Shown here piece after piece: positions 1-64,000 of a stretch of 64,000 nucleotides of DNA (the stretch's first letter is position 1; every line of letters starts with the position of its first letter). Below the pieces are notes generated by a model. The model was not told the origin of the DNA. It saw only the letters and a program-made list of their open reading frames with translations, and ran no database searches. This DNA comes from Eledone cirrhosa. Taxonomy: Eukaryota. The stretch covers positions 28,520,001 to 28,584,000 of the forward strand of contig OZ024764.1 in NCBI GenBank assembly GCA_964016885.1, written 5' to 3'. The position numbers and the translations under genes are program-made.

Positions 1-480
1 CACTATACATACAACATTATATGTACACTATATATATACAAGAATAAATGGGAGTCTTCTTGTCGTGTCCACAAGAGTGTCAGTTACAAAGCTTGACTAG
101 ATGTGGTTCTACCACAGCTGAACACAGTGCTCTCCTTATATAATATATCACAATATATATATATACTATATACACCACACTATACATACAACATTATATG
201 TACACTATATATATACAAGAATAAATGAGAGTCTTCTTGTCGTGTCCACAAGAGTATCAGCTACAAAGCTTGGCTAGATGTGGTTCCACCACAGCTGAAC
301 ACATTGCTGTCCTTATATAATATACCACAATATATATATATACTATATACACCACACTATACATACAACATTATATGTACACTATATATATATACAAGAA
401 TAAATGAGTCTTCTTGTCGTGTCCACAAGAGTGTCAGTTACAAAGCTTGGCTAGATGTTCTGCCACAGCTGAACACATTG
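1..480. repeat. About 178-bp tandem repeat (about 2.7 copies visible) made of a LINE 3' end plus flanking TA-rich DNA
   Basis: cactatacatacaacattatatgtacac...gtcgtgtccacaagagtgtcag recurs at about 1, 178 and 356. The third copy runs directly into the LINE fragment at 451-700. Confidence 0.85.
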
Positions 481-720
481 CCGTCCTTTCTCATTAAACT
501 CTGCCAAGTCCAATGCTGTGCAGGGGTGTTCCAGCAGCGGGTATATCAGGAGGTGCTGCGTAGTCTGTGGTTCGATGCTGCAGTCACACACGTCTCCATC
601 CTTTAAATATCTCCATTTTGCAAGATTGACTTTTGCTCGTCCAACACCAGATCTTAATTTGTTGAGGCATTTCCACACTTCATAGTTTGTATTTTCTCTA
701 AGAACATCACCTTTGTCCGT
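408..720 (-). mobile_element. 3' fragment of an Ingi/Vingi-like (I-group) LINE
   Basis: Minus-strand ORF 451-678 reads WKCLNKLRSGVGRAKVNLAKW..CDCS..QTTQHLL, the typical C-terminal W..LNRLRTG.GR....L.KW + C-x-C..H motif. It ends in a gacacgacaagaaga tail. Confidence 0.6.
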
Positions 721-1040
721 TCCCTTGTCGTTTCAATTTGGATTGCCTCAGGAATGTAACCTTATTATGTAAGAAGCTGTCTGATGAGCTCACGTGGAAT
801 CGTACGGCTGCAGTCATGATTGAATAATGTATCACAGCCTTATCAATAAAGGACTTTAACATCTGAAACTACTTCGCATTTTCTTTTTCTAAATATACTC
901 CGTCATTCCTATGTGGAAAAAGTACGTAGAGTGCTTGAATTGAATTGCATCAGTGTTTACCGTATATATATATATGTGTGTGTGAGTGTGTATATATGTA
1001 TATGTGTGTGTATATATATATATAAGTATGTATATATGTA

Positions 1041-1376
1041 TCATTTCATTTCATTTTACGTCCGCTTTTCCCTGCTTGCAAGGGTGGGACGGGAACTGAT
1101 TCTGGCTTGATTTCTACAGCTGGATGCCCTTCCTAACACCAACCTCATTTACAGTGAGTGCTGGGTGCTTTTTTGCCGTGGCACCTCCACGACCACTTTG
1201 TAGTGGAATGATAGGGACCGAAGTCCCTATCATCTCATTTCTACAGCTGAGTAAACTGGAGCAATGTGAAATAAAGTGTCTTGCTCAAGGAGACAACACA
1301 TCACCCGGTCTGAGAATTGAACTCACAACCTTTCGATTGCAAGGCCAATGCTCTAACCACTAAGCCATGTGCCTCC
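1041..1376 (-). mobile_element. tRNA-derived SINE, family A (CORE-like body, RTE-type 3' tail)
   Basis: Reverse complement starts ggaggcacaTGGCTTAGTGGttag (box A) ... GAGTTCAATTC (box B). Body carries ccttgagcaagacactt. Ends cccttgcaagcagggaaaagcggacgtaaaatgaaatga. Seven copies in the window. Confidence 0.9.
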
Positions 1377-1491
1377 TATGTGTGTATATATATATCAAAT
1401 GCCATTGGAACTGATAATGCCATATCAGTTCCAATGGCATTGTCATGCTATGTCAGAAGTGAAAATATGTATAGTATGTATAGCATATATA

Positions 1492-1840
1492 TCTATCTAT
1501 CTAAGGCGGGTAAAATTCCCGAGATCCATGGACGAGTTCTCTCCAGCGGTCTCTGTCCCTCATTATCGCTGCCATATCCGGCATCTCCAACAGACCAGTG
1601 TCTGTCCTTAGGGCATCAACATATGTTAACCTTGGTCTTCCTCTTCTAGTGTGTCCATGTAGGGGCTCCCAAGATGGTGGATGGGTGCTACACGAGAATG
1701 CTGAGGATGGCTCTAAACATTAATCAGTATACACTGAGGATGAAAAACTCAGAGCTGTATGGGAGCATCCCAAAAGTCAGCTCAAAGGTGACACAGAGGA
1801 GACTGAGGTTGGCTGGACATGCTCACCGGCATCCAGAGCA
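1492..1840 (-). mobile_element. RTE-group LINE 3' fragment with 5' inversion
   Basis: 1492-1672 is the minus-strand 3' end with an (agat)n tail. 1673-1840 is the adjacent upstream coding part ([28 protein letters not shown]) in the opposite orientation. Confidence 0.8.
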
Positions 1841-2364
1841 TATATATGTATGTATGTATATATATATATATATGTATATGTATGTATATATATGTATATA
1901 TATATATCTATGCATATGTATGTATATATATCTATGCATATGTATGTATATATATCTGTATGTATATATATATATGTACATATATCTATATATATATGTA
2001 TGTATATATATATATATGTACATATATCTATATGTATATATATATGTATGTATATATATATATGTACATATATATATACATATATATATAGATATATGTA
2101 TATATATATATGTATGTATATATATATATGTACATATATCTATATATGTATGTATATCTATATATGTGTATATATCTAAAATATGTATATATATATAAAT
2201 GTGTATGTATATACACACAAATATATATATATAAATGTGTATGTATATACACACATAAATATGTATATATATATATATATAAATGTGTATGTATATACAC
2301 ACACATAAATATATATATAAATGTGTATGTATATACACACATAAATATGTATATATATATATAC
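1841..2364. repeat. Degenerate (TA)n/(TATG)n microsatellite
   Basis: Direct inspection. Confidence 0.95.
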
Positions 2365-2705
2365 AAAGCTTCCTCTGTCCTCAGGAGCCATTCCTTTACA
2401 CTTAATTTCCTTAGGGATCACCAGATGACAGATTGGGGTACACTATCAAACGCCTTCTCCAGGTCAACAAAAGCTAAGTATAATGGCTTATTCTTCTCTA
2501 AGAACCTCTCTTGTAGTTGTCGCACTAAGAAGAGGGCATCTGTTGTACTTTTCCCAGGCACAAAACCAAACTGCATCTCATCTAGTTTGACCCTTTCTCT
2601 AATTAGTTGCGCTAATATTCTTTCTGCCACTTTCATAACCTGATCCATCAGTTTTATGGCCCTATAATTGCTCCTCTCCGTTACCTTTGTAGCAATTTAT
2701 GAGAA
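2365..2705 (-). mobile_element. RTE LINE reverse-transcriptase fragment
   Basis: KVAERILAQLIRERVKLDEMQFGFVPGKSTTDALFLVRQLQERFLEKNKPLYLAFVDLEKAFDSVP (QFGF and DLEKAFD RT motifs). Confidence 0.9.
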
Positions 2706-2767
2706 TACTGCATCCCCAGTCTTTATATATATATATATATATATATAAACGTTTGTATATGTATAAT

Positions 2768-3192
2768 AACACCGCCCCTTTCAATGTACAGTTATGTTGG
2801 TCCCACAACACCCAGGCCGAAACAAATGAGATCGTGTAGGTGTCACGACAAAAAACACACAGTCCACGCTGTAATGTGGCCGTGTAGGCAACACGGTAAA
2901 AACCTCCCAGCCCCACACTGTAAATGTGGTTGGTGTTAGGAAGGGCATCCAGCTGTAGAAAACCCGCCAGACAGTCCACGCTGTAATGTGGCCGTGTAGG
3001 CAACACGGTAAAAACCTCCCAGCCCCACACTGTAAATGTGGTTGGTGTTAGGAAGGGCATCCAACTGTAGAAAACCCGCCAGACAGTCCTATGCGAGCAA
3101 GACAACCACTCTTGCCTCAAGTGGGAAAACCCCCGTCCAAACCCATGCAAGCGTGGAACACGGACGCTAAACCTGATGATGATGATGATGAT
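2768..3192 (+). mobile_element. RTE LINE 3'UTR fragment (same family as 44400-46255) with two 112-bp units and a (gat)n tail
   Basis: Matches the reverse complement of 44415-44820. Confidence 0.8.
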
Positions 3193-3755
3193 AATAAAGC
3201 CAAAACAATGCAGGTATGGACATAGAATAAAGAATGCAAATGCAAAAGATATTGTTGACAATTAGTCTTTTACCTTAGATTTATTTAAATGTCCAGAGCT
3301 TAAGCCGTTGGGGTGGTCATACTTTATCCTGTATATATATATATATTAAAATAACAGATTAAAGTTTAAGCAAAGAATCGCTGTTTCAGAAGATCCCGTT
3401 AAGGGTGAAAGCAGCGATTCTTTGCTTAAACTTTAATCTGTTATTTTAATAAATATTTGCTCTACGGTTCTTATATATTTGATATATATTTATCCTTATC
3501 GAGCTCTCTTTGGATTTTAGTCTTCGAATTTATTATTATTACTATATATATATATATGTAAGTTATATGAATCAAAGTTCTGTTCAAATCATTTATATGC
3601 TTACAATTGTTTCTTCCAAACCGTGGTTATAAGGTAGTAATATATTACTGCCTATCACTATTTAGGGTTTGAAAAAAAATATATAACTACAAAAGGTTTT
3701 TGTATATGCATAACCATAAATAGTATCCTTAATACTATATATATATATATATATA

Positions 3756-4089
3756 TCATCATTTTTCATTTCATTTTACGTCCGCTTTTCCCTGCTTGCA
3801 AGGGTGGGACGGGAACTGATTCTGGCATGATTTCTACAGCTGGATGCCCTTCCTAACACCAACCTCATTTACAGTGAGTGCTGAGTGCTTTTTTGCCGTG
3901 GCACCTCCACGACCACTTTGCAGTGGAATGATAGAGACCCCAGTCCCTATCATCTCATTTCTACAGCTGAGTAAACTGAAGCAATGTGAAATAAAGTCTC
4001 TTGCTCAAGGAAACAACACATCACCCGGTCTGAGAATTGAACTCACAACTTTTCGATTGCAAGGCCAATGTTCTAAGCCATATGCCTCC
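3756..4089 (-). mobile_element. SINE family A
   Basis: Near-identical to 1041-1376. Confidence 0.9.
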
Positions 4090-4128
<39 letters not shown>

Positions 4129-4545
4129 GTGTGTGTGTATATATTTAAAAGTTAAACAAGGTTCAATGAATGCATCAAAGAATGAGTTTTACAATAGATT
4201 GGAAGCACTCAACCAAAAAAAGGTTTTCCAGAGTTATTAATATTAATTCAAAATATTAACAAAATAGATAATCTTGTGATCAAGTATAATTTTATTATAC
4301 ATATTTCAGAGGTACTGAGCTAAGTTCAACAGTACTGAAATATGTATAATAAAATATACTTGATCACAAGAATATCTATTTTGTTAATATTTTGAATTAA
4401 TATATATAACGTAGGAGTTGTGGTAAGGAACTAGATGGACCATAACGCACCAGAGTACTCAATACTTAGGGTAGTAGAGTGGGTAATAGGAGAAAGTATG
4501 ACCCTGACGGCAGAGCTCAAGCCGTTGGGGTCATACTTTCTCCTG

Positions 4546-4580
<35 letters not shown>

Positions 4581-4720
4581 ATATATGTGTAAATGAAGTA
4601 ATTCCGTCGGAAAAGTCCAAGAAAAAAGAGTGCTCTATGTAGGTAACAGAGCTTAATAGTTATGTAATAAACAACATAAGGCAATTATTCCATTTACCAG
4701 TGATAAACAGACCAGGATTT

Positions 4721-4780
4721 TTTCATTCTGAGGATTGAAAGCAACATTTTTGGCTTTTAAGAAACCACTGATAAATGGAA
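4721..4780 (+). ncRNA. Minimal type I hammerhead ribozyme motif (Penelope-like terminus)
   Basis: ttcatt-CTGAGGA-ttgaaagc[..]gcttttaa-GAAA-ccactga-TA-aatgga. Same family as 41162 and 43832. Confidence 0.6.
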
Positions 4781-5347
4781 TAATTGCCTTATGTTGTTTA
4801 TTACATAACTATATATATAGGAAAAAGTATGACCTTGACGGCAGAGCTCAAGCCGTTTCGACGGGGTCATACTTTTTTCCTATGTCCCACTCTACTAACC
4901 TAAGTATTGAGTACTCTGGTGCGTTATGGTCCATCTAGTTCCTTACCACAACTCCTACGTTATATATATATATATAAAAATGACTAGTAGTGAAAGGATT
5001 GGTGGAAACAGGGTCGCGACGTGAACGCTCCTTTCATGACCCCAATATATATATGTTTATATAGATATAGAGATAGAAATGGCTATATGTATATATGCAG
5101 CTATATATTATATATATATATGTGTATATAGTTTTATATTCTATTCTCCCACCCTAAATATAAAACTATATGACATATATATATATATAAACAACAGATA
5201 GTGTGCAGAGGTTTCTGTCTAACTTCTTTTACCCTCAAGATGTTGGCCAATAAGCGGTTTTGATGGTACGTATGACATCTCAGGAGCTGCTATGTTAACA
5301 GAAAATTGGAGATGTGTGTGTATTTGTATATATATATATATATATAT

Positions 5348-5714
5348 ACGATATTAAATAAATGGAAACTATATTTATAAAACCATATTTATTTCATTAT
5401 ATATATTTCAGGGATATCATATTAACAATATGCTATGCCTTCCTCAGACAAAATACAATATAAACAGTTTTATAGATAAATAGATTTGACATACCGTACA
5501 ACATCGACTTGTATTTGAAAAGTTGAATTGGCAATTCAACTTTTCAAATACAAGTCGATGTTGTACGGTATGTCAAATCTATTTATCTATAAAACTGTTT
5601 ATATTGTATTTTGTCTGAGGAAGGCATAGCATATTGTTAATATGATATCCCTGAAATATATATAATGAAATAAATATGGTTTTATAAATATAGTTTCCAT
5701 TTATTTAATATCGT
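5348..5714. repeat. Perfect palindrome, 183-bp arms with a 1-nt spacer at 5531, one hammerhead per arm
   Basis: ...gttgaattg G caattcaac...; the arms are reverse complements. Confidence 0.9.
5607..5672 (+). ncRNA. Minimal hammerhead ribozyme motif (mirror copy at about 5390-5455 on -)
   Basis: tattttgt-CTGAGGA-agg[..]cct-GAAA-tatata-TA-atgaaata. Confidence 0.7.
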
Positions 5715-6220
5715 AAATATACTCCAAATACTTGTCGAGTGCTTTTATATCAGTTATAAATATTTACTAGTTGTAACCCAACAATTTAAATATAACTTTC
5801 CATATATATATATATATATATGCTACTTATCCGATATCTGCATTGCTTTATTGTACTACAATAAAACTCAACTCCTACATACATACATATATATATATAT
5901 ACACATATAAATATATATATATATATATATACATACACATATAAATATATATATATATATACACACACATAAATATATATATATATATATACACATATAT
6001 AAATATATATATACACATAAATAAATACATATATATATATGTGTATATATATTTATATGTGTATATATAATATATATATGTGTATATATATATATATATA
6101 TATTTATATGTGTATATATATGTATGTAAGAGGTGAGTTTTATTGTAGTACAATAAAGCAATGCAGATATCGGATAAGTAGCACTCTACAGTTTGTAGGA
6201 CTGGAGTATAAATAATATAT

Positions 6221-7787
6221 AAGATCAAAAGATGGTTAAAAGAGTTCCATGTATTTTATTATGTGCATTTCAAAAACAAATATCATCATGCGATGACATT
6301 TGCGTTTTCGTCAGATAAAATAAGGAGACATGATATGAAGGTTAAAAAACACTTGTGAATAGTGCAGTTTTAAATCAACATATGAAAAGTAGTTTTAGAT
6401 TGATGTGTGATATTTGGAAAAAAATTGAGGGGGGGGGGGGAGAGGAGGAGATGAGAGTAAAGAGTGGAGGGGGAGGAGTATAATAAGGAAGGATGAGATA
6501 GGAGGAGAGATGGGTGATAGAGAGAGAGAGAGATAGCTTTTATAACTGAGAAAAATATATTGTTTTACATAGAGAGGTTAAAAAACCGTTGGAAGATAAT
6601 ATATAAATTAAAAGAATTTGAAAATTAACGAAGAGAAAAATTTTAGAATAATGTTAAATTAAGGTTTGTATATTGAAGGGTTTAATAATATGTGCGATGA
6701 AAAGAAATTGTTAATATGTATTAAGAATAATATTTAAGGGTTTAATAATATGGGCGATGGAAAGAAATTGTTGATATGTATTATAAAAAAATATAAAAAT
6801 ATAACTAATGTAATTAAGGATATATTGTGAAAAGAAGTAGATAATATGTATAAGTTAGATGAGCATGAAAGGGAGAAAAACATTATGAATTGAGGATGAA
6901 TAATCTAACGTAAAAAAATGTTTGTTTACGAAGGATTTTATAAAGTATTTAAAAGGGTAAGGATATATTGGGGTGAGTTAATTTTCAAATTCTTTTAATT
7001 TAAAAGAATTTGAAAATTAACTCACCCCAATATATCCTTACCCTTTTAAATACTTTATAAAATCCTTCGTAAACAAACATTTTTTTACGTTAGATTATTC
7101 ATCCTCAATTCATAATGTTTTTCTCCCTTTCATGCTCATCTAACTTATACATATTATCTACTTCTTTTCACAATATATCCTTAATTACATTAGTTATATT
7201 TTTATATTTTTTTATAATACATATCAACAATTTCTTTCCATCGCCCATATTATTAAACCCTTAAATATTATTCTTAATACATATTAACAATTTCTTTCCA
7301 TCGCACATATTATTAAACCCTTCAATATACAAACCTTAATTTAACATTATTCTAAAATTTTTCACTTCGTTAATTTTCAAATTCTTTTAATTTATATATT
7401 ATCTTCCAACGGTTTTTTTAACCTCTCTTATGTAAAACAATATATTTTTCTCAGTTATAAAAGCTATCTCTCTCTCTCTATCACCCATCTCTCCTCCTAT
7501 CTCATCCTTCCTTATTATACTCTTACCCCTCCACTCTTTACTCTCATCTCCTCCTCTTTTTCATCCTTTCCAACCCAACCCCTCAATTTTTTCCCAATAT
7601 CACACATCAATCTAAAACTACTTTTCATATGTTGATTTAAAACTGCACTATTCACAAGTTTTTTTTAACCTTCATATCATGTCTCCCTATTTTATCTGAC
7701 GAAAACGCAAATGTCATCGCATGATATTTGTTTTTGAAATGCGCATAATAAAATACATGGAACTCTTTTAACAATCGTTTGATCTTA
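6221..7787. repeat. About 1.57-kb fold-back inverted repeat (about 780-bp arms, centre 6999), Penelope-like
   Basis: Centre tcttttaa T ttaaaaga. The arms match throughout with a few substitutions and indels. A hammerhead motif lies near each outer end. Confidence 0.9.
7688..7755 (+). ncRNA. Minimal hammerhead ribozyme motif (mirror copy at 6252-6322 on -)
   Basis: Stem I tattttat/ataaaata (8 bp), CTGACGA, long stem II aaacgcaaatgtcat/atgatatttgtttt, GAAA, palindromic stem III ATGCGCAT, cleavage site AUA. Confidence 0.8.
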
Positions 7788-7846
7788 TATATATATATAT
7801 AGTGACGAAACATAAGTCAATTGCATGAACTCATAATCCTTTATTT

Positions 7847-7903
7847 TCTGCTATATGTATTTCGATGATAGCCATTGAATGGCTATGACCTCATCAGGCG
7901 GTT
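7847..7903 (-). ncRNA. Minimal hammerhead ribozyme motif
   Basis: Reverse complement: ccgc-CTGATGA-ggtcatagccattcaatggctatcatc-GAAA-tacata-TA-gcag. Stem I is weak. Confidence 0.55.
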
Positions 7904-8022
7904 AGTCAGTTCTTATATATGCCAGCTCTGTGTTTATGGTGTTGATGGTATCAGAGCCTTGGGACATATATATATATATGTGTGTGTGCGTGTGTATATA
8001 TACATATAAATATACACATATA

Positions 8023-8067
<45 letters not shown>

Positions 8068-8676
8068 ATATACACATATATGCGGGTATATATTTATATG
8101 TATATTTTTTTGCCTTGACAAAAACCTCAGGGATGCTGGGTAGACAGAAACTAAGCCTGTTGTGTGGGTTGTACCCCTAATTTAAAGGCCTACAACCTTC
8201 ACATACCGTGTTGTGCTGGTTCAGCCAGAGAATTAATAGTACACGTGTTTGTGGTGTGCTCGGGCACTGACGCGGAAATTTTCACAGTGTGACATAAATA
8301 TACATACGTATATACACACATATATATGTGTGTATATACATATATGTATATATATATGTAAATACATATATACATATATATTTATATACATATATACATA
8401 CATATATATATATACTTATATATATATACATATATATATATATTCATATATATATATATATTAATTCAAATATTAACAAAAATAGACATTCATGTGATCA
8501 ATTAGTTCAACAGTACGTCCTCATCAGATAAAATAAAATGATACATGACAAACCCTGACATGGTAGATGGTTAAGATTTAATCAAGGTAGTGATTAACTT
8601 ATGAGAAAACTCAATATTTATACCCTAATATTGAGAACCTGAGAAAACGTAATAGAATCAATAGAGAGTGTGAGAG

Positions 8677-8729
<53 letters not shown>

Positions 8730-8867
8730 CATATATACATAGATATTACTCACATATATATATATTCATATATACATATATTCATATATACATATATATA
8801 TATTTATATATACATATATATGTGTGTGTACATATATATATATACTTATATGTACATATATATATAT

Positions 8868-9255
8868 ACTGATTAATGTTCAGAGCCATCCTCAGCATTC
8901 TCGTGTAGCACCCATCCACCATCTGAGTGAGTCTCTTGGTCAGTGAGGATGAAAAACTCAGAGCTGTATGGGAGCATCCCAAAAGTCAGCTCAAAAGTGA
9001 CACAGAGGAGACTGAGGTTGGCTGGACATGCTCACCGACATCCAGAGTTGACATTGCACTCAGTGCTCCTTTGGGAGCCCCTACATGGACACACTAGAAG
9101 AGGAAGACCAAGGTTAACATATGTTGATGCCCTAAGGACAGACACTGGTCTGTTGGAGACGCAGGACATGGCAGCGATAATGAGGGACAGAGACCGCTGG
9201 AGAGAACTCGTCCATGGATCTCGGGAATTTTACCCGCCTTAGATAGATAGATAGA
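8868..9255 (+). mobile_element. RTE-group LINE 3' fragment with 5' inversion (same family as 1492-1840)
   Basis: ORF 8943-9242 reads [37 protein letters not shown], followed by an (agat)n tail. 8868-8943 is the upstream segment, inverted. Confidence 0.85.
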
Positions 9256-10246
9256 TATATATACGAAGACCCGTCTTCCCTACGTACAAAGTTAACCTAC
9301 AGTCAGTAGGCCGCTCCTAACCAAATATGCACCACAACCCACTACCCAACTCCATCTTCCCTGTTCCACAAACACCACCCTTTCTCTGTAAAGTTATGTT
9401 GGTACCACAACATCCAGTCCAAACTAAAGATGTCATGTAGGTGTCACGACAAAAAAAAAACACCCAGTCTACACTGTAAAGTCTTCATGTAGAAGACAGG
9501 AAAAAGGCTCCCAGTCCACACTGTAAAGTAGTCTTGTAGAAGGCACGGTAAAAGGGCTCCCAGTCCACAAACAGCGGACAGCAAAGGACACGTACCGTTC
9601 CTCTCCCACAGATAACTCTCCCCCCCCCCTCGGGAAAACCACCCAGTTGATGGATGCGAATCCGAAATATAGGGATAATTGAATCTCTCCCAAGGTAACT
9701 ATCTCGCGTTGTTATTTTTAGTTTGACTTTGCCTTTCATCCTTACGGGGTAGATAAAATAAAGTACCAGTAATGCACTGGGCAATTGCTGGCCTTGTGCC
9801 TAAAGTAGAAACAATTATTTTTATTTTTTACGCTCTTTCCTACGTCCCTCTACACACTATACATCTCATTCTACATTCCCTTACATCTCTCTCTTCACCA
9901 CCGGATTCTGTTACCCGGAGATTTACCCATCTGCATTGTTGAGGCTTCCAAAACGACTAAAAAATAAATATTATTCCACAATGCTTCAAGCAGACTTCAA
10001 TACTCACATAATATATAATTATATATATATATATATATAATATATATATATAATATATATATATATAATATATATAATATATATATACATATATATTTAT
10101 ATATATATATATTTTTTTTATTTATTTTATAGAAGGAGCTTCTGTAGAAGCTCCTTCTATAAAATAATAAAATAAAATAATTTTACTCTGCCATGTATTG
10201 AGTACCTTACTTACTGTGGTTATCCCCGACTCAACCCGGGACCTAC

Positions 10247-10247
<1 letters not shown>

Positions 10248-10283
<36 letters not shown>

Positions 10284-10380
10284 TATATATATAATATATA
10301 TCTATATATATTTATATATATATAATATATATAATATATATATATTTATATATATAATATATATATATATAATATATATA

Positions 10381-10426
<46 letters not shown>

Positions 10427-10636
10427 ATATATATATAATATATATATATAATATATATATAATATATATATATAATATATATATATAATATATATATAAT
10501 ATATATATATAATATATATATCTATATATATATATATAATATATATATATAATATATATATCTATATATATATATATATTATATATATATAATATATATA
10601 TAATATATATATATAATATATATATCTATATATATA

Positions 10637-10680
<44 letters not shown>

Positions 10681-10692
10681 TATAATATATAT
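10248..10692. repeat. (TA)n/(TATAA)n microsatellite
   Basis: Direct inspection. Confidence 0.95.
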
Positions 10693-10908
10693 AAACTTAC
10701 ATAAATTAAAAATCAATCATATCGATTACTGTTTAATGAATTAATAACTAAACATACCGTCAAAACCAATAAAACCCACGGAAGATAAAAAGAAGTTATA
10801 GTAGAACAATGAAGGTGTTAGTTAAAAACGAGATAAAATAAATGTTTTACCTGAAATCAATAGATCAATAAGAAATCAAATTTTATCTAAAGAAATTAAG
10901 TTAGCTTT

Positions 10909-11595
10909 TCAGAAACTTTGTGTTCTTCTGAGTTTTCTAAGCCGTGGGCGAACAATTACTTCCAAGTGATCTTTCTCCCATGCTAGACCTTCACAAAAAG
11001 GAACCTCCCGAATGGTTTCCAAAGATGATTCATATTTACCCATTTTCCGTGGTCTTTGGCCACATATGGCACACTGGCACATGTTTTCGTAAATTTCTGA
11101 TATAGATGGTACGGTAAAATTACTGTTGGGAGCAACAGAATTAGACTCAGGAGCAACAGAATTAGGCTCAGGAGCAACAGAATTCCTCTTGCTTGAACAA
11201 CACAAGAATAATTTGGTGCAACTCTTCTTGAAACGAGAGAAAGATCGGGAAAGACGTTCCCTACGGCTTAGCTTATGGTTTAGTTTAACGTTAGTAGACG
11301 CCGCTGTCAATGACGGCAACGAAAGCAGATCAGGAATATCGAAAGAGGACATTACGTTAAACCTAGAACCAGAACCAGGAGTCCACAGATAAGTCAAATA
11401 CGACATAGTTTCTGGGCGTGGGGGAGGACTTTCAGACAAAACCGAAACCGAAGAACAGCAAGAAGTAGAAGATAGGGTGGAAGGAGGGTAGACAGACGAA
11501 GAGGATGACGAAGAAGAAGAAATGGACAAAGAGTCAGCATGCTCACGATACCAAGAACTAGAAGGAGACAAGGGTTCTAACATACAAGACAACAT
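10909..11595 (-). CDS. Orphan 228-aa Ser-rich protein, function unknown
   Basis: Uninterrupted non-repetitive ATG-initiated ORF in AT-rich DNA. A strong splice acceptor (tctttcttgtttctttttgctcctctgttttacatttcAG) lies 39 nt upstream of the ATG, with an in-frame stop between them. Contains three NSVAP repeats. Confidence 0.5.
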   Translation of the reverse strand: MLSCMLEPLSPSSSWYREHADSLSISSSSSSSSSVYPPSTLSSTSCCSSVSVLSESPPPRPETMSYLTYLWTPGSGSRFNVMSSFDIPDLLSLPSLTAASTNVKLNHKLSRRERLSRSFSRFKKSCTKLFLCCSSKRNSVAPEPNSVAPESNSVAPNSNFTVPSISEIYENMCQCAICGQRPRKMGKYESSLETIREVPFCEGLAWEKDHLEVIVRPRLRKLRRTQSF

Positions 11596-12234
11596 CCTAT
11601 ATCTAAATCTAACTCAAATATCTAGAAATACTAGCTGAAATGTAAAACAGAGGAGCAAAAAGAAAACAAGAAAGACACAAACAATATATTGATAAAGGTA
11701 GTTAAATATATAAGCTTAAATTGATAGATCAATAAGTCAAACCTAATAGAAATAAGCAATCGACAGGTGAAAATAAATAAAAAAGACTAGATATTCAAAC
11801 GATCGATAAAGTTAGTTAAACTAGTTATATGTATTGGTTAAAATCAAATCTACAAGTAATCAATCAAATCTAACAGAGGAAATCTACAGAGAGATAGTGA
11901 AGAGAGACGCTAGGAAATATAGAATTTATAAACTGACAAAAGCTATTGATAATTTGGATATATCAATAAGTGATCTCAATCCAGAGAGAGGATAGGTGAT
12001 ATATGTATTGAAACGATCGATAAAGGTGTGAGTTAGTTAAAAACCAAACTAGTTATAAGTATTAGTTAAAATCAATAGATCTAAGTAATCAAGCTTACCT
12101 TACAACACAGGTGTAGAGTGGAATTAAATAGATCGAGAAAGTTGTTAGGAAGTTAGTTTAAAAAATTAAATATAGGGATTAGTTAAATATAGAAATATAG
12201 ACGCTTAGAGAAATCTAGATTCAGTTATTAATAA

Positions 12235-12990
12235 ACTAAATATTTTAATAAATAGATAGATAAATAACCAGGCAAATATTTAGGGAAATATATATTGGGA
12301 GGATGTGAAAGTTTGAGATGGAAGTGAACAGGGATGGAAAATGGACGCTCAGAGAAAACTAAGATTAACACACGAATAAAGTTATTGGGATACTAAATAT
12401 TTTAATAAATAGATAGATAAATATTTAGGGAAATATATATTGAGGATGTGAAAGTTTGAGATGGAAGGGAACAGGGATGGAAAATGGACGCTCAGAGAAA
12501 ACTAAGATTAACACACGAATAAAGTTACTGGGATACTAAATATTTTAATAGATAGATAGATAAATAACCAGGCAAATATTTAGGGAAATATATATTGTGA
12601 GGATGTGAAAGTTTGAGATGGAAGGGAACAGGGATGGAAAATGGACGCTCAGAGAAAACTAAGATTAACACACGAATAAAGTTATTGGGATACTAAATAT
12701 TTTAATAAATAGATAGATAAATAACCAGGCAAATATTCAGGGAAATATATATTGTGAGGATGTGAAAGTTTGAGATGGAAGGGAACAGGGATGGAAAATG
12801 GACGCTCAGAGAAAACTAAGATTAACACACGAATAAAGTTATTGGGATACTAAATATTTTAATAAATAGATAGATAAATAACCAGGCAAATATTCAGGGA
12901 AATATATATTGTAAGGATGTGAAAGTTTGAGATGGAAGGGAATGGGAAACAGGGAGGAAAAATGGACGCTCAGAGAAAAATAAAACTAAG
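12235..12990. repeat. 157-bp tandem repeat, about 5 copies
   Basis: ggatgtgaaagtttgagatgg recurs at 12301, 12444, 12601, 12758 and 12915. Confidence 0.9.
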
Positions 12991-13759
12991 AGAGCAAGGT
13001 AGACAATAACCAGGTAGACTTAGTTAAAAATCAGATTGATATATATCTCAGTAGATATCGATATATCAATAACAGATCAAGTGGAAGTAAAACCGAGAGA
13101 AACTATTGACAGAAGGGTGAGGAAGTAAGAACGCAAAGAAAATAAAGGGAGAAAAGAAACTACAGAATCTATAAACCTATAAAATTTACAATAAATTTAA
13201 TCTATCAATAGATCAATAAGTAATCACTTAGCTAATATAGAAAGAAATCGTAAGTTAGTGTAAAGTAAGGAGACAAATATTTCGATTAGTTGAAACCAAT
13301 AGATTAATAAATAATCACTAACCTAATACACAAAGAAAGAATTCGATTGATAAAGTTGACAATAAGTTGGTATACAGAAAACAAATGTATCGATAGGCTT
13401 AAATCAATACAGTAAAAAAAAGAAATTGGTTGAAAAAGTTGTCAATAAATTGGTTTACAGAAAACAGACAAATATATCGATTGGTTTAGATCAATAGATC
13501 GGTATTTATTGAGTCAATCAATCAAAATACAATCGAATATATAGATATACTGAAAAATGAAAGTAGAACCTAGAATAAAAAAACAATTATTTAATTATAA
13601 AAGAAAAGAAGAAATAAATAATAATATATCGAGACAGTTATCAATAAATCAAAGAAAAGTAATATAGATATTTTACTCAATGATGCAAGAGCGATTCTTT
13701 AACGGTGCAAGCTTCAACGGCAGCAAAGTTGCAGTGGAGGAAAAATATCTGAAGATATC

Positions 13760-13790
13760 TCTTACGTCATAATAACTTATTACGTCATAG
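13760..13790 (-). promoter_or_regulatory. Tandem CRE/ATF-like sites (TGACGTAA x2), candidate promoter of the orphan gene
   Basis: cTTACGTCAtaataacttaTTACGTCAt at the edge of the 10.7-13.8 kb island. Confidence 0.3.
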
Positions 13791-16482
13791 TCAACAAGTC
13801 CGTTAGATTATACGTGTATATATATGTATATATAATATATATGTATGTATTTATATATATATATCTATGTGTGTATGTGGTTTTTTTTTCAATTTTAGAA
13901 GAGTCGCTTATTTTCAAGATTTTTTTCTGAAAACTTTTAAATAATATTCTAAATAAAACTTATACAAATTTAAATATAAATTTCTACTGTCGAAAAATAA
14001 TTCAATTTTCTTAAATGTTTGCAATAAAATTATTGTTAAATTCTATTATGTTAAGTTTTTTTATAATAGAATTAAATGTTTACACTAAAAATATAAAATA
14101 TATCAAATATATTTCTCTACAAAATGAATTATAACTCTGAAACCGTTGTATGTGTGTCCGGATAAAATGAAGTGCTGGATTATCAGTTGCTGAAAAATCG
14201 ATGCTGTCTGTACACAGCTCCCCACCCTCTTTTACCAATACACCTGTTATCCTTGTAGCCACACACAGTAAGTGGACCTTACGATCTTTGCAGCAAATTT
14301 CGGAGAAGAAATGGCCTCCAGAGATATTGTATGTAGGACATATCCTGGTGGCTGTATCTTACAAATTACCAACCACTACACTGCTAACATAGAGACACAT
14401 TCTGGGAGAGAACTTCTGTGAGAAAAAACAAGCTATGGTGGTCATTTTGGGAGCGGTTTCTGACAAACAGTTTTGTGTCAGATCCCTGAAGTTGGAAGGT
14501 GATACTACTTGGCTTGAAACTCTCTTGTCACTTAACTTTAACTAACTCAGTCTAATTAGCTGTAAATAGGAACTTGTATACCACAGAACACTAATGTAAC
14601 TGGATATTGTATATCGTGAGCTTCCAGTGCATATATGTAACTATATATCCCGTTAAGGGTGAAAGCAGCGATTCTTTGCTTAAACTTTAATCTGTTATTT
14701 TAATAAATATATATATATATATATATATAACAAAGAGGATGTGGTAAGATACCAGGTGGACCTTACCACACCAGAGTACTCAATACTTAGAGTAGTAGAG
14801 TGGGTAATAGGAAAAGAGTCAGGACCCAGACGGCTGAGCTCTGGCCGTTCGGATCTAGCAATTGAAACGGCCTATTTAATCGACAAGTCTTTCTCTAAAC
14901 CAATACTTCTCAACCTTATCTAGTCACGGAACACTTATGCAATTTTCAAAACATATTGGAAACCATAACTATATAGTGCAGACAATTTTCACCACCCTAA
15001 CTTTAATGAGACATTAACAAAACAAAATTTGTTTAAGAAAGAAAATTTATTCATAAAAAAAATTACATGATACAATTTTATTACACTTTATTAAAAGACA
15101 TCGTATTTCATAGACGCTACTTTAGGAAAACTAATCTATATGTTGACGAAGTCTTCAATATGTCTTCTACCACCAAACTTGAGGTCATCAACATAATGGC
15201 ATGTTGGGTTAGGATTTCATTTTGAAATACAATTCTTAGTTGAGCTGGGTTAATATTATATCTGTGTATAACTGAGTAATGATGGCGCTGTGATGATGAT
15301 GTGGTGGTGATGGTGGGGGATGATGACAATGTTGAATATAATGATAACGATTATTATGGTCTCTAATAATATAAACGAAGTATTGTTCTTTATTTTAAGA
15401 TTTAGGGATATCATTTGACTGCTATTTCTAGCCGATCAAGCAAATGGTTAGATGCAGTAAATCAAGACTTACGTCCCTTGAAACCGTTGGTATTCCTGTG
15501 AATTGCGTCCCTTGTTTAAATATCCATTGGCTGTAAATGTGTATGTATATGTATATGTGTGTATACAAATGTGTATATATGTATGTATGTGTTTATGCGT
15601 GTTTGATACAACCATGTAGTTATTTACTACTTTTGTTAAATATATATACATATATGTGTGTGTGTATACATACATACACATATATACAGGGAATAACGAG
15701 AATCTATGGCTCCGTTAATTTATTATATATATATATATACATATACGCATATATATATGTATATATACATATATATGTGTGTGTGTGTATACATACATAC
15801 ACATATATACAGGGAATAACGAGAGTCTATGGCTCCGTTAATTTATTATATATATATATATACATATACGCATATATATATGTATATATATATATATATA
15901 TGTGTGTGTGTGAGTGTGTTTTACAAATTAACGCTCCAACTTCAATGTAATTCCACAATTAGCAAGGTAAATTGAATCTTCTCATCACAGGCTTGGCTTG
16001 GTCCGTAAAGGTATTTCAGAATCAAGCTTGATGTAAATAAATCCGACGAGTCGTATGAATGTGGCGAGACAAAGCACATATTTAGTGGTGTAGAAATAGC
16101 AAAGATGTATGTATGTAACCCGATCGTGCGGTTAAACCACTGTGAGTGAAGGACCCCTAGGCTTTGTCAGGGCATTCTTCTAGTAGAAGCCAACTGAGGA
16201 AACTGGGATAACTCCGATATAAAACCTGCGGCTCAGTAGTTACCGATGATGTTGATCTTTTCTTCTTTTGGGGTTATAGCTAATTGTCGCTCAGAGAGTG
16301 GGATTGGCTCAGTGCACAGTCTTTCCTCACTTTAAAAAAAATCTTCACGCACAGGCATTGCGTTGTGCCAAAAATAGAAACAGTTATTAATAATAGTATA
16401 TCGTGCAATGGCCATACTCGATAACGAGGGGCCAGCCATCATCATGTATGTATATTGTATTCCTTGTTGTTTTTCTTCTTCA

Positions 16483-17457
16483 TCTGCTTCGCCCACTCAT
16501 TCCTGGCAGGGTCGTGGTGTCAGAGAGTCTTCACATATACATCCCAGCTGGTCCTGGTTGTTTTTCTGCTTCGCCCACTCATTTCTGGCAGGGTCGTGGT
16601 GTCAGAGAGTCTTCACATATACCTCCCAGCTGGTCCTGGTTGTTTTTCTGCTTCGCCCACTCATTTCTGGCAGGGTCGTGGTGTCAGAGAGTCTTCACAT
16701 ATACCTCCCAGCTGGTCCTGGTTGTTTTTCTGCTTCGCCCACTCATTTCTGGCAGGGTCGTGGTGTCAGAGAGTCTTCACATACACCTCCCAGCTGGTCC
16801 TGGTTGTTTTTCTGCTTCGCCCACTCATTTCTGGCAGGGTCGTGGTGTCAGAGAGTCTTCACATACACCTCCCAGCTGGTCCTGGTTGTTTTTCTGCTTC
16901 GCCCACTCATTCCTGGCAGGGTCGTGGTGTCAGAGAGTCTTCACATATACCTCCCAGCTGGTCCTGGTTGTTTTTCTGCTTCGCCCACTCATTCCTGGCA
17001 GGGTCGTGGTGTCAGAGAGTCTTCACATATACCTCCCAGCTGGTCCTGGTTGTTTTTCTGCTTCGCCCACTCATTCCTGGCAGGGTCGTGGTGTCAGAGA
17101 GTCTTCACATATACCTCCCAGCTGGTCCTGGTTGTTTTTCTGCTTCGCCCACTCATTCCTGGCAGGGTCGTGGTGTCAAAGAGTCTTCACATATACCTCC
17201 CAGCTGGTCCTGGTTGTTTTTCTGCTTCGCCCACTCATTTCTGGCAGGGTCGTGGTGTCAGAGAGTCTTCACATACACCTCCCAGCTGGTCCTGGTTGTT
17301 TTTCTGCTTCGCCCACTCATTTCTGGCAGGGTCGTGGTGTCAGAGAGTCTTCACATATACCTCCCAGCTGGTCCTGGTTGTTTTTCTGCTTCGCCCACTC
17401 ATTTCTGGCAGGGTCGTGGTGTCAGAGAGTCTTCACATATACCTCCCAGCTGGTCCT
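16483..17457. repeat. 82-bp minisatellite, about 12 copies, made of the terminal 82 nt of an RTE LINE
   Basis: Unit tctgcttcgcccactcatt(t/c)ctggcagggtcgtggtgtcagagagtcttcacatatacctcccagctggtcctggttgtttt, contiguous with the RTE fragment at 17457-17830. Confidence 0.9.
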
Positions 17458-17613
17458 GTCACAAGCAACCGTCTCCACTTTTTTCCGACTCGGTCGCCAA
17501 GCGAGACCAGCTGAGCCCATGGATGTTATCCAACCATCTTCCTCAGGATCTCCATCTAGGTCTCCTACCGGTTGTTTTTACTCGTAAAATCTGTCTAGCA
17601 ATTCTTTCCTGGG

Positions 17614-17675
<62 letters not shown>

Positions 17676-17830
17676 TCTCTCTCCTCATGTTCGTAATATC
17701 GGAGCTGTGATCTCTCAATTCGGAGTAGTAGGGGCTCTACTTGGAGCGATTCTCTGATCTCCGAGCTACGCATGCTATCGTGTAACGTTACTCTAAAGAC
17801 TCAAAGAAACCCCATTTCCGCCGGCGGCTA
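17457..17830 (-). mobile_element. RTE LINE C-terminal fragment interrupted by (CT)n
   Basis: RSSEIRESLQVEPLLLRIERSQLRYY.H ... ERIARQIL..KTTGRRPR. Confidence 0.75.
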
Positions 17831-17900
17831 GAAGTAGTATAGATTTTGTATTTGTTTTGCAAATTTTTTTAGCTGAAATCGTGTGATCCCTAACGATACT

Positions 17901-17989
<89 letters not shown>

Positions 17990-18299
17990 TAAAATAACAG
18001 ATTAAAGTTCAAGCAAAGAATCGCTGCTTTCACCCTTAACGGGATCTTCTGAAACTCCCTATCGAGCTCATGGATTTGGTACTCTCGCCAGTTTTATATA
18101 TTATTCACACATATATATATAGTAATAATAAATGTGAAGGCTAAAATCCGAAGAGGTCTCGATAAGGATTATATATATAAAAAAAAAAACGTAGAACAAA
18201 TATGTATTAAAATAACAGATTAAAGTTTAAGCAAAGAATCGCTGCTTTCACCCTTAACAGGATCTTCTCGCCAGTTTTCTTCGGATTTACTGAACTTTT

Positions 18300-18347
<48 letters not shown>

Positions 18348-18685
18348 TAAGAAACTTTCAGGAGACCCCGACAGCAGAAGGTCTTCAGAGAAGAAACCCC
18401 ACCACTGAAGCTATTGTTTCCGCCCTATATGAGCAAGATCATAATTTTCGCCCTTGTATGGTTTCGTGGAGGCTTCAAAAATAATAATTTAAAGAGATAA
18501 TTAAATGTCAGTGGACGCAGTTAGAAACATTTCATAACAATTTTAGGCGAATATTATATTCTAATTCACGAAGGCCATAACGGATAAACGAGAGAACGTG
18601 GTGAAGCCATAGTTTTAATAGAATCATGGCGGTCGCTTAGATAGAATTAGTTTTACGTTCTTTGAAGATGTGAAATGACTTAATG

Positions 18686-20080
18686 TACCACCACCACCAC
18701 CATTTCCTCATCACCACAACCACCATCACCACCACCACTCCCTCACCACTAACACCACTACCATAACCACAACTACCACTACCACCATCACCACAACCAC
18801 TATCACCACCACTACCACCACCACCACCACTATCACCACCACCACTAACACTATCACCACCACCACCACCACTACCACCATCACCACTACCACTACCACC
18901 ACCACCACTACCACCACCACCATTTCCTCACCACCATCACCACCACCATTTCCTCACCACCACCCTCTCACCACCACTACCACTATCACCACTACCGCAA
19001 CCACTATCACCACTACCACCACCACCACAACCACCACCACCACAACCACCACTACCACCACCATCACCACCACTACCACCATCACCACAACCACCACTAC
19101 CACTATCGCCACTACCACCACTACCACTATCGCCACTACCACCACTACCACCACCACCACCGCCACTACCACCACCACCACCGCCACTACCACCACCACC
19201 GCCACTACCACCACCACCACCACTACCACCACCACCACCACCACCACCACTATCACCACCACCACTACCACTATCACCACTACCACTATCACCACCACTG
19301 CCACTACCACCACCGCCACTACCACCACCACCACCACCACTACCACCACCACCACTACCACTATCACCACTACCACTATCACCACCACCACCACAACCAC
19401 CACCTCACTATCACCACTACCACCACTACCACTATCACCACTACCACTACCACTATCACCACCACTACCACAACCACCACTACCATCACTACCGCAACCA
19501 CCACTTCCCTCATCTCCACTACATCACCTCCACCAGCACTATTACCACCTCTACCATCACCACCACTATAACCGCCACTACCACCACCACCACCACTACC
19601 ATCACCACCACCACTACCATCACCATCAACACCATTTCCACTACCATCACCACCACCACAACCACTATAACCACTACCACCACCACCACTTCCATCACCA
19701 CCACTACTATCACCACTACCATCATCACTACCATCACCACCACCACTTCCATCACCACCACTACTACCACCACTACCATCACCACCACTACCATCACCAC
19801 CACTACTATCACCACCACCACTATAATCACTACCATCACCACCATCACCACTTCCATCATCACTACCATCACCACCACTACCATCACCACCACTACTACC
19901 ACCACTACCATCACCACCACTACTATCACCACCACCACTATAATCACTACCATCACCTCAACCACGACTACCACCAGCACTACCACTATTACCACCACAA
20001 CCATTTCCATCATCACCACCATCATTACCACCACCACCTCCACCACCATCACGACTACCATCTACACTACCACCGCCACC
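18686..20080. repeat. 1.4-kb cryptic trinucleotide repeat (ACC/ACT/ATC)n
   Basis: Direct inspection. Confidence 0.95.
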
Positions 20081-20225
20081 ATATACAGATGGTAGTCATG
20101 CTGGTTTACATCTAAATATTATTATAGTGTGCATTTTATAATTTATCACTATTAAATTTAGTTTTATTCTGCCTTTGGGACAGAGTAACGTTATGTGGTT
20201 TCTACTATTAGAGAGCGTAACTTAT

Positions 20226-20262
20226 ATTGTCACGTGACATGTTTCATTTCCGTTTCCGGTGA
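20226..20262 (+). promoter_or_regulatory. Candidate promoter: palindromic E-box (TGTCACGTGACA) plus ETS-like TTCCGG
   Basis: Motif cluster, with a good splice donor ccg/GTAAGT at 20667. It may drive a 5'UTR exon of the zinc-finger gene (inference). Confidence 0.3.
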
Positions 20263-20397
20263 AACCAGCTTTCATTGATTTTAATTCTCTTCTCTCCTGA
20301 TAGTGGAAAGCAAATTTTATATAAATCAAAGATATTTCACAGTAAATATCGATTTATACACCACAAAAGGTAAGATATATACACACACATATATATA

Positions 20398-20548
20398 TCG
20401 AGTGTGATCGCTGGAAAAGCGGAAAATTTGTCATAAAGTGCACGGACGACATTTTGAGTATTTGTTATTGTAAGGCTTTGTAACATCAGTCTTTGTAAAA
20501 ATAAATTGCAGTTTGACAAATTTTCCGCTTTTCTAGCGACCACCCTGT
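20398..20548. mobile_element. About 150-bp MITE with about 33-bp TIRs (Tc1/mariner-like ends)
   Basis: agtgtgatcgctggaaaagcggaaaatttgtca ... tgacaaattttccgcttttctagcgaccaccctg. Confidence 0.7.
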
Positions 20549-20794
20549 GTATTTATTTAGTAAAAAGTTGTGACATCTGTAAGTTAAACCTCTCGATAAA
20601 TGTGATAACTTGTTGATGAATATTCGTTACAGAAGTTGTATAAATAAGGAAGAGGCTATGTAGCCGGTAAGTGTGTCGGGCACCATCTGTTGTGGCCCCT
20701 GTTAAGATAATTTGAAATCTTTTCCCCCATAAATTGTTTTAAAAATCATTTTGTTGTCCATTCGTAACGTACGTTGCACTTTAGTTATATACAT

Positions 20795-21280
20795 ACACAC
20801 ACACATCTACACGTAGATATATAAACATATACAGACAACAGAGGTGTAAACCTACATACATACACATCTACAGGTAAATATATAAATACAGACAACAGGT
20901 GTAAACCTACAGGTAATTATATAGACAGATAGAGACAAGAGAGGTGTAAACCTACATATACACACATCTACAGGTAAATATATAGACAGATAGAGACAAG
21001 AGAGGAGTAAACCTACATATACACACATCTACAGGTAAATATATAGATAGATAGAGACAAGACAGGTGTAAACATACATATACACACATCTACAGCTAAA
21101 TATATAGACAGATAGAGACGAGAGGTGTAAACCTACATATACACACATCTACAGGTAAATATATAAACAGATAGACAACAGAGGTGTAAACCTACATACA
21201 CACACATACATCATCATTTCACGTCTATCAGGTAAATATAGAGAACAGAAGTGTAAACCTACACACACATCTACACGTAA
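20795..21280. repeat. About 60-bp minisatellite, about 8 copies
   Basis: Unit gaggtgtaaacctacatatacacacatctacaggtaaatatatagacagatagagacaaga. Confidence 0.9.
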
Positions 21281-21283
21281 ACC

Positions 21284-22560
21284 ATCATCATCATCATTTT
21301 ACGTCCGCTTTTCCCTGCTTGCAAAGGTGGGATGGGAACTGATTCTGGCTTGATTTCTACAGCTGGATGCCCTTCCTAACATCAACCTCATTTACAGTGT
21401 GGGCTGGGTGCTTTTTTGCCGTGGCACCTCCACGACCACTTTACAGTGTGGGCTGGGTGCTTTTTTACCGTGGCACCTACATGACCACTTTACAGTGTGG
21501 GCTGGGTGCTTTTTTGCTGTGGCACCTACATGACCACTTTACAGTGTGGGCTGGGTGCTTTTTTGCCATGGCACCTACATGACCACTTTACAGTATGGGT
21601 TGGGTGCTTTTTTGCCGTGGCACCTCCACGCCCACTTTAGAGTGTGGGCTGGGTGCTTTTTTGCCGTGGCACCTCCAAGACCACTTTACAGTGTGGGCTG
21701 GGTATTTTTTTGCCGTGGCACCTACATGACCACTTTACAGTGTGGGCTAGGTGGTTTTTTGCCGTGGCACCTACATGACCACTTTACAGTGTGGGCTGGG
21801 TGTTTTTTTGCCGTGGCACCTACATGACCACTTTACAGTGTGGGCTGGGTGCTTTTTTGCCGTGGCACCTACATGACCACTTTACAGTGTGGGCTGGGTG
21901 CTTTTTTGCCGTGGAACCTACATGACCACTTTACAGTGTGGGCTGGGTGCTTTTTTGCCGTGGCACCTCCACGACCACTTTACAGTGTGGACTGGGTGCT
22001 TTTTTGCCGTGGCACCTCCACGACCACTTTACAGTGTGGGCTGGGTGCTTTTTTGCCGTGGCACCTCCACGACCACTTTACAGTGTGGGCTGGGTGCTTT
22101 TTTGCCGTGGCACCTTCATGACCACTTTACAGTGTGGGCTGGGTGCTTTTTTGCCGTGGCACCTCCACGACCACTTTACAGTGTGGGCTGGGTGCTTTTT
22201 TGCCGTGGCACCTCCACGACCACATTACAGTGAGGGCTGGGTGCTTTTTTGCCGTGGCACCTACATGACCATTTTACAGTGTGGGCTGGGTGCTTTTTTG
22301 CCGTGGAACCTCCACGACCACTTTACTGTGTGGGCTGGGTGCTTTTTTGCCGTGGCACCTTCATGACCACTTTACAGTGTGGGCTGGGTGCTTTTTTGCC
22401 GTGGAACCTACACGACCACTTTACAGTGTGGGCTGGGTGCTTTTTTGCCGTGGCACCTCCACGACCACTTTGCAGTGGAATGATAGGGACCCCGGTCCCT
22501 ATCATCTCATTTCTACAGCTGAGTAAACTGGAGCAATGTGAAATAAAGTGTCTTGTTCAA
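21284..22560 (-). mobile_element. SINE family A with its internal 49-bp unit expanded to about 22 copies
   Basis: SINE tail at 21284-21390, array of tttacagtgtgggctgggtgcttttttgccgtggcacctccacgaccac at 21391-22470, then SINE body. Confidence 0.9.
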
Positions 22561-23662
22561 TATGTAAACAGATATAGACAAGAGAGGTGTAAACATACAT
22601 AAATACATTACAGACAACAGAAGAAAGGGGCTGGTGAAATGCTATAGCCATGAGTGTTACGTCCCTTTAGGGTTGACTAGCTACATAGCCTATTCGTATA
22701 AATAACATGACAAATATGCTTTAACCCTTTAGCATTTACATTACTCTATATATACTATTGTATTTTCATGGTAAAGGCTTTACCTCACATAATATCTCCC
22801 ATAACATTTACATTACTCTATATATACTATTGTATTTTCACAGTAAAGGCTTTACCTCATAATATCTCACATACCATTTACATTACTCTATATTTACTAT
22901 TGTATTTTCATGGTAAAGGCTTTACCTCACATAATATCTCACATAACATTTACATTACTCTATATATACTATTGTATTTTCATGGTAAAGGCTTTATCTC
23001 ACATAATATCTCACATAACATTTACATTACTCTATATTTACTATTGTATTTTCATGGTAAAGGCTTTACCTCACATAATATCTCACATAACATTTACATT
23101 ACTCTATATATACTATTGTATTGTCACAGTAAAGGCTTTATCTCACATAATATCTCACATAACATTTACATTACTCTATATATACTATTGTATTTTCACA
23201 GTAAAGGCTTTACCTCATAATATCTCACATACCATTTACATTACTCTATATATACTATTGTATTTTCTCAGTAAAGGCTTTACCTTACATAATATCTCAC
23301 ATACCATTTACATTACTCTATATATACTATTGTATTTTCACAGTAAAGGCTTTACCTCACATAATATCTCACATAACATTTACATTACTCTATATATACT
23401 ATTGTATTTTCATGGTAAAGGCTTTACCTCACATAATATCTCACATAACATCTCGTATACGAGAGACGTGTGTTGACGTGTGTGAACAAGCTCGGCTACC
23501 GAGTCGGATTTACTTACTCAAAAAGTGAGTTTTGATTAATTTTTTTATACTGTAATATACGTTAACCCCTTGCCTTGGTCGTCAAACTTTGAGTTTATTT
23601 ATTTTCGCCCCTTTTTGGGGCGAATTTTCCAGTTAAAAATTTATTACGGCAAACTAATAGAA

Positions 23663-25405
23663 ATGGACGGAATTTTCACATCTCATCCTAACGTGAAAGC
23701 CACGCCCCCTAAGAAAGGTGATACAGAGAAGCTAGAAGCACAAGGCTCTAAGTCTTCCCTCCTCACTTCTGCAAAAGAAACATGGAACACGGAATTAAAA
23801 GAAAAATTTGTAGAAATGGGTGAAAACCCAGAAAGTCACATAAACGCAGACAAAAACATCAACGACAATAACAGCAATAGTCACAACACCAACCAAGGAA
23901 AAAATAACGATAACACCAAACAAAGTGAACCCACTACTGGTACCTCCTTTGCACAGGCGGTCCGGAAAACACAAACCTGCAAGCAACTGGACATTACAAC
24001 TCTGAGAGAAAAGATGAAGGAAGCGAAACAGTATGTAACTTTCAAAGAAGGAGGAGACTTCACAATCACCTCCCCACAAGAAATCAAAAGAGACACGACG
24101 CTAAGAACGATATCTTTCAGAACAATTTCCAACATAACAAGGAAACCAACTCAATTATCCCAAAAAGAGATTGAGCTGGTCCTAAAAAATGTGTGGAATG
24201 ATATATCGTTCATACAAAAAGGGCCACTCTATGGGAATATAACGGTCCTAATGAAGGATCAATTGACGGCCAGGAAATACTCTGTGGCACCAATTGTTTC
24301 CAAGATATATACATTTTTCCCCACATATTTAGGGAAAAGAACGCAGAAGATAAGGGTCTCCGGAATCCGGCCAAATGCATGCATTTCCTGGGTACTAACA
24401 GGATTTTTAGAAGACGAGGACGGAATCCTCTCAGTAGGAGAAGTCACCACAGACGTTTTCGGCGGTTTGAGCGTGGAGGTTCTGGTCCAAATGAGACCAG
24501 AACGAATCGCTAGAATACCACAGAGGGTGTCCCTCGATGGAGAAACATTTATATATATTTCAGCCGAGGGTAGGAGGCCCATATGTTACTACTGTTCAAG
24601 CAGGGGTCATCTAAGGGCTGCTTGTCCTCAATTGACAAAAAAAAAGGCTCTTTTGCCTACACCCCACACACCACCACCGCCACCACCACCACCACCACCA
24701 CCTCCACCACCACCACCACAACAACAACAAAAACAACAGGGAAAAATAACACAAGACACGGCCCCACCCAAAACAACTCCCAAAACACACACAAATACAA
24801 CAAAACCCCAAAATACACCACTACCCGACAGCACGGACGAGGACCCAGCGGAAACGGCACCTAGTGACGAAGAGGGGGAACCCTTCCAACCTGTAAAAAG
24901 GAAAAAAAGAAAGCACCACTCGAACATAAACGAAACAAACACACAACCACCAACAAAAACAAAACAAACAGAACAAACAAAATCCGCCCCACCCCAAAAC
25001 ATAACACATACAACAAAACGTAAGCACACACAAGAACAACAAACAAACACAACACAAATAAAACAGTATACATACATTAACACAAATAACAAAGAACTAG
25101 TAAAAACAATACACAAAGACCCTTTGGTGGAAACTGAAGGGCAATTCTTTGCAAGCGCGGCCAACAAACCGCATTTAAAAATGATAAGACTCCCAATGGA
25201 CACCTATGCAAAACTAAGAGAGAACTTTCCTGAGGACGTGGGGAAAACATGTACTCGACCCTATAACCGCGTCCTCTTGAAACGTTTCCCCACCCACACC
25301 TCACCAAACACCCCCACTCCACCACAGAACAACACCCCACCAAACAACCCCTCCAATACGCCCATGGATATTGTGCAACCTGCTCCTCAGGAGCCGAACA
25401 GGTAG
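23663..25405 (+). CDS. Tx1-like ORF1p (gag-like nucleic-acid-binding protein), about 580 aa
   Basis: First ATG at 23663. CCHC knuckle CYYCSSRGHLRAAC, poly-Pro/Gln stretch, basic KRKKRK, and SFAQAV motif. Confidence 0.9.
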   Translation: MDGIFTSHPNVKATPPKKGDTEKLEAQGSKSSLLTSAKETWNTELKEKFVEMGENPESHINADKNINDNNSNSHNTNQGKNNDNTKQSEPTTGTSFAQAVRKTQTCKQLDITTLREKMKEAKQYVTFKEGGDFTITSPQEIKRDTTLRTISFRTISNITRKPTQLSQKEIELVLKNVWNDISFIQKGPLYGNITVLMKDQLTARKYSVAPIVSKIYTFFPTYLGKRTQKIRVSGIRPNACISWVLTGFLEDEDGILSVGEVTTDVFGGLSVEVLVQMRPERIARIPQRVSLDGETFIYISAEGRRPICYYCSSRGHLRAACPQLTKKKALLPTPHTPPPPPPPPPPPPPPPPQQQQKQQGKITQDTAPPKTTPKTHTNTTKPQNTPLPDSTDEDPAETAPSDEEGEPFQPVKRKKRKHHSNINETNTQPPTKTKQTEQTKSAPPQNITHTTKRKHTQEQQTNTTQIKQYTYINTNNKELVKTIHKDPLVETEGQFFASAANKPHLKMIRLPMDTYAKLRENFPEDVGKTCTRPYNRVLLKRFPTHTSPNTPTPPQNNTPPNNPSNTPMDIVQPAPQEPNR

Positions 25406-25426
25406 GTCCTTCCTCTTTTAACCAAC

Positions 25427-28400
25427 ATGGCTGATATAAGAGTTGGGTTTCTGAATGTACGTGGCCTGGGACTGTCTTGGAAACAAGGCAAACTTTTAAA
25501 CGATCTCAGGTCACATAGAATGGATGTAATGGCTATTTGCGAGTCCAGGATCAGCAGCGAGCACCAACTGGCGCCCCTCTTCGACGACTTTGAGATCTTC
25601 GCATCTCTCTGTCAACCGGGGGGTGGGGGTGGAGTTGTCGTTCTGCTGCGAAAACACCTGGGCCTCGCCATACAGAAGGTGCACCTGGACCCGGAGGGTC
25701 GACTGGTGGTTTTAGACGTCGGCAGTAGTGAAAGTGGAGCCCTTAGACTAATAGCTGTGTACGCCCCTTTTTGGGCAGCGCGGCCGGAATACTTCCAACG
25801 TCTGGAAACTTTTCTGGGAACGTCCCGCTCCTTGCTTTTAGTGGGGGACTGGAATGGTATCCTGGATGCACGTTGGGACTATGTAGGGGCATGTGCCAAT
25901 AGAGGGGGGTGTAAAAGCCTCAAAAGGTTAATCGGCCGATTTGACCTGGCCGATAGATATCGACTAGATTTTCCGACTGTACCACTATGGACGTGGACCA
26001 ATCGCAGTGGAACATCTAGGTCGTACCTAGATAGGGTCCTAGTTAGAGAGAACGATAGGGACACATTTAGCTGTCCAAAAATGTTCATGGTTGACTATTC
26101 GGATCACAAGTTAGTGACCTGCATAGCCAACCTTGATAGAACCCATAGACAGGGACCCGGTTACTGGAAGCTGAACTTGTCCTTACCGAGAAGCAAAGCT
26201 TACAGTAAACGGATTAGCACGTTAGTTAAGCAGAATTTGACAGGGGCAATTGTCAACAACAGGTGGTGGAGCTCTCTTAAGAGAGCAATTAGAATAGAAT
26301 CGATAGGTTTTAGTCAGGAATTAGCAAGGGATAGGAACAAGACGGAAAGGGAATTAGTAGATAGAGTAGAAGAGGCGATTAGGAGTGGCAATGTAGCCGG
26401 CGTGCTGGCATCAAGAATGGCCTTAGACCAGTTCTTTGAGGTGAAGCATGAAGGCTGCGTTGTCAGGAGTAAAATACGTGCTCTGGGTAATGAGGGAGCC
26501 AAAGCTGTAAGCTGGGCCCGAGTGATAGAGGCAAAAAGTGGGAACAAGTCCACGATTCGGTCTTTGAAGGACCAGGATGGGCGTGTGATCCTTGAACCTG
26601 GGCAGATGTGTGCGGCCTTTCAGCGGCACTTTGCACGACTGTTCGAGAGGGGCGGCGCGCCGGGTGAGACTATGGATTTCAATCCATACCTCGACGGTCT
26701 GCCGCGCCTCTCGGACGCGGAGGCGAAGTCCTGCGAAAGGACGATTTCAGCTGCTGAGATAGGGGCGGCGCTGAGCCAATGCGGCAAACGCAAATCCCCG
26801 GGTCTCGATGGTCTACCATACGAGCTATATGTAGCGATGCCGGACTTGTTCTCCGATATCCTCGAAGCGGTCTACTGCAACTGGCAGCAGAACGGGAGAA
26901 TTCCCAGTTCTGTGACCAAGGGCGTAGTTACGCTGGTGAGGAAGGATGAGAACAAGGGGGATGACATAAGTAACTTCAGGCCCATAACTCTGCTAAATAC
27001 AGAGTTAAAGATTTTGGCCAAGGTGTTAGCGAAGAGGTTGGCGCTTGTCGTTGGAAACCTGGTGGGAGAAGCGCAGACATGCGCAATCCCGTCCAGGTCC
27101 ATTCACGACAATCTCCACCTTATGCGATACATCATAGAGAGGGTAGGGAATGAACCCGGCTTTGGTGGGGCCCTGATCAACTTGGATCAATCTAAAGCTT
27201 TCGATAGGGTTGACCATCGTTACCTGGATGCGGTGCTCGCGGCGGCAGGCTTCGGACCCGTTTTCAGGGGTTGGATTGCTGCGATGCACAGCAGCAACGT
27301 CTGCTCAAGGGTCAAGGTGAACGGCCACCTCTCGGAGCCGTTCCAAATCATGCGATCCATCCGACAGGGATGCCCTCTCTCCTCCCTACTGTATGTGCTG
27401 GCTCTTGAGCCACTACTGCGGAAGTTGGAGCGGTTGCAGGGCATCCCTTTGGAACCGGGATTGCAGAAAGCGGCGTCGGCCTACGCCGATGACGTGACAG
27501 TAATGGTGTCGAAAACCTCGCAAATCGGTGAGATCGGCACCTTACTGGAGGAATATGAAAGGTTTACAGGAGCCAAGCTGAACCGGGACAAGTCCGTCGT
27601 TTGCAACTCGGAACATGGAGAGGCAAACCGATGCCCTCCAACGACGTCGTCGGACGCTGGACGGAGGGCCCGGTGAAGCTGCTTGGGGTCTGGTTCGGAC
27701 CAGACCTCCAGGTGGAGAAAAACTGGAACGAGGTAACGGCCAGGGTGTTTGCACTCACCCAGAAGTGGGCCCAGTGCAAACTATCCCTGAAAGGTCGAGC
27801 GGAGGTGGCGAATACTTATATAGCATCCGTCATCTACTACCGCTTGACCGTCGTGCCTTGCCCAGTGAAAAGACTCGCCAAAATGGAGTGCGCGCTGTTC
27901 CAATTTCTTTGGAACAAGCGGACCCCTTTGGTGAGGAGATCCATCTGCTGTCAACACCCTTCGAAAGGAGGGCTGGGGATGCCGTGGCTACAGATGCGTA
28001 AACACGCATTAAGGCTACGGCACCTCCAGGTATTCCTCACCGGTCAACCGGTGTGGGCCCCGTTTGTGAGGCGAGCCTTTCCCAGACTCGTCTCGCTCAC
28101 CGAGCTGCAATCCTGGGTCAAGCAAAGACCGAGAAAAGTGGGCGACTGGCACATTGAATGTGCCCAGGCGCTCACGGCCCTCTGGAAAGCGGACCCGGCA
28201 ATCAGTGGAGACTCCACCTCGACATTCTATAGAGGGTTGGTACGCAGCAGGTGCGACGATGCTCTCGGAGAAGCTCTAGGCATGGAGGAAGATGAACTGG
28301 CCAGTCTGTTCGGTAGGACGTTTGGCCCTGGACCGATGGACAACTTCCAAAAGTCCCTGGCTTGGCAGTGCTACCGAGGGGCTCTACCCGTTCGAGACAA

Positions 28401-28863
28401 GCTCCACAGACATGGGAGCCTGGGTAGAGATCCTTTGAATAAGATCTGTCCGAGATGCGTGCATGATGACGAAACCGTTGCGCACGCATTCGTACACTGC
28501 CCAGGCATTGCTGACCTGTGGGGCTATGTGGAACGACTACTGTCGAGGGTGGGACCAATCCGGTTGACCACCGAGTCCATTGTCACGATCAAACCGCCTC
28601 CCCCTTTCAAAAACGAAGGAGAGGCGGTTTTTCTCTGTGTGGTAGCCATGGCTAAAGAAGTTGTATGGTGGACGAGGCTGAAAGGGCTGAGGTCAGACAC
28701 CTTTCTCTCCGGCCAACAACTGGTCCCCTTTTTCAAATACCATTTTAAAAGAAGGATCAGAATGGAGAGAGAGGTGCTCTACCCCAGCAAGTTTTATGAA
28801 AGGTGGGTGAAAGTAGGGAGAATGGCCAGAGTGAATGGGTCTTCTCTCTATATCAGCCTGTAG
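25427..28863 (+). CDS. Tx1-like ORF2p (APE endonuclease, reverse transcriptase, C-terminal CCHC), about 1145 aa, single 1-nt frameshift near 27599
   Basis: APE motifs LNVRGL, VYAP, GDWN, YLDR, SDH. RT motifs KSPGLDGL, FRPITLLN, DQSKAFDRV, RQGCPLS, YADD. C-terminal CPRC..ETVAHAFVHC. Restoring one base gives KSVGLQLGTW. Confidence 0.92.
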
Positions 28864-30228
28864 GTGAAAGAAGAGGAAAAAGCGGAGACGAGGGAAGCAC
28901 CTACTCTTTGTGCTCCTGAGGAGAAGGGTTGCACATTTTTTCCGGGGTGTGTGCGACCCATGTTAATGCCCCTCCCTATTGAGGACTTCGTTTGTTGTTG
29001 TTATTTCATTGTTATATTTTTGTACTCGTTAATTATATGTAAACTTCCCCCCTTGTATCTGTCCCTACCTTTCGTGCCCTAGTGGCAAATAAAGAAACCA
29101 CTCTATATATACTATTGTATTTTCACAGTAAAGGCTTTACCTCACATAATATCTCACATAACATTTACATTACTCTATATATACTATTGTATTTTCATGG
29201 TAAAGGCTTTACCTCACATAATATCTCACATAACATTTACATTACTCTATATATACTATTGTATTGTCACAGTAAAGGCTTTACCTCACATAATACCTCA
29301 CATAACATTTACATTACTCTATATATACTATTGTATTTTCATGGTAAACACTATATATCACATAATTATCTCACATAATATCGAATCTACGAAATTTTGA
29401 TAGTGTTTATTTTGAGAACAATACCTTAACATCAGTATGAGTAACTGTTTACAGCCAATTTGAATAGAAAAAGGTGAGAGAATTCTGGCCGGATATGGCT
29501 GGTCTAAATGCTAAAGGGTTAACAGAGAGGTCATTTACTTTCCATACCCTTTTTCTCCAGATTAACCTCTCTCTCTGTCCCTCCAGATCTTATATTTAAC
29601 AGGGAGACTTATTACTATCCTTACCCTTTTTTTCAGATTGTCTTGTATCTCTGAATCTTTCTAAATCTTATAATTAACAGAGAGATCTTTTACTATCCAT
29701 ATCCCCTTTCTCCAACTTGTCTTGTATCTCTCAGTCCCTCTAGATCTTACTCCTATGTCACTAGTGTCTAGTCTATGTTGAGTGGTACATCCTTCTCTAG
29801 TCGTCTTCTTCTTTTCGTATCTTCGAAGCATGTGGTTATATGACAGTTTCCTATTTCTTTACACAGTCCTTTGCATTATTATTAAATTCTGTGAGATCTT
29901 TTAAGCTGCACTGGTTGGGTAGCAGAGGGCAAACAAGGCAGTGCTGTATCGTATGGTCTTCTAGTAAAGGACCTAATATTCCCAACCATCTGTCTATCCT
30001 GTTTTCTGATGAGAATAAAGTCAATCTAGTTTAAGTGTTTACCTGATTGGTGAAAGATCAAGTAACTAGATGGTTTTCTGTAAGTTAGTGTTGCAGTGTT
30101 AGTGCCACTATGTAAGGTTCATATCTACAGTCTATTAATATAGAGATGTAAAGTTTTCACTGTTGTATTTCTACTTTCTAAATATCTTAATGTTTATCCA
30201 CTATTTCAGAATGTCACAGTGTATTCTA

Positions 30229-30630
30229 TCATCATGATCATCATCATCATCATTTCATTTTACGTCCGCTTTTTCCCTGCTTGCAAGGGTGGGACGGGAA
30301 CTGATTCTGGCTTGATTTCTACAGCTGGATGCCCTTCCTAACACCAACCTCATTTACAGTGAGTGCTGGGTGCTTTTTTACCATGGCACCTCCACGACCA
30401 CTTTGCAGTGAGTGCTGGGTGCTTTTTTGCCGTGGCACCTCCACGACCACTTTGCAGTGGAATGATAGGGACCCCAGTTCGTATCATCTCATTTCTACAG
30501 CTGAATAAACTGGAGCAATGTGAAATAAATTGTCTTGCTCAAGGAAACAACACATCACCCGGTCTGAGAATTGAACTCACAACCTTTCGATTGCAAGGTC
30601 AATGCTCTAACCACTAAGCCATGTGTCTCC
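30229..30630 (-). mobile_element. SINE family A (two copies of the 49-bp unit)
   Basis: Matches the other copies. Confidence 0.9.
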
Positions 30631-30842
30631 ATTCTATATATGTGTATTTCTAATATAAGTTTGGTTATATTTGGGGAGGGTCATGTTGTTATAATATTGC
30701 CAGAAACACACTCACTGTTTGGTTTGGATTGGTTTTCGTTTCAGTATATTTTATATTTCTATAATTAATTTAGCTGGCAATCAATGTTTATCATTGATTG
30801 ACCAACAGTTAAAAATATAGATATATATATATATATAGTTTC

Positions 30843-30885
30843 TCAGAGTTCTTTCATCACACTCCTGTGACATCATCAGTGATGT
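30843..30885 (-). ncRNA. Minimal hammerhead ribozyme motif
   Basis: Reverse complement: atca-CTGATGA-tgtcac aggagt gtgat-GAAA-gaac-TC-tga. Same family as 40994-41036. Confidence 0.5.
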
Positions 30886-31377
30886 TATTATGTTTCCTCC
30901 CAAAACAGCTTTCAGACTCATTCTCGCTTATATACACATGTACACCAGGTCCAAACACAAAGGAACCAAACTCCCACTGTCACTGCCTCCGTCTCTCCTG
31001 CTCTCCCCATCTCTCACTATTGTGAGGTCCATATGGGGGTCCATATGCTGTCCGCCCACAGCCCTGGTGGACAGAATAGAGATGGTGAGGGAGACGCACT
31101 GGAAGAGCCATTCCATCTAACGAGACTCACACTTGTGGGTAGCCAACTCTCTGCCGATATAGAAATGTGAAATTTTCACTGTTGTATCTCTACTTTCTAA
31201 ATATCTTAATAATGTTTCTCTACTATTTCAGAATATCACATGACCTTGAAAGAAAAGAATCTTTTAACGACAACAGAAAGATATTACACGGGAGTGATAT
31301 AAGCCTGTTTATATAAGTCTGTGGTGAAATATCCTGCACTGAGATTAGTAGCAACATTAGATTATTTTTGTGAAAAG

Positions 31378-32850
<1,473 letters not shown>

Positions 32851-34059
32851 TAAAAATAACATCTTTAGCATTCTGGTAATTTTTATGAGTTGTTTCCCTT
32901 GCCACTGCATTATCTATTAAGGAACAATAACTAAATGTAAATATTCATACAAAACTAACCATAGCAATCTCAAAATTTCGGTTAATAAATATAGAGCAGC
33001 AAATATACTACTAAAGTTTTTTGATCAAATAATTTTTTTTTTAAACTTTTTCTTGATGCTACAACTTGTAAGTTTGTTAATACTAGTTGTAGCCCGGGTT
33101 TTCCTTAGGAAATACACACACACACTTTTTTCCAAACATTTTGACTGACTTGCACTTAAAATTCCCTGTTTTCAGGTGACAACACTCTTTACATATCTAT
33201 TTATCTTTCAAACACACACATACACACACTCTCTCTCTCTCTCAACATGTTTTTTTTCTTGAAACAAATTTTAATTCTATTTATCTTTTATACACATGTG
33301 CACACACACTCTCTCTCTTACTGTGTTTCTCTCTCAATAACAACAACCTGTCATTATAGTGAAAGTCTTTTTTTTTTTAGTGTCTGTGTTGTCTGTATGT
33401 AGAAGGACATACAGAAACACGTACACAAGGTTGTGTTTCTTGCATGGATTCCTGTGACTCGCTTTGACATCCAATTCTATTGTTCGTCATATTCAGCAGG
33501 TCAGATGGATAGCAGTTTATGTCAACACAAATCTGCTTGACATAGGTCTAGGTTTGTCATCCTCTGCTAGCTCTTCCTTGTGTAGGTTCCCTCTAAAGAA
33601 CCTCACTAACTACCTTGTCTTTAGCTCCCCAGCATTACCATGGGAATTTGACTCTTGATATACTAATAGGAAAAAAGATGAAAATAAATTTGATGAGCAA
33701 AAGTTCAGAAATATGTGTTGTTGTACTGTGCTTACCATAATTGTCAAAATATATTCTATGAAAAATAGTGTCTTATCATCATCATCGTTTAATGTCCGCT
33801 TTCCCTGCTAGCAAGGATTGGACAAGTCTACTTGGACCAAGTCAGTACTGAAGTTCATAATTTTTGGCATTGATATACTGGTTGAATGCCCTTCCTATCA
33901 CCAGCACCACTTTACAGCATGGACTAGGTGCCTTTATACGTGCCAAGCTGTCACAACTCAACTGTCCCAGAAAGAGAGAGAACACTCAAAAACCATTTCT
34001 CAGGTCTCATGGATACAAAGATTTCTTAACACAACCTTTACAAACCCTATGTATGTAAA

Positions 34060-34278
34060 GGATCGAGCGACTTTCGTCAAATCGGACCGAGGAAACAATG
34101 TTTTCGTCAGTCTTTCCAGTTGCTAGTACTATCTATTGGTCACAATTCCAGGTAGAGGGAGTAACGTGAAATAAAGTGTCTTGCTCAAGGACATAACGCA
34201 TCACCCAGTCCAGGAATCGAACTCACAGCCTCAAGATTGTGAATCCAATTCTCTAACCACTCAGCCACACGCCTTCAA
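34060..34278 (-). mobile_element. tRNA-derived SINE, family B (second copy at 36446-36660)
   Basis: Reverse-complement head ggcgtgTGGCTGAGTGGttag..GAGTTCGATTCC, body ccttgagcaagacactt, and a tail different from family A. Confidence 0.8.
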
Positions 34279-34300
34279 TATGTATGTAAATATATATATA

Positions 34301-35205
34301 TTGGTGTTAGGAAGGGCATCCAGCTGTAGAAAACACGCCAGACAGTCCACGCTGTAATGTGGCCGTGTAGGCAACACGGTAAAAACCTCCCAGCCCCACA
34401 CTGTAAATGTAGTTGGTGTTAGGAAGGGCATCCAGCTGTAGAAAACACGCCAGACAGTCCATGCTGTAATGTGGCCGTGTAGGCAACACGGTAAAAACCT
34501 CCCAGCCCCACACTGTAAATGTAGTTGGTGTTAGGAAGGGCATCCAGCTGTAGAAAACACGCCAGACAGTCCACGCTGTAATGTGGCCGTGTCGGCAACA
34601 CGGTAAAAACCTCCCAGCCCCACACTGTAAATGTAGTTGGTGTTAGGAAGGGCATCCAGCTGTAGAAAACACGCCAGACAGTCCACGCTGTAATGTGGCC
34701 GTGTAGGCAACACTGTAAATGTAGTTGGTGTTAGGAAGGGCATCCAGCTGTAGAAAACACGCCAGACAGTCCACGCTGTAATGTGGCCGTGTAGGCAACA
34801 CGGTAAAAACCTCCCAGCCCCACACTGTAAATGTGGTTGGTGTTAGGAAGGGCATCCAGCTGTAGAAAACACGCCAGACAGTCCACGCTGTAATGTGGCC
34901 GTGTAGGCAACACGGTAAAAACCTCCCAGCCCCACACTGTAAATGTGGTTGGTGTTAGGAAGGGCATCCAGCTGTAGAAAACACGCCAGACAGTCCACGC
35001 TGTAATGTGGCCGTGTAGGCAACACGGTAAAAACCTCCCAGCCCCACACTGTAAATGTAGTTGGTGTTAGGAAGGGCATCCAGCTGTAGAAAACACGCCA
35101 GACAGTCCTATGCGAGCAAGACAACCACTCTTGCCTCAAGTGGGAAAACCCCCCGTCCAAACCCATGCAAGCGTGGAACACGGACGTTAAACGATGATGA
35201 TGATG
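34301..35205 (+). repeat. RTE 3'UTR with a 112-bp unit expanded to about 7 copies
   Basis: ttggtgttaggaagggcatccagctgtagaaaacacgccagacagtcc... repeated, ending in the RTE tail cggacgttaaacgatgatgat. Confidence 0.88.
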
Positions 35206-35219
35206 AGAGAGAGAGAGAG

Positions 35220-35735
35220 AAATGAATCCTGCATGCTCTGATGGATGTGTAATAGTAATATGCGAGAACGGCGAAGCATAAATGAACTGAGAGAGAAACT
35301 AGGCATAAGTGGAACCAAATGCTGCGTGCAGGAGAGGAGATTGCGCTGGTATGGACATGTGTTGGATGACAGCTGCATTAAAAAAAGGTGCAGAGCGCTC
35401 AAATTCATTGGAAGACTTAGAGTGGGAAGACCCAGGATGAGGTGATAAAAGCCCACCTTGCCCAGTTGCACCTCTTAGAGGAGATGACACATAACCAGGA
35501 TCTCTGGCGTAATGCAGTTGTACAGAAGACCCAATTTCCCGCGAGCACAAGCTGAAGCATATGTACAGTATGCCCCAGGCCACACTGTAAAGTGGACATG
35601 TAAAAGACAGGGCAAAAAGCATCCAGCCCACACTGTAAATGTGGTTGGTGTTAGGAAGGACATCCAGCTAGAAACAAAATAGGACCCGTCTAATCCATGC
35701 TAGCATGGAAGATGGACGATAATCGATGATGATGA
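35220..35735 (+). mobile_element. RTE LINE 3' fragment
   Basis: ELREKLGI..ERRLRWYGHV..GRPR, then a 3'UTR ending ggacgataatcgatgatgat. Confidence 0.8.
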
Positions 35736-35739
35736 TATA

Positions 35740-36088
35740 TCATCATCATCATTTCATCATTTCATTTTACGTCCACTATTCCCTGCTTGCAAGGGTGGGA
35801 CGGGAACTGATTCTGGCTTGATTTCTACAGCTGGATGCCCTTCCTAACACCAACCTCATTTACAGTGAGTGCTGGGTGCTTTTTTTGCCGTGGCACCTCC
35901 ACGACCACTTTGCGGTGGAATGATAGGGACCCCAGTCCCTATCATCTCATTTCTACAGCTGAGTAAACTGGAGCAATGTGAAATAAAGTGTCTTGCTCAA
36001 GGAAACAACACATCACCCGGTCTGAGAATTGAACTCACAACCTTTCGATTGCAAGGCCAATGCTCTAACCACTAAGCCATGTGCCTCC
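35740..36088 (-). mobile_element. SINE family A
   Basis: Full-length copy. Confidence 0.9.
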
Positions 36089-36666
36089 ATCAAGGATATA
36101 TATATATATATGTGTGTATATATATATATATGTAGATGTGTATATATATATATATATGTAGATGTGTATATATATATATGTGTAGATGTGTGTAGATCAG
36201 TATATATATATGTAGATGTGTATATATGTAGATGTGTATATATATATATGTAGATTAGTATATATATATGTAGATGTGTATATATATATATATGAAGATG
36301 TGTATATATATACATATGAAGATGTGTATATATATATATGTAGATGTGTATATATATACATATGTAGATGTGTATATATATATATATATATATATGAAGA
36401 TGTCTATATATATATGTGGATGTGTATATATATGTAGATATATAGAGGAACGATCGACTTTCGTCAAATCGGACCGAGGAAACAATGTTTCCGTTGGTCT
36501 TTCCAATTGCTAATACTATCTATCGGTCGCAACTCCAGGTAGAAGGAGCAACGTGAAATAAAGTGTCTTGCTCAAGGACATAACGCATCGCCCGGTCCAG
36601 GAATCGAACTCACAACCTTACGATTGCGAATCCAATTCTCTAAACACTCAGCCACACACCTAGATA

Positions 36667-36721
<55 letters not shown>

Positions 36722-36754
36722 AGATTTGAATGGATACAGTTTAGTTAAAAGGAA

Positions 36755-36878
36755 TTTATTGACACGTGTTTCAATAACAGTTACATAACCTGAAAACAGC
36801 TGCTATCTACAAAGTATTAGTTATGCAGACATTCAATATTTCAATGTTATTATCAACTGTCATTTCATCGGAATAATT
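36755..36878 (-). ncRNA. Hammerhead-like motif with a long stem II insert and core variant CCGATGA
   Basis: Reverse complement: ttatt-CCGATGA-aatgacagtt[..]aactgttatt-GAAA-cacgtg-TC-aataa. Confidence 0.45.
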
Positions 36879-37261
36879 TTACTGAGGACCTGTTTGGTTT
36901 TTATAGAGAATATTAGGAGGGAGGGGTGAAGTTGTTAGAAGAATAGTTGAGGGAGTGGTTTTTTGATAGCAGTGAGAATTTTTGGTGGCAGTGAGTAATT
37001 AGATTCCCATCTGTTGTTTTGACATTTTTATAGAATATATTATTGGTTATTTTTCTAAATCTATAGAAGGATTAGAGATAGTATAGATATGCGTGGTGTA
37101 TATATATATATATATATACACACTTTATCTACACCATATATGAAGATGTTAAAGGCTGATACAGCTAACCACCAGTGAACTGGAGCAATGAGAAAGCAAA
37201 GTGTTTTGTTCAATGGCACAACTCACCACCAGGTTCAAGGATCAAATTAACAATCTCACGA

Positions 37262-37712
37262 TTGTCTCCCTTGCTAACCTGATCACCTAGGTACCGGAAG
37301 CTTTCAACCACCTCTATAGATCCTACCTGCATTTGAAAAATGTGCCTACCACCGATACTATTAATTTTCCTTGAACATCTACTACATATGAGGTTTTCCT
37401 TTCCTGTTAGTTTGCCTGCTATCCCACTACAACTTTTGTGTACCCAAGATCTGCATTGTGTACATTCTATAGAGTTTATGCCAACTCCTTTTCTACATAT
37501 CGAACATGGGCAGCTAGTCTTAAACTCCTCTGTTATGGCTTGGAGAACTATAATGAATAAGAGTGGGCTGAGGACCAAACCCTGATGAACACCTACTTGG
37601 ATCTGGAATTCCTCACTAAACTCCATTCCTACTCTCACGTTACTGACAGGTCTTCTGTACATAGCTTGCACTGACCTCACAAGCCATTCCTCTACACCTA
37701 GTTTCCTTAGGG
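37262..37712 (-). mobile_element. RTE LINE RT fragment with Cys-rich insert
   Basis: LRKLGVEEWLVR..VGVHQG.VLSPLLF..CSICRKGVG..CTQCRSWVHKSC..CSRC..FRYLGD. Confidence 0.85.
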
Positions 37713-37879
37713 ACATGGACACATACAATAACATCCATGTGTGATTTCCCAAAAATCGAGGAACCCATGCATACTTACATTTTACGGATAATCTCCATGA
37801 CACCAATCTTGAAAAGATATTAAGTAAAACAAAAATTATTTTTTAGCAACAACATCTGACTGATAAAATGACATCTCAG

Positions 37880-39227
37880 TCAATCATATTGATGGCCTTC
37901 CCACAGCCACCGACGGCAAGGGAGACCCACTAGAAAAGCCATTCCAGCTCACAGGGCTCACACCTGCAGCTGGCCAACTCAGCGCCTATGGTGGTGAGTA
38001 GGAGGTAGCCCTAGGGCCGAGGACACCAGAAGTCTCCACTGCTACAGGTAGCCAACTCAGCGCCTATGGTGGTGAGTAGGGAGGTAGCCTTAGGGCCGAG
38101 GACACCAGAAGTCTCCACTGCTACAGGTAGCCAGCTCTGCGCCTATGGTGGTGAGTAGGGAGGTAGCCCTAGGGCCGAGGACACCAGAAGTCTCCACTGC
38201 TACAGGTAGCCAGCTCTGCGCCTATGGTGGTGAGTAGGGAGGGAGCCCTAGGGCCGAGGACACCAGAAGTCACCACTGCTACAGGTAGCCAGCTCTGCGC
38301 CTATGGTGGTGAGTAGGGAGGTAGCCCTAGGGCCGAGGACACCAGAAGTCACCACTGCTACAGGTAGCCAGCTCTGTGCCTATGGTGGTAAGTAGGGAGG
38401 TAGCCCTAGGGCTGAGCACACCAGAAGTCCCCACTGCTACAGGTAGCCAGCTCTGTGCCTATGGTGGTGAGTAGGGAGGTAGCCCTAGGGCTGAGCACAC
38501 CAGAAGTCCCCACTGCTACAGGGAGCCAGCTCTGTGCCTATGGTGGTGAGTAGGGAGGTAGCCCTCGGGCTGAGCACACCAGAAGTCCCCACTGCTACAG
38601 GTAGCCAGCTCTGTGCCTATGGTGGTGAGTAGGGAGGTAGCCCTAGGGCCGAGCACACCAGAAGTCACCACTGCTACAGGTAGCCAGCTCTGTGCCTATG
38701 GTGGTGAGTAGGGAGGTAGCCCTAGGGCCGAGGACACCAGAAGTCTCCACTGCTACAGGTTGCCAGCTCTGTGCCTATGGTGGTGAGTAGGGAGGTAGCC
38801 CTAGGGCCGAGGACACCAGAAGTCACCACTGCTACAGGTAGCCAGCTCTGTGCCTATGGTGGTGAGTAGGGAGGTAGCCCTAGGGCCGAGGACACCAGAA
38901 GTCCCCACTGCTAGAGGTAGCCAGCTCTGTGCCTATGGTGGTGAGTAGGGAGGTAGCCCTAGGGCCGAGGACACCAGAAGTCACCACTGCTACAGGTTGC
39001 CAGCTCTGTGCCTATGGTGGTGAGTAGGGAGGTAGCCCTAGGGCCGAGGACACCAGAAGTCACCACTGCTACAGGTAGCCAGCTCTGTGCCTCTGGTGGT
39101 GAGTAGGGAGGTAGCCCTAGGGCCGAGGACACCAGAAGTCTCCACTGCTACAGGTAGCCAGCTCTGTGCCTATGGTGGTGAGTAGGGAGGTAGCCCTAGG
39201 GCTGAGCACACCAGAAGTCTTCACTGC
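37880..39227 (-). repeat. 79-bp minisatellite (about 16 copies) derived from the coding sequence of a CRE-like retrotransposon
   Basis: The unit's reverse complement encodes VAVETSGVLGPRATSLLTTIG and continues into AELA..EP.ELEWLF*.VSLAV at 37880-37985. Confidence 0.75.
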
Positions 39228-39754
39228 TGGTTGTGTTGGTGGTAGTAGTGGTGTTGATGGTGGTGTTGATGATAGTAGTGGTGGTGGTGGTGGTTGTGCT
39301 GTTGTCTTTGTTTGTGATGGTGGTGATGGTGTGGTGGTGGTGGTGGTGGTGGTGTTCTAGGTAATGTTACAGTGACTCTGTTGTCTGTGGGAAAGTGAAG
39401 TTTAAAGGAAATTATACTACTGGGTGGACTACAAGACAAGACTGACATGGACACACAGACAGACAAAGAGAGACAAAGAGAGACACAGACAGAGAGAGAG
39501 AGAGAGAGAGAGAGAGGGGTGAGGAATATAGAGCAGTGACTGGCAGTAAATAAAGTATTTGGGACATGATAAGAATGGGGGAAGGGTCAGCGGAGTGGAT
39601 AAATGAGAGAGAGAGGGGACATGTTATATATATAAATGTGTGTGTGTATCCCCTCCCCCTCGGATTCAATCGGGAGAGGGGGGGGGGGGTTAACCACAGT
39701 AAGTAAGGTACTTAATACATAGCAGAGTATATATTGAAGCCATTTCTCTCTCTC

Positions 39755-40251
39755 TCTCTATATATATATATAAAATGTCCCCTCTCTCTCTCTCTATATA
39801 TATATATAAAATGTCCCCTCTCTCTATCTATATATATATATATAAAATGTCCCCTCTCTCTCTAGATATATATATATATATATATAAAATGTCCCCTCTA
39901 TCTCTCTATATATATATAAAATGTCCCCTCTCTCTCTAGATATATATATATATATATATATAAAATGTCCCCTCTCTCTCTCTATATATATATAAAATGT
40001 CCCCTCTCTCTCTATATATATATATAAAATGTCCCCTCTCTCTATATATATATATATAAAATGTCCCCTCTCTCTCTATATATATATATAAAATGTCCCC
40101 TCTCTCTATATATATATATATAAAATGTCCCCTCTCTCTCTCTATATATATATATAAAATGTCCCCTCTCTCTCTAGATATATATATATATATATATAAA
40201 ATGTCCCCTCTCTCTCTATATATATATATAAAATGTCCCCTCTCTCTCTAG

Positions 40252-40282
<31 letters not shown>

Positions 40283-40334
40283 CCCCTCTCTCTCTAGATA
40301 TATATATATATATATAAAATGTCCCCTCTCTCTC
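39755..40334. repeat. Compound minisatellite aaaatgtcccc(tc)n(ta)n
   Basis: Direct inspection; about 15 variable-length units. Confidence 0.9.
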
Positions 40335-40449
40335 ATTGTCCCACCCTTGCAAGCAGGGAAAAGCAGACATAAAATGATGATGATGATGATGATGAAATAA
40401 ATATATGCCTACATATAAATAAATATATACATATATATAAATAAATATA

Positions 40450-40502
<53 letters not shown>

Positions 40503-40641
40503 AAGTTAAATAAAAAGTCAAATGTTTAAAATTTAGCTTCGTTTATTACTGCTAATATATATATATATATATATACGTTATTCCGGGTTGAATCGGAGGT
40601 AACCACAGTAAGTAAGGTACTCAATACATAGCAGAGTATAA

Positions 40642-40770
40642 AAGTTTTAATATAGATGAGATTCTACAGGACTAGAACTGTTTCATTCATTAGAAATCAT
40701 CAGGATTCCTGATGATTTCTAATGAATGAAACAGTTCTAGTCCTGTAGAATCTCATCTATATTAAAACTT
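40642..40770. ncRNA. 129-bp perfect palindrome with hammerhead cores on both strands
   Basis: Centre cagga T tcctg. CTGATGA-tttctaatgaat-GAAA-cagttctag-TC-ctgtagaa. Confidence 0.6.
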
Positions 40771-40993
40771 ATATATATATATATATATTTCGTTTCTGAA
40801 TTTGTTTAGCAAGATTCTTTATCTGAAATCGTGTGTTGAAACCGATATTGTTATACTTTGGGAGGGTCATGTTGCCAATAAGAAACACACGCACCAGTTG
40901 CTTTCACTTCAATTTATTATAATAAATTTATAATAAATTTATAAATTTCTGGCTGGTTGGTTGGTTCCACAACCAGATAGTTGTTTATATATT

Positions 40994-41036
40994 GTCATAG
41001 TTCTTTCGTCACACACTCTGTGACCTCTTCAGTGAC
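40994..41036 (-). ncRNA. Minimal hammerhead ribozyme motif
   Basis: Reverse complement: gtca-CTGAAGA-ggtcac agagtgt gtgac-GAAA-gaac-TA-tgac. Confidence 0.65.
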
Positions 41037-41161
41037 TGGGGATTCCTTTCTTTGTTCTGTCCTATGCCATTTTGTTTCTGTGTGTATATATATATATATA
41101 TACAGATATTGGATTCTAAAAACCTTATTTTAGAATCCAATATCAATAAATAGACCAGGAT

Positions 41162-41224
41162 TTTTTCTTTCTGATGATTGAAAGCAAAATTTTTTGCTTT
41201 TAAGAAACCACTGGTAAATGGAAT
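41162..41224 (+). ncRNA. Minimal hammerhead ribozyme motif
   Basis: CTGATGA-ttgaaagcaaaattttttgcttttaa-GAAA-ccactgg-TA-aatggaa. Confidence 0.65.
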
Positions 41225-41566
41225 AATTGCCTTATGTTGTTTATTACATAACTATATATATATATATATATAACCAAACATTAATATGATTCATTGATTA
41301 CTCAATGAATATAGTTTTACAATAGATTAAAAGCACTCTACAAAGAAGTTTTCTGGAGTTATTAATATTAATAAATGAAGACATTCACATAATCAAAATA
41401 TATAATAAAACATATTTTGATTATGTGAATGTCTTCATTTATTAATATTCTGAATAATATATATATATTATAAGAACAGATTAAAGTTTAAGCAGCTGCT
41501 TTCACCCTTAACGGGATCATATGATAAATATTTGCTCTACTGGGTTTTAGTCTTCACATTTATTAT

Positions 41567-41608
<42 letters not shown>

Positions 41609-42252
41609 ATATATATATATATATATATGTGTGTGAGTGTGTGTGTATATATATATATATAGAGAGAGAGAGAGGGGTCATTTAAAAATATAAACATTTA
41701 GAGATGTGACATTTTATATATATATATAGAGAGAGAAGGGGAGAAATTCAGTTAAAGGCGGAGAAAGATATATAGAGAGAGAGAGAGAAAGAAGAGAGTA
41801 AGGGTGAGAAGGGGAGATAGAGACAGAGGGGGGTGTGACATTTAGAGAGATAGATAGAGAAAAAGAGAGGGAGGGGTAGTTAGAGATGTAGTGAGATAGA
41901 GATAAACTGAGAAAAGAGGAGGAAGGTGAATCTTTAAGATATCAGAGAGACGGACAGACAAAGAAAGAGAGAGAGGTGCAGTTAGATATATAGATATAAA
42001 GAGAGAGGTGGTGTTTAAAGTAGGTGACAGCTGAAATATATAAAAACAACATTTGTTTCATAATCATTCATAAAATTATGCAATACTGTGAAGACTATAA
42101 TAGAGGAATAGAAGAATCTATTTGACAAACATTTATAAAATTGTATAACCCTTTGAAGAGCAGAAGGAATAGGGAATTCTACTTTACAGACACTTTATAA
42201 ACTTCTGCAATCCCTTGAAAACATACAAGATAAAAGTAACAGAGAAAGAAAG

Positions 42253-42326
42253 ATGGATATGTTCTGTTTAGGAGAATATACCACAACTTTGGTACTTGGA
42301 GCTATTTGTATTTTATGTGTCTATCT
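42253..42326 (+). CDS. CYP3A-like: Cytochrome P450 clan 3, coding exon 1 (membrane anchor)
   Basis: MDMFCLGEYTTTLVLGAICILCVY(L), then ct/GTAAGT. The phase-2 donor joins exon 2 in frame. Confidence 0.75.
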
Positions 42327-42368
42327 GTAAGTACTGGATTGATTTAAAATCAAATTTATTGTGTTACA

Positions 42369-42420
<52 letters not shown>

Positions 42421-42479
42421 CATCATTGTCATTTCCATTTAACATCAATTTTTTCACGCTTGTATGGGTTAGATGGGTT

Positions 42480-42756
42480 GAGAGTGAAACTGTGTATAAG
42501 AGGGATACAGTTGTAGTGTGCGAGAGAGAAGACTGCATTGGTATGGACATGTGATGCACATGGAGGATGACCGCTGGGTGAAGAAGTGCCAAAAAAATGC
42601 CAGTAGAAGGAAGACCAGGATAAACATGGGCGGAGGTAGTGAGAGCAGACTTCAGATTGCTGAAGTTCACAGAGGGGGTGACAAATGGAGAGATGCTGTG
42701 CTGAAAAGGACCCATCCCACCCTTGCAAGCAAGAAAAAGCTGACGTAAAATGATGA

Positions 42757-42760
<4 letters not shown>
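42480..42760 (+). mobile_element. RTE LINE 3' end sharing its tail with SINE family A
   Basis: RERRLHWYGHV.HM.DDRWVKKC, ending cccacccttgcaagcaagaaaaagctgacgtaaaatgatgat. Confidence 0.85.
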
Positions 42761-42805
<45 letters not shown>

Positions 42806-42996
42806 GTGTGTGTCTTTATATATATATCAAAATTACAGTAGGAGAAAATACAACCAAATTCTTGAAAAAGTATTTATTTGTTTACAATTGGTTCAGAGGA
42901 GAAAATCACAATTTAATCTATGATTGAAGTGTATCAATATATATATTAGGCATATATATTAATCAAAAGTAATATATATATAATATATTCGCATCA

Positions 42997-43695
42997 TCAG
43001 TCTAGAACCCCTATCTTGCTCAGAACATTGACCTCCTGGAAACTGTTCAGAGACGTGCAACCAAGCATATACCCTCCATCAGACACCTACCATACTCTGA
43101 ACACCTTGCTTCCCTGGGCATGGATTCATTGAAGCTCCGACGTCTGGCAATGGACTTGGTGAATACCCACAAAGTTTTTAACCATCTCGCCAATTGCAAC
43201 CCTGAGCGCCTCTTTGATCTCCATGTGTCTAACACACGTGGACATGCCTACAAGATCAGAAAACAGCACAGCTCCCATGACTTTCGTAGACATTTTCTCA
43301 CGCTCAGAGTTGCTGAAGCATGGAACAAACTGCCTGCGTCAATTGTTAGCTGCCGAGACACTGCATCCTTTAAGACACTCATGCTTCCCGAAATACGCCA
43401 AAACTACACCTGATGTACCCCTTCCATACACATGCACACATGTGTGTATCATGACTCGTGCACTGTTCATTTTACTGATGTTTGTGCATTGCCCTATGTA
43501 CTGTACATGCACTTTTTTTGATGAGTTGTGGTGCACCTGGGCACTGTACACAATATTTCATTATTGTTATTATTATTATATCATGACTCATACACTGTTC
43601 ATTTTCCTGACATTTATACATTATTCTATGTACTATACATGCACCTTTGATGAGTTGTAGTGCACCTGAGCACTGTACACAATAATTTCATTATA

Positions 43696-43722
<27 letters not shown>
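42997..43722 (+). mobile_element. CR1-like LINE 3' fragment with an (att)n tail
   Basis: SLKLRRLAMDL..TRGHAYKIRK..RRHF.TLRVAEAWNKLP..SFK, a typical CR1 C-terminus. Confidence 0.85.
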
Positions 43723-43727
<5 letters not shown>

Positions 43728-43729
<2 letters not shown>

Positions 43730-43922
43730 GTTATGTAATAAACAACATAAGATAATTAATTCATTTACCAGTGGTTTCTTGAAGACACATTTATATCTGT
43801 CTTCAGTCGTCAGAATGAATAACATGTTATTCATTCTGATGACTGAAGACAGATATAAATATCTGTCTTCAAGAAACCTCTGGTAAATGAATTAATTATC
43901 TTATGTTGTTTATTTCATAACT
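43728..43922. ncRNA. Palindrome carrying two divergent hammerhead motifs (about 43759-43820 on -, about 43832-43891 on +)
   Basis: attcatt-CTGATGA-ctgaagacagatataaatatctgtcttcaa-GAAA-cctctgg-TA-aatgaat, with a 7-bp stem I and about 12-bp stem II. Centre aataacatgttatt. Confidence 0.8.
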
Positions 43923-44399
43923 AAAAAGCTCTGTAGCCTACATAGAGCACACTCTTTTCCTTTACCTTTCCTACGGAAATACTTTTATATATACATTTAT
44001 ATATATATATCATTATACTTTGGGAGGGTCATGTTGCCAATAAAAACACACACACACACACCTGTTGGTTTTCACTTCAATTTATTATTATAAATTTCCG
44101 GTTGGTTCAATAACCGGAAGGTTGTTTATATATTGTCAAAGCATGTGTTTTTATTAGCAACATGGCCCTCCCAAAGTATAACAAATTCAAAAACAAATTA
44201 GATATATATATATATATATTGGGGAGGGTCATATTGTTGTAATAATATTGCCAGAAATAATAACAGAACACACTCACTGTTTGGTTGGTTTTTGTTTCTG
44301 TATCTTTTATATCTCCATAGTTAATTTATCTGTCAATCAATGTTTATCATTGATTGACCATCATCATCATTTCATCATCATCATCATCATCATCGTCAT

Positions 44400-46255
44400 C
44401 ATCATCATCATCATCGTTTAACGTCCGTGTTCCATGCTTGCATGGGTTTGGACGGGAGTTTTCCCACTTGAGGCAAGAGTGGTTGTCTTGCTCGCATAGG
44501 ACTGTCTGGCGGGTTTTCTACAGTTGGATGCCCTTCCTAACACCAACCACATTTACAGTGTGGGGCTGGGAGGTTTTTACCGTGTTGCCTACACGGCCAC
44601 ATTACAGCGTGGACTGTCTGGCAGGTTTTCTACAGCTGGATGCCCTTCCTAACACCAACCACATTTACAGTGTGGGACTGGGACGTTTTTACCGTGTTGC
44701 CTACACGGTCACATTACAGCGTGGACTGTGTGTTTTTTTTTCGTGACACCTACATGATCTCATTTGTTTCGGCCTGGATTTTGTGACACCAACATAACTT
44801 TACATTGAAAGGGGCGGTGTGGATGGGGTGGGGGTGGTGGGACGGGGGGTGTATTTTGTTAGAGATGCCTACTGACTGTAGTAGGTTTTACTTTGTATTT
44901 AGGTAACGCGGGTCTTCTCTGTTACTGAGTACCGCCAAAGGTCTCGGTCCAGTGACATTGTCTTGGAGAGGTGTAAGTGTGTGAGGTCGGAATTTATCAG
45001 CTCGTCCCAGGTTTTTCTGGGTCAGCCTACTCCGTGGCTACCATCTATCTTTATTGCCCTGCACTTTGTTATACAGCTGTCGTCTTTCATGCGCATCACG
45101 TGACCATACCAACGTAGCCTTCTCTCGAGTAAACAACATCTGATCCCTCTTATTTCTAATTTTTTCCTTAGTTCGTTTATGCTTTGCCGTTCGCATATAT
45201 TACTATTACACATCCAGCGGAGCATGCAAGCTTCGTTCCTCTCTAGTCTGCGTATATCCTCTGCACACAATGCCCAGGTCTCACTGCCATGCAACATTGC
45301 TGTTCGTATGCAGGCATCATACAACCTGCCTTTCACTTTTAGGGAGACCCCTTTAGCGGCTAATAGTGGTATAAGCTCTCTGAACTTTTTCCATCCAGTT
45401 CTGACTCTAGCTACTGTACTTTCGGAGCACCCTCCCCCACTGCTGATTTTGTCACCCAGGTAACAGAAGCTGTCCACTATTTCTATAGAACCCTCTGCGC
45501 AGTTGAAAGAGCTAGTATTTTGTGGGCACTTGCTGCTACTTATTGCACCAGAGCACCGGCCACATGTAAAATCTGTGTTCTTAGTTAGCTTACCTGTGAT
45601 CCCACTACATCTTTTATGCACCCATACTTTGCATTTGGGACATAAAATGGAGTTTCTACCTACGCCTTTCCTACACACTGAGCATGGCCATTTCCCGGAA
45701 GGGACCGGCGCCTTATTTTCTTTCCTACAAACTAGAACTTTAGTCTTAGCCATGTTAATTTTAAGGCCTTTTGATTCTAGGCCGTGCTTCCACGTTTGGA
45801 ATTTCTTCTCTAGCTCGGCCATTGATTCAGCTATGGGCGTTAGGTCATCTGCGTATAGGAGTTCCCATGGGCAGCCGGTCTTGAACTCCTCTGTTATAGC
45901 CTGAAGAGCAATAATGAATAGTAGGGGGCTAAGAACAGAGCCCTGATGGACACCAACTTTTACGCTAAACTCTTCACTATATTCGTTGTTAATTCTAACC
46001 TTGCTCACTGTTTCTTTATACATGGCTTGTATAGCTCTCACAAGCCATTCGTCAACACCTAGTTTTCTAAGAGCCCACCAGATAATGGAACGGGGGACTC
46101 TGTCGAAGGCTTTCTCCAAGTCGACAAAGGCTAAGTATATTACTTTTAGCTAGGTACTTCTCCTGTAGTTGTCGTACAATGAAGAGAGCGTCTGTGGTAC
46201 TTTTGCCTGACACAAACCCGAACTGCATTTCATCTAGATCGATTCTCTCTCTGTT
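44400..46255 (-). mobile_element. 5'-truncated RTE LINE: RT with PHD-like insert, long 3'UTR and (gat)n tail
   Basis: ORF 45022-46119 reads EKAFDRVP..VGVHQGSVLSPLLF..LLYADDL..CSVC..CPKCKVWVHKRC..CGRC..FCYLGD..RRLRWYGHVMR. Confidence 0.92.
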
Positions 46256-46581
46256 CATTTTACGTCCGCTTTTTCCCTGCTTGCAAGGGTGAGACAGGAA
46301 CTGATTCTGGCTTGATCTCTACAGCTGGATGCCCTTCTTAACACCAACCTCATTTACAGTGAGTGCTGGGTGCTTTTTTGCCGTGGCACCTCCACGACCA
46401 CTTTGCAGTGGAATGATAGGGACCCCAGTCCCTATCATCTCATTTCTACAGCTGAGTAAACTGGAGCAATGTGAAATAAAGTGTCTTGCTCAAGGAAACA
46501 ACACATCACCCGGTCTGAGAATTGAACTCACAACTTTTTGATTGCAAGCCCAATGCTCTAACCACTAAGCCATGTGCCTCC
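46255..46581 (-). mobile_element. SINE family A
   Basis: Full-length copy abutting the RTE fragment. Confidence 0.9.
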
Positions 46582-46624
46582 ATATAGATGTTCAGGGAAA
46601 TTTGATAGTAGAAGTGTCAGTGAT

Positions 46625-47305
46625 AGATACTTTTTCAAATGCAGGTAGGTGCTATAGAGGTGGTTGATAGCTTCTGGTACCTAGGTGATTAGATTGGCAA
46701 GGGAGGAGGGTGCTCCAAGACCATAGTATCTAGAATAAGGACAGGATGGAAGAAGTTTAGGGAGCTGCTGCTTCTGTTGACAAAGAAGGGTTTCTCCTTG
46801 TGTACGGAAGGCCGGTTATACGATGCCTGTGTGAGATGCAGGATGCTGCATGGTAGGGAGACATGGGCAGCAACTGCGGAGGATATGCGACGGCTGGAGA
46901 GAAATGAAGCAAGCATGCTCCGTTGGATGTGCGTGAACGACCGAGCATGGATGAGTTGAGAGAGAAATTGCATATAAGAGGGATAAACTGTAGTGTGCGG
47001 GAGAGAAGACTACGTCGGTATGTCCCCAGACCCTACAGTTTCTCTCTCAATTCGTTTCTGGTTGGTCATTCACGCACATGGACATGTGCTGCATATGGAT
47101 GATGACCACTGGGTGAAGAAGTTCCAAGAAATCCCGGTGGAGGAAGACCATAAAATTCACGGGCGGGGGTGGTGAGAGCTGACCCCAGATTGCTGAAGTT
47201 CACAGAGGAGATGACGAAGGACCGTGACAAATGGAGAAATGCTGTGCTGAAAAGGACCCATCTCACCCTTGCAAGCAAGGAAAAGCAGATGTAAAATGAT
47301 GATGA
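46625..47305 (+). mobile_element. Decayed RTE LINE 3' fragment
   Basis: GRLYDACVR..MLHG.ETWA..RRLERNEASMLRWMC, with tail cccttgcaagcaaggaaaagcagatgtaaaatgatga. Confidence 0.85.
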
Positions 47306-47702
47306 ATGATCTTTATCTATTAGAAATATCTCATAGTGTTATTCAGATAAACTAGTTGAGGTTGTATAGCTTTCAGATTAAAAACCACACTATCACTGTC
47401 TCTTGTTTTTTTTTTCAAACTAGTTCTTTAGTACACTTAGTCAGGGATATCTTTGTTTGCTGAAATAACATAGCACTTGGTGTAGTCATGTATGATTCAC
47501 ATAGGAATTATTCAGAGACTAACTGGTACAAGATAAATAAAGGCATTATTGCCATTCTTTTACTCTTCCACACTCCTCTCTCTCTCTCTTTTTCTCACAC
47601 ACACACCCTGACTATTCCCTTGTCAATCAACTAATAAAACAGATTTTATTGAATAAATAAATAAAAACATTTTACTTTTAGAACACATCATGTAAATCTA
47701 GT

Positions 47703-47914
47703 TTAACCCATTAGCATTTACATTACAATATTTACAATTATATTTTCACAGTAAAGGCTTTACCTCGAATAATTATCTCACATAATATTGAATCTATGAG
47801 GCTTGGCTATTATTCATTTTGTGAACAATACCTTAACATCAGTATGAGTAGCCGGTTACAGCCAGTTTCAACCGAAAGAGGTGAGAGAATTCTGGCCGGA
47901 TACAGCCGATTTAA
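47703..47914 (+). mobile_element. Short piggyBac-like MITE copy with a single repeat unit, right end truncated
   Basis: TTAA|CCCATTAGCATTTA, one unit, then the shared right subterminal region up to a TTAA. Confidence 0.7.
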
Positions 47915-49561
47915 CCCTTTAGCATTTACATTACTCTATATCTGCTATTGTATTTTCACAGTAAAGGCTTTACCTCACATAATACCTCACATAACATTTA
48001 CATTACTCTATATATACTATTGTATTTTCACAAATGCTTTACCTCACATAATATCTCACATAACATTTACATTACTCTATATATACTATTATATTTTCAC
48101 AGTAAAGGCTTTACCTCACATAATACCTCACATAACATTCACATTACTCTATATATACTATTGTATTTTCACAGTAAAGGCTTTACCTCACATAATATCT
48201 CACATAACATTTACATTACTCTATATATACTATTGTATTTTCACAGTAAAGGCTTTACCTCACATAATACCTCACATAACATTTACATTACTCTATATAT
48301 ACTATTGTATTTTCACAGTAAATGCTTTACCTCACATAATATCTCACATAACATTTACATTACTCTATATATACTATTATATTTTCACAGTAAAGGCTTT
48401 ACCTCACATAATACCTCACATAACATTCACATTACTCTATATATACTATTGTATTTTCACAGTAAAGGCTTTACTTCACATAATATCTCACATAGCATTT
48501 ACATTACTCTATATATACTATTGTATTTTCACAGTAAAGGCTTTACCTCACATAATACCTCACATAACATTTACATTACTCTATATCTACTATTGTATTT
48601 TCACAGTAAAGGCTTTACCTTACATAATATCTCACATAACATTTACATTACTCTATATATACTATTGTATTTTCACAGTAAAGGCTTTACCTCACATAAT
48701 ATCTCACATAACATTTACATTACTCTATATATACTATTATATTTTCACAGTAAAGGTTTTACCTCACATAATATCTCACATAACATTTACATTACTCTAT
48801 ATATACTATTGTATTTTCACAGTAAAGGCTTTACCTCACATAATATCTCACATAACATTTACATTACTCTATATATACTATTGTATTTTCACAGTAAAGG
48901 CTTTACCTCACATAATATCTCACATAACATTTACATTACTCTATATATACTATTGTATTTTCACAGTAAAGGCTTTACCTCACATAATATCTCACATAAC
49001 ATTTACATTACTCTATATATACTATTATATTTTCACAGTAAAGGCTTTACCTCACATAATATCTCACATAACATTTACATTACTCTATATATACTATTGT
49101 ATTTTCACAGTAAAGGCTTTACCTCACATAATATCTCACATAACATTTACATTACTCTATATATACTATTATATTTTCACAGTAAAGGCTTTACCTCACA
49201 TAATATCTCACATAACATTTACATTACTCTATATATACTATTGTATTTTCACAGTAAAGGCTTTACCTCACATAATATCTCACATAACATTTACATTACT
49301 CTATATATACTATTGTATTTTCACAGTAAAGGCTTTACCTCACATAATATCTCACATAACATTTACATTACTCTATATATACTATTATATTTTCACAGTA
49401 AAGGCTTTACCTCACATAATATCGAATCTACAAGCTTTTGATGTTATTTATTTTGAGAACAACACCTTAACATCAGTATCAAACCAGTTACAGCTGGTTT
49501 GAACTGGAAGAGGTGAGAAAATTCTGGCCGGATATGGCTGGTTTAAATGCTAAAGTGTTAA
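47911..49561 (+). mobile_element. piggyBac-like MITE with about 21 x 72-bp units
   Basis: TTAA|CCCTTTAGCATTTA ... TAAATGCTAAAGTG|TTAA. Confidence 0.88.
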
Positions 49562-49754
49562 GAAGAAGAGGGGGGCCAGTGTAATAACTGAATTTGCTGT
49601 TTAATTCATTGAAGCTTGAAAAGTAGACATAAAATAGAGATATTGATATGTAATTCAATAGTCATCTGATCATGATGAAAAGACTTAGATGATTTCATCA
49701 GGTATGGATTGAAAGATTAGTTATATAGGACAAGATTATGGTGAATATGAATAG

Positions 49755-49946
49755 ATAATTGTTTCTACTTTAGGCACAAGGCCAGCAATTACCCAGTGCA
49801 TTACTGGTACTTTATTTTATCGACCCCGTAAGGATGAAAGGCAAAGTCAACCTCGGCGGGATTTGAACTCAGATCGTAAAGGGACGTAACTATGCTGGAA
49901 AGCATGGCGTCCGACCCTCTACCGATACTGCCAATCCACCGCCCTG
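49755..49946 (-). mobile_element. tRNA-derived SINE, family C (further copies at 9715-9820, 57610-57830, 58160-58370, 59165-59710, 60580-60730)
   Basis: Reverse complement: gggcggtggattggcagtatcggtagag..GAGTTCAAATCC..gcctttcatccttacggggtcgataaaataaagtaccag. Confidence 0.8.
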
Positions 49947-50009
49947 AATATGAATAGATAATAGAGTTCAATCAGGGATGACTCAGCAAATCAGTGTTTT
50001 GTAACAGCA

Positions 50010-50046
<37 letters not shown>

Positions 50047-50049
<3 letters not shown>

Positions 50050-51594
50050 TCAGACCGGGTGATGTGTTGTTCCTTGAGCAAGACACTTTATTTCACATTG
50101 CTCCAGTTTACTCAGCTGTAGAAATGAGATGATAGGGACTGGGGTCCCTATCATTCCACTGTAAAGTGGTCGTGGAGGTGCCACGGCTAAAAAGCACCCA
50201 GCCCACACTGTAAAGTGGTCGTGGAGGTGCCACGGCAAAAAAGCACCCAGCACTCACTGTAAAGTGGTCGTGGAGGTGCCACGGCAAAAAAGCACCCAGC
50301 ACTCACTGTAAAGTGGTCGTGGAGGTGCCACGGCAAAAAAGCACCCAGCACTCACTGTAAAGTGGTCGTGGAGGTGCCACGGCAAAAAAGCACCCAGCCC
50401 ACACTGTAAAGTGGTCGTGGAGGTGCCACGGCAAAAAAGCACCCAGCACTCACTGTAAAGTGGTCGTGGAGGTGCCACGGCAAAAAAGCACCCAGCACTC
50501 ACTGTAAAGTGGTCGTGGAGGTGCCACGGCAAAAAAGCACCCAGCCCACACTGTAAAGTGGTCGTGGAGGTGCCACGGCTAAAAAGCACCCAGCCCACAC
50601 TGTAAAGTGGTCGTGGAGGTGCCACGGCAAAAAAGCACCCAGCACTCACTGTAAAGTGGTCGTGGAGGTGCCACGGCAAAAAAGCACCCAGCACTCACTG
50701 TAAAGTGGTCGTGGAGGTGCCACGGCAAAAAAGCACCCAGCCCACACTGTAAAGTGGTCGTGGAGGTGCCACGGCAAAAAAGCACCCAGCACTCACTGTA
50801 AAGTGGTCGTGGAGGTGCCACGGCAAAAAAGCACCCAGCACTCACTGTAAAGTGGTCGTGGAGGTGCCACGGCAAAAAAGCACCCAGCCCACACTGTAAA
50901 GTGGTCGTGGAGGTGCCACGGCTAAAAAGCACCCAGCCCACACTGTAAAGTGGTCGTGGAGGTGCCACGGCAAAAAAGCACCCAGCCCACACTGGAAAGT
51001 GGTCGTGGAGGTGCCACGGCAAAAAAGCACCCAGCCCACACTGTAAAGTGGTCGTGGAGGTGCCACGGCAAAAAAGCACCCAGCCCACACTGTAAAGTGG
51101 TCGTGGAGGTGCCACGGCAAAAAGGCACCCAGCCCACACTGTAAAGTGGACGTGGAGGTGCCACGGCAAAAAAGCACCCAGCCCACACTGTAAAGTGGTC
51201 GTGGAGGTGCCACGGCAAAAAAGCACCCAGCCCACACTGTAAAGTGGTCGTGGAGGTGCCACGGCAAAAAAGCACCCAGCCCACACTGTAAAGTGGTCGT
51301 GGAGGTGCCACGGCAAAAAAGCACCCAGCCCACACTGTAAAGTGGTCGTGGAGGTGCCACGGCAAAAAAGCACCCAGCCCACACTGTAAAGTGGTCGTGG
51401 AGGTGCCACGGTAAGAAAGCACCCAGCACTCACTGTAAAGTGGTCGTGGAGGTGCCACGGCAAAAAAGCACCCAGCACTCACTGTAAATGAGGTTGGTGT
51501 TAGGAAGGGCATCCAGCTGTAGAAATCAAGCCAGTATCAGTTCCCGTCCCACCCTTGCAAGCAGGGAAAAGTGGACGTAAAATGATGATGATGA
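50047..51594 (+). mobile_element. SINE family A with the 49-bp unit expanded to about 27 copies
   Basis: SINE body at 50047-50156, array at 50157-51487, tail to 51594. Confidence 0.9.
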
Positions 51595-51674
51595 TATATA
51601 TATAATATATCTATATATAAGGTATATTATAAAATAACAGGAGGTTGGACTGGTGTAATTCCTTGAAAGGTTTA

Positions 51675-51730
51675 TTATACTATGATCATTTCAATGACCA
51701 GGTTCAGTATGAATCCGGTGACATCATGAG

Positions 51731-51738
<8 letters not shown>
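51675..51738 (-). ncRNA. Degenerate hammerhead motif (core CTCATGA)
   Basis: Reverse complement: tatac-CTCATGA-[stem II]-GAAA-tgatca-TA-gtata. Confidence 0.4.
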
Positions 51739-51770
<32 letters not shown>

Positions 51771-52059
51771 CATTATATATATATCATCATCATCATCATC
51801 TTCGTTTAACGTCCATCTTCCACGCTAGCATGGGTTAGACGGGAGTTGTCCCACTTGGGGCAAGGTTGGTCGGGTGACCATGTCTTGCTCATATAGGACT
51901 ATCTGGCAGGCTCTCTACGGCTGGATGCCCTTCCTAACACCAACCACATTTACAGTGTGGAACTGGGAGGTTTTTACCATCTTCGTTTAACGTCCATTTT
52001 CCACGCTAGCATGGGTTAGACGGGAGTTGTCCCACTTGAGGTATATATATATATATATA

Positions 52060-52556
52060 ATATCATCATCATCATTTTACATCCGCTTTTCCCTGCTCGC
52101 AACGGTGGGATGGGTCCTATTCAGCATGGTATCTCTCCATTCGTCACGGCCCTTTTCTCCTCCCCGAGCTTCAGTGATCTGAGGTCTGCTCTCACCACCT
52201 CTGCCCATGTTTTTCGTGGTCTTCCTTCCACTGGGATTTCTTGGCACTTCTTTACCCAGCGGTCATCCTCCATACACATCACATGTCCATACCATCTCAG
52301 TCTTCTCTCCCACACACCACAACTTATCCCTCTTATACACAGTTTCTCTCATTATATATAATGTATAATATATATATATATCTATCTAGAGCGGGTAAAA
52401 TTCCCGAGGTCTATGGACGAGTTCTCTCCAGCGGTCTCTGTCCCTCATTATCGCTGCCATGTCCTGCGTCTCCAACAGACCAGTGTCTGTCCTTAGGGCA
52501 TCAACATACGTTAACCTCGGTCTTCCTCTTCCAGTGTGTCCATGTAGGGGCTCCCA
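52060..52556 (-). mobile_element. Two RTE 3' fragments (52060-52350 and 52383-52556)
   Basis: WERRLRWYGHVMCMEDDRWVKKC and [18 protein letters not shown]. Confidence 0.8.
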
Positions 52557-52565
52557 CATATAATG

Positions 52566-52621
<56 letters not shown>

Positions 52622-53109
52622 GTGTATGAGTCATGACACACACACACACAACGAAAATTATTGTGTACAGGGCTCAGGTGCACTACAACTCATCAAAGGT
52701 GCATGTATAGTACATAGAATAATGTAGAAATGTCGGGAGAGTGAACAGTGTATGAGTCATGATATACGTGTGTGTGTGGAGGTTTTAAAGGATGCAGTGT
52801 CTCGACAGCTAACAACTGATCCAGGTAGTTTTTTACATACTTCAGCAACTCTGACCATATATGGTATGTATTTTTATTTTAGGCAACTTAACATTTGATA
52901 AGCAAGCGAGGTTTGGATTTTTGCCCATTTCTCAGATATAGAATAGTGTTGAGGGGGGTGGGGGTACTTATAATCAAAGATATACAGTAATCTCACCTTT
53001 CCTGCACTGAAATTATATATCAATAGCTTTAATCTATTGAATTAAGGTTCAAACTGATGTCATCACTGACAACTCAGCACGGCATTGACCTGACCGAGAA
53101 ATGAGATCT

Positions 53110-53130
53110 AATTTTCACTTTTATGAACAT

Positions 53131-53166
<36 letters not shown>

Positions 53167-54060
53167 GTCGACTACTGTCGAGATGATGGATCTCCTCACT
53201 TTTATAAACACACACACACACACACACACACTCGTCGACTACTGTCGAGATGATGGATCTCCTCACTTTTATGAACATAAACACACACACTCGTCGACTA
53301 CTGTCGAGATGATGGATCTCCTCACTTTTATGAACATAAACACACACACACACACACACACTCGTCGACTACTGTCGAGATGATGGATCTCACTCTCACG
53401 CCCCAGAATCCCCTGTCCCCCATCGCTGCCCCCAGGTCCTGTCTGCTGATTCCCGTATCCCTAGAGGTAACGTCAGGGAATGACAGCTTCCTACTCCTAG
53501 TCAGGGTTCCAGAGCAAGAGAGCAGATATGATTTCATTGCTGGCAAAGTGGTATACTGTCCCCCATCGCTGCCCCCAGCTCCTGTCTGCTGATTCCCGTA
53601 TCCCTAGAGGTAACGTCAGGGAATGACAGCTTCCTACTCCTAGTCAGGGTTCCAGAGCAAGAGAGCGGATATGATTTCATTGCTGGCAAAGTGGTATACT
53701 GTCCCCCATCGCTGCCCCCAGCTCCTGTCTGCTGATTCCCGTATCCCTAGAGGTAACGTCAGGGAATGACAGCTTCCTACTCCTAGTCGGGCTGGAGTCA
53801 GGGTTCCAGAGCAAGAGAGCGGATATGATTTCATTGCTGGCACGGTGACAGTGGCCAGCAAATTGAGCTCTCCGGGATTTTAGAAGGGCAGAGGCTAAAA
53901 CTGGAAATATTCCAAGCAACCATTAAGCCCATATTACTTTATGGATCCGAAACTTGGACACTAACATCACAACTTGAGAGGAGATTGGATGGCACATATA
54001 CCCGCCTTTTAATGAGAGTGCAAAACCTATCCTAGAAACGACATCCCACCTTGTCTAAAC
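53110..54060 (-). mobile_element. RTE-group LINE 3' fragment with 143-bp x3 and about 60-bp x4 tandem expansions (duplicate at 55530-56420)
   Basis: RRAQFAGHCHRA..IISALLLW.P..KLSFPD..RDTGI..DL.AAM.DR..W. tccctagagg recurs at 53458, 53601 and 53744. Confidence 0.8.
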
Positions 54061-54309
54061 ATACATTTAAAAATAACGAAAGGAATTTTTAAGTGACATA
54101 CCGCTATGGTTTTGATTATTCAATTGCACTATTGGAATTGAATAATCAAAACAGCTAATAACTGATCCAGGTAGTTTGTTCCATGCTTCAGCAACTCTGA
54201 CCAATATATAGTGTGTACATAATTATGTACATAATTTCATATGTTACATAATTCCAATAGTGGAATTAAATAATCAAATCCGTAGCGGTATGTCGCATAT
54301 CAGAATTTA

Positions 54310-54372
54310 TATTTTGTCTGATGAAAACGTACTTAAACACTATTGTACCCTTGAAATATGTATAATGAAATA
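54310..54372 (+). ncRNA. Minimal hammerhead ribozyme motif (duplicate at 56672-56734)
   Basis: tattttgt-CTGATGA-aaacgtac[..]gtaccctt-GAAA-tatgta-TA-atgaaata. Confidence 0.65.
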
Positions 54373-54499
54373 TACTATTTTGCTTATGAGAATATTTTGA
54401 ATAATATTAAATACTCCAGGAAAATCTCCTGTCGAGTGCTTCTAATCTATTGTAAAATTGTATTCATTGAATAATCAATGAACCATATTAATCTTTGGT

Positions 54500-54530
<31 letters not shown>

Positions 54531-54794
54531 GAGAAGACTGCATTGGTATGGACATGTGATGTGCATGCTGGATGACCGCTGGGTAAAGAAGTGCCAAGAA
54601 ATCCCAGTAGAAGGAAGACGCAGTCGAGGAAGACCACGAGAAGCATGGGCGGAGGTGGTGTGAGCTGACCTCAGATCACTGAAGCTCACGGAGGAGATGA
54701 CAAAGGACCGTGACGAATGGGGATTTGCCGTGCTGAATAGGCCTCGTCCTACCCTTGCAAGCAAGGAAAAGCAGACGTAAAATGATGATGATGA

Positions 54795-54833
<39 letters not shown>

Positions 54834-54993
54834 GATGGCTGCCCCCTCGTTATTGAGTATGGTCATTACATGATAAAAAAAAATATTAAATAATAAATAT
54901 ATATATAGTACGGTATAAGGTGAAAGCAGAAATTCTTTGCTTAAACTTTAATCTGTACTAATAATAAATATTTGCTCTGTGGGTTTATATATA

Positions 54994-55044
<51 letters not shown>

Positions 55045-55621
55045 TGTATGAGTCATGACACACACACACACAACGAAAATTATTGTGTACAGGGCTCAGG
55101 TGCACTACAACTCATCAAAGGTGCATGTATAGTACATAGAATAATGTAGAAATGTCGGGAGAGTGAACAGTGTATGAGTCATGATATACGTGTGTGTGTG
55201 GAGGTTTTAAAGGATGCAGTGTCTCGACAGCTAACAACTGATCCAGGTAGTTTTTTACATACTTCAGCAACTCTGACCATATATGGTATGTATTTTTATT
55301 TTAGGCAACTTAACATTTGATAAGCAAGCGAGGTTTGGATTTTTGCCCATTTCTCAGATATAGAATAGTGTTGAGGGGGGTGGGGGTACTTATAATCAAA
55401 GATATACAGTAATCTCACCTTTCCTGCACTGAAATTATATATCAATAGCTTTAATCTATTGAATTAAGGTTCAAACTGATGTCATCACTGACAACTCAGC
55501 ACGGCATTGACCTGACCGAGAAATGAGATCTAATTTTCACTTTTATGAACATAAACACACACACACACACACACACGTCGACTACTGTCGAGATGATGGA
55601 TCTCCTCACTTTTATGAACAT

Positions 55622-55657
<36 letters not shown>

Positions 55658-56860
55658 GTCGACTACTGTCGAGATGATGGATCTCCTCACTTTTATGAAC
55701 ATAAACACACACACACACACACACACTCGTCGACTACTGTCGAGATGATGGATCTCACTCTCACGCCCCAGAATCCCCTGTCCCCCATCGCTGCCCCCAG
55801 GTCCTGTCTGCTGATTCCCGTATCCCTAGAGGTAACGTCAGGGAATGACAGCTTCCTACTCCTAGTCAGGGTTCCAGAGCAAGAGAGCAGATATGATTTC
55901 ATTGCTGGCAAAGCGGTATACTGTCCCCCATCGCTGCTCCCAGGTTCTGTCTACTGATTCCCGTATCCCTAGAGGTAACGTCAGGGAATGACAGCTTCCT
56001 ACTCCTAGTCAGGGTTCCAGAGCAAGAGAGCGGATATGATTTCATTGCTGGCAAAGTGGTATACTGTCCCCCATCGCTGCCCCCAGCTCCTGTCTGCTGA
56101 TTCCCGTATCCCTAGAGGTAACGTCAGGGAATGACAGCTTCCTACTCCTAGTCGGGCTGGAGTCAGGGTTCCAGAGCAAGAGAGCGGATATGATTTCATT
56201 GCTGGCACGGTGACAGTGGCCAGCAAATTGAGCTCTCCGGGATTTTAGAAGGGCAGAGGCTAAAACTGGAAATATTCCAAGCAACCATTAAGCCCATATT
56301 ACTTTATGGATCCGAAACTTGGACACTAACATCACAACTTGAGAGGAGATTGGATGGCACATATACCCGCCTTTTAATGAGAGTGCAAAACCTATCCTAG
56401 AAACGACATCCCACCTTGTCTAAACATACATTTAAAAATAACGAAAGGAATTTTTAAGTGACATACCGCTATGGTTTTGATTATTCAATTGCACTATTGG
56501 AATTGAATAATCAAAACAGCTAATAACTGATCCAGGTAGTTTGTTCCATGCTTCAGCAACTCTGACCATATAGTGTGTACATAATTATGTACATAATTTC
56601 ATATGTTACATAATTCCAATAGTGGAATTAAATAATCAAATCCGTAGCGGTATGTCGCATATCAGAATTTATATTTTGTCTGATGAAAACGTACTTAAAC
56701 ACCATTGTACCTTTGAAATATGTATAATGAAATATACTATTTTGCTTATGAGAATATTTTGAATAATATTAAATACTCCAGGAAAATCTCCTGTCGAGTG
56801 CTTCTAATCTATTGTAAAATTGTATTCATTGAATAATCAATGAACCATATTAATCTTTGG

Positions 56861-56902
<42 letters not shown>

Positions 56903-57165
56903 GAGAAGACTGCATTGGTATGGACATGTGATGTGCATGCTGGATGACCGCTGGGTAAAGAAGTGCCAAGAAATCCCAGTAGAAGGAAGACGCAGTCGAG
57001 GAAGACCACGAGAAACATGGGCGGAGGTGGTGTGAGCTGACCTCAGATCACTGAAGCTCACGGAGGAGATGACAAAGGACCGTGACGAATGGGGATTTGC
57101 CGTGCTGAATAGGCCTCGTCCTACCCTTGCAAGCAAGGAAAAGCAGACGTAAAATGATGATGATG

Positions 57166-57196
<31 letters not shown>

Positions 57197-57356
57197 GATG
57201 GCTGCCCCCTCGTTATTGAGTATGGTCATTACATGATAAAAAAAAATATTAAATAATAAATATATATATAGTACGGTATAAGGTGAAAGCAGAAATTCTT
57301 TGCTTAAACTTTAATCTGTACTAATAATAAATATTTGCTCTGTGGGTTTATATATA

Positions 57357-57401
<45 letters not shown>

Positions 57402-57508
57402 AAGGTGAGTAATATTGTAGAACAATAAAACTATGCATATATCAGATAAGTAGCACTCAACAGTTGGTAGAACTGGAGTATATATTAAAGAAGAAATTAA
57501 AAGATGGT

Positions 57509-57545
<37 letters not shown>

Positions 57546-57833
57546 CCACAATCCTTATCGAGCCCTCTTCAGATTTTGGTCTGTGTATTTATTATTAATA
57601 TCTATATAAGGGCGATGGATTGGCAGTATCGGTAGAGAGTCGGACGCCATGCTTTGCAGCAAAGAGTTACGGCCCTTTAGGATCTGATTTCAAATCCCAC
57701 CGAGGTTAACTTTGCCTTTCATCCTCACGGGGTCGATAAAATAAAGTACCAGTAATACACTGGGGTGGATTTAATCGACTTTCCCCTTCCCCAAAATCAC
57801 TGGCCTTGTGCCTATATAAGAAACCAATATCTA

Positions 57834-57867
<34 letters not shown>

Positions 57868-57999
57868 AAAAGAGTCAGGACCCCGACAGCTAAGCTCCAG
57901 CCGTCGGGGTCCTGACTCTTTTCCAATTACCCACTCTACTACCCTAAGTATCGAGTACTCTGATGTGTTATGGCCCACCTGATATCTTACCATACCCTC

Positions 58000-58049
<50 letters not shown>

Positions 58050-58391
58050 ATGTATATTGAAAAATAACTCTTACAGGACTAGTTCTGTTTCTCTTCTATC
58101 TCATATTTCGTATTTCATGTATAGGCCCTTGGGGTGACTAAGAAACGATCATTATTTATCGCCGAGGTTAACTTTGCCTTTCATCCTTACGGGGTCGATA
58201 AAATAAAGTACCAGTAATGTACTGGGTGATTGCTGGCCTTGTGCCTAAAGTAGAAACAATTATTTATATATATCTATATATTAAATGCAGTACGAGGTCG
58301 ATAAAATAAAGTACCAGTAATATACTGGGTAATTGATGGCCTTGTGCCTAAAGTAGAAACAATTATTTATTTTTGTTTATCTATTTATTAG

Positions 58392-58488
58392 ATTTGGACG
58401 AAGAACATTTTCATGTTTCAAAGATGTCGGAATTCCTGGTCCCAAGCCTGTTTCCCATTTCGGGAACATACTACAAATGCACAAGAAG
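58392..58488 (+). CDS. CYP3A-like: Cytochrome P450 clan 3, coding exon 2
   Basis: AG/...FGRRTFSCFKDVGIPGPKPVSHFGNILQMHKK/GT, containing the P450 proline hinge GIPGPxP..FGN. Confidence 0.9.
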
Positions 58489-58499
58489 GTAAATTTATC

Positions 58500-59075
58500 T
58501 TAACTCTTTAGCATTTACATTTCTCTATATATACTTTTGTATTTTCACAGTAAAAGCTTTACCTCACATAATATTACACATAACATTTACATTACTCTAT
58601 ATATACTATTGTATTTTCACAGTAAAGGCTTTACCTCACATAATATCTCACATAATATTTACATTACTCTATATATACTATTATATTTTCACAGTAAAGG
58701 CTTTACCTCACATAATATCTCACATAACATTTACATTACTCTATATATACTATTGTATTTTCACAGTAAAGGCTTTACCTCACATAATATCTCACATAAC
58801 ATTTACATTACTCTATATATACTATTGTATTGTCACAATAAAGGCTTTACCTCACATAATATCCCACATAACATTTACATTACTCTATATATACTATTGT
58901 ATTTTCATGGTAAAGACTTTACCTCACATAATATCAAATCTATAAGATTTTGTTATCATTTATTCTGAGAACAATACCTTAACATCAGTATGAGTGACTG
59001 GTTACAGCCACTTTGAACAGAAAGAGGTGAGAGAATTCTGGCTGGATACAGCCGGTTTAAATGCTAAAAGGTTAA
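58500..59075 (+). mobile_element. piggyBac-like MITE with about 6 x 72-bp units
   Basis: TTAA|CTCTTTAGCATTTA ... TAAATGCTAAAAGG|TTAA. Confidence 0.85.
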
Positions 59076-59878
59076 ATTGTTATACTTTGATAGGGTCATG
59101 TTGCCAGTACAAAACACATGCACCAGTTAATTTTCACTTCAGTTTTAATATTAGTTTGGTAAATGAAGGTGGAGCATTGGCAGCAGAGGTCAGTAGAGCA
59201 TCAGACAGATGGTTTGCAGTATTTGTCCTGGTTCCTTACATTCTGAGTTCAAATCCTACTGAGGTTAACTTAATCTTTCATCCTTACGGGGTCTCTAAAA
59301 TAAAGTACCAGTAATGCACTGGGGATCGATTTAAGTGACTTTCCCTCCCCTAAAATTGTTGGCCTTGTACCTAAACAAGAAACCATTGCCTTTCATCCTT
59401 ACGGGGTCTCTAAAATATAGTACCAGTAATGCACTGGGATAATTGCTGGCCTTGTACCAAAAGTAGAAACCATTATTTATAGCAAGGGTGGTGGATTGGC
59501 AGTAATCAGTAGAGCATCGAACAGCATCCTTTGCAGCATATAGTTTCATCCCTTTACTTTCTGAGTTCAAATTCCACAGAGGTTAGTTTAATCTTAATCT
59601 TTTATCCTTCCAAGGTTGATAAAATAAAGTACCAGTAACACAATGGGGTTGATTTAATCAACTTTCCCCTTCCCCCAGAATTGCTGCCCTTGAACCTAAA
59701 TCAGAAACCATTATTTACAGCAAGTGACTGTGTTTACAGTTATTTTCTGTGTTTGAGATTCCTACATCTTCAATGAATTCCTATGAACTTTATTTACTGC
59801 AGAAAACATTACAATCAGATTCATTGATATCATTTCAAAAAGAATAATTGCCATAATTAAAATAACAGATTCTTTTAG

Positions 59879-59996
59879 AAATAGAAACTTTCGCCATATT
59901 TTTTTACTCATCTTTTTCCATTTTTAGAGGGTTCTAAACCCCACTATCTGGCTAGAATTTCTTTAGTAAAAAAAATATGGCAAAAGCTTCTATTTT
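59879..59996. mobile_element. Small inverted-repeat element (about 30-bp TIRs)
   Basis: aaatagaaactttcgccatatttttttact ... agtaaaaaaaatatggcaaaagcttctattt. Confidence 0.5.
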
Positions 59997-60061
59997 TAAT
60001 CTCAAATTTGCTCTCAGTTTCAAACATACTTAACAGATTCTTTATATTTTTAATGTTTCAG

Positions 60062-60114
60062 GGTTTTTGTAATGTGTTCAAACTTTGGAGAGAAGAGTAT
60101 GGCGATGTTTATGG
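60062..60114 (+). CDS. CYP3A-like: Cytochrome P450 clan 3, coding exon 3 (53 bp)
   Basis: tttcAG/GFCNVFKLWREEYGDVY(G)/GTAAGA. Confidence 0.9.
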
Positions 60115-60744
60115 GTAAGAACGATTGATTTATTCACATCTTAGACAATTGTGATGGGTGTAATAGACTAAATAGACTAACTATAGAGCTGGGTGGAGAG
60201 ATGAGTTGTGAGGTTCAGAGCATTGCCCTTCTTCAACTCAGAGGAGACAAAATTTAATATAATAGGAGTGTATATGTGATGGCATGTGACCTAGTGGTAA
60301 TGGTGTTGGACTTGCGATCGTTATGTAGTGGGTTTGATTCCTGGACTGGGTTGTGTGTTGTGTTCTTGAGTAAAACTTCATTTCATGTTGCTTTTAATAT
60401 ATGGTAAGGTATGATCCTGTAACTCTCGAGGGAATTGTAAGGGTGCTGTAAGGATATACAGCATTTGTTTGGCATTTTTTAATCCTGGCGGAGCCCATCC
60501 ATCTCCAGATCTGAATACAGCAGATTTCTTCCAAAGAAAGATACAGAATGAAAGGAAGAAAGTGAGAAAGATATTGAGGAAGATTCAACCCCAGTACTTG
60601 ACTGGTACTTTTTAAGGATGAAAGACAAAGTTGACCTCTGCAGGATTTGAACTCAGAGAGGTCAGTGAACTGGAATGAATACCACAAAGCATTCTATCTG
60701 ATGTTCTAATGACTCTGTCAATTTGCCATCTGAGAAGAGTTTAA

Positions 60745-61660
60745 TAATATAATAATGAAATTATTGTGTATAGTGCTCAGGTGCACTACAACTCATCAAA
60801 GGTGCATGTATAGTACATAGAATAATGTACAAATGTCAGGAAAATGAACAGTGTATGAGTCATGATATAATAACAATAACAATAATGAAATATTGTGTAC
60901 AGTGCCCAGGTGCACCACAACTCATCAAAAAAGTGCATGTACAGTACATAGGGCAATGCACAAACATCAGTAAAATGTGTGCATGTGTATGGAAGGGGTA
61001 CATCAGGTGTAGTTTTGGCGTATTTCGGGAAGCATGAGTGTCTTAAAGGATGCAGTGTCTCGGCAGCTAACAATTGACGCAGGCAGTTTGTTCCATGCTT
61101 CAGCAACTCTGAGCGTGAAAAAATGTCTACGAAAGTCATGGGAGCTGTGCTGTTTTCTGATCTTGTAGGCATGTCCACGTGTGTTAGACACATGGAGATC
61201 AAAGAGGCGCTCAGGGTTGCAATAAAACTTATATTTCGGGAAGCATGAGTGTCTTAAAGGATGCAGTGTCTCGGCAGCTAACAATTGACGCAGGCAGTTT
61301 GTTCCATGCTTCAGCAACTCTGAGCGTGAAAAAATGTCTACGAAAGTCATGGGAGCTGTGCTGTTTTCTGATCTTGTAGGCATGTCCACGTGTGTTAGAC
61401 ACATGGAGATCAAAGAGGCGCTCAGGGTTGCAATAAAACTTATATTTCGGGAAGCATGAGTGTCTTAAAGGATGCAGTGTCTCGGCAGCTAACAATTGAC
61501 GCAGGCAGTTTGTTCCATGCTTCAGCAACTCTGAGCGTGAAAAAATGTCTACGAAAGTCATGGGAGCTGTGCTGTTTTCTGATCTTGTAGGCATGTCCAC
61601 GTGTGTTAGACACATGGAGATCAAAGAGGCGCTCAGGGTTGCAGTTGGCGAGATGGTTAG
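60745..61660 (-). mobile_element. CR1-like LINE 3' fragment with a 211-bp coding segment triplicated
   Basis: tatttcgggaagcatgag recurs at 61021, 61232 and 61443, with units joined by aataaaactta. Same family as 42997-43722. Confidence 0.88.
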
Positions 61661-62198
61661 TAGAAGTGTATATGTAAAGACATATGGCCTAGTGGTAAGA
61701 GTGTTGGACTTACGATCATAATGTGGGTTCGATTGGAGTAAAACACTTCATTTCTCATTGTTCCAATATACTCAATATACGGAAAATAAGTACAAGCAGT
61801 ACCGTGGGGGTTAACCCTGTGATGGGCTCGCGTTTTGTCCAGAGGAAAGTCTTGAACTCTCAGTCGCTTAAACCCCAGCCTGGTGAGCCTCGAGGCTTGA
61901 GGTAGACTTGAGACTTTAGGGTGTATATGAAGGCATATGTTGTGAAACAGGTGTAATATTCACCCCCAAAGTGAAACAGGTGTAATATTCCCCTCCAAAA
62001 TGGAACCAGTGTTTCTTCACTGCAAGAAATATACTGTATTCAAACCTGGAGAGGAGATGGGCTTAAAATGCCAGGCTTCAAAATGCCCTAGAAATGCCAT
62101 ATTTCAATATGGTACTCCTATGACTCCCCAGGGCTAATCTAAGGCAAACTAGAGCTAACATAAGATTAATCTGGAGTTAACCAATGGCTAACATGGCA

Positions 62199-63435
62199 TT
62201 AACCCTTTAGCATTTACATTACTCTATATATACTATTGTATTTTCACAGTAAAGGCTTTACCTCACATAATATCCCACATAACATTTACATTACTCTATA
62301 TATACTATTGTATTTTCACAGTAAAGGCTTTACCTCACATAATATCTCACATAACATTTACATTACTCTATATATACTATTGTATTGTCACAGTAAAGGC
62401 TTTACCTCACATAATATCTCACATAACATTTACATTACTCTATATATACTATTGTATTTTCACAGTAAAGGCTTTACCTCACATAATATCTCACATAACA
62501 TTTACATTACTCTATATATACTATTGTATTGTCACAGTAAAGGCTTTACCTCACATAATATCTCACATAACATTTACATTACTCTATATATACTATTGTA
62601 TTTTCACAGTAAAGGCTTTACCTCACATAATATCTCACATAACATTTACATTACTCTATATATACTATTGTATTTTCACAGTAAAGGCTTTACCTCACAT
62701 AATATCTCACATAACATTTACATTACTCTATATATACTATTGTATTGTCACAGTAAAGGCTTTACCTCACATAATATCTCACATAACATTTACATTACTC
62801 TATATATACTATTGTATTTTCACAGTAAAGGCTTTACCTCACATAATATCTCACATAACATTTACATTACTCTATATATACTATTGTATTGTCACAGTAA
62901 AGGCTTTACCTTACATAATATCTCACATAACATTTACATTACTCTATATATACTATTGTATATTCACAGTAAAGGCTTTACCTCACATAATATCTCACAT
63001 AACATTTACATTACTCTATATATACTATTGTATTTTCACAGTAAAGGCTTTACCTCACATAATATCTCACATAACATTTACATTACTCTATATATACTAT
63101 TGTATTGTCACAGTAAAGGCTTTACCTTACATAATATCTCACATAACATTTACATTACTCTATATATACTATTGTATTGTCACAGTAAAGGCTTTACCTC
63201 ACATAATATCTCACATAACATTTACATTACTCTATATATACACTGTTGTATTTTTGTGGTAAAGGCTTTATCTCATATTATTCTCATATAATATTGAACC
63301 TATGCGATTTTGATATTAGTTATTTTGAGAACAATACCTTAACATCAGTATTAGCAGCCAGTTGCAGCTGGTTTGAACAGAAAGAGGTGAGAGAATACTG
63401 GCTGGATTCGGCCAGTTTAAATGCTAAAGAGTTGA
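62199..63435 (+). mobile_element. piggyBac-like MITE with about 15 x 72-bp units
   Basis: TTAA|CCCTTTAGCATTTA ... TAAATGCTAAAGAG|TTGA. Confidence 0.85.
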
Positions 63436-63583
63436 CCTTCTGCTAACATAGAGCTAACCTAGTCCTATTTTATAGTTAACCAAGAGCTAAAACAACAACA
63501 ATAACACCACTTTTTAATCCTAATTTAACTATATCTCAGCTCTGAAGATACCAAATTTTGTATATTTTCCATTATTTTCACAG

Positions 63584-63680
63584 CATATTCATGGGTGTCA
63601 ATCCAAACTTTATTATATCTGATCCGGAAATCATACAAGAAGTTTTAGTAAAAAGATTTTCAATCTTTACTAACCGAACT
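63584..63680 (+). CDS. CYP3A-like: Cytochrome P450 clan 3, coding exon 4 (gene continues beyond the window)
   Basis: cacAG/IFMGVNPNFIISDPEIIQEVLVKRFSIFTNRT/GTAAGT, containing the DPExIxxVLVKxFxxFTNR motif. Confidence 0.92.
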
Positions 63681-63869
63681 GTAAGTAGTATAGTATATGT
63701 TTTCTATGTAATTTCAGTATTAACCCTTTAGCATTACTTTATCTTGTGAACGTCACCTGGGCATTACTGTCAGCAGAGATTTGCATTGGACAAAGCACAT
63801 CTCTAAAATTGTCAAGGCCGAGGGTGTTGTAGCATCACTCAGCAAGACAAAGGTCTTGCTGAGTGATGC

Positions 63870-64000
63870 TATTTAAAGCTGTATATAGCTATGGTGCGGC
63901 CACACTTAGAATTTGCATCACCAGTCTGGAACCCCTATCTTGCTCAGAATATTGACCTCCTGGAAACTGTTCAGGGACGTGAAACCAAGCGAATACCTTT
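63870..64000 (+). mobile_element. CR1-like LINE fragment
   Basis: VRPHLEFASPVWNPYLAQNIDLLETVQ. Confidence 0.8.

Follow-up and report, generated by a model that had tools for sequence, protein, structure and literature searches.

A young L1/Tx1-type LINE within the 72-bp tandem array of a TTAA-flanked octopod MITE, and its probable preference for one position of the repeat unit

The window analyzed here is a stretch of 64,000 nucleotides from the octopod Eledone cirrhosa (contig OZ024764.1, positions 28,520,001 to 28,584,000). It contains a near-intact, full-length LINE with two ORFs, both ends of which lie inside the array of 72-bp units of a MITE. The first-pass annotation had placed this LINE at 23452-29099, and its coordinates, both ORFs, and the domains of ORF2 were confirmed. 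The features of the locus and the further MITE copies of the window are as follows:

22721..22724, no strand: TTAA target site at the left end of the host MITE
22725..22738, + strand: left 14-bp TIR, starting with CCC and overlapping the start of the first unit; 0 mismatches
22733..23451, + strand: left part of the array of 72-bp units; 10.0 units, two of them 70 bp long
23451..23464, no strand: perfect 14-bp palindrome at the 5' junction
23452..29099, + strand: full-length L1/Tx1-type LINE, 5,648 bp
23452..23662, + strand: structured 5' UTR (z = -3.2, 23440-23665) without an Rfam match
23663..25405, + strand: ORF1, 580 aa; one CCHC knuckle (aa 308-321) and a Pro/Thr-rich tail
25372..25413, + strand: terminal part of ORF1 plus spacer, with complementarity to 28893-28935 of the 3' UTR (81% over 43 bp)
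25427..28863, + strand: ORF2 in two frames; APE endonuclease, reverse transcriptase, zinc finger
28864..29099, + strand: 3' UTR, ending in AATAAAGAAACC without poly(A); its final part is common to many related elements
29100..29378, + strand: right part of the array, 3.9 units, restarting 7 bp further along the unit
29382..29504, + strand: unique 3' tail of the MITE; 78-85% identity among five copies
29505..29518, - strand: right 14-bp TIR; 0 mismatches
29519..29522, no strand: right TTAA target site
47703..47914, + strand: LINE-free MITE copy with one diverged unit, without right TIR
47911..49561, + strand: LINE-free MITE copy, 20.9 units; TIRs mismatched
58500..59075, + strand: LINE-free MITE copy, 5.9 units; TIRs mismatched
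62199..63435, + strand: LINE-free MITE copy of 15.1 units with a degenerate right end, TTGA

TTAA followed by CCCTTTAGCATTTA is found at 22721-22738 and, inverted, at 29505-29522; 0 mismatches at either end bear out the claim that both TIRs of the LINE-bearing copy are perfect. The window contains this motif 10 times, the mean in shuffles being 0.01, and none of 100 shuffles attains that number. A TIR beginning with CCC is a signature of piggyBac elements, and CCCTTTAGCATTTA, with this very start, stands at both ends of the host MITE. A Kolobok origin was considered and rejected, since Kolobok elements possess an AG/RR end (PMC6004289) and the TIR begins with CCC. The host MITE and two of the four other copies carry TTAA at both TIR-bearing ends, with differing outer flanks. 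All four of the LINE-free copies reported earlier do exist, but their TIRs or ends are imperfect in each, and the copy at 47703-47914 runs into the TTAA of the next one. The MITE family totals 4,826 bp, or 8.3% of the non-LINE window, and a single nested copy is therefore weak evidence by itself. The consensus 72-bp unit is identical across three separate arrays, the unique tails of which are only ~82% alike. Tandem repeats abound in the window, which also carries a C2H2 zinc-finger ORF; no transposase ORF was recognized among the window's 16 ORFs of at least 150 aa.

Within the LINE, the region of ORF1 that precedes the knuckle resembles RRM/CCHC and ZCCHC3-like clusters, with atlas look-alikes of the CCHC, RRM, and ZCCHC3 kinds at 0.90-0.92; the knuckle itself scores 18.4 bits, below the Pfam cut-off of 20.8, and the structure of ORF1 predicted without alignment has a pLDDT of 35.5. 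Profile matches identify Exo_endo_phos, RVT_1, and zf-RVT domains in ORF2 (~1,145 aa), whose sequence carries the catalytic motifs of both the APE and the RT domain, with YADD at aa 686; the endonuclease hairpin loop comprises 9 residues between its anchors. The two frames of ORF2 result from a frameshift of 1 bp: near 27598, one base present in other copies is missing. As described before, the element lacks poly(A) and terminates in aataaagaaacc. A search of Rfam over 22700-29550 gave 0 matches up to E 1, hence no known ribozyme, and neither the 3' UTR (z -0.4) nor the target DNA (z -1.6) folds notably better than shuffles.

Two ORFs, the second combining APE, RT, and a C-terminal zinc finger, place the element in the L1 group (L1/Tx1). 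Human L1 is a promiscuous element with a poly(A) end and a coiled-coil ORF1 lacking a knuckle. Its ORF2p (PDB 8sxt) is the best solved-structure match of the ORF2 studied here (149 bits, E 1.7e-42, aa 5-723, versus 82 bits for R2) and resembles it in domain order, hairpin length, and an apparent T/A nick. In an RT tree of 59 rows, which is without named Tx1 elements or vertebrate L1, the LINE falls together with Argonauta elements (support 99/99) in a weakly supported group of animal sequences (85/81), apart from plant L1 and the mosquito outgroup; its closest named relatives are octopod sequences. ORF1 proteins of the Tx1 clade are of the RRM/CCHC type, unlike the mammalian L1 type (PMC5203782). 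An L1/Tx1-type assignment fits the domain order, the ORF1 type, and the tree; membership in the Tx1 clade itself is likely. No named Tx1 reference appeared among the protein-search and cluster matches, no report of a link between ZCCHC3 and Tx1 was found in the literature, and no related loci were found in metagenome, genome, and viral contigs; two bacterial matches to the 20-base tail pattern were rejected as chance.

The junctions lie where the first-pass annotation had put them: the left array part ends with cataacat and the right part resumes with actctat, so that 7 nt of the unit are skipped. Empty sites in which the 7 letters stand between 23451 and 29100 are present in all four of the public sequencing runs compared (X1, X5, X8, X16). 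The skip had been regarded as indistinguishable from a 65-bp duplication; this part of the claim needs amendment, because two adjacent bases partly separate the two readings. The 65 bp to the left and to the right of the LINE differ at these two bases, and the difference matches a standing variant of the unit (6 of 49 units), for which reason we favor a 7-bp deletion and reject the duplication as the default reading. By count alone, two differences within a 65-bp duplication would not be rare (P about 0.18).

The LINE was compared, together with 30 bp of flank on each side, with reads or contigs of these four runs among the 18 listed. Run X1 contains a 279-letter ORF1 contig with 0 differences to the window LINE at a depth of 2,009, while the seven other contigs listed are all diverged relatives with depths of 6-29. 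From this disparity we conclude that the LINE represents a young family, of about 70-330 copies by the ratio of X1 contig depths. In run X16, 37,083 reads among 12.5 million records start at one restriction site in ORF1 (24378). Summed X1 depths, which do not equal copy number, reach 8,657 at 28883 versus 3,730 at 23500, a difference that suggests the existence of 5'-truncated copies.

Both junctions are assembled in run X5. The contig over the 5' junction covers 23422-24024 at depth 10.2 with 4 other letters; that over the 3' junction covers 28785-29121 at depth 12.2 with 2 other letters and 1 gap. Both contigs are in the register of the window, their depths are like those of the inner X5 contigs (7.5-11), and the LINE differs by 0.6% from the X5 contigs. 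The X5/X1 depth ratio is at most 0.008 in 22 of 30 bins, with 0.0020 for the MITE flank, 0.0023 for the 3' tail, and a median of 0.0026 for ORF1, and by these ratios X5 probably samples a similar genome thinly. If so, one copy would correspond to a depth of ~0.03-0.15, the chance of meeting a unique junction twice would be about 0.001-0.01, and the X5 junctions would therefore be common to many copies. Three diverged X5 contigs, however, also have depths of 6-11, and the junction contigs could thus represent one or two loci. The 3' contig ends at 29121, one base before the most variable position of the unit (29122; T 40 and G 9 in 49 units), a stop to be expected if the LINE end joins at least two unit variants. 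We do not take X5 as cross-species proof, since the organism named in its label may differ from the one that supplied this DNA.

Run X8 provides three contigs of a diverged sister family, ~4.5% away from the window LINE by word share. They carry fixed differences at 23500, 23505, and 23514, and their distances to the contig end, 78, 83, and 92, all point to 23422, 30 bp into the flank. These diverged copies thus appear to keep the 5' junction, a point that rests on one column and covers at least one of the three contigs, and because they lack the 5' UTR alleles of the window they are not the window insertion. Among the 24 pieces listed of 120,008, no X1 contig crosses a junction, and other LINE flanks may exist among 8,592 further loose-end rows. 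One group of 119 X16 reads with a single start joins 29097 to LINE-like sequence (28344) and not to the unit; it may stem from a related family, because depth at 29047 is ~50 times that of ORF1.

We suggest that a young LINE family probably inserts repeatedly at one position of the 72-bp unit, its APE being predicted to nick there and a 7-bp deletion being the likely outcome. The original proposal of targeting to the MITE array thereby gains indirect support from the many near-identical copies, the X5 junctions, and the 5' junction in X8, while the X16 read group runs contrary to it. Mechanistically, the APE domain of ORF2 would nick the bottom strand at 5'-AGAGT/AATG-3', as read from the 3' junction, and the endonuclease would set the choice of target; reverse transcription of the LINE RNA, into a DNA copy without poly(A), would start from the 3'-OH so released, and TTACATT would be lost through a putative cut of the top strand 7 bp upstream. 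The abundant and dispensable MITE array would provide a harmless landing site.

A rather unlikely rival is that one ancestral composite of MITE and LINE was amplified whole by piggyBac transposase or segmental duplication, its copies inheriting their junctions. Such block amplification would also yield shared junctions, including those of X5 and X8; the TIRs and TTAA sites are perfect in the LINE-bearing copy, unlike in the other four, and the window is of the tandem-repeat-rich, zinc-finger-bearing type noted above. Furthermore, piggyBac elements have been recently active in Octopus vulgaris (6 families with 474 insertions; PMC13282606). However, the MITE tails, that of the host included, are only 78-85% alike, while the LINE is within 0.6% of the X5 contigs, and the X8 family appears to have kept the junction across ~4.5% divergence, over which passive carriage would tend to erode ORFs that are near intact in the window copy. 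The suggested 5'-truncated copies (from summed depths) and the lack of a recognized transposase among the 16 ORFs likewise speak against a composite, and within the 30 bp of flank covered per side no further composite locus between new TTAA sites came to light. The notion that a transposase moves a 6.8-kb composite, raised by the first-pass annotation, hence finds no support, the MITE tails being far older than the LINE.

We consider it improbable that the LINE has a loose L1-like T/A preference and landed by chance in an abundant repeat, the junctions in the other runs then representing the same or a few loci. The share of the window taken up by the MITE, the T/A step of the presumed nick, the L1-sized hairpin loop, the different 3' flank of the X16 group, and the fact that X5 coverage is itself deduced would all be in keeping with such an event. 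The parallel X5 depth ratios of LINE, tail, and MITE nevertheless point to thin coverage, under which a unique junction would rarely be assembled on both sides, and the X8 contigs, devoid of the window's 5' UTR alleles, still seem to continue for 30 bp into the same flank. Relative to other copies, two short runs (27598, 28968) have each lost 1 bp, which hints at read errors, but that the nesting is an assembly artifact of a repeat-rich region is largely refuted by the independent assembly of both junctions in X5, and its probability is negligible.

Targeted insertion of Tx1 elements into DNA transposons is already known from Xenopus and crocodilians, and what we describe is not a new kind of system. 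Tx1L lies in the internal tandem repeats of Tx1D and makes a 23-bp duplication in the internal repeat. The parallel with Xenopus drawn earlier is corroborated by the literature, in which Tx1 sits in the piggyBac element Tx1D (PMC4494074, PMC1950540, PMC6719617): in both cases an APE-RT LINE lies within a non-autonomous piggyBac-type transposon, with target choice credited to the endonuclease. Compared by description, the present case differs in its octopod host, its 72-bp AT-rich unit, the likely 7-bp deletion, and a hairpin loop of 9 rather than 11 residues in an ORF2 of the length given above. The size of this loop, like that of L1, counts against the targeting proposed here. According to the crocodilian study (PMC4494074), Tx1-Mar targets Mariner (Mariner-N4_AMi) and Tx1-9_AMi targets Harbinger, target deletions accompany the Tx1-mobilized SINEU-2, and a Tx1 family counts as target-specific when more than 20% of its copies are flanked by one kind of sequence (Kojima). 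There, too, the insertions favor fixed regions of a DNA transposon that is old, abundant, and non-autonomous, and hitchhiking was the rival, tested with 5'-truncated copies. The crocodilian families are old, however (85-87% to consensus), and have non-repetitive targets, whereas the family studied here is young and its tandem unit offers many sites per host.

The O. vulgaris study (PMC13282606) reports 36 piggyBac families and, among L1-Tx1 elements, 13 recently active families that account for 421 insertions; the LINE or a relative may therefore be in that library. Neither targets nor nesting is discussed in the text consulted, and 'nested' has 0 matches in the supplement. No prior case of a cephalopod LINE targeting a DNA transposon was found in the literature searched. 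Should the targeting hold, this would be an APE-type LINE of young age and probable recent activity that has a defined target, in an invertebrate lineage for which that literature yielded no such case, and aiming at non-autonomous TTAA transposons would have arisen or persisted outside the vertebrates; LINE 3' ends would then continue into ACTCTATAT at one offset. An L1-sized hairpin combined with an apparent T/A cut makes the element useful for testing how an L1-like scaffold acquires specificity, and in a near-intact family of many copies, repeated insertion versus hitchhiking can be counted in octopus assemblies.

A more speculative extension, to which we accord very little probability, is that the LINE and the MITE array form a self-feeding pair that renews its landing sites, with piggyBac perhaps also carrying composites. 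LINE transcripts would run on into downstream units and close into a loop via the complementary stretches flanking ORF2, and targeted reverse transcription would copy units between old MITE copies. Such a pair would explain the identity of the unit in three arrays despite their diverged tails.

None of the runs listed as containing the LINE is an RNA run. Synonymous to nonsynonymous substitutions are 8:11 in ORF1 and 2:11 in ORF2, with ~28% synonymous expected, in a tally from which nothing is concluded (32 coding rows among the 40 listed, with 3,523 more; chosen by support, families mixed). The LINE and the array also differ in base composition, with GC contents of 0.49 and 0.27, respectively.

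The LINE at 23452-29099 is embedded in a DNA transposon, as the first-pass annotation had proposed from the sequence. Its host, a MITE at 22721-29522, is bordered by TTAA on both sides and has 14-bp inverted ends, and the end motif occurs 10 times in the window, a number reached in none of 100 shuffles. CCC ends are a mark of piggyBac elements. The insert (5,648 bp; GC 0.49 versus 0.27 in the array) splits the 72-bp repeat array of the host into 10.0 and 3.9 units. It encodes an ORF1 of 580 amino acids and an ORF2 that is spread over two frames and comprises endonuclease, reverse transcriptase (RT) and zinc finger domains, with the APE motifs and YADD present. We compared the LINE plus 30 bp of flank per side with four of 18 listed public sequencing runs (X1, X5, X8 and X16; the source label of X5 may not match its DNA). 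Near position 27598, one extra base relative to the window is found in 19 X1 contigs, 6 X5 contigs, 64 X8 contigs and 55 of 264 X16 reads; the frameshift in the window copy would thus be either private to it or a read error.

Tx1L resides in the internal repeats of Tx1D with a 23-bp duplication. The LINE would probably be a further instance of the already known habit of Tx1 elements of settling in DNA transposons, which is documented for Tx1 in the piggyBac element Tx1D, Tx1-Mar in Mariner-N4 and Tx1-9_AMi in Harbinger (PMC4494074, PMC1950540, PMC6719617). No cephalopod case was found in the literature searched; Repbase or a Zenodo library may already contain the LINE family. Mollusc L1-Tx1 elements are named in PMC13282606, PMC8967140 and PMC11203168, whose available text gives no targets, and that of PMC9115989 has no match for Tx1. 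Thirteen L1-Tx1 families were recently active in O. vulgaris, according to PMC13282606. The closest named proteins belong to Argonauta hians (64% and 62%) and to Octopus sinensis (43%), and an octopod source of the window is accordingly very likely. In an RT tree of 59 segments (the window plus 58 hand-picked from several hundred matches, with neither a named Tx1 nor a vertebrate L1 among them), the LINE clusters with the Argonauta rows (99/99) and next with unnamed proteins of 1,145-1,158 amino acids (99/96). The animal group that encloses them has weak support (85/81) and is separate from plant L1 and from a mosquito outgroup. ORF1 has a single CCHC knuckle, scoring under the Pfam cut-off, and look-alikes among CCHC, RRM and ZCCHC3 clusters; these traits would fit the RRM/CCHC type of ORF1 that PMC5203782 associates with Tx1.

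The four LINE-free copies of the host noted in the first-pass annotation are present, all with end defects:
start at 47703: LINE-free host copy with some end defect
start at 47911: LINE-free host copy with some end defect
start at 58500: LINE-free host copy with some end defect
start at 62199: LINE-free host copy with some end defect

The unique tails 3' of the arrays are 78-85% alike among five MITE copies, the host's own included, which makes the host family old and the LINE a late arrival. Across the same five copies (22733-63295), units are 93-98% alike between arrays versus about 82% for the tails; three separate arrays share one consensus unit, from which that of the host array departs at 2 bases. 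Arrays at separate loci are therefore homogenised; gene conversion between arrays lying close together would ordinarily account for this. At 47703-49561, a one-unit MITE without a right inverted end joins a 21-unit copy at an internal TTAA of its tail, probably through insertion of one copy into the other. At 63720-63737, an identical TTAA and inverted-repeat start is followed by unrelated sequence, either a second family with such ends or a remnant.

Since the host family makes up 8.3% of the non-LINE window, a single nested copy is little proof of targeting, and no related loci were found in the metagenome, genome and viral contig collections searched. X1 holds a young, many-copy LINE family of about 70-330 copies: a 279-letter ORF1 contig without differences from the window has a depth of 2,009 versus 6-29 in the seven diverged X1 contigs listed. 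The 37,083 X16 reads that begin at the SphI site of ORF1 are in line with many copies, with PCR bias possible. Two X5 contigs (23422-24024 and 28785-29121) contain the 5' and 3' junctions, both in the window's register, and five near-identical X5 contigs (2,649 letters) differ from the window by 0.6%. The X5/X1 depth ratio is at most 0.008 in 22 of 30 bins, about 0.002 in MITE flank, 3' tail and ORF1 alike, and higher only in the most conserved ORF2 bins; the simplest reading is that X5 is a thin sample (about 0.03-0.15-fold, as judged from these ratios) of a similar genome. At such coverage, the chance of seeing a unique junction twice is 0.001-0.01, so that both junctions, if the sample is thin, are likely common to many copies. 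The 3' contig stops one base short of the position at which units vary most (T in 40, G in 9 of 49 units), as expected from a graph branch with two unit variants behind one LINE end. X8 lacks the window's 5' UTR alleles and yields three sister-family contigs whose end distances all point to 23422; at least one of them thus appears to carry the window's 5' junction. Taken as indirect support, these data make it probable that the LINE targets the 72-bp unit.

The X5 junction contigs might instead stem from one or two loci, given that the X5 coverage is itself derived from depth ratios and that three diverged X5 contigs also reach depths of 6-11. No X1 contig spans a junction in the 24 listed out of 120,008 pieces (likewise, 24 loose ends are listed, with 8,592 beyond them). 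Fragments of the X16 library need an SphI site, which is missing from the unit. In this run, 119 reads with a common start link 29097 to LINE-like sequence and not to the unit; these may represent another family, because the end of the 3' UTR (29030-29099) is common to a much larger set of elements (depth 105,174 at 29047), either related LINEs or a SINE. This depth is about 50 times that of ORF1 in X1. If one composite of host and LINE had been amplified as a block, its copies would share junctions as well. The same hitchhiking rival was considered by Kojima for SINEU-3 and resolved through 5'-truncated copies (PMC4494074). The ends of the composite are perfect in the window copy; its mobility, envisaged in the first-pass annotation, is unsupported.

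Each of the four runs contains empty sites, which have seven letters between 23451 and 29100. A 7-bp target deletion and a 65-bp duplication had been held to be indistinguishable; the flanks now lean towards the former. The 65 bp to the left and right of the LINE show two adjacent differences of a kind already present as a variant among the units (6 of 49), which favours two different flanking units and a 7-bp deletion; over this span, neighbouring units are identical in 4 of 41 pairs and differ at exactly two positions in 12. A duplication is less favoured, but by count alone two changes at such an age have a P of about 0.18, and gene conversion could blur the flank comparison. Target deletions are seen in the Tx1-mobilised SINEU-2, as described in PMC4494074. 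As read from the 3' junction, the bottom strand would be nicked first, at AGAGT/AATG; this is a T/A step, as is the TTTT/AA of L1. Nine residues separate the anchors of the target-reading hairpin loop of the endonuclease, the same number as in L1, whereas Tx1L has 11; any specificity would hence come from the loop sequence or from elsewhere.

A perfect 14-bp palindrome (23451-23464) lies exactly at the 5' junction, and the LINE 5' UTR is more stably folded than shuffled sequence (z -3.2) and has no match in Rfam. The end of ORF1 and the spacer (25372-25413) are complementary to the 3' UTR (28893-28935; 81% over 43 bp), with a duplex energy of -73.0 kcal/mol versus a mean of -30.7 and a best of -51.0 in 524 other LINE windows, and a best of -49.3 in 300 shuffles. 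As this inverted repeat brackets ORF2, an RNA loop closing around ORF2 is possible.

Fragments of another LINE, whose RT contains or is followed by a PHD-finger-like insert, are located outside the MITE at 45022-46023 (-) and 37210-37734 (-). Tandem families with 49-bp and 112-bp units are dispersed over several loci, one of them just upstream of the host MITE:
21391-22477, 30353-30459, 50157-51488: dispersed tandem loci
2859-3089, 34301-35108, 44499-44729: dispersed tandem loci

A C2H2 zinc-finger ORF of 452 amino acids occupies 31378-32849, with an 84-bp period and 17.3 repeats.
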